NCBI GenBank assembly: GCA_023622515.1 | Contig: JAMNZB010000030.1 | Span: 414 to 64,413, forward strand | From: Bacillota bacterium | GTDB taxonomy: Bacteria; Bacillota; Clostridia; Saccharofermentanales; DTU023 | DNA: 64,000 nt | Direction: 5' to 3' | In this document: positions 1-64,000 of the stretch, in pieces | How the letters are laid out: each line of letters opens with the position of its first letter | Numbering within the stretch: the stretch's first letter is position 1 | Made by a program: the position numbers and the translations under genes | Notes under the pieces: model-generated | Seen by the model: the letters and a program-made list of their open reading frames with translations, nothing else | What the model was told of the DNA's origin: nothing | Database searches by the model: none

Positions 1-1
1 C

Positions 2-379
2 TTATGGCTGGCAGAATATAGTGAGAAGAAAAGCCAACTGCGTCTTGTAGATCCGGAAACACAGGTCGAAACCACCCGTCAGCTTTACGACTCACTTGAC
101 GGCATAGGCGGATTTTTCGGCTTAGCCCTGGATGAAGTGCGGCTGGAGTTCAGCTACCCGGCGGATAACTTCAGTGTCACCGTGGAGAACTGGGATAGGA
201 GCGAGAGCTACACCGTAGAAAGTGCCCAGATTGCAGACGGCCTTTTGCCCCTTGCCCCCTACAGCGCACATTACACCGTACACGGCAGCTTCGACACTTT
301 TCGCAATACCCGCTATGAGATGCTTTTCTATTTTGATATCGGCCTGCCTGTTGATGAAGAATTATGGGATACAAATTAA
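2..379 (+). CDS. hypothetical protein, 3' portion (gene starts left of the window)
   Basis: Frame 2 is open from nt 2 to the TAA at 377-379. Track ORF 137..379 is only the part after an internal GTG. No recognisable motif. Confidence 0.45.
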   Translation, partial: LWLAEYSEKKSQLRLVDPETQVETTRQLYDSLDGIGGFFGLALDEVRLEFSYPADNFSVTVENWDRSESYTVESAQIADGLLPLAPYSAHYTVHGSFDTFRNTRYEMLFYFDIGLPVDEELWDTN

Positions 380-470
380 GCGACCCTCACCGGTTCAAGC
401 GGATTTACCGGCCACCATTTTAAGCCGGACAACCTTCCTGCGGTCTCATCAGCTAAGCGGCTTTCATGCC

Positions 471-986
471 TCAACCTTCCCGGACCCACTGATAGGCCAA
501 GCGGGGCGTTCCGTCCTCAACAACAATCATCCCGCAGTAGGTAAATCCGTTTCGCTCAATCGCCCGAATCATGCTGGTATTCGTCTCATGGGTATCAACA
601 CGCACACTGGCGGAATGCTCTTTGCACCAGGCAAAGGCCGCATCTGAGACCCTTGACTTTCTGCCCCTGCTGGCCATCCGATGAATGGTCAGATAGGGCT
701 GGTCATCATCCAGCCAGGCCCCGTCAATCTCTTCATAGGTCGCTTCCGGAAAGTCCTGGGCAAAAAACACCCCTTCAATCTCACCGGCATCCGGCCTTCC
801 CTGCTTGTTCACGAGGACCATGCAAAGACCGCTTACAATATCTTTCTCGATATCCTCTCGGAAGGGGCCGTCCACCCATTGGACAAAATTACCCCCTTTT
901 CTCATATAGGCCCGGGCATCCTGAAAAATTTGCTCAAGTACATCGATATCAGCAAGGGTCGCCGGTCGAATGTCATAAGCCTGCAT
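471..986 (-). CDS. GNAT family N-acetyltransferase
   Basis: 171-aa ORF of GNAT size and pattern (..IHRMASRGRKSRVSDAAFAWC.. acetyl-CoA pocket-like, ERNGF near the C-terminus). AGGAGG lies 7 nt upstream of the ATG. Confidence 0.8.
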   Translation of the reverse strand: MQAYDIRPATLADIDVLEQIFQDARAYMRKGGNFVQWVDGPFREDIEKDIVSGLCMVLVNKQGRPDAGEIEGVFFAQDFPEATYEEIDGAWLDDDQPYLTIHRMASRGRKSRVSDAAFAWCKEHSASVRVDTHETNTSMIRAIERNGFTYCGMIVVEDGTPRLAYQWVREG

Positions 987-1199
987 AGAAACCTCCTGGC
1001 AAGTGTATAGTTATATTCAATCACTCGCCTTACTCTTTGAAATTTGTATTTTAGAAGATAAATACTTTTCTTACAATACTCTTTTTCCTACCACTAGTAT
1101 GTTATCAGTATGCCGTCTATAAAGTAAGCCCCGGCATCGTTTAGAAAAGCCTTCCTGCTATTTCACAAAAAATTTACCGGAAGAGGCATAAGCCCTTGC

Positions 1200-1228
1200 T
1201 TGATAAAGGACCAGGAGAGGAGTATAAT
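1200..1228 (+). promoter_or_regulatory. sigma-A type promoter candidate for the aspS-gat operon
   Basis: TTGATA (1200-1205), 17-nt spacer, TATAAT (1223-1228). This predicts a leader of about 270 nt. Confidence 0.45.
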
Positions 1229-1422
1229 CAAGCGGCATGTCTAATATTTATACAATCGCCCAATGGCCATCCGGAATCTTTACCCTGAAACTTTGCCGGT
1301 AGACCGGGAGGAAGATCCGATACTAAGGGGAGAGAGGAACGGCAAGTCGCCAGAGACTTGTCCGTTTGGCCGGCACGTTGAATTTTAGCCCCTCGTCTCT
1401 TTGGGTCGGAAGCTTTTGACGA

Positions 1423-1479
1423 TTCCCGGCCGGAGCGGGAGCGTGCTAATCCTTCATCCCTTTGGGCCGGGAGTTTTTT
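1423..1479 (+). terminator. intrinsic terminator inside the aspS leader (attenuator candidate)
   Basis: CCCGGCC (1425-1431) pairs with GGCCGGG (1465-1471) and is followed by T6 (1474-1479), 24 nt before the aspS ATG. GGCCGG at 1368-1373 can pair with the same CCGGCC instead, giving a possible antiterminator. Confidence 0.55.
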
Positions 1480-1502
1480 AATTATAAGGAGTGAGACAGG
1501 AA

Positions 1503-3608
1503 ATGAAAGACTTTTCTAGAAGTCACTATTGCGGAAGAGTTAGGGAATCAGACAAAAATCATTGGGTCACCACCATGGGCTGGGTACAGACCAGAAGGGA
1601 TATGGGCGGGGTAATTTTCATTGATTTAAGGGACAAGACGGGAGTCCTCCAGCTGGTGTTTGACCAGCAAAATTTTGATGAAATCCGCTTCAAACAAATT
1701 GAACGTTTTCGAGCAGAATATATCATTGCTGTTAGAGGGCCTATTAGAGAACGGGATGCAGAAACCTATAACCCAAAAATTCCAACGGGAACCGTCGAAC
1801 TTGAGGTGAAAGAATTTGAACTTCTTTCCAGAGCTAGAACACTCCCCTTTCCCATAGATGACAAGGTGGAAGTCAGAGAAGATTTGAGGCTGAAATATCG
1901 ATATTTGGACCTCAGGCGGCCAAAAATGTTTCAAAACTTTCTCTTGCGAAACCAAGCGGTAAAGAGCATTCGACATTATTTGGAAGGCCAGGAATTTTTG
2001 GAAGTAGAAACGCCCGTTCTAACCAAGAGTACGCCGGAAGGGGCCAGAGATTATCTGGTGCCCAGCAGAATCCATCCGGGTGAATTCTATGCCCTCCCCC
2101 AATCCCCCCAAGTCTTTAAACAGTTGTTGATGCTGGCCGGTTTTGACCGCTACTACCAAGTAGCCCGCTGCTTTAGGGATGAGGATTTAAGGGCGGACAG
2201 GCAGCCGGAATTTACTCAAATAGACCTGGAGACGTCCTTTTTAAGCAAGGAAGAAATATTAAATATCTTGGAAGACTTGTTCAAAAGAGTCTTTAAAGAT
2301 GTCCTGGATATAGAATTTAAAGACCCTTTCCCCAGAATGACCTACCAGGAGGCTATGGCCTCCTACGCTTCCGACAAACCGGACCTGCGCTTCGGCATGA
2401 AAATAGTCGATGTGACGGAAGAAGTTGAAAACTCCAGCTTTAAGGTCTTTACCGATGCTTTAAAGGCCGGAGGCCGGGTGCGTTCTATCAATATTAAGGG
2501 GGGTAATAATTTAACCAGGACGAAAATCGACAACTTGACCGACAAGGCCATTGCCTACGGGGCAAAGGGGATGGCCTGGATTGGCATAGATGAGAACAGA
2601 AATCTAAGAACTATCTTGACCAAGTATTTTTCTGAGGAAGACATGGAAACCCTTTTGAGAAAAATGGAGGCCGAACCGGATGACTTGCTGATTTTCTGTG
2701 CGGATACCTTAGAGGCCATCTACAAGATTCTTGGACCCTTAAGGCTGGATATCGGAGATATGTTTGGCCTAAGGAAGAAAGATGATTATAAATTTTTAAT
2801 GGTGGTCGACTTCCCCCTCTTTGAATATTCTAAGGAAGAGGGCAGGTATCTGGCCATGCACCACCCTTTTACCATGCCGGTGGCCGAAGATATCGATAAA
2901 ATGGAAAACGATCCCTTGAGTGTCAGGGCCGAATCTTATGACGTGGTATTAAACGGAATTGAATTGGGTTCCGGTTCTTTAAGGATCCACCGCCCGGACA
3001 TTCAAGAAAGCCTGTTTAAAGTGCTTGGTTTTAGTGAAGAAGAAATCGACAAGCGCTTCGGCCACCTGATCCGGGCCTTCCAATACGGGACTCCGCCCCA
3101 TGGCGGCTTCGCTTTCGGTTTAGACCGCTTGGTCATGTTAATGGCCCAAGAAGACAGCATTCGGGAAGTTATCGCCTTCCCTAAGAATAGGGAGGCGGAG
3201 TGCCTCTTAACCAATGCGCCTAGTCCTGTCGACGACCGGCAGCTGCAAGAGCTGAATATTGGAGTCCTTTCAAAAGACGGCAGGGTTGAAGATGCCGCTG
3301 CCGGTGAGAAAAGTGAGTATAAAGAAAGTATCGACATCGAAGCCTATGCCGAAATGGCCATGCTGGCTCTAGATTCCACTTCCCGATTACGTTTTGAGAA
3401 ATATATTAGCGAATTTATCGTTAGGACAAAGGAATTAAGAGGACTGAATCTAGAAGCTCATCAACCCACAATCAACGTCCATCCCATCATAAATTCAACA
3501 AGGCCGGATGAAGTTGTTTCGGACTTGACCAGGGACGAAGTCTTGGCCGGAACGGATAGGACAGAAGAAGGCTATATCCTGGTTCCCAGAATCATTGAAG
3601 AAAATTAG
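1503..3608 (+). CDS. aspS: aspartate--tRNA ligase with a fused C-terminal GatC-like domain
   Basis: Class II AspRS motifs are present (FRDEDLRADRQPEFTQID, GSGSLRIH, GGFAFGLDRLVML). The last ~93 aa (nt ~3327-3605) follow the GatC pattern. I chose ATG 1503 because the AAGGAG at 1486-1491 overlaps the track's GTG 1491. Confidence 0.9.
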   Translation: MKDFSRSHYCGRVRESDKNHWVTTMGWVQTRRDMGGVIFIDLRDKTGVLQLVFDQQNFDEIRFKQIERFRAEYIIAVRGPIRERDAETYNPKIPTGTVELEVKEFELLSRARTLPFPIDDKVEVREDLRLKYRYLDLRRPKMFQNFLLRNQAVKSIRHYLEGQEFLEVETPVLTKSTPEGARDYLVPSRIHPGEFYALPQSPQVFKQLLMLAGFDRYYQVARCFRDEDLRADRQPEFTQIDLETSFLSKEEILNILEDLFKRVFKDVLDIEFKDPFPRMTYQEAMASYASDKPDLRFGMKIVDVTEEVENSSFKVFTDALKAGGRVRSINIKGGNNLTRTKIDNLTDKAIAYGAKGMAWIGIDENRNLRTILTKYFSEEDMETLLRKMEAEPDDLLIFCADTLEAIYKILGPLRLDIGDMFGLRKKDDYKFLMVVDFPLFEYSKEEGRYLAMHHPFTMPVAEDIDKMENDPLSVRAESYDVVLNGIELGSGSLRIHRPDIQESLFKVLGFSEEEIDKRFGHLIRAFQYGTPPHGGFAFGLDRLVMLMAQEDSIREVIAFPKNREAECLLTNAPSPVDDRQLQELNIGVLSKDGRVEDAAAGEKSEYKESIDIEAYAEMAMLALDSTSRLRFEKYISEFIVRTKELRGLNLEAHQPTINVHPIINSTRPDEVVSDLTRDEVLAGTDRTEEGYILVPRIIEEN

Positions 3609-3622
3609 AAAGGGGGGCTCAG

Positions 3623-4804
3623 ATGAACACTAAGCAAAAATATTTGGACTATTTTGATAGGCTGGAAATGGATCAGGAAAAGATGTCAGCCTATAAGACC
3701 CTATGCAAGGATCAGGCTACAGAGGCCTTAGAAAACAACCCGGCACCCTTCCCTGTTGTCTTTTCCGACCTTATCTCTAGCCAAGGAATCCGAACCACAG
3801 CCAATTCCAAGATGCTTGAAAACTACATCCCTCCTTTTGACGCCACCATCGTAGAAAGGGTCAAAAAGGCCGGTGGAATCATTTTAGGCAAGACACTCAC
3901 CCGGGAATTCGGCGTCGGCGAAACAAAAAATCCCTTCGGCACTTGTACTGCCGTAGCCCATGGCGAAGATATTATAGGCTTTTCAACAGGCTATAAGGGG
4001 TCAGTGTATTTTGGTGCACACACATACGGGCTCTTTGCCTATCAGCCAAGCTATGGCCTCGTCTCTCGATACGGCATCATCCCGGTTGCCTCCTCCCTGG
4101 ACAGGCCGGGGATTATAGCCAAAAGCTTTGATAAGCTAGCTCAAGCTATGGCTATAGTAGCCGGAAAAGACGAAAGGGAGGGAAGCACTTTACCCTGTGC
4201 AATCAATTTTTCAAACTTAGAAAAGCTCAACACAAGCGGAATTAGACTGGCCAACATCAGCAGCTTTAAGGACTTTGAAAGAATCGAAGAATTCTTAAAG
4301 AAATTTGATTTATCTGTGGCCAAAGCCCAAGTCAACTCTTTAAAATATGCCTTGCCGGCCTATGAAATCCTCTCTGCCGGGGAATTTGCCAGCAATATGC
4401 AAAGATATGACGGTATCAGCTTTGGCTATCGGGCTGAAGAATATAATAATGTCGAAGAGCTCTACAAGAAGACCAGGACCGAGGGCCTGGGCAAGGCCGT
4501 TCAAGAAAAAATCATCCTGGGAAATTTCCTTTTAAGTAAAGGAAACTACGAGGCCTATTATGTTCAGGCTATGAGAGCCAGGACCATGATTAAGGAAGAG
4601 TTAGAAAAAGTGTTGGCAACACATGAATTTTTCCTTGGTCCGGTCAAGCTTGATTACCTTATTGCCTTGGATTTGGCAGGCCTGCCCGGCCTGTTCATAC
4701 CCTTCGGAAAAGAAGGCTTGCTAATAAGCACCGGGGCCTTTAATGATAAGAGATTATTAGAATTTGGCAAGAAACTGCTTGCCCAAGGGGGAGGTGAGCA
4801 ATAA
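3623..4804 (+). CDS. gatA: GatA-like amidase-family subunit, shortened and with a degenerate catalytic signature
   Basis: 393 aa. Clear GatA homology in ..TTANSKMLENYIPPFDATIVERVKKAGGIILGK.., ..PSYGLVSRYG..ASSLD.., ..RYDGISFGYR..ELY..TR.EG.G..V. The GGSSGGS block is missing. GGGGGG SD upstream. Confidence 0.8.
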   Translation: MNTKQKYLDYFDRLEMDQEKMSAYKTLCKDQATEALENNPAPFPVVFSDLISSQGIRTTANSKMLENYIPPFDATIVERVKKAGGIILGKTLTREFGVGETKNPFGTCTAVAHGEDIIGFSTGYKGSVYFGAHTYGLFAYQPSYGLVSRYGIIPVASSLDRPGIIAKSFDKLAQAMAIVAGKDEREGSTLPCAINFSNLEKLNTSGIRLANISSFKDFERIEEFLKKFDLSVAKAQVNSLKYALPAYEILSAGEFASNMQRYDGISFGYRAEEYNNVEELYKKTRTEGLGKAVQEKIILGNFLLSKGNYEAYYVQAMRARTMIKEELEKVLATHEFFLGPVKLDYLIALDLAGLPGLFIPFGKEGLLISTGAFNDKRLLEFGKKLLAQGGGEQ

Positions 4805-6228
4805 TGGGAAAAAAGTATGAAACCGTTATGGGCTTAGAAGTACACGTGGAACTGAAAACAAAGACAAAGCTCTTCTGCTCTTGTTCCACCAAGTTTGGGC
4901 AAGACCCTAACGTCAATACCTGCCCTGTTTGCCTGGGGCTTCCGGGAGCGACCCCGGTCTTAAATGAAAAAGTTCCGGACCTGGCTGTAAAGGCCGGGCT
5001 GGCTACCCATTGTAAAATCACACGGCTAGGCAAGCAGGATAGGAAGAATTACTTTTATCCCGACTTATCTAAAGGTTTTCAAATTTCCCAGGACGATTAT
5101 CCCATTTGCTACCAAGGCTATCTGGATATCGAGACATCCCGGGGCAAAAAAAGAATAGGAATCACCAGGATGCATATTGAAGAGGATGCGGGAAAACTGG
5201 TTCACGAGGCAGGACTGGGCAGCCTCGTTGACTACAATAGGGCAGGAGTTCCTCTCATAGAAATCGTATCCGAGCCTGATTTGCGATCGGCTGAAGAGGT
5301 TCTGGCCTATTTACGGAAACTAAGGGCCATATTAACCTACACCGGCGTTTCCGATGCCAAAATGAATGAAGGGTCTTTTCGCTGTGATGTAAACCTGTCG
5401 GTCAGGGAGCTGGGCGATGAGACATTTGGCACCCGGGTTGAGATGAAAAACCTAAACTCCTTCCAATCCATTCAGCGGGCCATTGAATATGAGGCAGCCC
5501 GTCAGATTGAAGCCATAGAGGCCGGAGAAAGGATTATCCAAGAAACCAGAGGCTATTCCCAGGACAGCAGAAAAACCTACTCCATGAGGGCCAAAGAAGA
5601 CGCCGCCGACTATCGCTTCATGCCTGAACCGGACCTCATGCCCATCGTCATTACGGAAGAAAAAATAAAAGAGTTGCAGGAGTCTTTGCCGGAATTACCC
5701 GATAGCAGAAAGACCAGGTATATCGAAGAATACGGACTTAGCCACTATGATGCCGAGCAATTGACTTCCTCCATAGAGCTAGCCGGCTTTTTTGAAGAAA
5801 CGCTTGCTTGCGGAACAGATCCTAAGTCTGCGGCCAATCTCATCATTACAGAGCTCTTCCGACTAACCAGCCCGGAAGATTTCCAAGTGCCTGTAAAGCC
5901 GGCAGACTTTGCCCGGCTTATCAGCTTTGTCGAAAATGGCCGGATAAACTTAGGCAGTGCGAAAAAGATTATAGAAATCATTTTTGAACAGCCTGAAAGG
6001 ACACCGGAAGCCATCATCCTGGAAGAGGACTTAGAACAAATCAATGACCGAGACCTCCTGTCGAAAATCATTGATGACGTCCTGAGTCGCAGCGAAAAAG
6101 CCCTTGCCGAGTATAAGGGGGGAAAGAAAAAGGTCCTTCAAGCCATCATTGGTCAGATTATGGGGCAAACGAAGGGCAAGGCCAACCCCCAACTAACCAT
6201 TGCGATATTAAAGGAAAAAATCGGCTAG
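4804..6228 (+). CDS. gatB: Asp-tRNA(Asn)/Glu-tRNA(Gln) amidotransferase subunit B
   Basis: 474 aa with canonical GatB features (GLEVHVEL, CPVCLGLPG, DRKNYFYPDL, C-terminal YqeY-like tail). TAATG overlap with gatA. Confidence 0.95.
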   Translation: MGKKYETVMGLEVHVELKTKTKLFCSCSTKFGQDPNVNTCPVCLGLPGATPVLNEKVPDLAVKAGLATHCKITRLGKQDRKNYFYPDLSKGFQISQDDYPICYQGYLDIETSRGKKRIGITRMHIEEDAGKLVHEAGLGSLVDYNRAGVPLIEIVSEPDLRSAEEVLAYLRKLRAILTYTGVSDAKMNEGSFRCDVNLSVRELGDETFGTRVEMKNLNSFQSIQRAIEYEAARQIEAIEAGERIIQETRGYSQDSRKTYSMRAKEDAADYRFMPEPDLMPIVITEEKIKELQESLPELPDSRKTRYIEEYGLSHYDAEQLTSSIELAGFFEETLACGTDPKSAANLIITELFRLTSPEDFQVPVKPADFARLISFVENGRINLGSAKKIIEIIFEQPERTPEAIILEEDLEQINDRDLLSKIIDDVLSRSEKALAEYKGGKKKVLQAIIGQIMGQTKGKANPQLTIAILKEKIG

Positions 6229-6416
6229 CTTTTTAGCTGTATTTGCACTGATACAAAGCACACAGACATCGTACTATTGCAGTATAAACAGGTCTTTTAG
6301 CAGCTCTCGGATATCCTTTGCTGCTTCAATCTCTTTTTTCTCTATAAGAAATTCGATGATGTTTTTCCCGCTTCTTGATGAAGAGTTTCTCTTTTACGGC
6401 CCTTCCCTATAAAAAT

Positions 6417-6454
6417 ACCTCCTATGGCATTATCTTGATTTTGCCATAGGAGGT
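6417..6454 (-). terminator. intrinsic terminator of the symporter gene
   Basis: 13-bp perfect stem ACCTCCTATGGCA/TGCCATAGGAGGT. On the minus strand it is followed by ATTTTTAT. Confidence 0.75.
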
Positions 6455-6480
6455 TAAATGGGCTATTTACAGATTTATTT

Positions 6481-7965
6481 TTACAACTTCCTTAATTTTT
6501 CTCGAATCTTCTCTTCCTCTTTGAATATTTCCGGATCATCCTCATAGAAAACCTTGAAATTGGGGTCCACATCCTTACCCGTTATATACCTGGACTTATA
6601 GTCCTTTAATAAGTCCGTAAATTTATCTCTAAGTATGAACAAGGCAAGCAAGTTGAAGAAGACCGGTAAGACAATGACAATATCCACTATCGTCCAAAAC
6701 ATTTCAGGCCCATGTCCCTGCAAGACGATTGTTGTTACCACAAAAATATTTATCGCCGGGAAAACTATCTTGAAGATGAGGGCAAAGGCATCTCTAAGCT
6801 TGGGCTTGTATCTGAACATATACTGAATGACAGCATTATAATAGGTGTACCAACCTGATGTGGTCGTCACGCCGAATAAAATAATCATTATTCCTATAAA
6901 CACTTCCCCAAATCTTCCAAAAACCGAGTTATAAGCAAAAATGGTCAAAGTGGCCCCCACACTGCCGCTCTCTATCGAACCGGTAGACAGGATTGCCAGG
7001 GCAGTTATTGAACACACAACCAGCGTGTCAATAAAAACCTCAAATGCTCCCCACAGACCTTGTCTTACAGGATGGACAGTTGTTGCCGAACCATGAATAA
7101 AGGGAGATGCTCCTTGGCCTGCTTCGTTACTGTTAATCGACCTCGATATGCCCTGCCTTATGGCCTGGGCAACTACAGAACCCGTAAATCCGCCAATGGC
7201 CGCCGAACCGGTAAATGCATCATGAAATATTGAATAAAAAACTGAGGGAATAGATTTAATGTTTAAAGCTATGATAACTAATCCGCCAATTAGAAATGTC
7301 ATGGTCATAAAGGGAACGGCCCTAGAGGCAAAACTGGCTATTTTCGGAACACCTCGCCATATAACATAATATATTATAAGTGTGTAAAGAACTGTAGTGG
7401 CAATCATATTCCAGCCAAATACAGTATTTAAGACTTCCGATACAGTATAGGCCTGTGATCCCTGTAGGCATTGCATTAAGAAGAATACTCCGAAAATTGT
7501 TGCCAAGGGATAGCCAAACTTTTTGCCCATCTCACGACCTATACCCTTTTCAATGACATGAGTAGAACCTCCGTAGAACTCGCCTTTTTCGTTTTGCGAG
7601 CGATAGTAGCAGCCTAAAGTAACTTCTACCATCTTCACCGTCATACCGACCAGGGCCCAAAGCCACATCCAAAAAACAGCTCCCGGTCCTCCAACCGCTA
7701 TAGCTGTAGCTACTCCACCAAGGTTTCCGGTCCCAACACAACCACCTATGGCGATTGATACCGCTTCAAACGGTGAAATTTGCCCCGCCTTTTTATCATG
7801 CGCTTCCTTACTCGTCAAACTTCCCAACGTATGTTTCATTATGTGTCCAAAATGAGTAATACTAAAAAATTTTGATTTTATAGTAAAATACACACCGGCC
7901 AACATGATAAAAATTATGAAGGGGTAGTTCCATAAAAATTCACTTATCTTTGTTAAAATTTCCAT
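6481..7965 (-). CDS. alanine/glycine:cation symporter (AGCS family)
   Basis: 494-aa polytopic membrane protein with the typical AGCS N-terminus (..FLWNYPFIIFIMLAGVYFTIKSKFF..) and ..ISPFEAVSIAIGGCVGTGNLGGVATAI... GAGGAG SD. Confidence 0.9.
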   Translation of the reverse strand: MEILTKISEFLWNYPFIIFIMLAGVYFTIKSKFFSITHFGHIMKHTLGSLTSKEAHDKKAGQISPFEAVSIAIGGCVGTGNLGGVATAIAVGGPGAVFWMWLWALVGMTVKMVEVTLGCYYRSQNEKGEFYGGSTHVIEKGIGREMGKKFGYPLATIFGVFFLMQCLQGSQAYTVSEVLNTVFGWNMIATTVLYTLIIYYVIWRGVPKIASFASRAVPFMTMTFLIGGLVIIALNIKSIPSVFYSIFHDAFTGSAAIGGFTGSVVAQAIRQGISRSINSNEAGQGASPFIHGSATTVHPVRQGLWGAFEVFIDTLVVCSITALAILSTGSIESGSVGATLTIFAYNSVFGRFGEVFIGIMIILFGVTTTSGWYTYYNAVIQYMFRYKPKLRDAFALIFKIVFPAINIFVVTTIVLQGHGPEMFWTIVDIVIVLPVFFNLLALFILRDKFTDLLKDYKSRYITGKDVDPNFKVFYEDDPEIFKEEEKIREKLRKL

Positions 7966-8182
7966 TGTTCAATAATCTCCTCTTCTTCTATGTAAGACCG
8001 CAACAATAAGACAACACATCATGCGCATTAATTAATAAGCGCAAACAACAATCCTTCAATATTGCAAGAAGGTAAAAATGTAATTAGAGAGAGTATATTG
8101 TCTCTAGCAACAAGAGAGTCAATAACTTGTATAAAAAGCATGTAACACTCTCTTGGGTTCGATAAATAAAAATTAATAAAGG

Positions 8183-8228
8183 TGAATAAAAACAAGTCCG
8201 ATGGAAAGGTTTGACAGTAGTACTTGTT
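8183..8228 (-). terminator. terminator-like hairpin within the long symporter leader
   Basis: On the minus strand AACAAGT..(24 nt)..ACTTGTT is followed by TTTTTATT, about 220 nt upstream of the symporter ATG. Confidence 0.4.
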
Positions 8229-8426
8229 GGATGGCGATGTCTTTCGCACTAGTCTTCTTGCCGGGAAATTTGCTTTCTTGACTTTATAGCTACTATACAC
8301 TTTACAATGAGTTTTATTAATATAGTTACTTAGATTGCTACATTATCATGAAAATTATTAACTCAACAATAGGCATTTTTTTGCAACTGCCCCCTGTTGA
8401 ATTATACGAAAGGAAAGATTTTAAGT

Positions 8427-9620
8427 ATGAAAAAAGAGGATAAGAAATATTCAGACGCATCAGAATTATTGTACTGCGGAAAGACATTCGATTGGATGGA
8501 GATTGAACCGGAGGCAGCCCCGCTCTTTGCCAGTACTGCGTTTGTAATGAGAAATTTTCCTGATGTCCACGAGGCATACAAGCAAGGATACACCTACATA
8601 AGAAAAAATAATCCCAACCGTGATTCATTGGCTTCTCTGGTGAATTATTTGGAAGAGAGCGAAGACACGCTAATCTTTTCATCCGGTATGGGAGCCATCA
8701 CAACCACGGTACTAAGCCTTTTAAAATCAGGCGATCACATTATCTGCAACAGGAATATCTATGGCGAGACCTTCGATTTATTCATGGAACTCTTACCCAA
8801 ATTCGGTATAGAAACTTCTATGGTTGACTTTGATAATCCGGATAATGTGCGCAATGAATTGAAAGCCGAAACAAAGCTCATCTATTCAGAAGTTCTCGCT
8901 AATCCGACGCTGAATATCGCGGATATAGAAGAGCTCGCTAAAATCGCCAAGTCTCAAAATGCCCTGCTTATGATTGATAATACTTTTACCACTCCAATAG
9001 CGATAAAGCCTATCAAACACGGCGCAGATATTGTTATTAACAGTTTAACCAAATTTATGAGCGGTCACAGCGATGCTATAGCCGGCTCAATAAGCGCCTC
9101 AAAAGAGATAACAGATAAAATCAGAACGGTAAGAATGCTGGTCGGAACTTCCGGAGACCCCGTAGCCTCTTGGATGATGTTAAAGGGCATGCAGACGGTT
9201 GACTTGAGACTTAGAAAACAAATGAAAAATGCAGCCATACTGGCCCAGTTTTTTGAAAGTCATAAACACGTCAGTAAAGTGAATCACCCCAGCCTGGAAA
9301 GCTTTGCCCAACATGAACTGGCCTTGAAGATTTTCAGAACTAAAGAAGAGATATCGGGTATGCTCAGTATCATCGTCCCCGAAGACGAAGAGAAAATTAA
9401 TGAATTCATGAAAAAACTCCACTTTGCCCACTATGCCCCGACTTTAGGTGGACTGCGGACCTCTTACCAGCATCCGGTTACTTCCTCTCACAGCCATATG
9501 CCGGACAAGGATAGGCGGAAAATGGGTATAACCCCCGGCATGCTCAGAATATCGGTTGGAATAGAAGATGTTGAAGACCTAATGCAAGATTTCGAACAGG
9601 CCTTGTCTGTTTTTGACTGA
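8427..9620 (+). CDS. Cys/Met-metabolism PLP-dependent enzyme (cystathionine gamma-synthase / methionine gamma-lyase family)
   Basis: Family pattern with the PLP-lysine motif NSLTKFMSGHSD and C-terminal ..LRISVGIEDVEDL... I chose ATG 8427 (GAAAGGAAAG SD) over the track's TTG 8397. Confidence 0.85.
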   Translation: MKKEDKKYSDASELLYCGKTFDWMEIEPEAAPLFASTAFVMRNFPDVHEAYKQGYTYIRKNNPNRDSLASLVNYLEESEDTLIFSSGMGAITTTVLSLLKSGDHIICNRNIYGETFDLFMELLPKFGIETSMVDFDNPDNVRNELKAETKLIYSEVLANPTLNIADIEELAKIAKSQNALLMIDNTFTTPIAIKPIKHGADIVINSLTKFMSGHSDAIAGSISASKEITDKIRTVRMLVGTSGDPVASWMMLKGMQTVDLRLRKQMKNAAILAQFFESHKHVSKVNHPSLESFAQHELALKIFRTKEEISGMLSIIVPEDEEKINEFMKKLHFAHYAPTLGGLRTSYQHPVTSSHSHMPDKDRRKMGITPGMLRISVGIEDVEDLMQDFEQALSVFD

Positions 9621-9661
9621 TTTACTCATTAGACCTGGCATATAGCTATCGCCATACACAA

Positions 9662-9700
9662 AGTCATTTTCCTAACCCTTTTAGGAAAATGACTTTTTAA
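9662..9700 (+). terminator. intrinsic terminator
   Basis: AGTCATTTTCCTAA / TTAGGAAAATGACT stem followed by TTTTAA. Confidence 0.8.
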
Positions 9701-9836
9701 ATTAAAACTGTATCTTTATTAATAGTTACTCTCCATTAATCTATTATTGCACAAGCAAACGCTCCCTTCCTGCCCCCTTCTGTGGATTGTTTTCGCAGTA
9801 TTATTTTGGAATACCACTTTTTTACAGCATCTTGTC

Positions 9837-9865
9837 TTGACAATAAAAATCTATTAATATACAAT
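9837..9865 (+). promoter_or_regulatory. sigma-A type promoter candidate for the MerR gene
   Basis: TTGACA (9837-9842), 17 nt, TACAAT (9860-9865). Confidence 0.5.
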
Positions 9866-9940
9866 TCTCGTTAGTTCGGGCTAACTCTCTGGCGGTCAGC
9901 CAACAGTTATTTTCACTGTAAGTTAAAGGAAACGGATAGT

Positions 9941-10753
9941 GTGAAAAAATACTTATCCATTGGAAAAATTGCAAATATCGTGGGCCTTTCTGTCCAAACT
10001 ATCAGGTATTACTGTAATATCGGCTTGTTAAAGCCGGTTTATGTGAACCCCAATAACAACTATAGATATTTTGATGTTAAGCAGATTCAACTGATTGATA
10101 AAATTAAATATTTACAAAATCTCGGAATGAGTTTGCAGACGATCAAGCACATAATCTTGAACGAGGACGCAGATAGTTTGGTAAGCCATTTGAATATTGC
10201 CAAAAAGGAATGCACTAAAGAAATTAATAGGTTACAGGACGTCGCAGATAGTATTTCTTGGTACAAAAACTATATTTCATACCCCAACTGCCAGGAATCC
10301 GAAAGATGCTATTGCATCAAAAATATGGATCTACGCTATTTATTTGCAGTAGAGCACAAGAGTGGGGAAACAGATGAAGATTTATATGCCAAATTTTACA
10401 GGCTGAAAAACTCAGGACAATATAAGGACTTAAATTATCAAGGACAAATTTGCTATATCCTTGACTATGATAGCTTTATCAAAAATCAAATCCATCTCAT
10501 AAAGCTAGGAATGCCGGTAAAAGAGCCGCCTAAAAATCGTGAACATATTTTAAGAGTAGAAGAAGGAAAGTATTTATGTTTTCAACAGAATGATTTGTCC
10601 CAAGATTGGGATACAGCTTTTATCAGCTGTTTTTTCAAAAAAGCTTCCGAATATATATTGGCCTTCGAGTTTAGGAAAAGTTTTCATAATCCCAATGATT
10701 CCATTTATGAGTTTCAAATTCATATCAACGGAACGGAAGAAGGCAGCTTATAA
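9941..10753 (+). CDS. MerR family transcriptional regulator with a C-terminal effector-binding (GyrI/BmrR-like) domain
   Basis: N-terminal MerR HTH (YLSIGKIANIVGLSVQTIRYYCNIGLLKP), a coiled-coil linker and a ~150-aa C-terminal domain. GTG start after AAAGGAAAC. Confidence 0.85.
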   Translation: MKKYLSIGKIANIVGLSVQTIRYYCNIGLLKPVYVNPNNNYRYFDVKQIQLIDKIKYLQNLGMSLQTIKHIILNEDADSLVSHLNIAKKECTKEINRLQDVADSISWYKNYISYPNCQESERCYCIKNMDLRYLFAVEHKSGETDEDLYAKFYRLKNSGQYKDLNYQGQICYILDYDSFIKNQIHLIKLGMPVKEPPKNREHILRVEEGKYLCFQQNDLSQDWDTAFISCFFKKASEYILAFEFRKSFHNPNDSIYEFQIHINGTEEGSL

Positions 10754-11026
10754 AGATTATCTATAAGTGACCCTCCCCTTCCCTGATATCTTGAACTCAG
10801 CGGAAATCACTAGCTTTGAGATTGCAGGTGATATCTTTCCGGTCCAATGAGTTCTTACCGGAACAACTCTTACCAAGGAGACTGACCTTTTCCTGCTTAG
10901 CCTCCTCTTTTCTTCACCGCCTGCTCGGCCACCTTTTTACTTACCAGGTCACACACAAAAGCAAGGCTGTAGAGTCAGAAAATCAGCTTTCGTTTCCTCT
11001 TTCCACTTCCAGTGCTTAGGCCGCTC

Positions 11027-12478
11027 TTAAGGCCGGTTGACCACACCGACAAAGAGGGGGACACCATCGTGACCCTGGACCACAAAAAGGAAGGGCCGGT
11101 CCAGGAAAAAGTCAACCGTTTCCTCCGGCGGCATACCCGCCCCAAGAAGCATGAGTGTGTAGGCGGCTCCGGTAACACCGTCTTCGTCGACCATGACCCG
11201 GGCGGCATGCTTAGCACCGGAAAGGTAGACTTGCGCGTCCTCAGAAGTGGGAGAAAAGTCGGCTGCAGCAGTGAAAACCTTATGGACTCCCAGCTCTTGC
11301 AGGGCCTTCCCCAAGGCTATTTCACTCATGACATCAAATTTAGGCAGTTTGAAATTCACAGTCAGAAACTTTTGCTGCTCATAGGCCAAACAGTCCTCTA
11401 AGAGGGCATCCACTTGGGGGTTAGCCAATAATTCTTCCGGCCGGACACCCTCATCAGGCAGGAAAAACCACATGTTTCCGGCATAGGTCAAGCCTTTACT
11501 TATGGCGGCAAAATTGTCTCCCCAGTAGTAGCTATTGGGACGAGACTCAGACATGAAGCCCGTTTCCACAGGACCGGCAGACGAATGAAAAGTGCCCGGG
11601 GCCGTATCCCTCTTGCTAAATTCACTGTCCCACTTAGCTCGGAAGAGGATGGTAGAGGCCAGGGCCATTAAGCTGTTCTCATCGAAAGCTGCGCTGTCGA
11701 CGCTGGACTCCAAGAGATTATCGGTCTGTTCGTTCAGCCACTCCTGCAGCCGGTCTGTCATGGCCGCACTGCCCATATCCCCTTGGAAAGCAGATGCTTT
11801 GTAAGTGTCTTGCAGAATCTGCAGGGTCTCTTTCTTAATGGAGAGGCCGTGATGAAACCAGACCGAGTTGGCTAGGAGGCTTGTCGTAAAGCCGTCGTTC
11901 ATATAGTGGGCCTGCCAAAGAGAATGGGCCTTGGCCCGCAGCTCCTCAATCGTGTCAACACCGACCACCCCTAAGACTTCTTCCCGTGTAGCACCGGCAG
12001 TCATTTCCGCCAAGAGACTCAGGGCCATGTAGATGTTAAGGGGCGAATAAATGCGGTTTTCCTCATCATCAGCAAGAAGTAGGGGGTTGGCCTCACGGGC
12101 TAGGGCCATAACGCCTTCCTGGTAGCCCTGAGGCTGGTCGCGCAGCCTTCGTACATCAGAGTTCCAGAGCTTATAGGCCTTATTGTAGACCTCGTGGTCC
12201 ACATTTGAACAGCCCAGCAAATCTTCTTCATGGGGATGGTCATGCATAGCAGGGTACTCAGGTGCAGCAAGTGTCTTTACACTTGATGCGGCAACGCCCC
12301 TTGACCAAGCCAGACTCGGAATGAAGAGGACTCCGGTCAGTATGAGGGTCAGAACAACCAGCCCGGCTCCAAGCCTCTGCCGGAAAGAGGGCTTCTTTTT
12401 CCGTCCTAGCGGCCCGGACTCTGTAATGGGCTTGCCATCCGGTTTTCTCATAGCATCTCGTAAGTCTTTAAGTTTCAT
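11027..12478 (-). CDS. serpin (I4 family serine protease inhibitor), N-terminally membrane anchored
   Basis: Serpin core motifs (..YSPLNIYMALSLLAEM.., ..STILFRAKWDSEF.., hinge/RCL ..VDEDGVTGAAYT.., C-terminal ..FLDRPFLFVV....PLFVGVVNRP). TM segment LGAGLVVLTLILTGVLFI near the N-terminus. AAGGAGGG SD. Confidence 0.9.
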   Translation of the reverse strand: MKLKDLRDAMRKPDGKPITESGPLGRKKKPSFRQRLGAGLVVLTLILTGVLFIPSLAWSRGVAASSVKTLAAPEYPAMHDHPHEEDLLGCSNVDHEVYNKAYKLWNSDVRRLRDQPQGYQEGVMALAREANPLLLADDEENRIYSPLNIYMALSLLAEMTAGATREEVLGVVGVDTIEELRAKAHSLWQAHYMNDGFTTSLLANSVWFHHGLSIKKETLQILQDTYKASAFQGDMGSAAMTDRLQEWLNEQTDNLLESSVDSAAFDENSLMALASTILFRAKWDSEFSKRDTAPGTFHSSAGPVETGFMSESRPNSYYWGDNFAAISKGLTYAGNMWFFLPDEGVRPEELLANPQVDALLEDCLAYEQQKFLTVNFKLPKFDVMSEIALGKALQELGVHKVFTAAADFSPTSEDAQVYLSGAKHAARVMVDEDGVTGAAYTLMLLGAGMPPEETVDFFLDRPFLFVVQGHDGVPLFVGVVNRP

Positions 12479-12511
12479 AAAATCAACCCTCCTTAATGAA
12501 TTTTCCTCTTC

Positions 12512-12997
12512 TTATACCAGTGTGGGATAGCCTTGCTGGCGCAAGACTTCATAAATAAGGATAGCTGCGGAATTGGATAAGTTTAAGCTCCTCTTATAAT
12601 CCCGCATAGGAATGCGGAGCCCCCGTTCCGGGTGCGCCTTAATAAAGTCCTCCGGCAGCCCTTTTGTTTCTTTTCCAAAGACTAAAATACTCGGCTTGGA
12701 AATTACAAGTGTGCCCAGGTCCTTTTCGGCCTTGGTGGTCGCATAATAAATCTGGTAGTTCTCTTTAACTTCTTCTAAAAAGGCTTGATAGGTCTCAAGG
12801 CTGGGCCAGCTACGTATATTTAAGGCCGGCCAGTAGTCAAGACCGGCTCGTTTTAAGTATTTATCTTCCAGAGAAAAGCCTAAGGGCTCTATAAGGTGGA
12901 GTTCGGTTCCCGTCAAAACACAAGTTCTGGCAATATTCCCTGTATTCGATGGAATTTCCGGCTCAACTAAGGCGATAATATTCTTGTTCTCTTGCAT
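12512..12997 (-). CDS. trmL: tRNA (cytidine/uridine-34 2'-O)-methyltransferase (SpoU/TrmL type)
   Basis: 161 aa with the TrmL pattern (..LVEPEIPSNTGNIARTC.., ..LVFGKETKGLP.., ..IPM....RSLNLSNSAAI..YE..RQ). Confidence 0.9.
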   Translation of the reverse strand: MQENKNIIALVEPEIPSNTGNIARTCVLTGTELHLIEPLGFSLEDKYLKRAGLDYWPALNIRSWPSLETYQAFLEEVKENYQIYYATTKAEKDLGTLVISKPSILVFGKETKGLPEDFIKAHPERGLRIPMRDYKRSLNLSNSAAILIYEVLRQQGYPTLV

Positions 12998-13267
12998 GCT
13001 TCCCCCTTCAGATAGCTTTTAGGCATTTACAACTTGTATTGTACTACTCCTGAGACATTTTTGCCCCTAGCCTTTATTGTATTATCCCCTAAATCTCTAT
13101 CGCCTCCTCTAAAACAAAAGCCCCCTTTTTGGCTGCTAAGAAAGAAAGGATTCCTGCCCGCTAGCGCAACTTTACAAGGAGAGGCTTGACATATTTTTTG
13201 GGGAGTAGCATACTCACCTTTAGTTAGTTTTGACTCACTTAACTTCAGTTTGTTTTTATTCAATTAT

Positions 13268-13298
13268 ATAAGTACTATGAGCAAGTGTTAGTACTTAT
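13268..13298. promoter_or_regulatory. 10-bp perfect inverted repeat upstream of feoA (operator or leader hairpin candidate)
   Basis: ATAAGTACTA (13268-13277), 11 nt, TAGTACTTAT (13289-13298), 40 nt before the feoA ATG. Confidence 0.35.
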
Positions 13299-13337
13299 TG
13301 CTTGAACAATATCTCGCTGTTAGGAAAGGACATGGAC

Positions 13338-13559
13338 ATGAAAACTATTTACAACATGAAGCCCGGCGAAGTTTGTCAGGTAGTGAAAATTCATTCCTCC
13401 GGCCCTCTAAAACGCAGGTTTAATGACATGGGCCTGATTTGCGGAGCAGAGGTGGAGTTTATAAAAACAGCCCCTCTTGGAGACCCCCTGCAAATCAAGG
13501 TAAAAGATACCAACCTGGCTATCCGTATCGAGAATGCCGAGCAAATTGAAGTAAAGTAA
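13338..13559 (+). CDS. feoA: ferrous iron transport protein A
   Basis: 73-aa FeoA/SH3-like pattern (MKPGEVCQVVKI......RRFNDMGLICGAEVEFIKTAPLGDPLQIKV). I chose ATG 13338, 7 nt after AGGAAAGGA. Confidence 0.85.
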   Translation: MKTIYNMKPGEVCQVVKIHSSGPLKRRFNDMGLICGAEVEFIKTAPLGDPLQIKVKDTNLAIRIENAEQIEVK

Positions 13560-13651
13560 AAGATTGAAGCGCAATCAATCGAGTCAAACAAAATTAAGAT
13601 TTAATTGCTATTAGGGATAGCAAGCAAATTAAGAGAGAAGATATACCTAAT

Positions 13652-15865
13652 ATGAGTGTGCAAATTGCCTTATGCGGCAACCCCAATAGTGGGAAAACAA
13701 CTTTGTTTAATGATTTGACCGGGGCTTCCCAGTATGTTGGCAACTGGCCGGGGGTAACAGTAGAAAAAAAGACGGGGATAATTAAGGGGAATAAGGACCT
13801 CTCTATCACCGACCTGCCCGGAATTTATTCACTTTCGCCTTACTCTTTAGAAGAACGTATTGCCCGCGACTTTCTTTTGGAAGAAACGCCGGATTTGATT
13901 ATTAATATTGTTGACGCTTCTAACCTGGAGCGAAACTTGTACCTAACCACCCAACTCATCGAACTTGGCTTGCCCATGATTGTCGCCCTGAATATGATGG
14001 ATGTTGTGGAAAAACAAAAGAGCAAGCTGGATAGCCAAAAGCTTGAATCTTTGCTAGCTGTCCCCGTTGTAGAAATTGTAGCCCTCCGCGGCCAAGGGAG
14101 CGACAAACTTGTTGAAACTATTCAGAAACTTTCAGGAGAGCTGGCTCCTGCAAGGAAATCCTCATCCCTTCAGCATTCTGACTTAGCCTTGCATAGACTT
14201 GCGATGAGTAGCCCGAAAACCTGTTTAGCCCATCCCTTGATTTTTGATGATGCTGTTGAAGCTGTTCTCAGCGAAATCGAAATAGAATTAGAAGAGAAAG
14301 ATCGCCCCTCTCTTTACGAGAAAGTAAGTAGCCGCTGGATTAGTGTCAAGCTTTTTGAAAAAGATGAGCTCGTCCTGGCCGATATCGGTCTGTCCGACCC
14401 TTTAAAAGAAAAAATTAAGGCTCTGGAAGAGGAAGAGCAAGATGATAGCCAGAGCATTATTTCCGGAGCCCGCTATTGCTCAATCGGCAACTTGCAAAGG
14501 GAAGTTTTGACCACAAGCCAAAAGAAGGGGCCAAGCTTCTCTGACCGAATCGACAATATTGTCACCAATAAATGGCTGGCCTTCCCCATCTTCTTTCTTG
14601 TCATCTTCCTTGTCTATTATATCTCGGTCAGTACCGTTGGTACTTTGGTTACCAACTGGACAAATGATGTCTTTGTGGGTGAAATGATTCAAGGCAATGC
14701 AGTCCGCTTCATGGAAGACCACGGGGTTTCCGACTTCCTTACAGGCCTTGTTGGTGACGGTATTATTGGCGGGGTTGGTGCCGTTCTTGGCTTTTTACCA
14801 CAAATCACCATTCTTTTTCTCATGCTGGGTTTCCTGGAAGAAACGGGCTATATGGCCAGAATCGCCTTTATTCTCGACCGCGTTTTCAGGCACTTCGGCT
14901 TATCCGGAAAATCCTTTATTCCCATGCTTATCGGTACAGGTTGTTCCGTCCCGGGCATTATGGCAGCACGGACCATTGAAAATGAGAATGACCGCCGGAT
15001 GACCGCCATTACGACTTCTTTTATTCCTTGCGGGGCCAAACTACCTATTATCGGCCTCTTTGCCGGGGCTGTCATTGACAATGGCTGGTGGGTAGGTCCC
15101 TTCGCCTACTTTTTGGGAATTTTCGCCGTCCTCTTTTCCGGTATTGTCTTAAAGAAAACAAAAGGTTTTGCAGGAGATCCTACGCCTTTTGTTATGGAAT
15201 TACCGGCCTATCGTTTGCCCACCTTGAAAAACCTCTTTATGATTACCTGGGAGCGGGTCTTTTCCTTCATTAAAAAAGCCGGCTCAATCATCCTTCTTTC
15301 CAGTATTATCATCTGGTTTCTCCAGGCCTATGGCTGGAAGCAAGGCATCACCGCCATCAGTGATGTGGACCAAAGTTTTTTGGCCAAGATAGGAAACCTC
15401 TTTGCCTGGCTCTTTCTTCCTCTTGGCTTCGGCAACTGGCAGGCAGCAGTTGCCACCATCACCGGTTTAGTGGCCAAGGAAAATATTGCCAGCACCTTCG
15501 GCATCCTCTTCGGTTTGAGTTCCGATGCCTTAGAACTTGTTGAAGCCGGCGAATGGGCAGAACTATCCTTAATTTCAGACCATTTCTCTTCCCTCTCCGG
15601 CCTGTCCTTCTTGATTTTCAACCTAATCTGCATCCCCTGCTTTGCCGCCGTTGGCGCCATGCACCGGGAGCTGGTTTCAGCCAGGTGGACCATCTTCGGC
15701 ATTTCCTATCAAATGGCTCTTGCCTACTCCATGTCACTAATCACCTACCAATTCGGCCTGGTCTTTAGCGGGGCCGCTTTTAGTATCAGCACCCTGTTTG
15801 CCCTGGCCCTTCTTCTGGTATGGCTTTATTTACTCTTCAGAAAATCCGCTAACCGGCAAATATAA
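13652..15865 (+). CDS. feoB: ferrous iron transport protein B
   Basis: N-terminal GTPase (GNPNSGKTTLFN, DLPG, NMMD) followed by a polytopic membrane domain. 737 aa. Confidence 0.95.
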   Translation: MSVQIALCGNPNSGKTTLFNDLTGASQYVGNWPGVTVEKKTGIIKGNKDLSITDLPGIYSLSPYSLEERIARDFLLEETPDLIINIVDASNLERNLYLTTQLIELGLPMIVALNMMDVVEKQKSKLDSQKLESLLAVPVVEIVALRGQGSDKLVETIQKLSGELAPARKSSSLQHSDLALHRLAMSSPKTCLAHPLIFDDAVEAVLSEIEIELEEKDRPSLYEKVSSRWISVKLFEKDELVLADIGLSDPLKEKIKALEEEEQDDSQSIISGARYCSIGNLQREVLTTSQKKGPSFSDRIDNIVTNKWLAFPIFFLVIFLVYYISVSTVGTLVTNWTNDVFVGEMIQGNAVRFMEDHGVSDFLTGLVGDGIIGGVGAVLGFLPQITILFLMLGFLEETGYMARIAFILDRVFRHFGLSGKSFIPMLIGTGCSVPGIMAARTIENENDRRMTAITTSFIPCGAKLPIIGLFAGAVIDNGWWVGPFAYFLGIFAVLFSGIVLKKTKGFAGDPTPFVMELPAYRLPTLKNLFMITWERVFSFIKKAGSIILLSSIIIWFLQAYGWKQGITAISDVDQSFLAKIGNLFAWLFLPLGFGNWQAAVATITGLVAKENIASTFGILFGLSSDALELVEAGEWAELSLISDHFSSLSGLSFLIFNLICIPCFAAVGAMHRELVSARWTIFGISYQMALAYSMSLITYQFGLVFSGAAFSISTLFALALLLVWLYLLFRKSANRQI

Positions 15866-16020
15866 CCGGAGAATAAAATCGGCAAATAAAATAAACAAAT
15901 GTAACAACAAGGAGAATACATTTCCCCTATCATATAGCTGAGGCTGGAAGGCTGTCCCGCCAAATTAATCCTCTTAGACATATTTAGCTTAGCAGATAGG
16001 CTAGAAAGCAGGTGTCAACC

Positions 16021-16203
16021 ATGAAAGAATTTATGCCCATGTTTCTCCTCAGTGCCGGTGATATTTTTGTCGGCCTCCTTGTCCTGGCTCTTATTATTTT
16101 CGCCATTCGCAGCACTAAAAAGAAAAAAGCAAGCGGCGGCTGTGCCGGTTGCCCCTACGCCGGGAAATGTTCTTCTGAAAACGACTCTTGCCCCGGCAAG
16201 TGA
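16021..16203 (+). CDS. FeoB-associated Cys-rich small membrane protein
   Basis: One TM helix followed by a KKKK-GGCAGCPYAGKCSSENDSCPG tail, immediately after feoB. ATG 16021 lies 7 nt after AGGTG. Confidence 0.7.
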   Translation: MKEFMPMFLLSAGDIFVGLLVLALIIFAIRSTKKKKASGGCAGCPYAGKCSSENDSCPGK

Positions 16204-16240
16204 GGCTATAGCTAGGCTAGCCCGCTGAAATGCCACCTCC

Positions 16241-16363
16241 CTCTCTCGCGCGCGACACAGACCGGTCGTTGACTGCATCAACAACTATCTGCGCTCTCTC
16301 TCGCGAGCGCGCGACACAGACGCCAATACCCGGAGACTTGCGCAGGCTCTCTCTCGCTCTCTC
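16241..16363. repeat. GC-rich direct repeats (CTCTCTCGCG..GCGCGCGACACAGAC), two full copies plus a partial third
   Basis: Copy 1 at 16241-16262 and copy 2 at 16294-16321 share the 15-nt core GCGCGCGACACAGAC. A partial CTCTCTCTCGCTCTCTC lies at 16347-16363. Spacing is about 53-55 bp. Confidence 0.7.
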
Positions 16364-16379
16364 AATATAACTATTGAGA
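16360..16379. promoter_or_regulatory. palindrome TCTCAATA-TAAC-TATTGAGA (operator candidate)
   Basis: 8-bp perfect arms, about 90 bp upstream of the candidate promoter of the MMPL gene. Confidence 0.35.
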
Positions 16380-16465
16380 AAACTTAGTATTTGGGGAATA
16401 AGCGGCAGATTCTTGAGCAAACAAGACGAACTTCTCCACTTGCCAACAGCTTTCCGTCAAATGTC

Positions 16466-16495
16466 TTGGTTGCTTGAAGAAACTAGTGTTATAAT
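16466..16495 (+). promoter_or_regulatory. promoter candidate for the MMPL/RND transporter gene
   Basis: TTGGTT (16466-16471), 18 nt, TATAAT (16490-16495). Confidence 0.4.
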
Positions 16496-16567
16496 GGCAG
16501 ATACGAATAAATTAAACTACTTTTTAGATTAAGTTAAGCTTTTAACCAGAGGGAAAAGGGGAACACA

Positions 16568-18646
16568 ATGGAAAAGTTAACAGCAGCTATTTTATACCAT
16601 AAGAAAATAATCCTTCTGGTTATTCTCATTCTCTCTATTATTTCAGCCTATCTAGCCCTAAAAGTCCCTATTAATTACAACATCCTGGACTATCTTCCGG
16701 AAGATACCCCCTCAACCAATGCCCTGGACCTTCTGCATGAGGAGTTCAAGGATGATATACCTAATCTGCAAGTTGTCCTGGAAGACATTAGTTATGAAGA
16801 GGCTATCTCTGTTAAAGAAAAGCTGTTGGAACTTCCGGAAGTTTCTTCCGTCATGTTTTTAGACGATATCAAAGAACTTGCCGGGGCCTTTTTGCCGGAA
16901 GGGGCGGAAGCTATCTACTTCAAAGAGAACATGGCCAATCTCTCTGTCGCTGTGGATACAAAAGATTATTTAGGAAGCCTTGAGACTATACGAGCTGTCC
17001 TACCCGAAAACGTCAGGCTCGGTGGCCAGCTCGTCGCCTTTGCCGCAACCAACAAGGCCACCACAAGTGAAATTAGCCAAATCATGCTTTTTGCTCTCCC
17101 CATCGCCCTGATCATTCTTTTAATTTCCACAAGATCCTGGTTTGAGCCGGTCATTTTTTTACTAAGCATCTTTGTGGCCATTCTTTTAAACCTCGGTACA
17201 AATATCATTTTTCCCAGTATCTCCTTTATCACCATGGCCATTGCCTCCATCTTGCAAATGGCCGTCTCCATGGACTATTCCATCTTTATGTTGAACCGTT
17301 TTAACCAGTATCGTGATAACGGCGACTCCATTGATAAAGCTATGCAAAAGGCCATGATGAAATCCTTTACCGTCATTTTATCCTCCGCCTCAACGACCTT
17401 CTTTGGTTTTTTGAGCCTTATTTTTATGAACTTCCTGCTTGGCCCGGATATGGGCCTTGTCTTGGCCAAAGGTATTGTTTTCAGCCTATTATCCACCTTC
17501 CTTTTCTTGCCTTGCTTTGGCTCACTTGTCTACAAGTTTATTGATAAAAGCAGTCACCGTTCTTTCCTACCCTCAAGTGAGACTTTCGCTAAAGTGGCTC
17601 GCTTCTCTATGAAATTTGCCCCCCTTACCATTCTTGCCGTTGCCCTTCTTGCCGTACCTTGCTTCAAGGCTCAGAAGAAAATCCACTTCCTTTACGGTAT
17701 GGATCCTTTTACCGAGGATTCAAAGGAATATGCCGACCAGGAATTTATCGCCGCTCATTTCGGTGATGAGCAAAGTTTCGTTTTACTGGTTCCGGCCGGT
17801 GATTACAAGAAGGAGGAAGCCTTACTCCAAGAGCTGGAGAAATTCGAGCATGTAAATAACATCATATCCTATACCGGAACGGTTGGCCGGAATATTCCTA
17901 CTCAATTGGTCCCGGATTCAGTGAAAAATTTATTAGAAACAGAAGCCTATACCCGCTTTATTTTGACAAGCAACTTAGATGATGAGGGCGAAGCTGTTTT
18001 TGAAGAAGTAGGAAAAATGCGAGCCCTGGCTTCTGCCCTATATGGAGAAGATAGCCACTGGATTGGAGAAAGCTTTTCCCTCCTTGATATGAAAGAGGTC
18101 ATCCAAGATGACAATACGCGGGTCAACTTATTAACTATTGCAGCGGTCGCCCTTATTTTACTCCTCTCTTTCCGCTCTCTGAGCCTACCGGTAATCCTTG
18201 TCTTTACTATCGAATTTGCTATTTGGGCCAATCTTTCCACCATCTACCTCACGGGTCGGGCCCTAAACTACATCGGCTATCTGGTTGTTTCTACTATTCA
18301 GCTCGGGGCTACCGTAGACTACGGAATTTTAATGACGGAAAACTATCTGGACTACCGTCACAAGTTTAATGCTAAAGACTCAGCCATCAAGGCCATTACC
18401 CATACCATTCCGGCAATTTTGCCTCCGGGTCTCATCTTGAGCAGTGTCGGTTTTGTTTTATCTGTTGTTTCCTCTCTCCCTGTTGTCTCGGACATCGGCC
18501 TCGTTCTGGGGCAAGGTGCACTGGCCTCCCTGCTTAGTGTCATCTTCCTCCTGCCGCCCCTCCTGCAATACCTCGACCCCCTCATTTACCGTACAACATT
18601 AAATCCGGGTAACTGGCTCGGGATTGTGAAAAAAAGCAAAGAGTGA
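16568..18646 (+). CDS. MMPL/RND-superfamily transporter
   Basis: 692 aa with two blocks of TM helices, each preceded by a large external domain. N-terminus typical of the MMPL family (..LALKVPINYNILDYLPEDTPS..). Confidence 0.85.
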   Translation: MEKLTAAILYHKKIILLVILILSIISAYLALKVPINYNILDYLPEDTPSTNALDLLHEEFKDDIPNLQVVLEDISYEEAISVKEKLLELPEVSSVMFLDDIKELAGAFLPEGAEAIYFKENMANLSVAVDTKDYLGSLETIRAVLPENVRLGGQLVAFAATNKATTSEISQIMLFALPIALIILLISTRSWFEPVIFLLSIFVAILLNLGTNIIFPSISFITMAIASILQMAVSMDYSIFMLNRFNQYRDNGDSIDKAMQKAMMKSFTVILSSASTTFFGFLSLIFMNFLLGPDMGLVLAKGIVFSLLSTFLFLPCFGSLVYKFIDKSSHRSFLPSSETFAKVARFSMKFAPLTILAVALLAVPCFKAQKKIHFLYGMDPFTEDSKEYADQEFIAAHFGDEQSFVLLVPAGDYKKEEALLQELEKFEHVNNIISYTGTVGRNIPTQLVPDSVKNLLETEAYTRFILTSNLDDEGEAVFEEVGKMRALASALYGEDSHWIGESFSLLDMKEVIQDDNTRVNLLTIAAVALILLLSFRSLSLPVILVFTIEFAIWANLSTIYLTGRALNYIGYLVVSTIQLGATVDYGILMTENYLDYRHKFNAKDSAIKAITHTIPAILPPGLILSSVGFVLSVVSSLPVVSDIGLVLGQGALASLLSVIFLLPPLLQYLDPLIYRTTLNPGNWLGIVKKSKE

Positions 18647-18674
18647 TAGAGGAAATACCCTCATAGGTTGATGG

Positions 18675-18750
18675 CTGCCGGTAAGTATAAAGCGACCATT
18701 CTTCCCTCTGTCCTCATCGACCATAACTTGTATTACCGGCAGTTTCTATT
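18675..18750 (+). terminator. possible terminator (long-loop hairpin)
   Basis: CTGCCGGTAA (18675-18684) pairs with TTACCGGCAG (18733-18742), followed by TTTCTATTATC. The loop is long (~48 nt). Confidence 0.3.
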
Positions 18751-18768
18751 ATCTAAAATGGCCTTAGC

Positions 18769-19413
18769 CTAATCATAAACCTTCTTGTATTCGGAAAAAA
18801 TCAGATCTTGGCCGGCCTGATTCGGATGTGGATCACAAAACTTATTGTAAAAACCGGTAAGGCTGTCCTTATTGGGCGAAGTATAAAAAGCCTTGTGGAT
18901 GTCGACAACACGATAGTCAAAGTCATTCGAGAGCAGCTCAGCATACAGCGTTTTCGTATTGCGTATAATATAGTTTATTCCGTAATTATCTGCAGTATTA
19001 TTCTCAAAATAAGGGTTATCACATCTGCTTGCGAAATCAAAGGTCCAAGAGAAAAATCACTCAATTGCTTTAGCACATCAATCGTATTATTGCCGCTGGC
19101 ACTCTCATCATGATAATTGCCCGGAAGGATCCTCATGGCATCTCTAAACTGCTCAATATAGCTATAGCTGTCTGTTCCGCCGAGCAAATAATTAAACAAG
19201 CTCGTATAATAGTAACCATAGGGAATGGAATCTCCAAGTGCCACATAGCTTGTCGCCAGTATTTCCTCACAGCTTGCTGTACCGTCAACCACTGTAGCGT
19301 GATAGCCGGCTTCCGGCCTGTCATGATATGCGACAGCAAGCTTTCCATGATATCCATTTGAAATCGTACAAGATATCAATAGGAGCAGCAAAACTCTTTG
19401 TGCTTTTTTTCAC
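18769..19413 (-). pseudogene. SGNH/GDSL hydrolase lipoprotein gene, reading frame broken at two homopolymer sites
   Basis: AAGGGGGA SD plus GTG at 19413, then an A7 run (19404-19410). With A6 the frame would read MKKAQRVLLLLLISC (lipobox). The middle frame carries GDS block I (ALGDSIPYG) and block II (SASGNNT). A second shift near 19010 leads to a frame ending ..CDPHPNQAGQ.. (DxxH block V) with its stop at 18769. Confidence 0.65.
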
Positions 19414-19700
19414 AATATCCCCCTTTGTTTTTTTGCCCTTATCCGGCAATCTCGCCAGCAATGAACTCTTAAGCTCTTTGTTTGAACAGTTAGCTACTTT
19501 CTACCAGCAGTAGCTTTATTTGTCAAAAAGCCTCATTATTACAAGCCATTATCCTATATTTCGGATGTTTTAATTTTAACTTACATTTTGCATTAGCTTC
19601 TTTTTACAAAGATTTAATCTAAATTTTTACCTTCCCTTGATGTTCTGCAAACCATTTTTCCCTATCCTAGGAACGGAACCAAAATTAAGGAGGGTTATCC

Positions 19701-21185
19701 ATGAATTATGTAAAAAAAGTATGTCTTATCGCACTTGCCTTGCTGCTCACCTTCAGCGCCGTTTTCGTTCCCGCAAACGTCCTTGCTGAAGAAGCCCCTG
19801 CACCCAAGTATATTTTCTTGTTTATCGGTGACGGCATGAGCTATCCCCAATTCCAATTGGCCAGTAACTACCTCAACGCCCGTGAAAATCCCAATCCTGA
19901 AGTCTTAGAAACCAGCAATTACTATCTAAGTTTCATGGACTTCCCCATTGCAGGAAGTGCTAACACCTATGACTCTACCTCTTTCTGCCCGGACTCCGCT
20001 TCAACAGCTACCTCCATTGCTTCCGGTCAAAAAACCCACTCCGGAACCATCAACATGGACGTTAATAAAGAAGTTACTTTTGAGACCATTGCTGAGAAAT
20101 TACACGACCAGCTCGGTTGGAAAATTGGTATCATCTCAAGCGTAAACTTAAACCATGCTACACCGGCCGCATTCTATGCCCACCAACCCAGCCGTAACAA
20201 CTACTATGAAATCGGTCTGGAATTAATCGAGTCCGGTTTTGAATATTTCGCCGGTGGCGGTTTGAAATCAGTAACCGGTAAAGAAAAAGACCAAGAAAAC
20301 TTATATGACCTTGCTGAAGCCGCCGGCTATACCATTGTCTTTACAAAAGAAGAAGCTGAAGCCATCACTGCCGGACAAGAAAAAGTCATTATCATTGAAG
20401 AATTCCTGGCTGACAGCGATTCCATGCCTTACGAAGTAGACCGCACAGAGGATATGCTTTCCTTAGCTGACTACACAAGAAAAGGTATTGAAGTTATAGA
20501 TAACGATACCGGTTTCTTCATAATGGTTGAAGGTGGAAAAATTGACTGGGCCTGTCACGCCAACGACGCCGTAGCCACAATCCACGATACCATTGCTCTG
20601 GGTGACGCCGTACAAGTAGCTGTTGACTTTGCCGCAGAACATCCCGATGAAACACTCATCCTGGTCACCGGTGACCACGAAACAGGTGCTCTTTCTATCG
20701 GTTTTGCCGGTACATGGTACAATACCTTCTTGCACCTCTTAGATAACCAATCCATCTCTCAAACCAAGTTTGACACGGATATTCTCCCCGCCATTATCGA
20801 AGAAGAAAAATCCTTTGAAGAAGTCCTCGTCATTATCGAAGAGAACTTTGGCCTAAAAGCTGAAGGTAATGAAGATGACGATTTCGTCCTCTCCGAATAT
20901 GAAATCGGACTCTTACAAGAAGCCTACGACACAACCGTTGCAACCTATACCTCAGATGTCGAACTCGACTACGAGCAGGGCTTACTCTATGGTGGATACA
21001 CCCCGCTTACCATAACCGTCACCCACATCGTCAATAACAAATGTGGTGTAGAATTCGGTTCATACGCCCACACCGGTGTGCCTGTTGCTGTATTCGCCGA
21101 TGGTCCCGGTGCTCAGATCTTCAGTGGCTACTATGAAAACGCAGATATCTTCCACAAATTAGTTGAACTCACAAACGTCCAGTAA
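19701..21185 (+). CDS. alkaline phosphatase (PhoA family), secreted
   Basis: Signal peptide, FIGDGMS metal site, active-site DSASTATS, ..GDHETG... AAGGAGGG SD. Confidence 0.9.
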   Translation: MNYVKKVCLIALALLLTFSAVFVPANVLAEEAPAPKYIFLFIGDGMSYPQFQLASNYLNARENPNPEVLETSNYYLSFMDFPIAGSANTYDSTSFCPDSASTATSIASGQKTHSGTINMDVNKEVTFETIAEKLHDQLGWKIGIISSVNLNHATPAAFYAHQPSRNNYYEIGLELIESGFEYFAGGGLKSVTGKEKDQENLYDLAEAAGYTIVFTKEEAEAITAGQEKVIIIEEFLADSDSMPYEVDRTEDMLSLADYTRKGIEVIDNDTGFFIMVEGGKIDWACHANDAVATIHDTIALGDAVQVAVDFAAEHPDETLILVTGDHETGALSIGFAGTWYNTFLHLLDNQSISQTKFDTDILPAIIEEEKSFEEVLVIIEENFGLKAEGNEDDDFVLSEYEIGLLQEAYDTTVATYTSDVELDYEQGLLYGGYTPLTITVTHIVNNKCGVEFGSYAHTGVPVAVFADGPGAQIFSGYYENADIFHKLVELTNVQ

Positions 21186-21278
21186 GAGGCAAAGATTCTG
21201 TCTAAGATTGGTATCAGTAAGGAGAATATACATTTGTTATTAGCCCTTTTCTGAAAAGCCTTTCATGAACAAACAAAG

Positions 21279-21312
21279 GAAGGCCCCCCTATACTAACTA
21301 GGTCGGGCCTTC
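21279..21312 (+). terminator. possible intrinsic terminator
   Basis: GAAGGCCC / GGGCCTTC stem with an 18-nt loop and a weak T tail. Confidence 0.4.
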
Positions 21313-21386
21313 TTGCTGTCTACTCAAATCTTATAGTCCTAGCTTTTTCATGCTGGAAAATATCATAGAAGGTAGGGAAAAACACT

Positions 21387-22664
21387 ATGCTCGATAAAGA
21401 AAAACTTAAACACGCTCATATAAAATATCATCTTCCGGAATGGATTTCGCTTCTTTGTATTGTCCTCTTAATATTTATGAAAACCGGCTTCGAAGACCGC
21501 TTAATCTATCGGGATGGAGAACAAGTGAGGGCAAAAGTTCTCAAGGTCTATAACGAGAACATACAGCAATCAGGTGTTGTCCTCTCAGGAGAGCAGGGGG
21601 CAAGGGTCCGGATTTTGGATGGTACATTTAAAGGCGAGGAACACGTCGGCACGAACTTTCTTAGCGGCAATCTGACCAACGACACTATTTATGAGGAGGG
21701 TGATATTGCCAGAGTTTTGGTAAACCATAAAAAAGGAGCTGTCACCTTTGTTAACCTCATTGACCACAACCGTATCCCCTATGAAATAGCCTACTTCGCC
21801 CTCTTTGCCATACTCATTACGCTTGTCGCCGGGCGAACGGGTTTCCGTTCTCTTCTTTCCTTTGTTCTATCCATTTTGGCCATTTGGAAGCTGCTCATAC
21901 CCTATGTCCTAAAAGGGGCCAACCCCATACTCCTGGGGCTCGTTATAATTACAGCCATAACCGTCTTCATCATCCTCCCTATTTATGGGATCTGCTATCG
22001 TTCCTTGTCGGCTATCCTGGGAGCCCTTCTAGGTATCCTGGCCACCCTCTTACTGGGACTAATCGGAACAAAAATCTTCCATTTAACCGGAACTGTCATG
22101 CCCCAATCAGAAAGTCTTCTTTATGCCGTATCCGGCAGCCTGAATCTTACCGAAATCTTTATTATGTCTGTTTTTATCGGGGCATCAGGAGCAATCATGG
22201 ACTTAGCCGTAGATATCACCGCTGCCGTAGCAGAAGTTATCGCTAAAAAACCCAGCATGGAATGGCAGGAAGCTTTCCGCTCCGGAATGAACGTGGGCCG
22301 GGCTTCCATGGGGACTATGACAACCACCCTCCTCCTTGCCTATTCCGGCGGCTACATCACCTTGCTTATGGTCTTCATGGCCCAAGGTACACCCCTGCTA
22401 AACATTTTAAACTTCAGAGATGTAGCAGCAGAAATCCTGCATACCCTTGTCGGTAGTATCGGACTTGTCCTCGTAACTCCGGCTACTGCCCTGGTTGCTG
22501 CTATTTTGCTCTGCTCCAAAGGAAAATTGGAAATCATTTATAATGAATACAAGCAACTGAAAGAGGAGGGCATTCTTCCTGAAGACACTGTTTTCTGCCC
22601 TGAAACTTTTATCCGGACCGGCTTTAGACCGCATGCAGAAAATTTAAAAGAGCTAAAGAGTTAA
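21387..22664 (+). CDS. YibE/F family membrane protein
   Basis: 425 aa. An N-terminal TM, a soluble beta-rich segment (..VRAKVLKV..G..V.V.I..G..KG..) and then about 7 TM helices, typical of YibE/F. Confidence 0.75.
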   Translation: MLDKEKLKHAHIKYHLPEWISLLCIVLLIFMKTGFEDRLIYRDGEQVRAKVLKVYNENIQQSGVVLSGEQGARVRILDGTFKGEEHVGTNFLSGNLTNDTIYEEGDIARVLVNHKKGAVTFVNLIDHNRIPYEIAYFALFAILITLVAGRTGFRSLLSFVLSILAIWKLLIPYVLKGANPILLGLVIITAITVFIILPIYGICYRSLSAILGALLGILATLLLGLIGTKIFHLTGTVMPQSESLLYAVSGSLNLTEIFIMSVFIGASGAIMDLAVDITAAVAEVIAKKPSMEWQEAFRSGMNVGRASMGTMTTTLLLAYSGGYITLLMVFMAQGTPLLNILNFRDVAAEILHTLVGSIGLVLVTPATALVAAILLCSKGKLEIIYNEYKQLKEEGILPEDTVFCPETFIRTGFRPHAENLKELKS

Positions 22665-22686
22665 AAATGCTGCGTCAAATCTGGTT

Positions 22687-22725
22687 AACCCTTCCATCCG
22701 TGTCCGGCTGGAGGGGTTTTATTAT
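22687..22725 (+). terminator. intrinsic terminator
   Basis: AACCCTTCCA / TGGAGGGGTT stem (one G-U pair) followed by TTATTAT. Confidence 0.6.
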
Positions 22726-23260
22726 GCCAAAATACAGTTTCAAATTTAAGATATGAGAAAGAAAGAGTGGCGAAAAGCTCAAAAAGATTAATTCTTCTTA
22801 ACTATTTCAAAATATTTCACAATTGGCCAAATGAAATCTATAGCCCTGCCATTCTTCTGATGTACTATTATCCTACTTCAAAATTAAGCCATATTCACCC
22901 TTTTACCCTTAGTTTAGTTTTTTAATTGTCTTTTTATTCAATATAAGATAGAATTAAGAAGAATTAAGGAAATACTGGAAAGTGAGGTTTATGGAGAATA
23001 TATGTTCATTAAAACCGATACGTCTTTTTTCCTTGAGACTAACTTGCCTCCGGGTTAAGGCGTACAAAGACTTTGAAGCTTAAGAATGGAGTTTACCGCC
23101 CGGAAAAAACCGTCCCGTAAATTCCGATTAGTTACAATATCGTTCTTTAAAAGTCTAACTGAAATCTGATTAATAATTATGTATAATTAGTTCTGCAAGT
23201 TCCAAGTATTTACCCTTGTCTTGCAGCAAATGATTTACTTAGAAAAGGAAAGATGTACCC

Positions 23261-23953
23261 ATGTTGTATGATGTTGTTATTTTAGACGATGAAGTGGAAT
23301 TAGCGGAGAGCACTGCTGAATACTTAAATTTATTTAACATTAAGACAAGCTACGTCACTACTGCCGCTCAGTTGGATACTTTCCTGAATGAGCACAAGGC
23401 AAAAATCATTTTACTTGACATTAATTTACCTGATGACTCCGGCTTTGCCATTTGCAAAAGAATCCGTGAAAGTGATGAAGCCACTTCCATTGTTTTCATC
23501 AGCGCACGCAATAGGGAGCAAGACCAGGTTCTGGCCTTAAGTATAGGGGGAGATGACTATATCGTAAAACCCTATTCGCTTTCCTATTTGCATGCAAAAG
23601 TTAACCGTATGCTGCTACGTCTTAATGCTGATCCAAGCAGGCACGAAACCTACAATCAAGGAAATTTAACGGTGGACTTTTCGCGAGCAAAAGTATTTAT
23701 TCAAGATGAGGAAATCCCTTTAAAAGCAATGGAGTACAAGCTCCTGAACTTCTTAATCAAACAGCGGGGGAAAATTTGCACAAAAGATGAGATTTTTTCA
23801 GAAGTCTGGGAAGACTTAAATACCGGTGACGGTACACTGAATGTCCACATTCATCACCTCCGTGAAAAAATAGAGAAAAATCCCCAGGAACCCCAAGTCA
23901 TCCGCACAGTCTGGGGGCGTGGCTACACTTGGGATGAAGCAGGGCAAATTTAG
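23261..23953 (+). CDS. OmpR/PhoB-family response regulator
   Basis: Receiver domain (DDE..., LLDINLPDDSG, KP) plus a winged-helix C-terminus (..VWGRGY). Confidence 0.9.
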   Translation: MLYDVVILDDEVELAESTAEYLNLFNIKTSYVTTAAQLDTFLNEHKAKIILLDINLPDDSGFAICKRIRESDEATSIVFISARNREQDQVLALSIGGDDYIVKPYSLSYLHAKVNRMLLRLNADPSRHETYNQGNLTVDFSRAKVFIQDEEIPLKAMEYKLLNFLIKQRGKICTKDEIFSEVWEDLNTGDGTLNVHIHHLREKIEKNPQEPQVIRTVWGRGYTWDEAGQI

Positions 23954-23971
23954 ACTTGCCCCGGAGACTAT

Positions 23972-24025
23972 TTCTAGCCGTTCATTCTAGCCGTTCAATA
24001 GCAGAGCCATTGAAGAGCCATTGAA
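23972..24025. repeat. two adjacent perfect tandem duplications (13 bp x2, 11 bp x2) between the RR and HK genes
   Basis: TTCTAGCCGTTCA x2 (23972-23997) and GAGCCATTGAA x2 (24004-24025). Confidence 0.8.
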
Positions 24026-24086
24026 CTATCCACAAACTACAGAAAAGAATTTAAAAGAATTAAAGCAAGCTGATAAGTGAAGGACT

Positions 24087-25392
24087 ATGGAAAAGAAACT
24101 GAGAACAATCATTATTATCAATATCCTTTTGCCTATCCTTACCTTTCTCGTGCTTTTGTTTTTTGTAGCCAACATTGAAGTTAAAAGCATTACTATTGTA
24201 GAGATCAATGACATCCGCTACGAGGCGGAAAAGCTCCTGAGAATTAACAAGCAAAATTTGCAGGCTGATGATTTCCAAGTTCCCTTGGTCTTTGAAAAAA
24301 CGGAAGTCGATTTCTCCTATGCCCTCATAGACCGGGAGCAAAACATCCTCCTTCTTTATAACTGGGAAGACTTTAAAAGCATTGCCGCTGAGCTGGAGCA
24401 CCATGCCTTAGTCCTCCCCTTGGAGAATGAGGAAAATGTAAGCGTCCTCTTGAAAAACCCCGGTATTGCTCAATTGCAAGCAAAATACACCCAGCTCTTC
24501 TTTATCGTATCCCTACTTGTAGCCATCCTGTCCTTGGGCAACATCCGACTTGTTTCTCATGTAAACAATCGCGTCCTCCGCCCCTTCCGTGACTTACAGG
24601 ATTTTGCCAAAGAAGTGGCCGCAGGAAATTTTAATCTTCCGCTCAGACAGGCTAAGGGAAATATTTTCGGTGCTTTTACTGAAAGTTTTGATATATTACG
24701 CGAAGAATTAAGAGATTCGCGCCTGGCTGAAGCTAAAGCCATGGAAAGCAAGCAGGAGTTGCTGGCACAATTATCTCATGACATCAGAACCCCGCTAGCC
24801 TCTATTGATGCTAAGACAGAACTCATTCTCATTTACAGCAAGGATGAGAAAATCCGTAAAGAGGCAGAAACTATTCTTAGGAAGAGCAAACAAATTGAAA
24901 GCCTTATTAGCCAACTCTTTGACCATAGCATGAAGGCCTTGCAAGATATTAGGGGGGAATATATAGAAAGCTATAGTTCCGATGACCTGGTAGAATTGAT
25001 AAAAAACTCCGACTATCAAAATCGTTGTCAGATTTCCGCCTTCCCTCCCTGCCTGGTAAACATCTCCCACAAGGACCTCAAGCGGGTTTTGGATAATATT
25101 TTAAGCAACTCATATAAATATGCTAATACGACCATTCATTTATGTCAAAGCATGCATACAAGATAATATGCTTCAGATTTCCCTTCGCGATTTCGGACCG
25201 GGCATCAAAGAGGAAGAGGAGGAAGTCATCTTTACTAAATTCTATCGGGGTGACAATGTAAAGGACACACAAGACGGGGCCGGCCTGGGGCTCTTTATCA
25301 GTAAGAATTTAATTCAGCAAATGGGTGGCGAGATAATCGCGAAAAATGCCGATCCCGGCCTGCAGTTCAACCTCTACCTGGCCTTAAGCTAA
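24087..25392 (+). pseudogene. sensor histidine kinase, split by a 1-nt frameshift between the N box and the G1 box
   Basis: ORF 24087..25166 carries 2 TM helices, a HAMP domain, the H box LSHDIRTPLASI and the N box LDNILSNSYKYA. ORF 25120..25392, in the +1 frame, continues with ..ISLRDFGPGI.. and GAGLGLFI. The junction is at the TTT run near 25132-25134. Confidence 0.75.
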
Positions 25393-25545
25393 CATTTCCG
25401 GCTAAAATCTCCCTATTCACTAAAAAACAAGCTAAAAAAGGAAGAAATTATCTTCTTATAGCTGTATAATTTACCTATGTAAGAGAATCATTTTTCCTTG
25501 CTGTTGTTTAGCTTGTAAATGATTATGCTTACTTGGGAGGTTTGC

Positions 25546-26343
25546 TTGGAAAAATATATCCTTGAGGCGGAAAAATTATCAAAAAGCTTCTCCACCCGCG
25601 GAGTGCAAAATCACATTTTGAAGAATGTTGATTTGAAAATTAAGGAGGGCGATTTTACCGTGATTATGGGCGCCAGCGGTGCCGGTAAAACGACCCTTTT
25701 ATACACCTTATCCGGTATGGTTCGTCCAAGTCTGGGCAAGGTAATTTACCGGGGCACCAATCTTTCTGAGCTGACCAATGACGAGCTTGCCATATTTAGG
25801 CGAGAGCATTGCGGCTTTATCTTTCAACATGCCTACCTTATTGACAGCATGAGCGTTATGGATAATGTGCTTGCTGCTGCCTTCCTTGTTCCCGGCAATC
25901 GGGATGAGCAAATTCAAGAGGCCAAAGAGCTCTTTAGTAAGGTTGGTATTTCAGAAAGCCTGCAGGAAACTTTCCCCTCCCGCCTTTCCGGAGGCGAGGC
26001 CCAACGTTGCGGTATTGTTCGTGCCATGATAAACAAGCCTCAACTACTCTTTGCCGATGAGCCGACAGGGGCCCTTGATTCCGAAACAGGAAATAATGTT
26101 TTGGATTTGCTGACAAGCTTTAACCTTGAGGGGCAAAGCATCTTGCTTGTTACTCATGATATCACTTCAGCAGAACGCGGAAACCGTATCATTTATTTGA
26201 AGGATGGAAAAATTATCGCTGACCTGGACCTGGGAAAATTTGAGAAAAATGATTTCACCCGCCACAACAAAGTATCACACTTTGTTGAGGAAATGAAACT
26301 AAGTCCCGGCTCCAACAGCTTCAGGAACTCTAGGGAAGAATAA
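25546..26343 (+). CDS. ABC transporter ATP-binding protein (MacB/BceA-like)
   Basis: Walker A GASGAGKTT, signature LSGGEAQR, Walker B LLFADEPTGALD. I chose TTG 25546, 5 nt after GGGAGG. Confidence 0.88.
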   Translation: MEKYILEAEKLSKSFSTRGVQNHILKNVDLKIKEGDFTVIMGASGAGKTTLLYTLSGMVRPSLGKVIYRGTNLSELTNDELAIFRREHCGFIFQHAYLIDSMSVMDNVLAAAFLVPGNRDEQIQEAKELFSKVGISESLQETFPSRLSGGEAQRCGIVRAMINKPQLLFADEPTGALDSETGNNVLDLLTSFNLEGQSILLVTHDITSAERGNRIIYLKDGKIIADLDLGKFEKNDFTRHNKVSHFVEEMKLSPGSNSFRNSREE

Positions 26344-26403
26344 TAGGCCAAAACCCTGTTAGTTAGCAGGGAATCTCTCGAAAGGCAATATAGGAGAAGT
26401 TAA

Positions 26404-28842
26404 GTGCGAGCTATCTGGCATCTAATCAAAGCGCTGCAGGGCAGGAATAAATTCAGGCAAATTCTTGCTTTTATTACCTTGCTCACCGCTGCCAGTGCCC
26501 TAACCCAGTCAGCCTTACTGCTCCTTACCAGATATCCGCAATTTATAGAGAAAAGTGCCTACACCCTCCATACGGAAGATGTCGGTTTTCTCACACATGC
26601 CATCGACAACCAGATTTTACTCCTGAATATTATACAGGACGAGCGAGTTCGCGATCTTGAATCTACTCCTACAGGCATTACCTACGCCTCTTTCCCCTAT
26701 GCGAGCTCTGAAAAGGAAAGTCTCGTCATCTTCCGCAACAATCAATGTCATTCGCGGATATCTGAAAATAAACACCTTGATGAATTAAGCCCGGAGATAA
26801 AGGCCGAGGCTGAATACCCCTTGATTTATCTTCCCTATATTTTTAAATATGGCGGCTACTACCGGGTAGGAGACCTGTTTTCTCTCCGGATTCATGAACA
26901 AGTCTACCCCTTTACTGTTGCCGGTTTTTCACAGAATATCCTACTTGGTACAAGCAACCTTGGTCTCTTGGAGTTTATCCTCGACATGGAAGACTATAAT
27001 GATTTTTTAAGGCAAACGGAGGGGATTTGCGCCGGACACTGGACAAAAGTTTTGCTAGAGAACAGGCAAGATGCTGAATCCTTCACTTCCGAAATGGTCC
27101 ACCTTTTCCACCGGGATAATGGGCAACATGCCCTTTTGGCAGATAATTGTGAAGAAGCAGAAGATTGTTCAGATTTGTTTTACGAGCCTCTAATAAGTTT
27201 TAATCTTAGCCAAGCCATCCGTAGCCGAATATTGATTTCCTATACTATTGCCATCGTCTTGATTACCATGTCTATTGCCTGTACAATCATCAGCCTTATC
27301 TGTCTGCGTTTTCTTATTCAGATTACGATTGAGAATACAACAAAGAGTATTGGCATCATGAAGGCCATAGGCTATTCCGACCTGCAAATCATCATTGCTT
27401 TTCATGCTTACTTCATGATACAGGTTTTTTTGGCCATTGTTCTGGGGCAAGTCTATTCTTATGCCAGCCTGCCCTTTATTTCCATCCTCCTCTCCACGGA
27501 ATCAGGTGTTTTTTGGCAACAGAATTATGATTTTCCCATCAGCCTCCTCAGCGCCTGCATCTTAACGGCTATTGTCTCATACAGGACCTTATCCACAAGC
27601 TTTCAGACTCGAAACGTTGAGCCTATGACTTCTATTCTCGGCAAAAACGCTAGCAACACTTTCAAAAAAAATTATCTTCCCCTAGCCAAAACAAAATCAA
27701 ACCATCCTGCTCTCTTTGCCCTGAAAAGCACCCTGCATAATCCCACAGCTAGCTCCCCTGTCTTTGTGACGCTTATTCTTTCCAGCTTTTTATGCCTCTC
27801 AATCCTAATCTTGTTCAGCAATATTCGAAGTGGGAGTTCTACCATTATAGAGGCTGCTTCCGGCTATCCTGTCCATATCATAATCAATCCCGAGGAAGGG
27901 ACGGATAAATATTCACTGAAAGAGAAACTAAGGGCTGAGCCGGCAGTTGCTCATGCTGATTTTATAGACGCCAAATTGGTTGACATTCAGTCAAAACAAG
28001 GCATCGCCCTTGTTAATGAAAACTTTGATTATATAAAAGATCGGCTTATTTACGAAGGGCGGGCCCCTCGGCATGACAATGAAATTTCTATGAATGGACT
28101 CTTTGCCAAGGAATTAGGTGTAGGAATCGGTGATTTTGTCCCCATAAGCGCTTATCAGGGAGAAGAAAAATTTCTGATTACCGGTCTGGCCCACGGGTCG
28201 CAATTTCTTGGACGCCATATTCAAATAACTTGTGAAGGCTTTAATCGATTAGCCCCTCATGCCCATCAAGAGAAAATCGGCCTGTTTTTTGGGCCTGAAA
28301 TCAGCCAGGCACAAATTGAAGCTTATACCAACTACTTGGCCCAACAAGAAGAAATCAGCCAGGCCATCAACTTGGCCAGACAAAGTCATATTCGCCAAAG
28401 TAACTTTCGCTATATTGCCCGCATGGTTACAATCATTGCCCTGCTTGTCATGGCTTTGATTATTTTTGCAACCATACACATTGTTGTCAGAACTGTCCGG
28501 AATAGGACCAACCGCGACTACAGCCTTCGCAAGTTTATCGGCTATACCTACTCCAGCCTGAGAAATGAGATTATTTTAAGCTATGCTCCCGCCATTCTGG
28601 GTGGCTGCCTAATAGGGTCTCTTTTAAGCATACTCTTTCTCAAGCCTATCACTATGCTCCTCTTTAGTTTATTCGGCATCCTAGAGGTAGAACTTATTCC
28701 CTTTCCTGAAGTTATTCTTCCGGTAAATATCGTCTTGTCTACTTACTCCATTGCCATCTGCATTCTTCTTTCCAGAAGTTTGCAAAGTGTCGATTACTAC
28801 GAGCTTATTACAGAGGACGCCCGCTTTAGGGGGGAAAAGTAG
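26404..28842 (+). CDS. FtsX-family ABC transporter permease (BceB-like, 812 aa)
   Basis: Two FtsX-type TM bundles (..IGIMKAIGYSDLQII.. and ..LRKFIGYTYSSLRNEI..) with large external domains. GTG start after AGGAGAAG. Confidence 0.85.
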   Translation: MRAIWHLIKALQGRNKFRQILAFITLLTAASALTQSALLLLTRYPQFIEKSAYTLHTEDVGFLTHAIDNQILLLNIIQDERVRDLESTPTGITYASFPYASSEKESLVIFRNNQCHSRISENKHLDELSPEIKAEAEYPLIYLPYIFKYGGYYRVGDLFSLRIHEQVYPFTVAGFSQNILLGTSNLGLLEFILDMEDYNDFLRQTEGICAGHWTKVLLENRQDAESFTSEMVHLFHRDNGQHALLADNCEEAEDCSDLFYEPLISFNLSQAIRSRILISYTIAIVLITMSIACTIISLICLRFLIQITIENTTKSIGIMKAIGYSDLQIIIAFHAYFMIQVFLAIVLGQVYSYASLPFISILLSTESGVFWQQNYDFPISLLSACILTAIVSYRTLSTSFQTRNVEPMTSILGKNASNTFKKNYLPLAKTKSNHPALFALKSTLHNPTASSPVFVTLILSSFLCLSILILFSNIRSGSSTIIEAASGYPVHIIINPEEGTDKYSLKEKLRAEPAVAHADFIDAKLVDIQSKQGIALVNENFDYIKDRLIYEGRAPRHDNEISMNGLFAKELGVGIGDFVPISAYQGEEKFLITGLAHGSQFLGRHIQITCEGFNRLAPHAHQEKIGLFFGPEISQAQIEAYTNYLAQQEEISQAINLARQSHIRQSNFRYIARMVTIIALLVMALIIFATIHIVVRTVRNRTNRDYSLRKFIGYTYSSLRNEIILSYAPAILGGCLIGSLLSILFLKPITMLLFSLFGILEVELIPFPEVILPVNIVLSTYSIAICILLSRSLQSVDYYELITEDARFRGEK

Positions 28843-28900
28843 CCGGTCTAAAGCCCGAAATTTATATTTCTCATTTTTACCTTTTACTTCATTGACTTCT

Positions 28901-29608
28901 TTAGTTCTTCCAGATTCCGCGCCCTGCCGCCTTTGCTTCAGCTGCTGCCAGCCGCAAAAGCTGGTCATAGCTTGTGTTGGGCGGGTAGGATTTCTGATAG
29001 GCATAACCCTCTCTGCAGAGCATTTCATTAAGCATGAGGTCTTCAAGCCAAACATAAACAAGAAGTCTGTCATATTGGTCATATTTTTCCACATCAGTTT
29101 CAATAAAATAGCCGCCCTCATAGGAGGCAAGATAGTTTTTTAAAAATTCGGATGCCTCAACCCCTTCCTTGGTCTTGCGTTCGGGATTATCATCAACGGA
29201 CTCCGGGGCATCTATTCCGATTAAGCGACAACGCTCCTTCCTTCCATCCACCTTCAAAATTAAGGTATCCGCATCAACCACGCGAACAAGTTCGGCAGGG
29301 ATTAAATTTTTTGTTTCTTGCTTATCTCCTTGTACAAGCTCTTGCGACTCACTACTAGCCGCTTCTGCAGAATCCAGAAAGTCTATAACAACGTCCTTAA
29401 CATCTTCGATGCTTTTAATATCTTTGATGTCTTTTAAATCTTTGATATCGGCAAGATCGGCAACATAGTTAATAAGTAAAGAAAGGGCTATGATAATTAG
29501 GAGGCCGGTCAGGGTCGATAATTTCTTCTTGCCACTTTCTACCTGACGACTTTGGCCGGTTTGCCTGCTTGGCTTGCTTCTTTTCTCTATCTTGTCTCGT
29601 AATTTCAT
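28901..29608 (-). CDS. membrane-anchored thermonuclease (SNase family)
   Basis: N-terminal TM, a DIK/DLK repeat linker and an SNase core (..VVDADTLILKV.....RLIGIDAPE.., ..YDRLLVYVW..). Confidence 0.85.
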   Translation of the reverse strand: MKLRDKIEKRSKPSRQTGQSRQVESGKKKLSTLTGLLIIIALSLLINYVADLADIKDLKDIKDIKSIEDVKDVVIDFLDSAEAASSESQELVQGDKQETKNLIPAELVRVVDADTLILKVDGRKERCRLIGIDAPESVDDNPERKTKEGVEASEFLKNYLASYEGGYFIETDVEKYDQYDRLLVYVWLEDLMLNEMLCREGYAYQKSYPPNTSYDQLLRLAAAEAKAAGRGIWKN

Positions 29609-29714
29609 TGGCTGCTAATGCTTCCTTTCCTCTACTTTATTTCACTTCCATTCATTAAGCCTATCCGGTATAGGCTATATAGGCAGACAACTCCGACCTC
29701 CGGCCCGCTCCTGT

Positions 29715-31157
29715 CTATGGCCCTTTTTTGATAGCCTTTCCCATCACTTCCCTACTTGAGGCTAAGGCTTTTTCCAGGCGGGGAACAAGGGCGGTCGCCT
29801 CATACTTTTCCGGTTCTTGAAGGGCCGCTTCAACAGGCAAGACCCAACCGTAGGTCTTGTTCTCTATGGGGTAGCCGGGATAGGTCTTATACATATAGAG
29901 GGGAATATAATCGGCCAGGAGGATATCGGCTCCCTCCTCTGTCTTTTCTATCAGAACTCTGGCTAAGGCTCCCTCCTCTGCCCGTCCGTCACTATTACCG
30001 GTTTCCGGCTGTTGGTTAGAAACAAAGTTCCCTAAGGAATAATAGCAGATCATTTGTCCTGAAGGATTATTCGCCGGAAGAGTAACAAGGGGTTGGACAA
30101 CATGGGGGTGGGTCCCGATGACCAAATCAACACCGGCATCAGCAAGAATTTGGGCGTAATGCTTTTGCCAGCTATCCGCCTCTCTTGCATATTCTATTCC
30201 CCAATGCATAAAGAAAATGACTAGGTCCGCTTTCTCTGCCCGCATTGCAGCCACCCTGTCCCGCAAACTCTTTTCATCCGCCGCATGGATATCGCTAAGT
30301 CCCGGTTCGACACAAAAGCTATCAATCAGTTTTTCTGCCTCCGGGGGAATAGCTGCCCCATTTAAGGTCCGCTTTCCACCGCTTCTTGCCGTTTCATAGC
30401 TAAAGGCGGAAAAAGCCAATTTAATGCCCTTACAGTCAACAAGTACATAGCCCTTTTCTTTTTCAGAAAGCCGGGTTCCAATCGTACCTATACCTGCCTC
30501 CTGTAAAGTTTCCAAAGTGGAAAAGACACCCTCCAGGCCGGCATCCATAGCATGGTTGTTCACCGTGGTAAGATAATCAAAGCCGGCATCCCGTATGTTT
30601 TGCGCCAGTTCTTTAGGGGCCCGAAAAACGGGATAGCCATAATAGGGCTTGCCGGTTATCGTCCCCTCCATGTTGGCAAAGGCCAAATCGGCCTCATGAA
30701 AAATATCCTCCGTGTAGCGGAAAAGCCAGGAAAAGTCTGCTGTGCCGTCGGGATTAATCCCTTGATTTAAAATGGGCAAATGGATGAGGAGGTCACCGGC
30801 AAAAATTAGTTCAATAGGCTCTCTTTCAGCTTCCCGGCCGGACTCTCTTTCCCCATCTGACAAGTCAGCTTCCTCTCCGCTTCTTCCTTGCTCCTCTTCC
30901 TTTCCACTGCTTCCCGGCTCATCTCCCCCTACACTTGCTTTCCCAGCCCCTGCCGGACCCCTTCCGTCACGGGCATTCTCTGAAACGGAGTGTAAGATTG
31001 GGAATTTGCGATTTAAACTTAAGGGCCCTGTATCCGAAAGAAAAAGCAAGACAAATAAAAGGCTCACCAAAAGAACAATCATGCCTCGCAGGACACGGGA
31101 GTAGTCGAGCTTTTTATTTCTTTTACCCTTAGACAAGATTAATCGGACTTCCTTCAA
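29715..31157 (-). CDS. CapA-family (poly-gamma-glutamate synthesis-like) metallophosphatase, membrane anchored
   Basis: TM anchor, a low-complexity G/E/S linker and a CapA core (..IFAGDLLIH.., ..TVNNHAMDAG.., ..GTHPHVVQP..). The start is uncertain (TTG 31157 or ATG 31082). Confidence 0.75.
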   Translation of the reverse strand: MKEVRLILSKGKRNKKLDYSRVLRGMIVLLVSLLFVLLFLSDTGPLSLNRKFPILHSVSENARDGRGPAGAGKASVGGDEPGSSGKEEEQGRSGEEADLSDGERESGREAEREPIELIFAGDLLIHLPILNQGINPDGTADFSWLFRYTEDIFHEADLAFANMEGTITGKPYYGYPVFRAPKELAQNIRDAGFDYLTTVNNHAMDAGLEGVFSTLETLQEAGIGTIGTRLSEKEKGYVLVDCKGIKLAFSAFSYETARSGGKRTLNGAAIPPEAEKLIDSFCVEPGLSDIHAADEKSLRDRVAAMRAEKADLVIFFMHWGIEYAREADSWQKHYAQILADAGVDLVIGTHPHVVQPLVTLPANNPSGQMICYYSLGNFVSNQQPETGNSDGRAEEGALARVLIEKTEEGADILLADYIPLYMYKTYPGYPIENKTYGWVLPVEAALQEPEKYEATALVPRLEKALASSREVMGKAIKKGP

Positions 31158-32070
31158 TATAGGCTTTAAGATTCTCCGCTACGATGTCGGCCCGCTTATA
31201 CATGGCCTCCAGGCTTAAGAAGGCGACATGAGGAGTCAGCAGGCAATTTTTTGCTTGGAGTAAGGGGTGGTCGCCGGCAATGGGGGGCTCCGTTTCAAAG
31301 ACATCGATGGCCGCCCCGGCAATTTTTCCGCTGTTTAAGGCAGCTGCCAGAGCTTTGCTGTCAACAATGGGGCCTCTTGCCGTATTGATAAAAACAGCCT
31401 CTTCCTTCATGAGAGCAATCCTCTCTTCATTGATGAAGTTTACGGTTTCCTCATTTTGGGGTAAGTGTAAAGAAACAATATCCGAGCTTTTTAGAAGTGT
31501 TTTCAGGTCCACAAATTCAACACCGGCCACATCTTTTTTTGTCCTGGAATAGGCCAGGACTCGGCAGCCAAAGGCCTTAGCCAAAGCAGCCACCCGTAAA
31601 CCGATTGCTCCTGCACCGATAATGCCGAAAGTTTTCCCGGCCAGCTCTATACCTCTTAATCCGGCACTTGTTTTACCTGCCCGAACGGCTTTATCGCCTT
31701 CCAAAATATACCTGTACAGGGCAATAACATAACCAAAGACCAATTCTGAAACAGCCACTGTTGAGTAGCCGGCACAATTGGATACCTGAATACCCAACTC
31801 TCTCGCCTTGTCCATATCAAGATGGTCATAGCCTGTAAAAGCAACACAAATATACTTTAAGTCAGGGGCTGCTTCCATGACTTCAGCCGGAAACTTAAAA
31901 TTTGAGAGGACGACAACGTCCGCATCAGCCACCCTCTCGATTAAGGTCGGGACATCTTCCTTCCTGTCCGCATAGAAGACCAGTTCCGCCTTTTCGCCAA
32001 CTGCTGCTTCAATTTTTTTTACTAAATCCTCTTGAGGGATTCCTAAAGGTTCTAAGATTTTTACTTTCAT
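31129..32070 (-). CDS. D-isomer-specific 2-hydroxyacid dehydrogenase
   Basis: NAD fold GIIGAGAIGLRVA, catalytic ..NTARG...D.. and ..TPHVAF... I chose ATG 32070 (AAAGGAGAAG SD) over the track start 32157. Confidence 0.85.
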   Translation of the reverse strand: MKVKILEPLGIPQEDLVKKIEAAVGEKAELVFYADRKEDVPTLIERVADADVVVLSNFKFPAEVMEAAPDLKYICVAFTGYDHLDMDKARELGIQVSNCAGYSTVAVSELVFGYVIALYRYILEGDKAVRAGKTSAGLRGIELAGKTFGIIGAGAIGLRVAALAKAFGCRVLAYSRTKKDVAGVEFVDLKTLLKSSDIVSLHLPQNEETVNFINEERIALMKEEAVFINTARGPIVDSKALAAALNSGKIAGAAIDVFETEPPIAGDHPLLQAKNCLLTPHVAFLSLEAMYKRADIVAENLKAYIEGSPINLV

Positions 32071-32255
32071 TGTGTCTTCTCCTTTTCCAGTATTTTTATC
32101 TTTTTTGCTATTATTTTTTAGCTCATCTGTTCTTTCTTCTTCCGGCCTATCATCCATCTTAGCTTCTACTTGTCTACAATAGCCTAGCTGTATTTTAACC
32201 TTTATATTCCTTTCTACACAGCCGTTTTTTCTTTTGCCGCTGCATAGTTCACTCA

Positions 32256-32281
32256 GCTTAGGTTAACTGCTTAGGTTAACT
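32256..32281. repeat. 13-bp perfect tandem duplication spanning the zupT stop codon
   Basis: GCTTAGGTTAACT x2 (32256-32268 and 32269-32281). Confidence 0.75.
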
Positions 32282-33149
32282 GTAAGGTAACAGCCATAAT
32301 CGCCATACCGATGATAAGGCCGGCCATAGCATGGTGGTGGTGTTCTTCTAATTTTTGCGCTGCGGGCAGGAGTTCGTCAAGGGAAATATATACCATTATG
32401 CCGGCAACCAGGGCAAAAATAATGGCGAGGAGGGCTTCGCTCAAATAGGGGCGGAGAAAAAGATAACCTAGCAAGGCTCCCAGGGGCTCGGCCAAACCGG
32501 AAAGGGTAGCAAGGCCAATCGCTTTGCTGTTTGAGCCGGTTGCCTGCTTAATAGGGACAGCTACTGAAATCCCCTCCGGGATATTGTGGATGGCAATGGC
32601 GATGGCGATGCTAATACCAAGTGCCGGATCTTGTAAGGCTGCAAAAAACGAGGCAATCCCTTCCGGAAAGTTGTGGATTGAAATAGCCAAGACGGAAAGG
32701 ATACCGGTTCGAAACAACTTTTGCTTTTCTTTTCTTTCCGCTTTTTCCCCTTCCTTAGCTTCTGAAGAACAAGCTTCCTTATTTTGCAAATATTCTTCCG
32801 CTGTAATATGGTCTAAGGCAGCCATTTCGTGGGGATTCGTTTCTTCCGGAACAAGGTGGTCAATGACAGCAATGATGCCGATACCGGCAAAAAATGCAAG
32901 TATTGTTCCCCAGCCTCCCGGGCCTTCCCCATAAATTGCTTTCATAGTACCAAAGGATTCCGCAAGCATCTCCACAAAAGAAATGTAAATCATGACACCG
33001 GCAGAAAGGCCTAAAGAAATGGACAAGGCTCTGCTGTCAAATTCTTTCTTCCTTAATACAACAAGGCCGCCGAGTCCTGTTGAAAGACCGGCAAAAGCCG
33101 TTAAGAGAAAGGCTCTTAGTATGTTCAAGGTATCTAAATCAATATTCAT
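32271..33149 (-). CDS. zupT: ZIP family zinc transporter
   Basis: Motifs HNFPEGIA and HNIPEGISV, 8 predicted TM helices and an acidic/His-containing loop. Confidence 0.85.
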   Translation of the reverse strand: MNIDLDTLNILRAFLLTAFAGLSTGLGGLVVLRKKEFDSRALSISLGLSAGVMIYISFVEMLAESFGTMKAIYGEGPGGWGTILAFFAGIGIIAVIDHLVPEETNPHEMAALDHITAEEYLQNKEACSSEAKEGEKAERKEKQKLFRTGILSVLAISIHNFPEGIASFFAALQDPALGISIAIAIAIHNIPEGISVAVPIKQATGSNSKAIGLATLSGLAEPLGALLGYLFLRPYLSEALLAIIFALVAGIMVYISLDELLPAAQKLEEHHHHAMAGLIIGMAIMAVTLQLT

Positions 33150-33191
33150 TTTCCTGCCAATTACCTTCCGTTTATAGCTGCTCCTTTTCCT

Positions 33192-33908
33192 CTAAGGACG
33201 CTTAGGGAAATAGGGGCAAGCCGGACCTTTACATTCCTTATTTTCTTTTAAATAGTGGCAAATAACTCTTTCCGGTTTTTCCATCCGGACTCCGATTTCC
33301 TTTTCTATAAAAGGAATAGCATTAAGAAGGGCTATAAAAGAGTTTCTTTTGCAGCAACGCGGCCCGCCAATATCCGCCATAGCCTGCAGGGCATTCGCTG
33401 TAATCCGGTTGGTCGGACTCCAGTCATCTGTACTTAAAGGGGTCGTACCACGAATAATCGAATAGGCCATACCGGTGCTGACGGCTGCTCCGCAAGCCCC
33501 CCACAAACCACAACTTCCACCGGGATACTTGCCCCCTCTTTTTTTCATTTCTTGCAGGGCAAGGGGTAAATCCAATTTCCCGCCGGCATTATGGAAAGCA
33601 GTCAAAAGAGCTGCACCGACAAGAACATGGTGCTCCGGTCCATGCATATAGACTTCGGGCATATCCATGAGTTCCATCATAAGCTGAAGGGGGTTTTTGC
33701 TTTGCCTTTGCAAACAATGCAAAAGGCCGGCATTAACACCACCCTCACTATGACAGCTGTCGCAAACATAGTGGCCCTCCACACAGGAAGCGTTGCTATC
33801 GTAGGTATCACCACAGAGCAAACAGGTCATTATTTTTGTTTTGGAATAGTAAATCAAGTCTTTGCCACAAACAAGGCAGACGCCTTCGCCCCTTTGTAGT
33901 TTTTCCAT
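33192..33908 (-). CDS. Cys-rich putative metal/redox protein (family uncertain)
   Basis: N-terminal CxxC..CxxC..C..CxxC zinc-ribbon-like segment, then HGPEHH and GGSCGLWGACGAA motifs and a C-terminal CKGPAC. I chose ATG 33908 (GGAGG SD). Confidence 0.6.
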   Translation of the reverse strand: MEKLQRGEGVCLVCGKDLIYYSKTKIMTCLLCGDTYDSNASCVEGHYVCDSCHSEGGVNAGLLHCLQRQSKNPLQLMMELMDMPEVYMHGPEHHVLVGAALLTAFHNAGGKLDLPLALQEMKKRGGKYPGGSCGLWGACGAAVSTGMAYSIIRGTTPLSTDDWSPTNRITANALQAMADIGGPRCCKRNSFIALLNAIPFIEKEIGVRMEKPERVICHYLKENKECKGPACPYFPKRP

Positions 33909-34004
33909 TATTTCCTCCGGCACATATACTATCCAAACACTGTTTATGGGGTTTTCTCCCCCCATAATTCTCAGATGTTTCTTTCATTCTACTATAAAAG
34001 GAGC

Positions 34005-34046
34005 TATAAAAAATTGCTCGAAATTAACTTATTCGAGCAATTTTTA
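34005..34046. terminator. bidirectional intrinsic terminator (serves aspA)
   Basis: 11-bp perfect stem AATTGCTCGAA / TTCGAGCAATT flanked by an A run and a T run. Confidence 0.75.
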
Positions 34047-34155
34047 TCGTTCAACTGTCTTCGTATTGCTAAGCCCTATTTAAAAGACTAGCTCGACTTT
34101 GCCGGTCAATAGCCGTCATTCTGAACAGTACTTTAGACGGGCTTAAGCAAGATTC

Positions 34156-35547
34156 TTATTCAGAATCAGCCAGAGCTTCCGGGTCTAAAATTTTGTCTAG
34201 ATCGTCTTCTGTGAAATCGGTTTCGCGGAGGACCACTTCACGGACAGTAGCCTCTTCTTCCATGGCCATCTTAGCGATTTCTGCGGCTTTTGTATAACCG
34301 ATATGGGGGCAAAGGGCTGTGATCATGATTAAACTGTTCTCCAGGAGCTCAGTGATTTTCTTTTCATTTGCGCTGATACCCTCTACACAGTTTACCCGTA
34401 AGGTAAGAGCGGCCTGGCCAAGACTTTCAATAGACTCAAAAAGATTGTAGAAAAGCACCGGTTCAAAAGCATTCAACTCAAATTGACCGCCCTCAGCGCA
34501 CATGGTAATAGTTACATCGTTGCCGATAATATTAAAGGCTACCTGGCTGACAACCTCCGGGATGACGGGGTTAACCTTGCCCGGCATAATAGAGGAACCG
34601 TTTTGACGCGGGGGAAGATTGATGATGGAGTATCCGGCACGAGGCCCTGAAGACATTAGACGCAAGTCATTAGACATTTTAGAAAGGCTGACGGCACAGG
34701 TCTTAATAGCGGCAGAAACCAGAACAAAAGCATCCAGGTTTTGTGTGCCGTCAAAAAGATCGGCAGCGGTTTCCATGGGGTAGCCTACAACTTCACGCAA
34801 GCACTCATTGATAACTTCCATGTATTCCTTGGAGGCATTGATACCTGAACCGATTGCTGTACCGCCCATGTTATTCACATACATGTATTTCTTGACCTCT
34901 TCAATCTGGCCAATGTCCCGCTTTAAGGCCTCGGCATACGCCTTGAAGGACTGGCCGAGTCGCATGGGTACGGCATCCTGTAACTGGGTGTAACCCACTC
35001 GGATAATGTCGTGGAACTCTGCCGCCTTAGCACGCAAGGCCTTTTCTAAATCCTTAAGCTTGGGGAGCATATCATCAATCAGATGGAGAACCGTTAATTT
35101 TCCTGCTGTAGGAAAGACATCATTGGTTGATTGAGACATGTTGACATGGTCATTGGGATGAACCGGGTCATAGGAACCTAACTCGCCGCCTAAAATTTCT
35201 GTTGCCCGGTTGGCAATCACTTCGTTGGCGTTCATGTTTGCTGAGGTACCGGCCCCGCCCTGGATGGGGTCGGTTATGAAATGATCATGGAATTGACCGG
35301 CAATAATTTCCTCACAGGCTTGGATAATAGCCTCACAACGTTTTTCATCAAGTGTCCCGGCTCTTTTATTGGCCTTGGCAGAAGCTTTCTTTACTTTTGC
35401 CAAACTGACAATCATTTCCCTTCTTAATTTTTGGCCGGTAATGGGGAAGTTGTGCTCGGCCCGTTTTGACTGAACACCGTAATATGCCTCAGGCGCAATT
35501 TCCAGCGAACCAACAGTATCTCTTTCAATGCGTTTTCTTGTTTCCAT
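34156..35547 (-). CDS. aspA: aspartate ammonia-lyase
   Basis: Fumarase/aspartase family with the SS loop GSSIMPGKVNPVIPE (aspartase-type PV.PE) and ..TSANMNANEV.., ..SQSTNDVFPT... Confidence 0.88.
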   Translation of the reverse strand: METRKRIERDTVGSLEIAPEAYYGVQSKRAEHNFPITGQKLRREMIVSLAKVKKASAKANKRAGTLDEKRCEAIIQACEEIIAGQFHDHFITDPIQGGAGTSANMNANEVIANRATEILGGELGSYDPVHPNDHVNMSQSTNDVFPTAGKLTVLHLIDDMLPKLKDLEKALRAKAAEFHDIIRVGYTQLQDAVPMRLGQSFKAYAEALKRDIGQIEEVKKYMYVNNMGGTAIGSGINASKEYMEVINECLREVVGYPMETAADLFDGTQNLDAFVLVSAAIKTCAVSLSKMSNDLRLMSSGPRAGYSIINLPPRQNGSSIMPGKVNPVIPEVVSQVAFNIIGNDVTITMCAEGGQFELNAFEPVLFYNLFESIESLGQAALTLRVNCVEGISANEKKITELLENSLIMITALCPHIGYTKAAEIAKMAMEEEATVREVVLRETDFTEDDLDKILDPEALADSE

Positions 35548-35996
35548 TCTTTCAATCTCCTTCTCACATGCCTTGGCATGATTAATAATGCATAATGGTA
35601 TTTGCCTGTATGTAATCTATCTGCATGGCCTAACCGAACTTGCCGGACTTGAAGCAGTTACTTCATTTTGTTTTTTTATCCAACAATTTTGTTTTTTAAA
35701 GATTTTCCCACAATAAGCAGCCTTTTTCATTATGAAGCCCTTTTTTCAGGGGGAAAATTGATTTCACAAACCTTTTCTATTATAGGAAAATGAGGCCCTA
35801 TTTTCAATTCAAATATTCGATATTATAATAAACACTTTAAATAAAGGGAGTCCACTTGAATATTTTGCCGATTTTCCGAAAAGCTACAGAAGATATCGAA
35901 CTATTCTTTCTTCCTGAAGAATAGACCGTTATAATGTTAGCAGAAAATAGAAATTACGCCTTAGGCAACTGGCAAAAGAAAGGCTGGATAAAAATT

Positions 35997-36650
35997 ATGC
36001 GCAATAAAGATTGGATTAATAAGCTGGAAAGGAAATATGGCCGTTATGCTATTCCCGACCTAATGAAATATATCGTCCTTGGCATGGCTATTGTTTATAT
36101 TTTTGACTTTGCCCTGGCCCCGGGTATGCGTCTTAACCTAACTTACAGTCTGGCCTTTATCCGGAATAAGATTTTTGCCGGCCAAATTTGGCGGCTAATC
36201 AGCTTCATCTTTATTCCGCCCCAAGCCAGCCCCCTCTTCATTCTCTTATCCCTCTACTTTTACTGGCTCATCGGCGAAAGCCTTGAACAATACTGGGGCA
36301 GCTTCCGCTTTACCCTCTATTATTTATGTGGAGTCCTAGGTAGCATTGTTGCCGGATTTATCAGCGGCTATGCCACAAACCACTATCTCAACCTGACCCT
36401 CTTTTTCGCCTTTACCGTCCTGAATCCGGAATTTGAAATTCTTCTTTTCTTTGTCCTCCCGGTCAAAATGAAGTGGCTGGGGGCCTTATCCGCTATCAGC
36501 CTCCTCATCTCCTTCTTCGGTACCGGCCTCTCAGGAAAGCTGTCGATTATCGCCGCCCTGGGCAATTTCCTTCTCTTCTTCGGCCAGGACTTTATGGACA
36601 TGGCCAACAATATATACAGGCGCTATAAGTGGAAGAGGGATACAAAGTAA
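35997..36650 (+). CDS. rhomboid-like polytopic membrane protein (catalytic Ser/His not evident)
   Basis: Six predicted TM helices and the rhomboid-like GQIWRLISFIF motif. I chose ATG 35997 because a TATAAT at 35926-35931 overlaps the track start 35934. Confidence 0.55.
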   Translation: MRNKDWINKLERKYGRYAIPDLMKYIVLGMAIVYIFDFALAPGMRLNLTYSLAFIRNKIFAGQIWRLISFIFIPPQASPLFILLSLYFYWLIGESLEQYWGSFRFTLYYLCGVLGSIVAGFISGYATNHYLNLTLFFAFTVLNPEFEILLFFVLPVKMKWLGALSAISLLISFFGTGLSGKLSIIAALGNFLLFFGQDFMDMANNIYRRYKWKRDTK

Positions 36651-36717
36651 AGTTTCCTATCCTTAAGGGCTCTTTGCAGCTCATCAAATACGATAACTAT
36701 TCAGGCTTTATTTCCTC

Positions 36718-37713
36718 CTAGCCTCTTGAAGTCGTGGGATCAATAGCGTCTCGGAGGGCATCACCGATAAAGTTAATCGACATAACCAGGAGGACAATGA
36801 CCAGGCCGGCAGGGATCCAGAGCCATACCTTCTCGGTCAGGATGGTTATGGATTCCGCATCACCCAGCATATTACCCAGGCTTGCCGTTGGTGGCTGGAC
36901 ACCCATGCCCAGGAAGGAAAGAGCGGCTTCGTCAAGGATGGAAAAGGCCATGACAGAGGTCGCATAAACCAAGATAGGGGCAATGGTGTTGGGCAGAATT
37001 TCCGAAAAGAGAATCTTAGCTTTTGAAACACCCTGCACTTCTGTCCGTTTTATAAAGTTTGTTTCCCGGAGTGAAAGCACATTGCCCCGTACCAATCTCG
37101 CTACACCGGGCCAGTTTACAAAGCCGAGGATAATAATGATATTCCAAAGCCCCGGCTCAAAAATGGCGGCAAACATCAGGACCAGGAGTAAATAAGGGAA
37201 GGACATGACCATGTCAGTAAAGCGCATAATCACGGCATCCACCCAGGAGCCGAAATAGCCTGCTATAAGGCCCAGAGTGACCCCGATACTTGTCGATATC
37301 AGGGTTACCATAACGCCGACAAGCAGGGATATTCTCGTGCCGTAGAGAAGGCGGCTGAAAACGTCACGGCCGGATAAGTCCGTGCCCAGGATAAAATCTT
37401 CAGAAGGAGGACGACCAAAGCCGCTAACGATATCGGCCGGGTCGTAAGGGGCAAGTAAGGGGGCAAGTATGGCTAAAAGGGCAAGGATAAAGAAAAAGAC
37501 CAGGCTGACCATACCCAACTTATGCCGGCGAAAGCGTCTGGCTATCGATTGGATATAACTCTCTCCAAGCCCTTTTTCAGGGCCGTCTCTTCCCTTGTCC
37601 CGAGGATATTGTTCTTGGACGTCTTGCCGGCTGCTTGCTTGCTCCGGGGGTTCGGCTTCTTCACTATGCTGTTTTGGTATGTAAGTGTCCGGATTTTCTC
37701 TGCGTTTTATCAT
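36718..37713 (-). CDS. peptide ABC transporter permease (OppC/DppC type), operon 1
   Basis: ..LGTDLSGRDVFSRLLYG.. and an EAA-loop region (..FIKRTEVQGVSKAKILFSEILPN..). TAGGAGAAG SD. Confidence 0.9.
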   Translation of the reverse strand: MIKRRENPDTYIPKQHSEEAEPPEQASSRQDVQEQYPRDKGRDGPEKGLGESYIQSIARRFRRHKLGMVSLVFFFILALLAILAPLLAPYDPADIVSGFGRPPSEDFILGTDLSGRDVFSRLLYGTRISLLVGVMVTLISTSIGVTLGLIAGYFGSWVDAVIMRFTDMVMSFPYLLLVLMFAAIFEPGLWNIIIILGFVNWPGVARLVRGNVLSLRETNFIKRTEVQGVSKAKILFSEILPNTIAPILVYATSVMAFSILDEAALSFLGMGVQPPTASLGNMLGDAESITILTEKVWLWIPAGLVIVLLVMSINFIGDALRDAIDPTTSRG

Positions 37714-37722
37714 AGGCTTCTC

Positions 37723-38685
37723 CTAGTCCAAATGGATGGTCGGATCAATAAGGATATACAAAATATCCGTGATAATGTTGGTTATTTGTACCACAACCGC
37801 CGCTAAAAGAGCCGTTCCCATGATGACCGGGAAGTCTCTTCCTAAAATGGCCGTCATGGTCATAAGGCCCAGGCCCGGCCAGGAAAAGACTTGTTCAATA
37901 ATAACGGCCCCGCCAAAAACCGTCGGTATTTGCATGCCGATAACCGTAACAATCGTGATTAGGGCATTCCTCAGCGCATGCTTACCAATAACCTTAGCCT
38001 GGCCGATTCCCTTTGATTTAGCGGTACGGAGATAATTCTTCTGTAAAATTTCCAGCATGCCGGACCGGATATAGCGAATATTGCTTCCAACCAGCGAGGC
38101 TGACATAACGGTAACCGGCATAATCATATGCCTTATTGTATCGCCTATCGTCCGTTCTGCCCCCAAGGTATACATGCCGCTCGAGGGCAAAAGCCCTAGT
38201 TTACTGGTGAAAAAATATACCAGGACCATAGCCAGGAAAAAGCTGGGCACACTGATACTCAAAAAAGAAAAGCCCACGATAGCATAGTCACCGGCTGTGT
38301 ATTGCTTTACTGCGCTATAAATTCCCGCCGGAATTGCGATAAGCAGGGAAAGAAGGAGGGAGGTTCCCGTAAGTAAAAGAGTAGAAGCGATACGGTCTCC
38401 AATCATAGTGGCGACAGGCTGGTAAGTCTTGATGGAATAGCCTAAATTCCCTTGCAGAACTTCGCCAAGCCAAATAAAGTAGCGGACAAAAATCGGTTTA
38501 TCCAGGCCCATTTCCAGGGCTTTCAATTCCAGGGCCCCTTCTGAAATACGCGGCCCCATCAGCATATCAAGCGGATTGCCGGCCATATTCATAATCAGAA
38601 AATCTAAGAGTGTAATCCCAATTAAGACGGGGATCGCAATTAAAAGACGCTTAATGATGTAGCGTATAACTGTTTTTCCTCTCAC
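37723..38685 (-). CDS. peptide ABC transporter permease (OppB/DppB type), operon 1
   Basis: N-terminal IIKRLLIAIPVLIGITLL, ..NYLRTAKSKGIGQAKVIGKHALRNAL... GTG start with a purine-rich SD. Confidence 0.9.
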   Translation of the reverse strand: MRGKTVIRYIIKRLLIAIPVLIGITLLDFLIMNMAGNPLDMLMGPRISEGALELKALEMGLDKPIFVRYFIWLGEVLQGNLGYSIKTYQPVATMIGDRIASTLLLTGTSLLLSLLIAIPAGIYSAVKQYTAGDYAIVGFSFLSISVPSFFLAMVLVYFFTSKLGLLPSSGMYTLGAERTIGDTIRHMIMPVTVMSASLVGSNIRYIRSGMLEILQKNYLRTAKSKGIGQAKVIGKHALRNALITIVTVIGMQIPTVFGGAVIIEQVFSWPGLGLMTMTAILGRDFPVIMGTALLAAVVVQITNIITDILYILIDPTIHLD

Positions 38686-38735
38686 TTCCCTTCTTTCCTC
38701 TCCTTTTAGCGCTTCAAAATTATCTTATATACTCT

Positions 38736-39869
38736 TTAACGATTTGTGTTTTCTATTTCTGCCGTCCGCCTGGCCCCTTCAAAGGCAAGGACAAGATCTT
38801 GCCTGCCCTCCCGCCCCTTCCGGTCTCGCAAGACAATAGGGCAGGCTACACAATGGGCTTTGCGATAGGCCCTGCAGTCCCCATCTTGGTAGACCCTGCC
38901 ATCGCTTTCCAAAAGCGGTCTGATTTTTTTGCAGGATTCTTCTGCAATCGGGCAACGGGGGTGGAAGGAACAACCGCTTGGCGGGTTGATATTCGAGGGC
39001 ACCTCACCGGTTAAAAGGCTGCTCTCGTCAATAACCAGGTCGGGGTGGGGTATTGGCGAGGCGGAAATCAAGGCCTGGGTATAGGGGTGCAAAGGACGGG
39101 CAAAGAGTTCATCGGCAGGGGCAATTTCAACAATTCGCCCCAAATACATAACGGCAATACGGTCGCTGATATACTTCACAACGGCCAGACCATGAGCTAT
39201 AAACAGGTAGGCAAAGCCCAGTTCTTCTTGCAGTTGGGAAAGTAGATTTAAAATTTGTGCCTGGATGGAAACGTCCAAAGCAGAAACCGGCTCATCACAA
39301 ACGATAAGGCGGGGTTTCAGGGATAGGGCTGCAGCAATACCGAGCCGCTGCAGCTGACCCCCGGAAAATTCATGGGGATAACGGCGGGCACTATTGGCCG
39401 GCAAACCAACCAGCTCAAGAAGCTTGGTCACTTCTTTGCCAACCGTATTTTTATCCGCCAGGCCATGATACAAGAGAGGCATGGACAAAATATCATAAAT
39501 TCTTTTGCGGGGGTTCAAGGCCGAGTAGGGGTCTTGAAAAATCATTTGCAAGTCAAGGCGGGCCCGTTCTTTGGGTTTGCCACTAAGCTCGTGCAAGTTT
39601 TGCATCCGGTAAACAACCTCGCCCTCTGTCGGCTTTTCAAGGCCGATAAGAAGGCGGCCCAGGGTTGACTTGCCACAACCGGATTCACCGACCAGGCCCA
39701 GGGTTTCTCCCTCATATATCGTAGCATCTACACCATCCACCGCATGGATAGTATCTTGCTTAAACCAATAGTCATCATTCCGGCTGCTATAATACTTTTT
39801 TACCCCTTCAGCAGAAATCAGAGGGGGAAAAACCAGCTCGGCTCTTTTTTCCTTACGCCTGGACTTCAT
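38736..39869 (-). CDS. peptide ABC transporter ATP-binding protein (OppF/DppF type), operon 1
   Basis: Walker [18 protein letters not shown], Walker B. C-terminal Cys-containing oligopeptide-transporter extension (..[12 protein letters not shown]....C). Confidence 0.9.
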
Positions 39870-40872
39870 CCTTTAACCCCCTATCTTCTTTACTTATCAT
39901 CAGCTCCCTCGCCCGCTCACAACGAACAAAATGCCCCTTGTCCATTTCCAGCATCTTTTGCTCATTTCCCCGGCAAGGAGGCCTGGCAAAGATGCAACGG
40001 TCATAAAAACGGCAACCCGTCAACTCACTATAGTTTGCAGGAACAACACCGGGTATTGAACTGAGCTTTCGGTCAGCACTGTCCGTAATGCTGGGAACGG
40101 TACGCAGCAAGGCTACGGTATAGGGATGACCCGGGTCTTCAAACAAGGTGCGTAAAGAACTTTCTTCTACAATTTGGCCTGCATACATAACTAAGATGCG
40201 GTCGGCCATCTGGGCCAGGAGACCGATATCATGTGTAATCAATAAAATCGAGGTGTTACGTTCCCGGGCTAAAGACTTCAGAAGGGCCATAATTTGGGCT
40301 TGAACAGTTACATCAAGAGCCGTTGTCGGTTCATCGGCAATCATAATATCCACATCACTGGCAATGGCCATAGCAATCATAACCCGCTGACGCATGCCGC
40401 CGGATAGGGTGTGGGGATACTGGCCGGCAATTTTTGCCGGGTTGGGCAGGCCAACCCTTTCCAATAAGGCAAGGGCTTCCTTTTTAGCCTCTTTCTTGCT
40501 AATCGACTTATGAGCCCGAATGGCCTCACCCACTTGATTGCCCACCGTAAAGGAGGGATTGAGACTGGTCAAGGCATCTTGGAAGATCATGGAGATGTGC
40601 CTGCCCCGGATGGCATCCATTTCTTTGTCAGATAAGCGGACGAGATCCTGTCCTTTGAACAGAATCTCGCCATCGCTAATACGTCCGTTTTTGGCCAAAA
40701 GTCGCATTATGGCCATTGATGTGATGCTCTTACCACTACCGGATTCACCCACAAGTCCTACTACTTCGCCGGGGTAAATGGCAAAGGATACATCTTGCAA
40801 ATAGGTGTGTTCGCCGAAGTCATCAGAGAAGGTCAGCTCCAGACCCTTTACTTGTAAAATCGCTTCAGCCAT
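39853..40872 (-). CDS. peptide ABC transporter ATP-binding protein (OppD/DppD type), operon 1
   Basis: GESGSGKS, LSGGMRQR, ..CRFYDRC... I preferred ATG 40872 (TAATG coupling to the SBP stop). The track start 40896 is possible. Confidence 0.85.
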   Translation of the reverse strand: MAEAILQVKGLELTFSDDFGEHTYLQDVSFAIYPGEVVGLVGESGSGKSITSMAIMRLLAKNGRISDGEILFKGQDLVRLSDKEMDAIRGRHISMIFQDALTSLNPSFTVGNQVGEAIRAHKSISKKEAKKEALALLERVGLPNPAKIAGQYPHTLSGGMRQRVMIAMAIASDVDIMIADEPTTALDVTVQAQIMALLKSLARERNTSILLITHDIGLLAQMADRILVMYAGQIVEESSLRTLFEDPGHPYTVALLRTVPSITDSADRKLSSIPGVVPANYSELTGCRFYDRCIFARPPCRGNEQKMLEMDKGHFVRCERARELMISKEDRGLKDEVQA

Positions 40873-42503
40873 TACTCGGTAAATGTCCACTCCCATACAT
40901 TAGAGAAGAAGCCATAGGCGGTAGGGGCACAGTGTTCAAGCTTGTTATTGACAACCCCCATGGGGCTTTGGATGTAGAGGGAAATTACGGGCACTTCCTC
41001 TTGCACCAGCCGGTCAAGTTTGCTGTAGGCCTCTTTCAAGCCTTCTTCATCCCCGTCTTCCACTTCCATTATTGCGGCAACAGCTTCGAGAATCTCATCA
41101 CTGGCGTGAATTCCCCAGCTGGAGAACAAGAATTCAATGTCTAAAATCAAATCCAAGGGGACAAAGGTATATTGAACGGCAAAAATGTCATAGTCGTGGG
41201 TGTTGGCTTTTTCTAAGAGAGAGTTGATATCCATGGTCTGCACCTGAGCATTAAGACCGATTTTCTTAAGGTTTTGCACAACAACATTGGCCGCATTTTT
41301 AAAGATGGCGTCCCCTGAGTTGGTATAGAACTTAATTTCCTTAGAGGAATCCCAACCGGCTTCTTTCAGCAGCTCTTCCGCTTCTTGCGGTTGATAGGCT
41401 ACAGGCTCTAATTCTTCATCGAAGTAGGGGCTGTAGGAGCTAACAAAACCGTCTGTAATTTCACCATAGCCGTTAAGGAAACCATCAACCAATAAAACAC
41501 GGTCAATACCCATCAGCATGGCCTTACGAACCTTCACATCAGGGAATTTTTCCACATTGATGAATAAAAGATTATTGGTTAAAGGCCTATCATAGTAGGC
41601 GGAAAAAGCTTCTAGGTTGGCAATGGCTTCTTGATCAACCACAGGTATTGTTGCCATGGTGGGTTGGATGACATCAATTTCCCCACTTTGCAAGCCGGCT
41701 AAGAGGCCGGAACCCTGAAGGACGCGGATATTTAATTTGTTAATTTTCGGCTCACCCTTCCAGTAGCCTTCGTTGGCAACATAGCTGGCAAAATGGTCAA
41801 GACTGGCTTCCACCACGCGATAGGGGCCACTAACTACTTCCGGATGGGTAAACCAATCGGTTGTTTTCAGTTCTTCTGCACTGTAGTCTGCAAAAACATG
41901 CTTGGGGATGACAAATAAATATCCCATATAGTTGTTTAAGAAGGTATTTAAGGCAATGGGGACATTTGAAGTTAAGGTCAGGCTTTTATCATCCAGACGC
42001 TTGATACCGGGAATATCTTCCAATTTAGCATCATCGGCCAACTGACCGCCCTCATCAAAACCTTCAAAAACACTGTAGGCATAAACATTAACGTTACCAA
42101 CTCCTTGGCTGGCTACCTTCATAATCGTGAAAATGACGTCATCCGAAGTAATTGGTGTGCCATCGGACCAAACGGCATCCTCATCAATTTTGATCGTAAA
42201 GGTCAAATTGTCTTCTGTGGTAATTTCTGAAGCGATATGATAGACAAAATTCATATCTGCACCCAGTTCTACCATAGGCAAGAATTGCAAGCTGATTGCA
42301 TGGGTATTAACTATCGTAGCATCATACAAGAGAGGATTTAGTGTGTTAATCGTATTGGTTACACCAATGTTTACGATATCTTTAGCACTTTTTTCATCCT
42401 CTTTTTCAGCCGCTAAAACAGGCATGGAAAAAGCGGCTAAAAGCAAGGCCAAGACCATGACACTTGCAAATAAAGTTTTCATTTTCCCTAAAATTTGTTT
42501 CAT
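40872..42503 (-). CDS. peptide ABC transporter substrate-binding protein (family 5), operon 1
   Basis: 543 aa, signal peptide, SBP_bac_5-like pattern. AAGGAG SD. Confidence 0.9.
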   Translation of the reverse strand: MKQILGKMKTLFASVMVLALLLAAFSMPVLAAEKEDEKSAKDIVNIGVTNTINTLNPLLYDATIVNTHAISLQFLPMVELGADMNFVYHIASEITTEDNLTFTIKIDEDAVWSDGTPITSDDVIFTIMKVASQGVGNVNVYAYSVFEGFDEGGQLADDAKLEDIPGIKRLDDKSLTLTSNVPIALNTFLNNYMGYLFVIPKHVFADYSAEELKTTDWFTHPEVVSGPYRVVEASLDHFASYVANEGYWKGEPKINKLNIRVLQGSGLLAGLQSGEIDVIQPTMATIPVVDQEAIANLEAFSAYYDRPLTNNLLFINVEKFPDVKVRKAMLMGIDRVLLVDGFLNGYGEITDGFVSSYSPYFDEELEPVAYQPQEAEELLKEAGWDSSKEIKFYTNSGDAIFKNAANVVVQNLKKIGLNAQVQTMDINSLLEKANTHDYDIFAVQYTFVPLDLILDIEFLFSSWGIHASDEILEAVAAIMEVEDGDEEGLKEAYSKLDRLVQEEVPVISLYIQSPMGVVNNKLEHCAPTAYGFFSNVWEWTFTE

Positions 42504-42768
42504 GAATCACTCCTTATACTTGTTTTGCTTATCGCGGTACTGACATCAACTAGCGTAAAAATTAACTTACTGCTCTGCCGGCTTAACTATAATAAAATTC
42601 ATACTGCTTTCACATTTGCACGTAGCTGACAGTATAATCTATTTAGCCGCTTTACGAAATGTTTTTATGATTTGGTAACATATAGCCAATATCCTTATAG
42701 GCTATTGCTTATGTATAAGCGCCCTCTTCTAACTCGCCTTACCTTGTTTTTTCCGTCACTATTCCACC

Positions 42769-43488
42769 CTATTCTTCTGCTGCAAGAGCTAGGGCAATTT
42801 GAATCATCTCATTAAAGCCAATCTGGCGCTCTTCTGCGCTTAAACCCTCATTCTTGAAGATATGGTCGGCAACCGTCAGCATACAAAGGGCCTTTTTTCC
42901 TGCCCGTGTCGCGTTCATATAAAGGGCAGCAGCTTCCATCTCGACAGCGATAACGCCCATCCTGCTCCAATCATTATTTATACCGGGGTCATCGTCATAG
43001 AAAACATCAGAGGAGAGAACGTTGCCTACAGCACAAACTTTTCCCTTTCCTTCTGCAATGGCCACGGCTCTTCTCAGCAAATCAAAGTTGGCAATGGGAG
43101 CGAAGGTTCCCGGCAACTTATACTGGTCAGCAAAGTTAGAATCGGTACAAGCCCCCATGGCAAAAACAAGATCATGGAGATTTACATCATCCTGAATAGA
43201 ACCGGCAGACCCGACTCGGATAATGGTATCGACATCATAGAAGTTAAATAACTCATAAGAATAAATCCCCATGGAGGGCATCCCCATACCGCTACCCATG
43301 ACGGAAACAAGCTTACCTTGATAAGTACCGGTAAAACCTAGCATGTTTCTTACGCTATTAAAGCAAGTAACATCCTCTAAATAGCTTTCAGCAATATATT
43401 TGGCCCGTAAGGGATCGCCCGGCATCAATACGGTCTTGGCAATCTCAGCTTTTTTTGCTGCAATGTGGGGGGTTGGTGTCTTATTCAT
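42769..43488 (-). CDS. deoD: purine nucleoside phosphorylase (hexameric DeoD type)
   Basis: ..TPHI.A......VLMPGDPLRAKYIA.., ..GSGMGMPSMGIYSYEL.., ..VEMEAAALY... Confidence 0.92.
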   Translation of the reverse strand: MNKTPTPHIAAKKAEIAKTVLMPGDPLRAKYIAESYLEDVTCFNSVRNMLGFTGTYQGKLVSVMGSGMGMPSMGIYSYELFNFYDVDTIIRVGSAGSIQDDVNLHDLVFAMGACTDSNFADQYKLPGTFAPIANFDLLRRAVAIAEGKGKVCAVGNVLSSDVFYDDDPGINNDWSRMGVIAVEMEAAALYMNATRAGKKALCMLTVADHIFKNEGLSAEERQIGFNEMIQIALALAAEE

Positions 43489-43734
43489 AGTCTCTTCCTC
43501 TTTTCTCTTCTTGTATTTCCGCTCTTTTACTTACATTCAAAAAGAATTAAGAAATCCTGCTACCCCAAATAAATGCCGGTGCACCATCAAAGGCCAGGAT
43601 TTGCTTTTTTCTTCGTCTGTCCTATTATAAGGTATAATTTCATCTAAATTACAGATATTTTTCATAGGCTTTTTCCATCAAGCTTTTACCCCTTACGATG
43701 GGGCCTTATCATCTGCATACAAAAGTGAGGAATT

Positions 43735-44439
43735 TTGGCTAGACAAATACTATACATTCAGAATATACCCATTCATCTTAGCAGGCGAAAAGGGCAAAAG
43801 AGACTTATTCTCCGGGTTAGCCCTCCCGCCGGAGAAGTTTATATCAGCGCCCCCCAATATTGCAGCAAAAGGGAAATTGAGGAGTTTGCCAAGAAAAATA
43901 TCCCCTTTATTAACAAAGCGAAAGAAGACATTAAACATAATTATCCACAAGGGGGCAAGCGGTATAAAGACGGAGAAATCATCTACCTATGGGGCAAAGC
44001 TCTTACTATTCAGCTTGTGGCAGACACGAAAAAAAATACCTGCGGAGAAAAATCCGGTAAATTAATCCTCAGGCTAAAAGAAGACGGCAGCCCGGAAAGA
44101 AGAAGAAAGCTTGTTGAAGACTACTACCGCAAAGAGTTAAAAGCCCACATCCCCCGGCTGGCCGAAAAGTGCGAAAACAAAGTTGGCGTAAAAGCGGCTA
44201 AGTGGGATGTAAGAAAAATGAAAAGGCGTTGGGGCAGCTGCCAGATCAGGGAAAAGAAAATTCTCCTGAACCTGCATTTGGCTAAGTACCCCATAGCCTG
44301 TCTTGAAAGTGTCATGATTCACGAGCTGGTCCACCTCTTGGAGAGGCTGCATAATCGAAAGTTTTATGCCTATATGGATGAGTTTTGCCCGGAATGGCGT
44401 AAACTTGGTAAAATCCTTGAAAACCCTCTGCATGATTAG
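43735..44439 (+). CDS. M48-family/YgjP-like (DUF45) metallopeptidase
   Basis: HELVHLLERLH zinc motif near the C-terminus and the typical YgjP length. TTG start sits close to GTGAGGAA, so the start is uncertain. Confidence 0.75.
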   Translation: MARQILYIQNIPIHLSRRKGQKRLILRVSPPAGEVYISAPQYCSKREIEEFAKKNIPFINKAKEDIKHNYPQGGKRYKDGEIIYLWGKALTIQLVADTKKNTCGEKSGKLILRLKEDGSPERRRKLVEDYYRKELKAHIPRLAEKCENKVGVKAAKWDVRKMKRRWGSCQIREKKILLNLHLAKYPIACLESVMIHELVHLLERLHNRKFYAYMDEFCPEWRKLGKILENPLHD

Positions 44440-44567
44440 AAACAAATCATCGCACGTGAAAGCGTACACCAAGATTTTACTACAGCAATTTTACCTGCCG
44501 GTCGCTTGGCAAACTACTTGCAATCTTGCTGCTAATTCAAAATGATTGGCCGGTTTTTAAAGTAGCC

Positions 44568-45422
44568 CTAAGAATCGTGGATATCTTGCCAATGGAAGCC
44601 GATAATATTGTGGACATTGGAAACAAGCATAAAGACATTTTCGTCAATTTCTCTGAGATAATTCTTTAAACTGACATAGTCCCTTGTTGATACGACTGTT
44701 TTCACAACGATTTTTTTCTCTTTAGTATAGGCCCCTACCGCCTCATAGAGGGTTGCTGAACGGCCAAGAGAAATCAGGTATTCGGCGACCTTTTCCGGAT
44801 AGCGGGTGTGAATAATACAGTACTTTCCGGCATTCATGCCGTCGATGACATAGTCGATAACCATCCCGTTGAGGATGACGCCGATTAGTGAATAAAGGCC
44901 AACATTCAGGCTGAAGGTAAAGCCGGCAAATAAGGTCACCACAAAGTCAACAAGCAGTATCCCCTTACCCAGGTCAATACCGGTAAATTTATGAAGGATT
45001 TTGGCCAAAATATCACTGCCGCCGGTGGAGGCCGACTGGTTTAAGACAATAGCCACTCCGGAACCATAGAGTAAGACGGCAATCACGATATTTAAAAACA
45101 GGTCATCAATAAGGGGGGCCTCCATTGGCAGCATTCTCTCAAGAAACCATACAAAGCCGGAAAGGCCCAGGGAAGAAATAATGGTAATGATTCCGTAGGC
45201 ATTGCCGAACATAAGAAAACTGAGGCCGAACAAGACAAGGTTGACCAGAATCAAGAGAAGCCCCGTATCGAGAGGTACATAGTTACTGATAACCAGGGCC
45301 ATCCCGGTTGCTCCACCAAGCGAAAGCTTGCTGGGCAGCAGGAAGAAGTGGATACCCACCCCAATCATAACAACGCCTAAAATGATAAAAAAAGCCCGCC
45401 TAACTGTCATTTGTTTTCCCAT
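44568..45422 (-). CDS. YitT family membrane protein (DUF2179 C-terminal domain)
   Basis: Five TM helices with the typical ..GIHFFLLPSKLSLGGATG.. and a soluble C-terminal domain. Confidence 0.85.
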   Translation of the reverse strand: MGKQMTVRRAFFIILGVVMIGVGIHFFLLPSKLSLGGATGMALVISNYVPLDTGLLLILVNLVLFGLSFLMFGNAYGIITIISSLGLSGFVWFLERMLPMEAPLIDDLFLNIVIAVLLYGSGVAIVLNQSASTGGSDILAKILHKFTGIDLGKGILLVDFVVTLFAGFTFSLNVGLYSLIGVILNGMVIDYVIDGMNAGKYCIIHTRYPEKVAEYLISLGRSATLYEAVGAYTKEKKIVVKTVVSTRDYVSLKNYLREIDENVFMLVSNVHNIIGFHWQDIHDS

Positions 45423-45503
45423 ACATTTATCTCCTGACTTAATTAAAAATTGCTTTCCCCTACATTAAACCTTTGCTTTGCCCTACATTAACCCATATTA
45501 AAG

Positions 45504-46724
45504 CTATAGGTACTTTTCTCTAAAGTAGTGGTACATGGTGCATTCCAGCATACCATTGTACAACTTCCTGCGCTTATCAGCCTTATGGCCGGTATGCCCT
45601 TCAAAGTCAGCTGTGGTAATAATACTTGCCCGGATGCCGGGCTTGGTGAATTTTGTTTGAGGATAGAAAATCAAATTCGCTATTATCTGATGGATTTCCT
45701 CCACTTCCTTTTCCGTAGCCATCCGGTCCCCATAAGGGGGGTTGGCTAAAAACAAAATGCGTTCCTGCCGGTACTGAGCTTTTAGTCTTTCAACATCTAA
45801 GGCATTTACATTTTTTACCGAAAAATCGATGAGCTTGGCTACGCCGGCGCGCTCGGCATTGAGCTTGGAAAAGGCAATGCTTTTCCGACTGATATCGGAG
45901 CCGGCAATAAAGCATTCTGTCATATCCTCTGCATCCTCACCGGCTAAGGCCTCCTGCTTTACCTCGGCAAAGATATCTTGCCCGATTAAAGGCCATTTTT
46001 CAGCGGTAAAGGAACGCCTGGTCCCCGGTTTCACTCCGGATGCATACATGGCTGCCTCTATCGGGAAGGTGCCTGAACCGCAAAAGGGGTCATAGAGGAG
46101 CTCGCCGGAAAAGGGTTCAAAACGGCTGAGGCGAATCATGCCGGCGGCCAGGGTCTCACTGATTGGCGCTTCCGTGTTGGCTGTCCGGTAGCCCCGCCTA
46201 TGAAGGCCCGGGCCGGAAGTATCGATGACCAGTCGGACAATATCCTTATGGAAATAGTACTTGATTGCCAATTCCAGCCAGCGCTTGTCTTCTTCAATTT
46301 TTGTACCTTCTCTGAGCCCCCAGGCCCTTTGCAGGGAAAGGACAATACCCTTTTTAATCGTGCTCTGAATGGCCGGAGGAGCAAATAATTTAGACTTGCC
46401 GGAATAACCGCGCACAACGGTAAAGGCTGCTTTTTTAGGAATCCAGAGCGACCAATCAAGAGCTTTTACCCCCTCAAAGAGGGCATCAAAATCTTCTGCC
46501 GGAAATTCTGCCACACAAAGCTCAACCCTTTCTGCGCAGGCCAGGTGAACATTACAAAGGGCAATGGCCTTGCTGATTGCTTGCCTGTCTTGTTTTAGCC
46601 TAAGGCTTACTTGCCCATTACTAAGCTCAATGGCTTCGCTAGAGAAACCAAGGGCTAACAACTCCTCTTTGACGACCGCTTCAAGGCCTATTAATACCGG
46701 TAAGATAATTATATACATAGCCAT
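45504..46724 (-). CDS. THUMP-domain class I SAM-dependent RNA methyltransferase (RlmL/YpsC-like)
   Basis: N-terminal ferredoxin-like/THUMP region, ..DPFCGSGTFPIEAA.., and motif IV NPPYGDR. Confidence 0.85.
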   Translation of the reverse strand: MAMYIIILPVLIGLEAVVKEELLALGFSSEAIELSNGQVSLRLKQDRQAISKAIALCNVHLACAERVELCVAEFPAEDFDALFEGVKALDWSLWIPKKAAFTVVRGYSGKSKLFAPPAIQSTIKKGIVLSLQRAWGLREGTKIEEDKRWLELAIKYYFHKDIVRLVIDTSGPGLHRRGYRTANTEAPISETLAAGMIRLSRFEPFSGELLYDPFCGSGTFPIEAAMYASGVKPGTRRSFTAEKWPLIGQDIFAEVKQEALAGEDAEDMTECFIAGSDISRKSIAFSKLNAERAGVAKLIDFSVKNVNALDVERLKAQYRQERILFLANPPYGDRMATEKEVEEIHQIIANLIFYPQTKFTKPGIRASIITTADFEGHTGHKADKRRKLYNGMLECTMYHYFREKYL

Positions 46725-46856
46725 TTAACCTAGCTGTATTTTGCCAGCTGGCTACGCTTAATTCAAGAAGAAGGGAAAGAGAAATTGAAAAACAGGTCTC
46801 AAAAACCCGGGAAAAGATATAGGTTCAAAAAAACATACGAAAAATCACTTTCTTCT

Positions 46857-46886
46857 CAAAAAAGGAGCCGAATACTAATCCGGCTC
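46857..46886 (-). terminator. intrinsic terminator of the LRR surface-protein gene
   Basis: GGAGCCG / CGGCTCC stem. On the minus strand it is followed by TTTTTTGAG. Confidence 0.75.
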
Positions 46887-47060
46887 CTCTCCATTAGTCT
46901 ATGGGTTTTCACTTAATGGTTTTTTACTTATTAGATTTTTGCTCATTAGATTCTTGCTTACTATTAGTTAGTTTAGCAATTCTCTTCTTACAAACAGTTA
47001 TTTTCTCATCGCCATTCTTTCAAGCAAACAGTTTTTCGCTATTTGCTATTCCTCCACCGC

Positions 47061-48425
47061 CTATCTTTTGCGGACGGTTAACAAGAGAGCACCGGCTGCT
47101 ATAAGGATTAAGTTCAGCCCTTGATATGGGCCACTCGCCACCCCTGTTTTCGGCAAGGCCTGAACGGCGTCGGCAGCTGCGGCTACAGGCTTTGTTGTTT
47201 CCGCCGGAACACTTACCGCTAGCGTTTCCACTGGACTCGCTGCTTGCGCTGCTTCCGGAGCTAGCATCAGAATTTTTTGCCAGATGGCTGTAAAGCTATG
47301 GCCGCCAAGAGGTACCACAAACGGATCACCCGGCTGATAGTGCGAACCTTGCCAATGTGAGAACTTATAGCCATCCCGTACGGGGGCCTCAATAATACTG
47401 ATTTGGTCTCCGGCTTTGGCTTTAAGTGTTTTGACGCCGCTTGTATCATCTTGCCATCTGCCGCCTGACGGGTCAAAGGAAATCGTTTCCAGCTTGTCTG
47501 CCGGAGGCGGATTAACAACATAGTTCAGGCTGACTGTTACGTCCATTAGGGTGGAGTCTCTCGGCGGAGCGACCGGATTTGCCGGAAGCCCCTTGGGTTG
47601 ATTACCGGGATTGGGGGGAGCCTGGAGCATCGGGGCTAAAATTGCACCGGAGTCGTACCAATAGACTATTTTCGGTAGATTAACAGCCGGGTCTTGCAAT
47701 ATATTTGGGTCTACAGTCAAAATTCCACTAGCCGCATCATAGTTTGCGCCGGCGGGCAAGTCATTGGCATTTGGGTCTTGGCCATTATAGAGTGGACCGT
47801 ATATATCTTGTTCAGTTACAAATCTAATATTGTCGATATTCACACCCGGGATGGCCTTTAAATCAAACTGATAGCGATTGTTTACAAGGCTAGCTTGTAA
47901 GGGGAGCGGATACTTTTGGCCTCCGAGCATAAGACCATAAAAGTTGCGGTTCAACAGATTAATAGCGGTTAAGTGGTTGGCATGGCAAGCTAGCAACTGT
48001 AGCTGATTGTTCTTTGTCAAGTCCAGGGCAGTTAAGCGGTTGTTATCAATCCAAAGGCTTTGTAGCTGAGTGTTTTGGCTTAGGTTTACGGAAGTCAGTA
48101 AATTGTCACTCACATTCAAATTCTGGAGTTGGGTAAAATGCTCTACCCCTTTAAGGTTGGCAATTTTATCAGGCAAGTAAGCATAGTTTATATCCTGCGC
48201 CACCAATATTTCATTTGCATCTAGGATATCATTCGCATCATTATCAAAGTTGCTCTTCACATACATTTCGAAATTTAGATCAGGGAAGTTGCTTTCATTT
48301 ATCGCCACACCTTGTGGAGGGGGGGCCGCTTCCATGACCGCTACCGGCTGATGGACCCGGAACATAAGTGCCATCAGCAATGTCAGTACAAAAAATACTA
48401 TTTTTTTCTTTCTCTGTCTTAGCAT
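47061..48425 (-). CDS. LPXTG-anchored leucine-rich-repeat surface protein
   Basis: Signal peptide from ATG 48425 (GGGAGGA SD). About 5 LRRs (..LQNLNVSDNLLTSVNLSQNTQLQSLWIDNNRLTALDL..), a Listeria/Bacteroides-type repeat (..GYKFSHWQG..), then LPKTG plus a hydrophobic stretch and RKR. Confidence 0.85.
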   Translation of the reverse strand: MLRQRKKKIVFFVLTLLMALMFRVHQPVAVMEAAPPPQGVAINESNFPDLNFEMYVKSNFDNDANDILDANEILVAQDINYAYLPDKIANLKGVEHFTQLQNLNVSDNLLTSVNLSQNTQLQSLWIDNNRLTALDLTKNNQLQLLACHANHLTAINLLNRNFYGLMLGGQKYPLPLQASLVNNRYQFDLKAIPGVNIDNIRFVTEQDIYGPLYNGQDPNANDLPAGANYDAASGILTVDPNILQDPAVNLPKIVYWYDSGAILAPMLQAPPNPGNQPKGLPANPVAPPRDSTLMDVTVSLNYVVNPPPADKLETISFDPSGGRWQDDTSGVKTLKAKAGDQISIIEAPVRDGYKFSHWQGSHYQPGDPFVVPLGGHSFTAIWQKILMLAPEAAQAASPVETLAVSVPAETTKPVAAAADAVQALPKTGVASGPYQGLNLILIAAGALLLTVRKR

Positions 48426-48854
48426 AAAATAATCCTCCCAAAAAGCTCCTGATAAAGTTTGCTTACACCCATTTACGGAGCAATTAATCACTCTTGGCAA
48501 AGTTCCCGGGAAAACTCTACTTTCCTATACCTTTGCCATGAAAACAACTTCTACTTGTATTCGCACAAGCTTTTTAATATGAACTAGGAACACAGCCAGG
48601 AACATAGCCAGCTAACTTTTATTTTAAAAGGAAATGCTTGCTTTGTAGTGTGTGCATTTCTCACTATTTCTTATTTTTATGTAAGATTTGCCAGCTTAAT
48701 TGCCAATAAGATTGTCTATGCAAATTCAGAGGATTGACTTAATTAAATGAACTTTACGAGAATTCCAAGTCGGACTACGAATCTATTAAAAATTAAGTAA
48801 AATTAAGCCATGGGGAATTTGTTCGCAATCGCTATTCTTTCAAGGCTTTTCATG

Positions 48855-48892
48855 AAAACAACGGCAAGTAGCTAGAGCCGCTGCTTGCCGTT
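48855..48892 (-). terminator. probable intrinsic terminator of the flavodoxin operon
   Basis: AACGGCAAG (48860-48868) pairs with CTTGCCGTT (48884-48892). The minus-strand tail is GTTTTCATG. Confidence 0.55.
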
Positions 48893-48934
48893 GTCTCCTA
48901 AAGCAAAATTTGTATACTTCTTTAAATTATAAAA

Positions 48935-49360
48935 TTATACCAGCCGGCCTCCAAGAGCTTCACAAGCGGCTAGCCCATCGGCATCGGGATCTTCGTTTAC
49001 AATTAAGCCGTCTTCCAAAAGATTGGCCCCCAAGCCCCTAACTTCTTCTTCCCAATTTCTCATCCACTCTCCATCACCCCAACCATAAGAGCCGAAAAGA
49101 ACAATTTTCCTTTCTCCCAAATCGTTTTTAATGGAGTCGAACATGGGTTGGAATTCCGTTTCTTCTAAAACTTCAGCACCCATGGAGGGACAGCCCAAGG
49201 CCAGTCCTTCATAGTCCTCTAATAGCGAAGGAGTAAACTCTGAGGCTTCAAACACGTCTACATTTCCGCCCTTTGCTTTGGCTCCGTCTGCAACGGCCTC
49301 AGCCATCTTTTGTGTATTTCCTGTTCCACTCCAATAAACTACAGCAATTTTTCCCATCAT
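48935..49360 (-). CDS. short-chain flavodoxin
   Basis: ..IAVVYWSGTGNTQKMAE.. FMN-phosphate loop and ..LFGSYGWGDGEWM... AAAGGAGG SD. The second ATG at 49357 is also possible. Confidence 0.9.
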   Translation of the reverse strand: MMGKIAVVYWSGTGNTQKMAEAVADGAKAKGGNVDVFEASEFTPSLLEDYEGLALGCPSMGAEVLEETEFQPMFDSIKNDLGERKIVLFGSYGWGDGEWMRNWEEEVRGLGANLLEDGLIVNEDPDADGLAACEALGGRLV

Positions 49361-49378
49361 GAACCTCCTTTGAATGTT

Positions 49379-49948
49379 TTAAACTGCAATCGTTAAACTC
49401 TCTATACTTCTTCCCTTTTGCCAATTGTCATAATAAATCTCACTACAGGCCTTAAAGGCTTCTGCTTTACTCTTTGCCTTTGCGACATCGGAATAAACTA
49501 GCCAGGTGGCATTACACTTGGCCTCCCCGGGTCCTAGTTCTATAAAACTGATAACATCCTCTGCCGGATAACCTAAGAAAAAGCCGATTTCATGTAAAAA
49601 TTCAGGGCTTTCCGACAGCCTGTTAATGTACTCTCGTACACAGGCTGCTGTTTCTTCCACCGGATAGCCTAAGTTGGCTAAAAAACACCTGCATTTCTTG
49701 CACTGCAAATCCTGCTCTAATAAATCAGGTCGGTAGATATAAAGCAAGGTCCTATTTTCTTGGCATTTTATTGGGATAAGTCGGATATTTTTCTTGCGGG
49801 CCCTGGAGTTAAAAAGAGTAACTGACTTTTTTAAGTTTTCATCATATTTTTCCGCAATCGCAAAAAGATTTCCTGTTTTAATTCCGGCTAAGGTGGGGGC
49901 AGAATGGCGTATTAGCAGCTCATTAAGACAGCAGTTACTCATTTTCAT
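49379..49948 (-). CDS. DUF3793-family protein
   Basis: 189 aa with the pattern ..APTLAGIKTGNLF.., ..HEIGFFLGYPAEDV.. recalled from DUF3793. It is coupled to the flavodoxin gene by an 18-nt gap. Confidence 0.7.
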   Translation of the reverse strand: MKMSNCCLNELLIRHSAPTLAGIKTGNLFAIAEKYDENLKKSVTLFNSRARKKNIRLIPIKCQENRTLLYIYRPDLLEQDLQCKKCRCFLANLGYPVEETAACVREYINRLSESPEFLHEIGFFLGYPAEDVISFIELGPGEAKCNATWLVYSDVAKAKSKAEAFKACSEIYYDNWQKGRSIESLTIAV

Positions 49949-49968
49949 TCCTCGGTGCTTCTAACAAG

Positions 49969-49998
49969 AATTATAGTTAGCTAAAGCTAACTATAATT
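49969..49998. promoter_or_regulatory. 30-bp perfect palindrome (operator / divergent promoter element candidate)
   Basis: AATTATAGTTAGCT-AA-AGCTAACTATAATT with 14-bp perfect arms, starting 21 bp upstream of the DUF3793 start. It contains TATAAT in both orientations. Confidence 0.5.
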
Positions 49999-50215
49999 GC
50001 AGTTTAGCACACCTTACCCATTTGTCAAGCATTTTTTCTTACTGAAACAAGCTGCCGCAAAGATAAGATAAGCTCACAGATAATATAAGGCTAAAGATAG
50101 GACAAGGTCACAGACTTACACTTAAAGCGGCGGATGGAAATCCTTCGACTTGGTTTTTACTATGCTAATAAAAGTATACAATAGTAGCTAAAACAGTAAT
50201 CAGAAAGGATTATTT

Positions 50216-51454
50216 ATGTCAAAAAGAAGTGAAATGTTGAAGAAGTATGCGGCCGCTATAGCCTATGCCGGTATTAATGTAAAAGACGGGGACAACATCG
50301 TAATCACTACCGACGTTTACTCCTTGCCTTTAACCCGCGAAGTGGCCCGACTTTGTTGGAAGGAGGGGGCAAGGGATGTCCTTGTGAATATAAGCGACCA
50401 AGAGCTCTCCCTCATTAGTTATGAAGAAGCCTCTCTTGAATCCTTGGGCCAAGTAGCCGACTTTAAAGTAGCCTACAAGATCGCCCAAATGGATAATAAA
50501 TACCACCGGATTTTTATAGGAACACCGGCACCGGGCTTCTACAAGGATATTCCCCAAGATAAAATGCAAGCCGCCCAACGGGCAGGAGCAAAGGCTTCTG
50601 AGCCCCTGCAAAAGTATATGGATTCCGGAGAAATTAAATGGACGGCGACCAGTACCGCTTCCCCTCTATGGGCAAAGGAAGTCTTCCCAGACCTCGCCGA
50701 AGAAGAAGCCGTTGAAAAGTTATGGGAGCTCATTTTCCGGGCCTGCCGGATAGATACCGACGATCCTGTCGCAAGTTGGCGCGAGCATGACAGCAAGCTG
50801 AAACAATATGAGACTTGGCTTGATGAACAGAACTTCGACTATTTAAAACTTGAAGGGCCGGGAACCGACTTAACCCTCCACCTTGCCGATGGCCACAAAT
50901 GGATTGGCGGCTCCTCCGAAACACCTGACGGTGTGAAGTATATCGCTAATATGCCAACGGAAGAAATCTTCACTACCCCCCATAAGGATAAGGTCAACGG
51001 CAGGGTTCGTTCAACGAAACCCCTATCTGTAATGGGAAAAATAATTGAGAACTTTGAACTGGAATTTAAGGATGGGGAAGTCATCGCCTGGCAAGCAGAA
51101 GAAAACGGAGAAATGCTGGATATTCTCTTTGGCACCGACGAGGGGGCAAAGAGATTGGGCGAGGTAGCTATTGTTCCCCACTCTTCACCTATTTCTGCGA
51201 CCAATGTCCTCTTTAAGTCAACCCTCTTTGATGAGAATGCCTCTTGCCATTTAGCCTTAGGCCAGGCCTATGCGGAAGCTATCCTCGAGGGTGAAAAACT
51301 AAGCGATGAAGAGAGGGCGGCAAGGGGAGCTAATAAGTCCATGATTCATGTCGACTTTATGATTGGCAGCGACAGCTTCAATGTAACCGGCTATAAAAAA
51401 GACGGTAGACCTGTAAGCATTTTGGAAAATGGCGAATGGGCCGTTAAGCTTTAA
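50216..51454 (+). CDS. M29 family aminopeptidase (AmpS/PepS type)
   Basis: 412 aa with the typical ..YA...AGINV..G....I......PL.R.... N-terminus and ..HLALG.AY.. / ..S.IHVDFMIG.. near the C-terminus. Confidence 0.88.
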   Translation: MSKRSEMLKKYAAAIAYAGINVKDGDNIVITTDVYSLPLTREVARLCWKEGARDVLVNISDQELSLISYEEASLESLGQVADFKVAYKIAQMDNKYHRIFIGTPAPGFYKDIPQDKMQAAQRAGAKASEPLQKYMDSGEIKWTATSTASPLWAKEVFPDLAEEEAVEKLWELIFRACRIDTDDPVASWREHDSKLKQYETWLDEQNFDYLKLEGPGTDLTLHLADGHKWIGGSSETPDGVKYIANMPTEEIFTTPHKDKVNGRVRSTKPLSVMGKIIENFELEFKDGEVIAWQAEENGEMLDILFGTDEGAKRLGEVAIVPHSSPISATNVLFKSTLFDENASCHLALGQAYAEAILEGEKLSDEERAARGANKSMIHVDFMIGSDSFNVTGYKKDGRPVSILENGEWAVKL

Positions 51455-51519
51455 GACCATTAATCAGCTTTTATCAGGGATGAAACAGGTCCGGTAAAAA
51501 GCTCGAAAAAGCTAAAACC

Positions 51520-51546
51520 GGGCCTTTTCTCGGCCCTTTTCTTTTC
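51520..51546 (+). terminator. possible intrinsic terminator
   Basis: GGGCC / GGCCC 5-bp GC stem with a 7-nt loop, followed by TTTTCTTTTC. Confidence 0.45.
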
Positions 51547-51613
51547 TTAATTTATTATAAATGTTAGAATATAGGAAGATTCTATTAAGCAAAAAAATGT
51601 ATTTGGAGGTTTT

Positions 51614-52792
51614 ATGAAAAATGTTGTCATCGTCGCTGCAAAGCGCACAGCTATCGGTTCCTTCGGCGGATCTTTAAAAGGTATTTCGGCCGTAGAGCTT
51701 GGCTCAATTGTTGTCAAAAACATTCTGGAAACAAGCGGTGTTAAACCGGAACTTGTCGACGAGCTTATTTTCGGTAACGTGCTCCAGGCAGGGCTGGGAC
51801 AGAATGTTGCCCGCCAGGTAGCTATAGCAGCAGGAATCCCCCAAGAAGTTCCCTCTTTTACCGTAAACAAGGTTTGCGGCTCCGGACTAAAATCGGTCCA
51901 ACTGGCTGCCCAGGCGATTATGGCCGGTGATGCCGAAATCATCGTTGCCGGCGGCACGGAAAACATGAGTCAGGCACCCTATCTCATGCCAAATGCCCGC
52001 TGGGGTGCCCGCATGGGAGATACCACTTTAATTGACTCCATGACCCACGATGGGCTTACCGACATCTTCAGCGGAAAACACATGGGTATTACAGCGGAAA
52101 ATATCGTTGAGCAATTTAACTTCACCCGCGAAGAGCTGGATGAGCTGGCCGCAACGAGCCAACAGAGAGCCGAAGCCGCCTTGGCGGAAAACCGTTTTGC
52201 CGATGAAATCGTAGCAATTCCCATTCCCCAGCGGAAGGCCGACCCCATTATTTTCGATAAAGATGAGTTTCCCCGACCCGGCGTAACCGCCGAATCCATC
52301 GCCAAGCTTCGCCCGGCCTTTAAAGCAGACGGAGTCGTTACCGCAGCCAATTCCTCCGGTATTAATGACGGAGCAGCGGCCCTCCTCCTCATGAGTGAGG
52401 CTAAGTGCAAGGAACTCGGGCTCACACCGCTCGTAAAAATTATCTCCAGCGCCAGTGCCGGAGTTGACCCTGCTATTATGGGAACCGGCCCCATTCCTGC
52501 AACAAGAAAGGCCCTGGTAAAAGCCGGCTTAAGCCTTGATGACCTTGATTTAATCGAGGCCAACGAAGCTTTCGCTGCCCAGGCTCTCTCTGTCATGAAA
52601 GAGCTCAAGCTGAACCCGGATATCGTCAATGTAAACGGCGGCGCCATCGCTTTAGGCCATCCGATTGGAGCCAGCGGAGCCCGAATCTTGGTCACACTGA
52701 TCTATGAAATGCAAAAACGCGATGCGAAAAAAGGTCTGGCCACACTTTGTATTGGCGGCGGGCAAGGCATTGCCATGATTGTTGAGAGGTAA
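51614..52792 (+). CDS. atoB: acetyl-CoA C-acetyltransferase (thiolase II)
   Basis: Active-site contexts ..[11 protein letters not shown].., ..[18 protein letters not shown].., ..LCIGGGQG... Confidence 0.95.
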
Positions 52793-52795
52793 GTT

Positions 52796-53455
52796 ATGGG
52801 GAAGCGTATTTCAATAGAAAAAGCAACAAGTTTTGTTAAGGATGGCGATACCCTCATGGTAGGAGGCTTCCTTGCAGTCGGTACACCGGAAAAGTTAATT
52901 GATGCCCTGGTTGAAAAAGGGGTTAAAGGCTTAACCCTCATTGCCAATGATACCGCCTTTGAAGACCGCGGTGTCGGCAAGATGGTCGTCGCCAAACAAT
53001 TCAAAAAGATTATTGCCAGCCATATCGGAACCAATAGAGAAACCGGCCGCCAGATGAACGAGGGTGAGACCGAGGTCGTTTTGACCCCACAAGGAACCCT
53101 TGCCGAACAAATCCGGGCTGCCGGCTATGGCCTGGGTGGAGTTCTCACACCAACCGGCTTAGGTACAGAAGTTGCTGAGGGCAAGCGCACCATCGAAGTT
53201 CAAGGCAAGGAATATCTCTTGGAAAAACCCTTGAAGGCTAATGTTGCCCTTATTTATGCCAATAAGGCGGATAGAAGGGGCAATCTCATCTTCCACGGCT
53301 CCACCAGAAACTTTAATACCCTTATGGCCACCGCTGCCGATGTGGTTATTGCCTATGTAGACGAAGTGGTGGAAACGGGAGAAATTAATCAAAATGACGT
53401 TATCGTTCCGGGCCTGTTTGTAGATTACATTGTAGATGGAGGGGCAAATGAATAA
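52796..53455 (+). CDS. atoD: 3-oxoacid/acetate CoA-transferase subunit A
   Basis: ..DGDTLMVGGF...G.P..LI.AL.. and ..SHIG.N.. patterns. 219 aa. Confidence 0.9.
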   Translation: MGKRISIEKATSFVKDGDTLMVGGFLAVGTPEKLIDALVEKGVKGLTLIANDTAFEDRGVGKMVVAKQFKKIIASHIGTNRETGRQMNEGETEVVLTPQGTLAEQIRAAGYGLGGVLTPTGLGTEVAEGKRTIEVQGKEYLLEKPLKANVALIYANKADRRGNLIFHGSTRNFNTLMATAADVVIAYVDEVVETGEINQNDVIVPGLFVDYIVDGGANE

Positions 53456-54104
53456 ACAGCAGATTCAAGAGTTTATCGCACAGCGAGTAGCCAGAGAGTT
53501 AAAAAATGGCGACCTGGTCAACCTGGGTATCGGCCTGCCTACCCTGGTTGCCAACTATATCCCTGAAGATATTCAGGTTGATTTCCATTCGGAAAACGGT
53601 TTTGTCGGTATGGGACCGGCTCCCGAAGAAGAAAATATCGATCCCCACATTTCCAATGCCGGTGGTTCACCGGTCAGCATTCTTGACGGCGGGGTCTTCT
53701 TTGACTCGGCTAAATCTTTCGGTATTATTCGTGGCGGCCATGTCGATGCAACCATCTTAGGAGCCCTCCAAGTAGATGAAAAAGGCAACCTGGCCAGCCA
53801 TATGATTCCCGGGAAAATGGTTCCGGGCATGGGCGGAGCCATGGACCTTGTTGTTGGCGCTAAACGTACCATAGTGGCTATGCAGCACACAGCAAAAGGT
53901 AATCCGAAAATTATGAAGGAATGCACCCTTCCTCTAACCGCACCAAAGGCTGTTGACCTTATTGTCACGGAGATGTGCGTTCTTGAAGTCCGCCCCGAAG
54001 GCCTCGTCATGACAGAACTCAATCCCGAGTTCACTATAGAAGATGTCCGGGCGGTTACCGAGGCTGAAATTATTGTTGCCGACAATCTGAAAGAAATGAA
54101 TTAG
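53448..54104 (+). CDS. atoA: 3-oxoacid/acetate CoA-transferase subunit B
   Basis: ..LVNLGIGLPT.., catalytic-Glu context ..HSENGFVGMGP... ATG 53448 lies after GGAGGGG and overlaps the subunit A stop. Confidence 0.9.
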   Translation: MNKQQIQEFIAQRVARELKNGDLVNLGIGLPTLVANYIPEDIQVDFHSENGFVGMGPAPEEENIDPHISNAGGSPVSILDGGVFFDSAKSFGIIRGGHVDATILGALQVDEKGNLASHMIPGKMVPGMGGAMDLVVGAKRTIVAMQHTAKGNPKIMKECTLPLTAPKAVDLIVTEMCVLEVRPEGLVMTELNPEFTIEDVRAVTEAEIIVADNLKEMN

Positions 54105-54163
54105 GTTTTCTGACCGGAAGCTTAAGGCAACTAGGTAAGAAATCTAAGAGAAGAAAAATTAAG

Positions 54164-54210
54164 ACCGATGCTGTCCAAGGGCTAGAGCTAAAAGGCAGCA
54201 TCGGTTTTTA
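54164..54210 (+). terminator. intrinsic terminator of the thiolase/CoA-transferase operon
   Basis: ACCGATGCTG / CAGCATCGGT 10-bp stem followed by TTTTTAA. Confidence 0.75.
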
Positions 54211-54280
54211 ACTTTGAGCAGAAACAGACTACTTGCCACAGGTCTTCTGCTCCTTTTATTTTGTTCATGAAACATGGCGA

Positions 54281-54325
54281 GGAAAAGCAAGGCAGATAAG
54301 ATCCGGGGCTTGCTTTTTCTCCTTT
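54281..54325 (-). terminator. probable terminator of the radical SAM gene
   Basis: AAAAGCAAG / CTTGCTTTT stem with T-rich flanks on both strands. Confidence 0.45.
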
Positions 54326-54376
54326 TTAAGCGGGATACCGGCTTACTGTTTTTAGGCTAATTTTTTAGCAGCTGCT

Positions 54377-54472
54377 GCTTTTTAGGGTTATTGCTTTTTA
54401 GGGTTATTGTTTTTTAGAGTTATTGCTTTTTAGAGTTATTGCTTTCTAGAGTTTCCGATTTTAGGGTTTCCG
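54377..54472. repeat. 16-bp head-to-tail tandem array, about 6 units (GCTTTTTAGGGTTATT and variants)
   Basis: Units start at 54377, 54393, 54409, 54425, 54441 and 54457. The first two are identical and later ones diverge progressively. The last unit contains the radical SAM stop codon. Confidence 0.85.
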
Positions 54473-55834
54473 GCTTTCAGCAACTACTGCTTTTTTAGCA
54501 AGCCTGTTTTCAGCCCATAAGTCCTCAGCGACAGGAGCCCAGTTCTCAGCATAAGAGTCACACCTGGAACACAAGGCTTCCACCGGCTCCGGCGACTCTA
54601 AATCGGTTGAAGCGGCACCTGTTTTCTCCACAATGGCTCTAAGCTTATCCGGATTTTCCAACATGGGGCAGGGCCTTAACATGTTTTCATTAAAGGGCTG
54701 TCCCTCGCGGTAGGCCATAAAAAGAGGCGACTGTAAACCTTCAAGCAAGGTTTTTTCGCGAATGTTGGAATCGGAATAGTGGATAAAGACACAAGGATCC
54801 ATGTCGCCATTAGCATTGATATGTAGGTAGCGGCGTCCGCCCGCAATACAGCCACCGACAAACTCACCATCATTTTGGAAATCAATAGCAAAGAGCGGCT
54901 TTGTATTCCGATAATGTCGAATACGCCGATACATTTCAACACGTTGTTCCGGTGTGGGCAGCAGGTCGGGAACGGCCCTTCTTCCTACCGGCATATAGTG
55001 GAAGTACCAAATAAAATAGGCTCCCGTATCAATAAGACTGTCATAGTATTCTTCTGAAGAAATGGACTCGAAGTTTTCCCGTGTATAACAGGATGATATA
55101 CCATAGATCAGCTTCTTCTCTTTTAAGAGTTTCATTGCCGATAGAGCCTTTTTATAGACACCCTCACCACGGCGGGAGTCCGTGGCTTCCTCAAATCCTT
55201 CTAAGGAAATAGCCGGAACAAAGTTCTTCACCCTAAGCATAGCGTCTGCAAATTCTTCATCAATCAGAGTTCCGTTTGTAAAGGCAAGGAAAATACAGTC
55301 ATCATGCACTTCACAAAGACGCAACAAATCTTTTTTCCTTACCAGGGGCTCTCCGCCGGTGTAGATGTACATGTATACACCCATTTCTTTGCCTTGAAGA
55401 ATGATACTATTGATTTCTTCATAGCTAAGATTCAGCTTGTTTCCGTATTCCGAGGCCCAACAGCCGGCACATTGGAGGTTACAGGCCGAAGTCGGATCAA
55501 GTAAAATGGCCCAAGGAATATTACATTGATATTTTTCCCGCATTTCCTCCTGTTTTTGCCCACCATCTAAGCTGGCATTAACAAAAAAGTTCACCGCTAG
55601 AGTGATAAGCACTTCTTTATCAATATCACTAAATAAGCGGCGAACAAAAGTATAGTAAGGATTTTCAGGGTCAGTAACGGCCTTGCGAATAACTGCAATT
55701 TGAGCGTCAAACTCTCCCTTTCCGAAGACACTTGCCCAATCTAGCAATTTCAGCATATTCTTTTCAGGATTCTTATAAAGATATTTTACAGCCTCCTGAA
55801 TACCTAATTTTTTCAATCTTGAAGCTAAACTCAT
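54461..55834 (-). CDS. radical SAM enzyme with a C-terminal twitch/partial-SPASM domain, substrate unknown
   Basis: CNLQCAGC (CxxxCxxC) cluster motif, ..YTGGEPL.. and a C-terminal C-x13-G-x4-C. 457 aa. Confidence 0.85.
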   Translation of the reverse strand: MSLASRLKKLGIQEAVKYLYKNPEKNMLKLLDWASVFGKGEFDAQIAVIRKAVTDPENPYYTFVRRLFSDIDKEVLITLAVNFFVNASLDGGQKQEEMREKYQCNIPWAILLDPTSACNLQCAGCWASEYGNKLNLSYEEINSIILQGKEMGVYMYIYTGGEPLVRKKDLLRLCEVHDDCIFLAFTNGTLIDEEFADAMLRVKNFVPAISLEGFEEATDSRRGEGVYKKALSAMKLLKEKKLIYGISSCYTRENFESISSEEYYDSLIDTGAYFIWYFHYMPVGRRAVPDLLPTPEQRVEMYRRIRHYRNTKPLFAIDFQNDGEFVGGCIAGGRRYLHINANGDMDPCVFIHYSDSNIREKTLLEGLQSPLFMAYREGQPFNENMLRPCPMLENPDKLRAIVEKTGAASTDLESPEPVEALCSRCDSYAENWAPVAEDLWAENRLAKKAVVAESRKP

Positions 55835-55933
55835 AGTTATTCCTTTCTTCCTTATAAAACACCTTCATACGTAAGAAACCCGGACCACCAGGGCTTACCG
55901 GCCTGAACTATTTCCATAGCTTTTCCTATTTAA

Positions 55934-55962
55934 AGTATAGCGATTAGCAGTTTTGATGACTA
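55934..55962 (-). promoter_or_regulatory. promoter candidate for the radical SAM gene
   Basis: Minus strand: TAGTCA (55962-55957), 17 nt, TATACT (55939-55934). Confidence 0.3.
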
Positions 55963-56003
55963 TGGAGAAAATTTTTATACTATCCTAAATCACATAATTT
56001 TTT

Positions 56004-56047
56004 AAAATTGCGCAAAATCAAAGAAAATTGAAAAATTGCGCAAAATC
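56004..56047. promoter_or_regulatory. two copies of AAAATTGCGCAAAATC (core palindrome TTGCGCAA), 28-bp period
   Basis: Copies at 56004-56019 and 56032-56047, between the TetR stop and the radical SAM start. Confidence 0.45.
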
Positions 56048-56058
56048 GCACAAAATTT

Positions 56059-56149
56059 AGTTTTTACGCAAGCGTATGGAAAGAAGACGAAGCTTTCGGA
56101 ATCATCAAGCCTACTACAAAGTTTTTACGCAAGCGTATGGAAAGAAGAC
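56059..56149. repeat. 30-bp perfect direct repeat (AGTTTTTACGCAAGCGTATGGAAAGAAGAC), 61-bp period
   Basis: Copies at 56059-56088 and 56120-56149. Each contains the TACGC-AA-GCGTA palindrome. The sequences between and after the copies are only weakly similar. Confidence 0.85.
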
Positions 56150-56187
56150 TTTTGAGCGAAAAGACGGCCAAGCATCAGGCCTAAAAG

Positions 56188-56751
56188 CTAGCTGTCAAGA
56201 CCGGCAAAATGACGGATAGCGGAATCAACAAAGATTCCAAGCATGGTCTGAAGCTGATTGACATGCCTTTCAACATCCACCTTCATATTGTCCCACAAAA
56301 ATTTTACAAAGAAACCAACGAAAGTATAATGACAAAAATTAGCCATGTCTTTTATTTTCTCCTCGGAAATGTTGCGCCCTGCAAGTCTCTTGCGGATATC
56401 AGCTATAATGGCTTCGTCAGTAGGTAATATGACATATCGCTCTAATTGTTCACGGGATAAGGAATAAAAAATATTATAAATTATTGAGGAGTGCTCTTGG
56501 CAATAGAGCAATATTTTTTTCAACTTTGCTGCAGAACCGGCACCATTATCTGTATCCTTTAAAACTTCTTCAAAGGTCTGCGATATCCAGGTATCCAAAA
56601 GGTCATAGATATTTTCATAATGATAATAGAAGGTGTTGGGGCTGATATGGCTTCGCCTTACAAGCTCCGTTACCGTTATTTTATCGAAAGACATCTCCTT
56701 CAGCATTTCTTCGAATTTCATCATTAGTACTTTTTGCGTAAGTAGTGCCAT
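56188..56751 (-). CDS. TetR/AcrR family transcriptional regulator
   Basis: N-terminal HTH (..FDKITVTELVRRSHISPNTFYYHYENIYDLL..). ATG 56751 follows GGGGGAGGA. Confidence 0.85.
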   Translation of the reverse strand: MALLTQKVLMMKFEEMLKEMSFDKITVTELVRRSHISPNTFYYHYENIYDLLDTWISQTFEEVLKDTDNGAGSAAKLKKILLYCQEHSSIIYNIFYSLSREQLERYVILPTDEAIIADIRKRLAGRNISEEKIKDMANFCHYTFVGFFVKFLWDNMKVDVERHVNQLQTMLGIFVDSAIRHFAGLDS

Positions 56752-56985
56752 ATCCTCCCCCTTCCCTAATGAAGCAAACAAGTCCAGTGTATACTAAAAA
56801 TTAATAAAAGTGAAAGCCCCATCCATGCCTATCTCCTTTTATGAGTTAAGAATGGTTGGGGCACTATTATCAGCCTTTTGCGGCAAGGCCGGTCCTGTAA
56901 AACAAGAGGCAGAAGCAAGGCTGCTACCGGATTTTTTCCCGGAAATACCGGCTAAGAAAGCTCCTGCAAACTTCCGGAAAGACCG

Positions 56986-57204
56986 TTAAAAAAGCAGCAG
57001 GATGGGGATGGTGATAAGGAGCAGGACTAAAATAGCTATGGGTAAAAACACCAGGAGACCGGATAAGCAGAGGGCTTTTACATCTTCTTTTTCTACATTT
57101 AGCCCAGCTTCCGGAGGAAGGTCTTGCCGCCCCTTAATCCCGGCTTTTTCTTGCCTATCTTGCTGCCATTTGAATGCTCTTTCTATACGCTTTTGAAACA
57201 TCAT
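56986..57204 (-). CDS. small membrane protein (hypothetical)
   Basis: 72 aa with a basic N-terminal half and a C-terminal TM (LCLSGLLVFLPIAILVLLLITIPILLLF). Strong AAAGGAGGG SD 8 nt upstream. Confidence 0.5.
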   Translation of the reverse strand: MMFQKRIERAFKWQQDRQEKAGIKGRQDLPPEAGLNVEKEDVKALCLSGLLVFLPIAILVLLLITIPILLLF

Positions 57205-57248
57205 TAGCCCGGCCCTCCTTTTATTTCTTCTTCCCTGTTTGTATTACT

Positions 57249-57278
57249 TACCGCCAAGCCCTATTTTGCTTGGCGGTA
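57249..57278 (-). terminator. stem-loop downstream of peptide ABC operon 2 (no clear U tail)
   Basis: 11-bp perfect stem TACCGCCAAGC / GCTTGGCGGTA with an 8-nt loop. Confidence 0.4.
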
Positions 57279-57351
57279 CTTATCATCTGCTTTACAACTT
57301 ATTTTATCAATTTCTTTCTTGTTCTTCCTTGTTCTTCCTATCAGCTTTCCC

Positions 57352-58938
57352 TTAATTTTTCTCTGCAGGCTCATGGGCTTCTGTTATAAAATCAGGAGCC
57401 GCTTCCAGTACTTCTCTGCCATCCAAATTTAAGGGGAAGTGGCAGGCAATGAAGTGTTCCGGTAAGACTTCGCGTAATTCCGGGACAACATGTTTGCATA
57501 CCTCTTGGGCATAGCGGCAGCGGGTGTGGAATTTACAGCCGGGCGGGGCCTTTACCGGCGAGGGAATGTCACCCTCAAGGATAACCAGTTCTTTACCACC
57601 CTCTTCATCAGCCGTCGGTATAGCGGACAAGAGGGCCTCGGTATAGGGGTGCATGGGCTTGGCAAAGAGGTCTGCCGAGCCGGCAAGCTCTACAATAACC
57701 CCCAGATACATGACAGCCACCCGGTCAGAAATATACTTGACCACCGAAAGGTCATGGGTGATGAAGAGGTAAGTTAAGTCCTTATCCTCCGCCAGGTCTT
57801 GCAGGAGGTTGATAATTTGTGACTGAATGGAAACGTCCAAGGCAGAAACCGCCTCGTCACAGACCACGAACTTGGGGTCCAGGGACAAGGCTCTGGCAAT
57901 CCCGATTCTTTGGCGCTGACCACCGGAGAATTGGTGGGGATAGCGGTGGAGGAAGTAGGGGGCCAGTCCGCAATCATCCATAATTTTAAGAACGTGCTCT
58001 TTCATGCGGTCATCATTACGCTTGAAGTACTTATGGGTCAGCATACCCTCACCGACAATTTGTCCAACAGTCATCCGGCTATCCAAGGAGGAATAGGGGT
58101 CTTGGAAAATAATTTGCATGTCGGTGCGCAGGTGTCTTGTTTCATTGTAGCTAAGCCTGGCCAGGTCGATACCATGATCCAGTTTGGCGTCTTCCTTTAT
58201 AAAGTCCTCATTTTGCAAATGAGGCTGCCTCAGCTTATCAACGACCGCTTCCGCACTTTTCAGCTCTTCCTCTACCTTTACTAAGCTCTCTTCTAAGGCC
58301 TTCTTCTCTGCCCTATACTTCTCGCTTTTACGCCCTGCCCCCAGCTTATTTTGCCCGGCACGATACTCAGCATCATCCAAATTAACGGAAGCTTCTTGCA
58401 AGTCATGCTTGATGTCGTATCTGCGCTTGGCAATCTCGTAAAGCTTTGTGTAGGCTGCTTCAACCTCCTCGAGATTCGGAACCGTAACCAAACCACCGAT
58501 GATATTGGTGATATCAAGGTCGGTATCTCGGACCGTCCTTCTCTTTTCAGCAAGCTTCTCCGCTTCCTCAAATTGTTCCTTTTCGCTCAATTTAGCAAAG
58601 CGGGCCTCCTCTTGGGCAAGTTCTTCTTTTAGTTTCCGTAATCTTGCGCACTTTTCGGGCAAGTTTTTAATGGTTTGCATGACATAGGCGGGTGCAATAT
58701 CGGTAAGATTGCGGCCATAGTACATCGTTCTTCCATCTGTTTGCTTATAAAGTTGCAAAATCGTCCTACCGAAGGTAGATTTTCCACAACCGGATTCTCC
58801 CACCAGACCCAAGGTTTCACCCTTATAAATGGTTAAATCAATACCATCATTTGCTTTAACAAAAAGCCCTTTTTTCTTTAGAGGAAACCACTGTTTAAGG
58901 TTCGTGATTTTAAATAATGGTTGTTTATCTTGTTTCAT
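57352..58938 (-). CDS. peptide ABC transporter ATP-binding protein (OppF type) with a large helical insertion, operon 2
   Basis: [27 protein letters not shown], Walker B, C-terminal ..PPGCKFHTRC... About 190 extra residues lie between Walker A and the Q loop. ATG 58938 follows AAGGAGGA. Confidence 0.9.
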   Translation of the reverse strand: MKQDKQPLFKITNLKQWFPLKKKGLFVKANDGIDLTIYKGETLGLVGESGCGKSTFGRTILQLYKQTDGRTMYYGRNLTDIAPAYVMQTIKNLPEKCARLRKLKEELAQEEARFAKLSEKEQFEEAEKLAEKRRTVRDTDLDITNIIGGLVTVPNLEEVEAAYTKLYEIAKRRYDIKHDLQEASVNLDDAEYRAGQNKLGAGRKSEKYRAEKKALEESLVKVEEELKSAEAVVDKLRQPHLQNEDFIKEDAKLDHGIDLARLSYNETRHLRTDMQIIFQDPYSSLDSRMTVGQIVGEGMLTHKYFKRNDDRMKEHVLKIMDDCGLAPYFLHRYPHQFSGGQRQRIGIARALSLDPKFVVCDEAVSALDVSIQSQIINLLQDLAEDKDLTYLFITHDLSVVKYISDRVAVMYLGVIVELAGSADLFAKPMHPYTEALLSAIPTADEEGGKELVILEGDIPSPVKAPPGCKFHTRCRYAQEVCKHVVPELREVLPEHFIACHFPLNLDGREVLEAAPDFITEAHEPAEKN

Positions 58939-59920
58939 GGCGTTCCTCCTTATTGGGATAGAAACAACGAATTTGTTGATTGTCTCCAACAACCGTCATC
59001 TGCGGTTCTTCTTCACGACAGCGTTCTCTGGCATACTTACATCTCGGTTCAAACTTACAGCCTTTGGGTAAATCCAGAGGATGGGGAACCGCACCCGGGA
59101 TGGCTTCCAAACGGACACCTTGGGGGGTCTCGAGCCGCGGGATAGAGATTAAGAGCCCTTCTGTATAGGGATGAGAGAATTCGGTCTTCCTTGAGAAAAT
59201 GGTTCTCGTCGGAGCAAGTTCAACAACTTGGCCACAATACATGACAGCAACATCATCGGCAATCTGATTGATAACGCCAAGATCGTGAGTAATAAACATG
59301 ATGGCTGTTCCCTTGGCCTCTTGCAGTTCGTTCATCAAGCGGAGTATTTGGGCTTGTATGGTAACGTCAAGGGCCGTTGTCGGCTCGTCAGCAATCAAAA
59401 GACGAGGCTCACAGGCCAGGGCCATAGCTATCATAACTCGTTGTCTCATACCACCGGATAATTGGTGGGGATATTGTCTGGCTACAACATCGGGATTAGG
59501 GATTTTTACATCGTCAAGAATTTTTCGGACTGCCGCATAGGCATCTTTTTTATTCATTCCTCTGTGGATTATATAGGATTCACCCACTTGTTTTTCTACA
59601 GAAAACACGGGGTTTAAAGAGGTCATGGGTTCTTGGAAAATCATGGAAATAGCATTTCCGCGAATCTTGTACATTTCTGACAGGGGAAGGTTGGTGATGT
59701 CTCTTCCCTCAAAAATAATGTTACCGTCAGCAATGTAGCCGTTGCTCTCCAAAAGATGCAGGATGGACAAGGCGGAAACCGATTTACCGGAACCGGATTC
59801 ACCAACAACCCCTAAGGTTTTGCCCTCACCAACACGATAACTTGCGCCATTAACCGCCTTAACGATGCCACGTTTTGTCGTAAAATATGTTTTTAAATCT
59901 TTGATTTCTAATAGTGCCAT
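58925..59920 (-). CDS. peptide ABC transporter ATP-binding protein (OppD type), operon 2
   Basis: GESGSGKS, LSGGMRQR, Walker B, C-terminal ..CKFEPRC... AAGGAGAA SD. Confidence 0.92.
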   Translation of the reverse strand: MALLEIKDLKTYFTTKRGIVKAVNGASYRVGEGKTLGVVGESGSGKSVSALSILHLLESNGYIADGNIIFEGRDITNLPLSEMYKIRGNAISMIFQEPMTSLNPVFSVEKQVGESYIIHRGMNKKDAYAAVRKILDDVKIPNPDVVARQYPHQLSGGMRQRVMIAMALACEPRLLIADEPTTALDVTIQAQILRLMNELQEAKGTAIMFITHDLGVINQIADDVAVMYCGQVVELAPTRTIFSRKTEFSHPYTEGLLISIPRLETPQGVRLEAIPGAVPHPLDLPKGCKFEPRCKYARERCREEEPQMTVVGDNQQIRCFYPNKEERHETR

Positions 59921-59935
59921 ATTTTTTCTCCTTAC

Positions 59936-61792
59936 CTAGCGATCATTACTACTCTTGGGGTCAATGGCATCACGCAAGCCGTCACCGACAAGGTTGATAC
60001 AAATGGTACAAATACCGAAAATAGCTGCCGTAAAGACCCATCTCCACCAGTATTGCTGGATGACAATAGAGTCATTCGCCCCCTTGAGCATATTCCCCCA
60101 GGTTGGGGTCGGAGGAGCAATACCGAAACCTAAGTAACTTAGGGTGGACTCCGTTAACATACTGGAGGCAAAAGATAAGGTTGCGTTAACCAGGATAACG
60201 GAAATAACGTTGGGGATAATGTGTTTGAAGACAATAGCCCCCTCACGTAAACCAAGAGCCTTGGCGGCCATAATATATTCCATTTCACGTTGTGCCAAGA
60301 TTTGCGCACGAACCAAACGGCAGATACCGGGCCAGGAAAGGACCCCCAGCACCACCATGATAAGGTACATTCTTTGTTCAACAGAGATTCTCGTACCGAT
60401 GATGGCGGACAAAATCAAGGCAAAGGGCAGGAAGGGTAAACCACCGACAACTTCGGAAATACGCATAATAACCATATCAGTAATTCCGCCGAAGTAACCG
60501 GCCAGACCGCCCATAGTGATGCCAATAGCCAAAGAGATAATAACGGCTACAGCACCAACCGTCATGGTTACCTTACCACCGTTGATAATTCTGGTAAGTA
60601 TATCACGGCCATATTCATCCGTTCCGAACAGATAGCCTTTGAGGCCCCAGGTGTGAGGTTGACCGGCTTCATCAACAGCATAGTTTTGATAGCCTCCGGC
60701 AAAGACGTCTGTCATTTTTGTATCAAAAACCTTTTCCGGAACGCTGGCTTGGTTGAACCAGTTATCACCCCAGCTGAGGACCTCGCCCCGGTCGGTTAAA
60801 GCAGAATAGTGGGTTCTTCCGCCAACAATCTTAATAATCTTACCTTCATGCTCAGGAACCTTATTTTCCCCTTTTATCACGTTACCCCAGACATAAACTT
60901 TTCCGTCTTCGGTCAGGGCGGCATTGGTAAAGGCAGTCGAAGCAATATCTACAACACCCTTATCTAAACCTTCAGGGATAGTGGAAAGAGGATTGGTTTT
61001 CCTTGCCGGATAAATAACAGCTCCATCTGCTGTCAGAGCTAAAAAGTTATTGATATTAGCCGTTACTTTTTTATATTTTAAATCCTTAAAGTCCTTCTTC
61101 AGCTTGATGTCATTCAGGTTGGAGTTACCCCAGCTATAGAGGGTTCCATCCGCCGCTACCGCGACCGTAAACTGAATACCTGAATCCATGCTGATGAGGT
61201 CGATAGGTTCGCCTTCTTCCATCATATCGGCAAGCTCTTTAGGATATTTATCCTGGCCCAGGCGCGTGCTGCCCCAGGTGTGAAGGACGCCTTCACTGTC
61301 CAAGGCACTGACATGGTCACTACCTACAGAAAAATTAACGATTTTGGCTTGCTTTACTTCTTCAGGAATATTCTTCAAGTCAATATCTGCGGTGATTCTG
61401 GTGTAGCCCCAAATATAAAGTTTTCCATCCTTATCCGTTCCCACGGCAAAGGTGTTGCTGGGTTCAATTTTTTCAATATTCCCCTTCAACTCCTCCGGCA
61501 CCTTCATCAGACTAAAGGTCGGGGGAACATTCATTTGGGTATTGTCTTGATGGCCCAGGTCAATTTTTACAAAATAGGGGCCTACCATAACAAAAATGAA
61601 AATAATCAAGAAGGTAATTAAACCGAAGCGGGAAAGTTTCTTGCTCCAGAAATTACTGAGAATCATGCGGAAAGGACTCTGAAGGGCTTCTTCCTCTAAA
61701 ACGGAGAGTTCTTCATTGCGTGACCCAAATAAACGTTTAAACCAACGCGCCAGAAAAAATTCTTTCTTTCTTTCATTAGTTTTGTTTGTCAT
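59936..61792 (-). CDS. peptide ABC transporter permease (OppC type) with an inserted seven-bladed RCC1-like repeat domain, operon 2
   Basis: TM1, then about 285 aa containing 7 repeats of ..DG.(L/V)Y.WG.., then the canonical ..LFGTDEYGRDILTRIING.. and a 5-TM OppC core with an EAA loop. Confidence 0.9.
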   Translation of the reverse strand: MTNKTNERKKEFFLARWFKRLFGSRNEELSVLEEEALQSPFRMILSNFWSKKLSRFGLITFLIIFIFVMVGPYFVKIDLGHQDNTQMNVPPTFSLMKVPEELKGNIEKIEPSNTFAVGTDKDGKLYIWGYTRITADIDLKNIPEEVKQAKIVNFSVGSDHVSALDSEGVLHTWGSTRLGQDKYPKELADMMEEGEPIDLISMDSGIQFTVAVAADGTLYSWGNSNLNDIKLKKDFKDLKYKKVTANINNFLALTADGAVIYPARKTNPLSTIPEGLDKGVVDIASTAFTNAALTEDGKVYVWGNVIKGENKVPEHEGKIIKIVGGRTHYSALTDRGEVLSWGDNWFNQASVPEKVFDTKMTDVFAGGYQNYAVDEAGQPHTWGLKGYLFGTDEYGRDILTRIINGGKVTMTVGAVAVIISLAIGITMGGLAGYFGGITDMVIMRISEVVGGLPFLPFALILSAIIGTRISVEQRMYLIMVVLGVLSWPGICRLVRAQILAQREMEYIMAAKALGLREGAIVFKHIIPNVISVILVNATLSFASSMLTESTLSYLGFGIAPPTPTWGNMLKGANDSIVIQQYWWRWVFTAAIFGICTICINLVGDGLRDAIDPKSSNDR

Positions 61793-61807
61793 TTTAGTAC
61801 GTCCTTT

Positions 61808-62824
61808 CTATTTGTCGATGCGCACGCGAGGATCTACAAAGCCATAGCTTAAGTCGATGACGAGGGCGCCAAGTAAGCTAATAACCGTGTAGAACATTTG
61901 CATCGCAAGCACCAGCTCAAAGTCATTATTATTCAGGCCGTCAATATAGAGTTTTCCCATTCCGTTTAAGCTAAAGGTACTCTCTATGATAACCGAGCCG
62001 GAAAAAATGCTTAAGAACCAGCCAATGACAACAGTAATTACCGGGAGCAGGGCATTGCGCCAGGCATGAGAATAAATAACCGTTCTCTCCTTAACACCTT
62101 TCGCTCTGGCTGTACGGATATAGTCCATGGACAAACAGTCAATCATGGCTGCGCGAACATATCGCGTCATACCGCCCAGTGACGAAATAGTCATAATAAT
62201 CAGGGGCAAGGCAATATATCGCATGGTATCAAGAAACCACTTGGTACCCGTATAGCTGGAGCCCGGCGTCTTCATCCCCATAACCGGGAAAATACGTAGT
62301 ACAACGGCAAAAAGCCATATAAAGATCAAGGCTGTGATGTAAATAGGAATAGAATAACCCACAATAGAGAAGACCTGGACTGATTTATCAAACAGGGAGT
62401 CTTTCTTTACTGCAGATTTAATACCAAGAGGAATGGTTATTCCAAGGGCCATAACGGTGGCAAAAATATTAATAAAAACCGTAAACTTCATCGGGTTCTT
62501 AATAACAGCACGGACATCTTTCTTATAAAGGTTGGAGTAGCCGAAGTTACCCTGTAAATATCCGTTGAAAACACCATCTTTATTAGGAATTATCCCTATC
62601 CAGCGCCCGAATCGGGTTAGCATGGGATCATCCAGACCCATTTCCTCTCTCAGCTGGGCATATCTTTCTGCGTATTCATCAGCCTTCAATTCCTGACGCA
62701 TTGGCTCTAACTCCGCTCTGGCAGGATCTGTCGGAATCAAGTTATAGAGCATATACATAAGAAAAGAGATGATGAAGAATACCAGTACAATATACACTAA
62801 ACGCTGTGCAATATACTTTTTCAA
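61808..62824 (-). CDS. peptide ABC transporter permease (OppB type), operon 2
   Basis: ..YIAQRLVYIVLVFFIISFLMY.., ..DYIRTARAKGVKERTVIYSHAWRNAL... TTG start. Confidence 0.88.
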   Translation of the reverse strand: MKKYIAQRLVYIVLVFFIISFLMYMLYNLIPTDPARAELEPMRQELKADEYAERYAQLREEMGLDDPMLTRFGRWIGIIPNKDGVFNGYLQGNFGYSNLYKKDVRAVIKNPMKFTVFINIFATVMALGITIPLGIKSAVKKDSLFDKSVQVFSIVGYSIPIYITALIFIWLFAVVLRIFPVMGMKTPGSSYTGTKWFLDTMRYIALPLIIMTISSLGGMTRYVRAAMIDCLSMDYIRTARAKGVKERTVIYSHAWRNALLPVITVVIGWFLSIFSGSVIIESTFSLNGMGKLYIDGLNNNDFELVLAMQMFYTVISLLGALVIDLSYGFVDPRVRIDK

Positions 62825-62941
62825 ACTAGTACCGACCTTTCCATTCGTAATTATAAAAATTTGTTAATTTTTATAATTTTCTCCTTTTAAAGCAAATCTG
62901 ATTCAAGTAACTTGAATCAGATTACTTCTTGCCTAAGTTTT

Positions 62942-62974
62942 AAAAAGAAAAGTGCAGGGGTCACCCCCCGCACT
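62942..62974 (-). terminator. intercistronic terminator/attenuator after the SBP gene of operon 2
   Basis: Minus strand: GTGCGGGGG-GTGA-CCCCTGCAC (one mismatch) followed by TTTTCTTTTT. Confidence 0.6.
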
Positions 62975-62988
62975 TTTTAAACAGCTAA

Positions 62989-64000
62989 TTATTCAGCAAT
63001 ATTTGCATAAAGGATAGCTCTACCGAAGCCCCAGAAGGCACTATCTTCATAGTTTTCTAAGGTATCGATAAAGAAGCTGTAGTATTCATCAGAGTAGAGA
63101 GGAATTTCCGGTAATAATTCATTCCAGAGTTCCATAAAGTCTACCCAGACTTCGAGGAAGGCTTCATTGTCGCCGGGTTCAACACCGGTGGCCATTTTCT
63201 TACCGAGAGCGTTCAAGTCTTCATTGAGTAAGAAGTTGACGTTCCAGCCTTTAGCAACTTCTTCAGGATCTGTTGTGAAGCTGTTTTCAAAGGTGGAGTT
63301 CGGATAGAAGTTAGAAGCCAAGTTGTAGAGGCCGTAGGTGGGTACGCCATATCTTTCATCAACACTGCTGTCACGATACATCCAGTTGAGGAGTTCGGAG
63401 AAGGTCATGATATTTTGACGAATTTCCATACCGGCTTGGGGAGCTGTAGCTTCGGCCAACATGGTGGCTAAGAGCTCGGAAACAGGGTTATTCTCTGTGG
63501 AAGACCATTCAATGATGAGAGGCATCAGAATTTTGTCGCCAACGGTAACATTGTGGGTGTAGTCGCCGGCTTCTTCAGGAGTTACCTCTTTGTAACGGAC
63601 ACCTTCTTTGTACTCATTGCCTTCTGCATCAAGTACCCAGCCATCTTCTTCTAAGAGTTGAATGGCGGTATCTACGTCAAAGGTATACTCGTTGAGCTCT
63701 TCAAGCTCTTCTTCTGCTTCTTGGTATTGCCATTGGGCCAGGCCGTAAGGACCGTTTACAACGGAACCGTAACCACCGGTGAACTTGTTGGCAAACTCAT
63801 AGCGGTCGAGCAAGTGGGCAATAGCGTGACGGACATTAACAAATTGGGTGGGACCGAAGTCGCATTGGAACATTAATTTACCGTAACCGGCACGGGGGAA
63901 GCTGTTGTAGTTGAAGCCACCTTCAGCAACGAGGTCAAGACCGGCATTAATTCTATCACCACCGTTCATGGCAGGAAGAATCTCAATTTCACCCGTTCTC
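62989..64000 (-). CDS. peptide ABC transporter substrate-binding protein (family 5), 3' portion, operon 2
   Basis: The frame stays open upstream of the track's ATG 63969 to the window edge (..RTGEIEILPAMNGGD..). SBP_bac_5-like C-terminal half. Confidence 0.85.
   Translation of the reverse strand, partial: RTGEIEILPAMNGGDRINAGLDLVAEGGFNYNSFPRAGYGKLMFQCDFGPTQFVNVRHAIAHLLDRYEFANKFTGGYGSVVNGPYGLAQWQYQEAEEELEELNEYTFDVDTAIQLLEEDGWVLDAEGNEYKEGVRYKEVTPEEAGDYTHNVTVGDKILMPLIIEWSSTENNPVSELLATMLAEATAPQAGMEIRQNIMTFSELLNWMYRDSSVDERYGVPTYGLYNLASNFYPNSTFENSFTTDPEEVAKGWNVNFLLNEDLNALGKKMATGVEPGDNEAFLEVWVDFMELWNELLPEIPLYSDEYYSFFIDTLENYEDSAFWGFGRAILYANIAE

Follow-up and report, generated by a model that had tools for sequence, protein, structure and literature searches.

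The transamidosome is a textbook case of substrate channelling, in which mischarged Asp-tRNA(Asn) is kept from the ribosome, and the known examples are held together non-covalently. In Clostridium acetobutylicum, a T-box(Asn)-controlled aspS-gatCAB operon reportedly provides an extra AspRS and amidotransferase for the tRNA-dependent synthesis of Asn and Asn-tRNA(Asn) (Saad et al. 2012, JBC, as cited in PMC4206432). [quoted passage not shown] In H. pylori it is a dynamic complex (PMC3367201). Both the folding of GatA and the formation of the GatA-GatB complex require GatC, and the GatA triad consists of Lys79, Ser154, and Ser178 in S. aureus numbering (PMC2330236).

Here we describe a clostridial operon found in a 64-kb stretch of DNA, the whole of which is called "the window" below. 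The three genes at 1503-6228 encode an AspRS that carries GatC at its C-terminus, a degenerate GatA (hereafter GatA'), and GatB. The features of the locus, all on the forward (+) strand, are as follows:

1200..1228, +, promoter-like TTGATA-17-TATAAT, with 11/12 consensus matches, the best of the region and conserved in the related locus L035
1236..1424, +, 5' leader, with a 3' half resembling a decayed T-box, as judged by alignment to the T-box leaders confirmed by Rfam in L002, L004, and L007
1425..1479, +, strong hairpin followed by T6 in the MFE fold, a terminator-like insertion just before the RBS and not present in L035
1503..3269, +, AspRS body, residues 1-589, with the OB anticodon-binding domain, the class II core, and the GAD insertion
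3270..3329, +, linker, residues 590-609, SKDGRVEDAAAGEKSEYKES, without a family match
3330..3608, +, GatC domain, residues 610-701, and the TAG stop (TIGR00135, PF02686)
3623..4804, +, GatA', 393 aa, predicted GatA fold without the Ser-cisSer-Lys triad (TIGR00132, alignments, AF2/Foldseek)
4804..6228, +, GatB, 474 aa, whose start overlaps the gatA' stop (TAATG)

A complete AspRS with GatC at its C-terminus

A single uninterrupted ORF extends from 1491/1503 to 3608 on the forward strand. ATG 1503 is the likely start codon, because an AAGGAG is found at 1486-1491 and homologues start with MKDFSRSHYCGR. The resulting protein of 701 aa ends at the TAG stop codon at 3606-3608. Residues 1-589 are a complete bacterial-type class IIb AspRS. 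The NCBIfam aspS equivalog NF001750 matches residues 4-589 with 841.8 bits (cut-off 443), so that the body ends at ...ELNIGVL589, and the Pfam domains tRNA_anti-codon (PF01336), tRNA-synt_2 (PF00152), and GAD (PF02938) all lie within it. For the class II core, QSPQ, FRDEDLRADRQPEFTQ, and GGFAFGLDRL are seen in the translation. The 20 residues that follow (590-609) are a flexible linker: AF2 pLDDT falls below 50 across residues 588-607, and among homologues the sequence varies, with the frame and approximate length being kept.

The tail is a genuine GatC of full length, fused in frame to the synthetase, and its match is far beyond chance. Residues 610-699 align to positions 4-93 of the 93 in the TIGR00135 (gatC) model, with a score of 48.1 bits for the entire protein that rises to 52.4 bits (E 5e-14) when the tail is searched by itself (cut-off 47.1). 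Pfam GatC (PF02686) gives 25.9 and 28.5 bits, respectively, for a cut-off of 23. The window's margin over the TIGR00135 cut-off is narrow; its relatives score between 51 and 91 bits, and GatC reaches 82-91 bits in fusions paired with a canonical GatA, as compared to ~48 in the window. End to end, the tail also aligns with the free-standing GatC proteins of L041 and L038. The AF2 monomer shows helices in GatC, and the remainder of the domain comes out extended at low confidence, which is what one would expect of a strap peptide deprived of its partners. Measured against L035, the closest relative (dS ~0.3), dN/dS is 0.10 for the AspRS body, 0.32 for the linker, and 0.26 for the GatC tail, the last value indicating purifying selection.

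An earlier sequence-only reading of this DNA had proposed an ORF of about 700 aa, in which an AspRS body was followed by a linker of about 20 aa and an in-frame C-terminal GatC. All of this holds: the body stops at residue 589 where the NF001750 match does, the proposed linker and GatC boundaries agree with nt 3270-3329 and nt 3330, and the GatC profile search it had called for gives scores above the curated cut-offs for both models. The same reading had raised the possibility that a stop codon or frameshift between aspS and gatC had been lost or missed through an assembly or sequencing error, and had suggested that related genomes be surveyed. Beyond this a priori concern, nothing speaks for such an artefact, whose probability is negligible. 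The survey finds the in-frame architecture in every relative whose locus was retrieved, and in over 110 independent clusters. Since the ~700-aa architecture recurs in these clusters and in 20 or more of the retrieved loci, and since linker and tail are under purifying selection, a missed stop or frameshift can be excluded; a curated NCBIfam model of such fusions exists as well.

The distribution of the fusion is broad. The best 120 relatives of the window protein (90%-identity clusters, with identity down to 53%) all come from Clostridia; PF02686 is present in 112 of the 120, and the length is at least 680 aa in 118, nearly all of them being ~700 aa long with the same tail. Clusters with the fusion stem from NCBI, JGI, ENA, and Logan assemblies. 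The AspRS-GatC architecture is neither new nor rare: it is a widespread clostridial fusion, already catalogued as NCBIfam NF009460 / PRK12820, [quoted passage not shown] Membership in that family was considered for the window protein and rejected, as it scores 659.3 bits for a cut-off of 1379. Ten diverse fused homologues score 620-685 bits, and since these values are far under the cut-off, the clostridial fusions form a lineage other than the modelled one. In public records, the fused proteins are called only "aspartate--tRNA ligase." A literature search of limited reach found no described natural AspRS-GatC fusion and no natural triad-less GatA.

A GatA without its glutaminase site

The gatA' ATG at 3623 starts 15 nt past the AspRS-GatC stop, and the GatC-encoding part is thus directly upstream of gatA' and gatB. 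As the earlier reading had stated, no free-standing gatC precedes the gatA-like gene, and none is found elsewhere in the 64-kb window. The expected GatA-like partner is indeed present downstream, but it is not a normal GatA, being instead shortened and triad-less. It lacks ~90 residues compared to GatA, with two deletions besides that of GGSSGGS. The GatA equivalog TIGR00132 matches in three stretches for a total of 243.7 bits, under the cut-off of 481. The catalytic Lys is replaced by Ser, and the GGSSGGS motif is deleted. A Ser occupies the nucleophile position in the window by chance; across the clade this position is S, A, F, L, Y, or D, and is not conserved. Lys and GGSSGGS are missing in all 24 clusters of the 393-aa GatA' clade (24/24), and K, GGSSGGS, and TGGSIRxP are kept in every canonical GatA examined, including those adjoining fusions in L008, L010, L026, L030, and L033. 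Judging from these alignments, GatA' is a catalytically dead GatA, whose whole glutaminase active site appears to be lost.

The GatA fold is kept in the predicted structure despite the loss of the triad. The AF2 model of GatA' has a pLDDT of 92.4, with a Foldseek TMq of 0.91 to GatA 4wj3_A and 0.92 to 2df4_A, and its nearest structural matches are the GatA chains of Asn-transamidosome complexes. The gene is under selection (dN/dS 0.23 vs L035), and this value, along with the constant length throughout the clade, led us to reject pseudogenisation of gatA'. In an NJ tree of only 13 sequences, every fusion whose partner is a degenerate GatA falls into a single clade. GatA' proteins are named "amidase family protein/hypothetical protein" in public records.

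An amide donor could still be used if the GatA' site had been rebuilt from other residues, or if ammonia were delivered by another protein; overall, we consider this unlikely. In favour of a rebuilt site, GatA' retains R320, the counterpart of the invariant Arg in the KVRTLI motif of canonical GatA, but no replacement nucleophile or base is conserved in the degenerate clade. Delivery could fall to the canonical GatA encoded by a second gatCAB operon, or to an asparaginase as in Tissierellaceae loci. L041 does have a canonical gatCAB 6 kb upstream of the fused operon, and in L036 and L041 a type I asparaginase gene immediately precedes the T-box. The archaeal glutaminase subunit GatD belongs to the type I asparaginase family (PMC2330236). 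Against delivery, the 64-kb window contains neither an asparaginase nor a second gatA, the T-box leader separates the asparaginase gene from the operon, and most loci have none. Asparaginase was rejected as an operon partner, since only the two Tissierellaceae loci have it. Moreover, the covalent bond ties GatC to AspRS, and a GatA' is supplied within the operon itself. Free ammonia as the nitrogen donor is the reading that we retain below.

GatB and the operon

GatB is intact. It scores 633.5 bits with NF004012 (cut-off 338), contains both GatB_N (PF02934) and GatB_Yqey (PF02637), and has a dN/dS of 0.085 vs L035. The operon order is the same in L001-L007, L035, L036, L037, L039, L041, and L042. 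The 64-kb window contains no second aspS, gatA, or gatB, no asnS, lysS, free gatC, or asparaginase, and no tRNA gene. Besides the fused operon, GCA_900198705.1 has a housekeeping gatC-gatA-gatB whose triad is intact, in agreement with a role of the fused operon as a specialised second system.

A different fate for the operon would be that Asn-tRNA(Asn) is no longer made. The genes would then be a decaying aspS-gatCAB relic, or be reused for tRNA sequestration, regulation, or other GatB-dependent chemistry. The shortening of GatA and the loss of its triad agree with this, and GatA-like/GatC-like pairs have elsewhere been recruited to other chemistry (the AtzE-type complex 6c62 is among the fold matches). 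In L038, moreover, a degenerate amidase is accompanied by a free GatC, and GatB is missing. Yet the frames of all three genes are intact in every locus, with dN/dS at 0.09-0.26, and the GatB score is that of a full equivalog. A deep clade in which GatA is already degenerate has kept the gene order, the translational coupling, and the Asn T-box. Taking into account the losses of regulation described below, we find decay or reuse improbable, even more so than continued use of an amide donor, and a dedicated role in Asn-tRNA(Asn) synthesis is preferred.

The leader and its T-box

The leader of the window looks like a decayed T-box. Aligning it with the T-boxes of L002, L004, and L007 reveals a change from GGGTGGTACCGCG to GGCCGGCACGTTG, as well as the loss of the region with the AAC specifier. 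Searching Rfam with the whole window at the gathering threshold yields no match, and 950-1550 yields no RF00230 even at E<=5. A T-box(Asn) is recognised in nine related loci (L002, L004, L007, L010, L033, L036, L037, L039, and L041), where RF00230 with an AAC (Asn) specifier lies upstream of the fused operon. These AAC-specifier T-boxes tie the fused operon to Asn-tRNA(Asn) synthesis. T-box control is lost in the window, L035, L001, L003, L005, and L006, which is compatible with the relic or reuse hypothesis. The 3' arm of the hairpin at 1425-1479 resembles the segment 1393-1419, suggesting a local duplication. A repeated mobile element was rejected as an explanation for this hairpin, which is unique in the window.

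A model for a tethered transamidosome

A model can be proposed in which the three genes would form a dedicated Asn-tRNA(Asn) machine. GatC hangs from the bacterial-type AspRS by its flexible linker of ~20 residues. Since AspRS forms homodimers and GatA and GatB are strapped together by GatC, every synthetase subunit would be expected to bear one GatA'-GatB module at all times. The result would be a covalently anchored transamidosome with a presumed stoichiometry of (AspRS-GatC)2(GatA')2(GatB)2. AspRS, which would have to be non-discriminating and thus act on tRNA(Asn) as well as tRNA(Asp), would charge Asp onto tRNA(Asn). The fusion to GatC and the AAC-specifier T-boxes of relatives hint at this only indirectly. 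The acceptor end would then shift to GatB, which would phosphorylate and amidate the Asp moiety. GatA' would survive as a structural subunit that has lost its glutaminase site, and the nitrogen would then most likely come from free ammonia and not from glutamine hydrolysis. NH4Cl can substitute for glutamine in transamidation by GatFAB, and a perturbed GatA site raised that activity (PMC4027206). We consider it probable, with moderate confidence, that 1503-6228 encodes such a tethered Asn-transamidosome, in which GatA' would serve as a scaffold only and free ammonia would be the nitrogen donor. More tentatively, this may extend to a large clostridial clade having a natural glutaminase-less and ammonia-dependent amidotransferase, hard-wired to its own AspRS through GatC and with GatA as a mere scaffold.

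If this is true, it would be the first natural GatCAB that works without hydrolysing an amide donor, and the transamidosome would be assembled permanently. A selected GatA devoid of its active site would indicate an essential non-catalytic role for the A subunit, which would help to fold GatB and GatC or to position them. Ammonia from the environment could sustain the amidotransferase, just as other glutamine amidotransferases have ammonia-dependent forms. A natural covalent transamidosome would also provide a stable particle for structural work, and a direct test of whether tethering replaces tRNA-dependent assembly. The names now given to these proteins in annotation hide the pathway.

Comparison with known systems

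Like the aspS-gatCAB operon of C. acetobutylicum, the window operon is a clostridial combination of AspRS and amidotransferase genes, with an AAC T-box in its relatives. It differs in that aspS and gatC are in one frame, the GatA triad is lost, and the T-box is unrecognisable. Compared to the Asn-transamidosomes of T. thermophilus (3KFU), P. aeruginosa (4WJ3), and H. pylori, the protein components and the predicted role are the same. Those complexes are non-covalent, tRNA-dependent or transient, and have a glutaminase-active GatA, whereas in the window a covalent linker joins GatC to the synthetase and GatA is predicted to be dead. PRK12820 has an identical domain architecture, and the fused homologues align over its whole 723-position model, including the GatC part; the window protein and its relatives nevertheless score at less than half of the family's cut-off (620-685 vs 1379 bits).

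In Mycobacterium smegmatis, a gatC-gatA fusion is a laboratory-selected mutation that causes mistranslation (PMC7541841). Both fusions link GatC covalently to a second protein of the pathway, but that of the window is natural and ancient, and joins GatC to the synthetase and not to GatA. Finally, GatCAB and GatFAB driven by NH4Cl in vitro (PMC4027206) have a synthase half that works on free ammonia with the glutaminase bypassed, which is the mode proposed here. The use of ammonia by tRNA-dependent amidotransferases has so far been an in vitro bypass and not a natural state; in the clostridial operon, it may be the natural one.

Domain structure and recurrence of the fusion protein

The three genes of the operon lie in tandem on the + strand:

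Features of the operon (nucleotide positions in the window, residues in the fusion protein)
1503-3608, + strand: aspS-gatC fusion gene
residues 4-589, + strand: AspRS body (NCBIfam aspS equivalog, 841.8 bits, cut-off 443)
residues 590-609, + strand: linker, without any family match
residues 610-699, + strand: GatC tail (positions 4-93 of the 93 in the TIGR00135 gatC model)
3623-4804, + strand: GatA', a GatA-fold protein of 393 aa (gatA equivalog, 243.7 bits, cut-off 481)
4804-6228, + strand: gatB

The first reading frame is uninterrupted from GTG 1491 or ATG 1503 to the TAG at 3606-3608. Because an AAGGAG lies upstream at 1486-1491 and homologues begin with MKDFSRSHYCGR, ATG 1503 is taken as the probable start codon, for a predicted product of 701 aa. 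Within the AspRS body, Pfam marks an OB anticodon-binding domain, a class II core, and a GAD insertion. The GatC tail passes the TIGR00135 cut-off of 47.1 bits both within the full-length protein (48.1 bits) and as a separate segment (52.4 bits, E 5e-14), also exceeds the Pfam GatC cut-off, and aligns end to end with the free-standing GatC proteins of two other loci. This profile search had been suggested by the sequence-only reading, which described an AspRS with an in-frame C-terminal GatC domain, a 15-nt gap before the next gene, and no separate gatC; these points, the domain boundaries, and the interpretation as a fusion are all upheld. In an AlphaFold monomer model the linker (588-607) has a pLDDT below 50, and the GatC region has predicted helices at 612-618 and 625-646 and then continues as an extended segment of low confidence, the look that would be expected of a strap peptide modeled without its partners.

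A missed stop or frameshift between aspS and gatC, which would make the fusion an artefact, is excluded by the recurrence of the architecture in relatives and by the dN/dS values of all three segments. A search of 5.8 billion clustered proteins supplied the 120 best-matching relatives, with identities down to 53%. All belong to Clostridia, among them Tissierellaceae, Peptoniphilaceae, Peptostreptococcaceae, Oscillospiraceae, and Saccharofermentanales, and their assemblies are from NCBI, JGI, ENA, and Logan; a length of at least 680 aa is reached by 118, and 112 carry a precomputed GatC domain. A survey of related genomes had been proposed by the earlier reading, and in every retrieved relative the fusion gene is present and followed by gatA-type and gatB genes. 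When the gene is compared with that of L035, its closest relative (dS about 0.3), dN/dS is 0.10 for the AspRS body, 0.32 for the linker, and 0.26 for the GatC domain.

A GatA partner without its catalytic triad

GatA belongs to the amidase-signature enzymes and has a catalytic Ser-cisSer-Lys triad, in which Ser178 is the nucleophile (PMC2330236). Alignment of GatA' to solved and canonical GatAs shows that IKDNI is replaced by FSDLI, turning the lysine into serine, and that about 20 residues including the GGSSGGS motif are absent, as are two more segments near the C-terminus. The lysine and GGSSGGS losses are common to 24/24 clusters of the 393-aa clade and to three further loci, and at the unconserved nucleophile position the clade members have S, A, F, L, Y, or D. 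The K, GGSSGGS, and TGGSIRxP elements are kept in more than 90 canonical GatAs, among them the GatAs behind the fused genes of five related loci (L008, L010, L026, L030, and L033).

Despite this loss GatA' is maintained, since its length is unchanged over 49-87% identity, its dN/dS is 0.23 (against L035), and its AlphaFold model (pLDDT 92.4) has the GatA fold. The best structural matches are GatA chains from transamidosome and GatCAB crystals (4wj3_A, TMq 0.91; 2df4_A, 0.92). GatA' therefore appears to be catalytically dead but under selection. That the operon has lost or changed its function remains an alternative; GatB is canonical throughout (633 bits; dN/dS 0.085), and its start codon overlaps the stop of gatA'.

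Further GatAs without the triad, likewise shortened (372-466 aa), occupy the position between fused AspRS-GatC and GatB in L036, L037, L039, L041, and L042. In a neighbor-joining tree of 13 fused proteins, those paired with degenerate GatA form one clade apart from those paired with canonical GatA, which suggests that the fusion came first, followed by a single decay of GatA and later by further shrinkage. GatC domains score 48-52 bits in the degenerate-GatA clade versus 82-91 bits in fusions with canonical GatA, in keeping with the domain having co-evolved with its altered partner. Exhaustive searching of 1.84 billion representatives at 50% identity yielded the nearest 150 (P0260-P0408), a sample biased to degenerate forms by the degenerate query; the triad is complete in 80 of them (median 485 aa), partial in 33, and wholly absent in 37. 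Triad loss in GatA-like proteins is thus a broad phenomenon, and these pseudoenzymes constitute a large, fast-evolving set. At L038:2249-4520, degenerate GatA has a different context: a 381-aa amidase lacking the triad is encoded close to a free-standing GatC and a 208-aa membrane protein, and neither GatB nor AspRS is nearby.

A proposed tethered transamidosome

The best-supported reading is that the operon encodes a permanently tethered Asn-transamidosome. Class IIb synthetases dimerize, and AspRS would do so here, with the GatC tail of each subunit wrapping one GatA'-GatB pair. AspRS would then form Asp-tRNA(Asn), and GatB would amidate it, most likely with nitrogen from free ammonia because the glutaminase is absent. 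NH4Cl bypasses the glutaminase step in vitro, and in yeast GatFAB the NH4Cl-dependent transamidation even rose when the GatA site was perturbed (PMC4027206). Record titles point to ammonia-rich settings, anaerobic digesters and guts, for many of the operon-bearing genomes, and this habitat may be linked to ammonia use by the operon.

A hydrolytic site rebuilt in GatA', or an ammonia source acting in trans, is an alternative explanation of where the nitrogen comes from. In two Tissierellaceae loci, a type I L-asparaginase gene of the archaeal GatD family (L036:2371-3342 and L041:8463-9434) directly adjoins the T-box and fused operon on the upstream side; the genes before it encode an SDF transporter and a protein of 405-410 aa without a Pfam match. 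No such gene lies beside the operon in the window or most other loci.

T-box leaders and the window's own leader

Rfam detects T-box leaders immediately ahead of the fused gene in ten related loci. In 9/9 alignments inspected (L002, L004, L007, L010, L033, L036, L037, L039, and L041), the codon-sized position before the specifier-loop closing helix is AAC (Asn), not GAC, so uncharged tRNA(Asn) would be expected to set expression of the operon in these relatives. In L039, a second T-box leader (7794-8044) downstream of gatB precedes a gene for a 446-aa product. The L041 genome (GCA_900198705.1) also carries a classical ligA-gatC-gatA-gatB operon whose GatA triad is intact; it occupies L041:2299-5470, 6 kb upstream of the fused operon, whose own GatA is degenerate. 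At least in this genome, the fused operon is a second, specialized system.

The window's leader (1236-1502) has no Rfam T-box match. Its 3' half aligns with relatives' T-box leaders (L002:5733-5960, L004:937-1164, and L007:5728-5952); however, it carries GGCCGGCACGUUG in place of the invariant motif GGGUGGUACCGCG and has no specifier region left. The leader thus looks like a T-box that has decayed. The sister lineages L002, L004, and L007 keep a T-box(Asn) that looks functional, and four other close relatives (L001, L003, L005, and L006) have the leader wholly deleted. From this decay and these deletions, tRNA(Asn)-sensing control was probably abandoned in the window's lineage. Immediately before the ribosome-binding site, the window has an insertion of some 60 nt that L035 lacks. 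It forms a strong, terminator-like hairpin with U6 (1425-1479) and has no second copy in the window; its 3' arm is similar to 1393-1419, which suggests a local duplication of the former terminator segment.

The 64-kb window contains no second aspS, asnS, gatA, gatB, gatC, asparaginase, or tRNA gene. Downstream of gatB, at 6481-10753, are genes for a sodium:alanine symporter, a Cys/Met-metabolism PLP enzyme, and a MerR regulator, followed by that of a 483-aa bacterial serpin (11027-12478, - strand); the serpin also neighbors the operon in L035, directly after gatB without the three-gene block. A Lyase_1/FumaraseC_C protein (34156-35547, - strand) belongs to the aspartase/fumarase class and, should it prove to be an aspartase, would free ammonia from aspartate.

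Comparison with known systems

The AspRS-GatC architecture is already catalogued and common, and thus not new, which lowers the novelty of the sequence-only finding. Public records name the clostridial proteins only "aspartate--tRNA ligase", and no description of a natural AspRS-GatC fusion was found in the literature searched. The same literature yielded no description of a catalytically dead but selected GatA partner, and it is this partner that raises the interest of the operon. NCBIfam holds NF009460 (PRK12820), a [quoted passage not shown] of the same architecture, to which the window protein aligns at 659 bits and ten diverse fused relatives at 620-685 bits over the whole model. Because all fall below its cut-off of 1379, the clostridial family would represent a lineage other than the one on which PRK12820 was built. 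The predicted tRNA(Asn)-T-box control of fused operons in relatives corresponds to that of the C. acetobutylicum transamidation operon, which Saad and colleagues are reported to have described in 2012 (cited in PMC4206432).

Follow-up and report, generated by a model that had tools for sequence, protein, structure and literature searches.

The question raised by this locus is whether a GatA-like protein whose amidase signature appears eroded can still act in a tRNA-dependent amidotransferase (AdT), and from which donor the amide nitrogen would be taken. GatCAB is the textbook example of a tRNA-dependent kinase/transamidase that is coupled to a glutaminase through an ammonia tunnel, and to our knowledge the described forms GatCAB, GatFAB and GatDE all retain an active amidase or asparaginase subunit. 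The gene in question, referred to as gatA', is located at positions 3623..4804 (+ strand) of a 64,000-nucleotide stretch of DNA from a member of Clostridia, the whole of which is herein called the window, and encodes a protein of 393 aa. The original prediction left two possibilities, a subunit kept as a scaffold within a complex that uses free ammonia, or a decaying second copy.

The genes aspS::gatC, gatA' and gatB are co-directional and span positions 1491-6228 when counted from the GTG at 1491 given in the ORF listing. For aspS::gatC (1503..3608, +), the ATG at 1503 is the likelier start, because the ribosome-binding sequence AAGGAG is located upstream of it and the homologues of the product begin to align at residue 5 of the 705-aa ORF. 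From this ATG, a protein of 701 aa is encoded, consisting of a bacterial-type AspRS (OB, catalytic and GAD domains) and a C-terminal GatC. The spacer between aspS::gatC and gatA' is 14 nt and that between gatA' and gatB (4804..6228, +; the canonical kinase/transamidase subunit) is -1 nt, the TAA stop codon of gatA' overlapping the ATG of gatB (TAATG); gatA' is predicted to be translationally coupled to gatB. Strand and spacers together place the aspS, gatC, gatA-like and gatB modules within one transcription unit. A promoter-like sequence, TTGATA-17-TATAAT (1200..1228, +), is located 5' of the operon and agrees with the consensus at 11 of 12 positions, as a consensus match only. No second gatA, gatB or aspS-like gene was detected within the 64-kb window by tblastn, and the window holds no free-standing gatC, GatC being present only as a domain of AspRS.

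The AspRS part of the upstream protein gave 842 bits against the aspS profile NF001750 over residues 8-593. Its C-terminal extension of about 110 residues forms a complete GatC domain (3330..3599, +; residues 614-703 of the 705-aa ORF), as judged from TIGR00135 (gatC), which was matched over positions 4-93 of its 93 at 48.1 bits (cut-off 47.1), and from Pfam GatC (residues 644-698). The best 120 database matches to the fusion were all AspRS::GatC fusions of 680-701 aa, listed under the plain name of aspartate--tRNA ligase, while a protein search with the linker and GatC tail as the query gave one match. The only sign found that annotators are aware of AspRS/GatC fusions is the name of the model NF009460 (PRK12820; bifunctional AspRS/amidotransferase subunit C), which has the AspRS plus GatC architecture in common with the window protein. 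The two were aligned over model positions 17-684 of 723, but the window protein scored 659.7 bits against an equivalog cut-off of 1379 bits, and therefore is not an NF009460 equivalog. The fusion of GatC to the upstream AspRS was not included in the original prediction. As a natural covalent transamidosome, it should be handy for structural work.

The gatA' product was detected by the Pfam Amidase profile with 158 bits, but its score against the GatA equivalog model TIGR00132 was 243.7 bits, below the cut-off of 481.1 (the canonical GatA encoded on the Tissierellaceae contig L024 scored 608 bits), in agreement with the claim of a GatA-like but unusually short protein. Residue correspondences were determined by HMMER alignment to Staphylococcus aureus GatA (2df4_A) and by comparison with other canonical GatAs, and S. 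aureus numbering is used below. The catalytic Lys79 corresponds to Ser48 of GatA' (VVFSDLI), and this column is occupied by S, A or D across the GatA' family. Deletions of 9 and 11 residues have removed both GGSSGG and the cis-Ser154, leaving GatA' without the Gly/Ser signature GGSSGGS. The counterpart of DTGGSIRQPA is TGYKGSVYFGA, and about 20 residues, including Asp425, are missing ahead of LAGLPG. The substitution of Lys by Ser, the absence of the Gly/Ser block, the altered DTGGSIRQPA motif and the C-terminal shortening, all noticed previously in the sequence, were thus reproduced by the alignment to a known GatA. In addition to these losses, the N-terminus was found to be shorter by about 39 residues (about 26 plus 13). 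As to erosion of the whole Ser-cisSer-Lys triad, the loss of Lys and cis-Ser was borne out, but the nucleophile Ser178 is aligned to a serine, S127, in the window protein. This serine appears to be incidental, because the same column contains S, A, F, L, D or Y among the relatives.

The residues of S. aureus GatA that bind glutamine are Tyr309, Arg358 and Asp425 (10.1101/733030). Tyr309 is retained as Y247 in GatA' (Y or H across the family), Arg358 is replaced by K296, a lysine that is invariant across the family, and Asp425 is removed from the entire family by the C-terminal deletion. Among 84 near-invariant GatA columns, defined as those at least 90% conserved among 170 canonical GatAs, the GatA' family keeps 37; the 47 lost columns include the whole catalytic apparatus. 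As judged from these alignments, the GatA' family has lost the triad, the Gly/Ser loop and both Arg358 and Asp425, which are needed for glutamine hydrolysis. Since the triad, the oxyanion loop and the glutamine-binding Asp are all missing from GatA', it should be unable to act as the known glutaminase, and the half-reaction that defines GatA would be impossible in its known form, as the original prediction had considered probable.

GatA' has nevertheless been kept as a folded protein. The AlphaFold2 model of GatA' is compact (pLDDT 91.3, pTM 0.91), and the top matches of this model in Foldseek were all GatA subunits, the best being 4wj3_A (TM 0.91), the GatA of the Pseudomonas aeruginosa Asn-transamidosome. 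The dN/dS ratio of gatA', estimated by the Nei-Gojobori method for unsaturated genome pairs, was 0.13-0.27, against 0.05-0.13 for aspS::gatC and 0.04-0.12 for gatB in the same pairs. Likewise, the amino acid identity to the window proteins was 59-63% for GatA' and 75-80% for AspRS::GatC and GatB. Relative to its neighbours, gatA' is thus under a constraint relaxed by two- to three-fold, yet one that is clearly purifying. The family consists of about 24 clusters at 90% identity, each of 387-395 aa, the identity to the window protein being 49-100% and the mean column identity 75%. Among 1.84 billion cluster representatives, it forms one cluster at 50% identity, and many further GatA-like clusters, short or in part degenerate, are ranked after it. 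These observations altogether support that GatA' is maintained as a folded and constrained subunit beside a canonical GatB. Because GatA' is homologous to GatA, has lost its catalytic residues and evolves under purifying selection, it is predicted to be a pseudo-enzyme.

The GatB of the window was identified as canonical, in line with the original prediction, on the basis of its score against NF004012 (634 bits) and the conservation of 91 of 103 near-invariant canonical GatB columns. The substitutions specific to the GatB clade of this module are concentrated in the YqeY tail (positions 433-466 of the window GatB), the domain that reads the tRNA D-loop (PMC2811023), and may reflect specialization on tRNA(Asn).

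A total of 23 related loci (L001-L023), including 13 GTDB species representatives, were first collected, and further loci were fetched later, the sources being ENA, NCBI, JGI and Logan assemblies. The order aspS::gatC-gatA'-gatB was the same in all of the related loci examined. All hosts are uncultivated members of Clostridia whose habitats are digesters, bioreactors and guts, and they belong to Saccharofermentanales, Acutalibacteraceae, 'Clostridiaceae', Peptoniphilaceae and Tissierellaceae. The flanks vary from locus to locus, and no fourth conserved neighbour gene was found among the related loci. By neighbour-joining, the GatBs of the module formed one clade in 200 of 200 bootstraps, standing apart from all of the 28 canonical GatBs used for comparison, among them the canonical GatB from the same Tissierellia contig as one of the modules. 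In this tree, the operon behaves as a distinct monophyletic module.

Two fused operons with a full-length GatA, one from a [Clostridium] leptum MAG and the other from the isolate 'bacterium 210820-DFI.6.52', were added to the tree. The GatA of both is intact with respect to the catalytic Lys, GGSSGG and DTGGSIRQPA. Their GatBs are sister to the clade of GatBs that partner a degenerate GatA, and the latter is again monophyletic (200/200). Within the degenerate-GatA clade, the erosion of GatA is graded: P0028 (466 aa) keeps the Lys but has lost the Gly/Ser loop and carries Glu at the nucleophile position, while more has been lost in P0026 (438 aa), P0048 and L106 (414-427 aa), P0025 (372 aa) and the window family (393 aa). 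The sister position of the operons with canonical GatA would place the fusion before the loss of glutaminase. Based on a simple tree method and small sampling, this provisionally suggests that fusion came first, that glutaminase was lost once afterwards and that GatA was then trimmed further.

The regulation of the operon gives a clue to its product. A T-box (RF00230, 105-139 bits; gathering score 93) was detected by Rfam directly 5' of aspS::gatC in 11 loci, all of which carry a degenerate GatA. The specifier is AAC (Asn) in all 11 leaders, within the context GAA-N-AAC-purine except for L106, in which C follows AAC; an overlapping GAAC specifier is present in several relatives. Since the specifier of the T-box is AAC, the operon should be switched on by uncharged tRNA(Asn), and its job in these relatives should be the supply of Asn-tRNA(Asn). 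The T-box leaders are taken as strong evidence that Asn-tRNA(Asn) is the predicted product of the module. This link to an Asn-specific T-box, known from the loci of the relatives, was absent from the original prediction.

In the window leader itself, no T-box was detected by Rfam even at E ≤ 10, and the Rfam scan of the whole window gave no family; a T-box is also absent from L023 and the L001 group. The window leader was, however, aligned with the 3' half of the T-box leaders of the relatives, and the segment at 1335..1479 (+) is regarded as a relic of this half (T-box sequence plus terminator). The T-box sequence is TTTGGGTGGTACCGCGAA in the relatives and TTTGGCCGGCACGTTGAA in the window, the mutated stretch in the window leader being changed from GGGTGGTACCGCG to GGCCGGCACGTTG. 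A second hairpin is located at 1424-1472 (+), followed by a T-run at 1474-1479. The folding z-score of the window leader was -0.87, which is not significant.

The interpretation we consider probable, though by no great degree, is that the operon encodes a hard-wired Asn-transamidosome in which a pseudo-GatA serves as a scaffold and free ammonia as the nitrogen donor. In this complex, the AspRS part would load Asp onto tRNA(Asn), and the GatC tail fused to AspRS would hold GatA' against GatB. GatA' would still fold as an amidase and occupy its position in the complex, neither binding nor hydrolysing glutamine. The amide nitrogen would most likely be free ammonia or ammonium, because GatA' is apparently unable to bind or hydrolyse glutamine, and might reach the GatB site through the old GatA pocket and the tunnel, opened by the loop deletions. 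Non-discrimination by the AspRS, that is, charging of tRNA(Asn), would follow from two indications, the GatC fusion and the Asn T-box; together with the assembly of the complex and the use of ammonia as the donor, it is what we infer from the genes. Given that the catalytic apparatus is gone and yet the subunit stays folded and constrained beside GatB, a scaffold GatA' with free ammonia would be the most economical reading.

Ammonia should be plentiful where the host bacteria live, in digesters, guts and peptide-fermenting settings. The window encodes aspartate ammonia-lyase, two Opp systems, M29 aminopeptidase and a Na:Ala symporter, a gene content that suits a bacterium fermenting peptides at high ammonia and upholds the amino-acid-fermenter setting proposed for this DNA. 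A structural requirement for GatA is also known, as GatC and GatA are both needed for folding and assembly with GatB (PMC2330236). With respect to the nitrogen source, AdTs carry out transamidation in vitro with 20 mM NH4Cl, the glutaminase being bypassed, and destabilization of the GatA site in GatFAB raised the NH4Cl-driven activity (PMC4027206). For known AdTs, however, the use of NH4Cl is an in vitro bypass and no established physiological mode, which counts against the ammonia reading. Also counting against it are the window leader, in which no T-box is recognized, and the many invariant residues peculiar to the GatA' family. The closest case is yeast mitochondrial GatFAB with N-terminally truncated GatF, in which the GatA site is compromised and transamidation still proceeds, and is improved, when NH4Cl takes the place of glutamine, but this AdT was engineered by mutation, was assayed in vitro (20 mM NH4Cl) and retains the GatA catalytic residues, unlike GatA' (PMC4027206). 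No other experimental precedent for such a mechanism was found.

In its most extended form, the ammonia reading would make this module the first natural tRNA-dependent amidotransferase to abandon glutamine: the tethered AspRS::GatC-pseudoGatA-GatB complex would make Asn-tRNA(Asn) from ammonium, GatA would remain as a lid plus tunnel, and the clade would record the steps of fusion, Gly/Ser loop loss, Lys loss and trimming. This extended account is put forward tentatively, its chance falling a little short of even. If it is true, glutaminase would be dispensable in ammonia-rich anaerobic niches, as illustrated by a natural and selected dead-GatA lineage; what GatA contributes as a structure (the folding and holding of GatB, and the tunnel) would be separable from its catalytic role; and the clade would offer a natural series of intermediates for studies of tunnel gating. 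Reconstructions of asparagine and nitrogen metabolism would also have to be changed for abundant digester and gut Clostridia.

Among the other explanations, the one that survives best, although unlikely, is that GatA' is indeed a scaffold but the nitrogen is delivered in trans by another enzyme, such as an asparaginase acting as a functional counterpart of GatD, the canonical GatA of a second gatCAB, or some other glutaminase. Such a supply is conceivable from the two Tissierellaceae contigs L024 and L106, on which a canonical gatC-gatA-gatB is located 4.5 kb upstream of the module, with genes for an SDF transporter, a protein of 405-410 aa and an asparaginase of 323 aa between them. In this lineage, therefore, the module coexists with a normal AdT. 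The asparaginase gave 204 bits against the GatD model, but this is below the cut-off and the protein fits better as an ordinary type II asparaginase; being located upstream of the T-box, its gene must belong to a separate transcription unit. Moreover, both asparaginase and canonical gatCAB are missing from the flanks of all other module loci examined, the window included, and aspS::gatC, gatA' and gatB are the only genes conserved with one another. The asparaginase was considered as a general GatD-like partner and rejected, owing to its absence from all loci except for these two.

That GatA' is still an enzyme, with a rebuilt site that hydrolyses some amide donor or catalyses a different reaction, is improbable. 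The family contains about 80 invariant positions, including several that are specific to it when compared with canonical GatA (E248, F255, K296, N61 and others) and the motifs GEFA(S/T)NM and FGVGxTEN, and the dN/dS ratio well under 1 also speaks for this idea. Against it, the 47 of 84 canonical columns that are lost include the entire triad as well as the oxyanion Gly/Ser loop, and His129, the sole candidate for a general base in the family, is Tyr in the window protein. The deletions in this region differ and grow among the related sub-clades P0048, P0025, P0026 and P0028, a pattern that looks like erosion rather than rebuilding.

Very improbable is the idea that amidation is no function of the module, which would instead sequester Asp-tRNA(Asn) or play a regulatory role, for example, Asn-tRNA(Asn) being made by AsnRS or a canonical GatCAB encoded elsewhere, as the canonical gatCAB alongside the module on two contigs might suggest. 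Induction by the Asn T-box of the 11 loci at uncharged tRNA(Asn) makes sense only if the operon raises the level of Asn-tRNA(Asn), and GatB keeps its canonical columns and is under strong constraint (dN/dS 0.04-0.12). Finally, decay of gatA' within a redundant second operon has next to no chance of being correct, because, in spite of its two- to three-fold faster evolution than the neighbours, gatA' is intact in frame, of fixed length in the 24 clusters down to 49% identity, under purifying selection, confidently predicted to fold, coupled to gatB and retained in the operon of every related locus examined, so that the second possibility of the original prediction is refuted in favour of a constrained pseudo-enzyme.

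The scaffold reading with free ammonia can be compared with known systems. AspRS, GatC, a GatA fold and GatB are also the protein parts of the GatCAB/Asn-transamidosome of P. aeruginosa (4WJ3) and Thermus thermophilus (3KFU), composed of non-discriminating AspRS, GatCAB and tRNA(Asn). The window module differs in that GatC is covalently joined to AspRS, and the Ser-cisSer-Lys triad, the Gly/Ser loop and the residues for glutamine binding are lost from GatA'. We rate the module as a known machine from which one of two catalytic centres has been removed and in which the subunits have been re-wired. In Clostridium acetobutylicum, according to secondary descriptions, an aspS-gatCAB operon is under a tRNA(Asn)-dependent T-box (Saad et al. 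2012, 2013, cited through PMC4206432 and PMC4052509), and the whole transamidation pathway is thus placed in one operon with an Asn T-box, in parallel to the clostridial relatives described here. That operon, as far as these secondary sources go, is described with a working GatCAB, whereas the module described here has a GatA predicted to be dead and an AspRS that carries GatC; the window operon further differs in keeping only a relic of the T-box.

Other cases resemble parts of the proposal. Tse8, a toxin of the type VI secretion system, is proposed to replace GatA on GatB/GatC (10.1101/733030), and both Tse8 and AtzE (6C62) use a GatA-like amidase-signature fold as a binding surface or in another complex, as proposed for GatA'. 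Unlike GatA', however, both retain the triad, and neither is a resident subunit of a gatB operon. AsnA and AsnB represent the same split of amidation chemistry between ammonia and glutamine, but these are unrelated proteins and their substrate is free aspartate, not the tRNA-bound aspartate considered here; organisms with AsnA form Asn-tRNA in a glutamine-independent manner (PMC2330236). In the full-text literature, from the coverage of which several key subscription papers are missing, no account was found of a dead GatA, a natural ammonia-dependent AdT or this AspRS-GatC fusion. In current annotations, the GatA' proteins are named 'amidase family protein', 'hypothetical protein' or, wrongly, 'GatA'.

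In the leader of the fused aspS::gatC operon of the window, the T-box sequence (the conserved stretch of a tRNA-responsive leader RNA) and the terminator remain as a mutated relic at 1335-1479, reading TTTGGCCGGCACGTTGAA where the relatives have TTTGGGTGGTACCGCGAA. The same mutated relic is carried by the close relative L023, and the window leader has, in addition, a strong hairpin at 1424-1472 followed by a T-run. The change of UGGN to CGGC would disrupt base pairing with the tRNA 3' end.

Among the specifier loops of the T-boxes of the related loci L012, L019, L017, L024, L006 and L106, several carry GAAC, in which the GAA (Glu) and AAC (Asn) codons overlap; others read UAAC or AAAC. An overlapping specifier of this kind has been described in C. 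acetobutylicum, for its two-codon T-box. A second T-box leader is located directly 3' of gatB in a Tissierellaceae locus (L022:8196-8446), where it presumably controls the gene that follows.

Two other Tissierellaceae contigs (L024:8123-20661 and L106:1-10821) share the gene order canonical gatCAB, SDF (Glu/Asp-type) transporter, a protein of 405-410 aa with unknown function, 323-aa asparaginase, T-box(Asn), aspS::gatC, gatA' (the gene for the GatA-fold protein without the catalytic triad), and gatB2. The conservation of the asparaginase and the transporter suggests that this region forms an Asn/Asp salvage island.

Fused aspS::gatC operons were also identified in a MAG of [Clostridium] leptum and in an isolate from the human gut (L104:6001-10976 and L105:6001-10973), and form the sister group to the modules with catalytically dead GatA. 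The GatA of both operons is fully canonical (482-483 aa), and T-box was absent from both at the gathering score. GatB's YqeY tail domain binds the tRNA D-loop. In this domain, substitutions (S to A, D to E, G to Q, F to A or S, K to G, and N to I) are common to all the GatBs encoded in the modules, and lie within residues 433-466 of the window GatB (nt about 6100-6200).

Among the best 150 cluster representatives matched by the profile of the 393-aa family (census of P0121-P0269), dozens more GatA-like proteins of 322-500 aa lack one, two or all three of the triad residues, some possibly as alignment artefacts. Given so many triad-deficient representatives, the diversity of degenerate GatA appears, at the level of aligned sequences, to extend far beyond the 393-aa family.

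Elsewhere in the window, three ORFs gave no Pfam match at E<=1e-5, coding for proteins of 238 aa (35934-36650, plus strand), 479 aa (47061-48500, minus strand; matched weakly by an internalin-like LRR model of NCBIfam), and 171 aa (471-986, minus strand). A bacterial serpin of 483 aa is encoded at 11027-12478 on the minus strand (Pfam Serpin, 206 bits); in L023, a serpin gene is also present a few hundred bases 3' of the operon, adjoining a SpoU methylase gene. The organism connects aspartate with fumarate and free ammonia through an aspartate ammonia-lyase encoded at 34156-35547 on the minus strand (NF008909, 655 bits, exceeding the cut-off).
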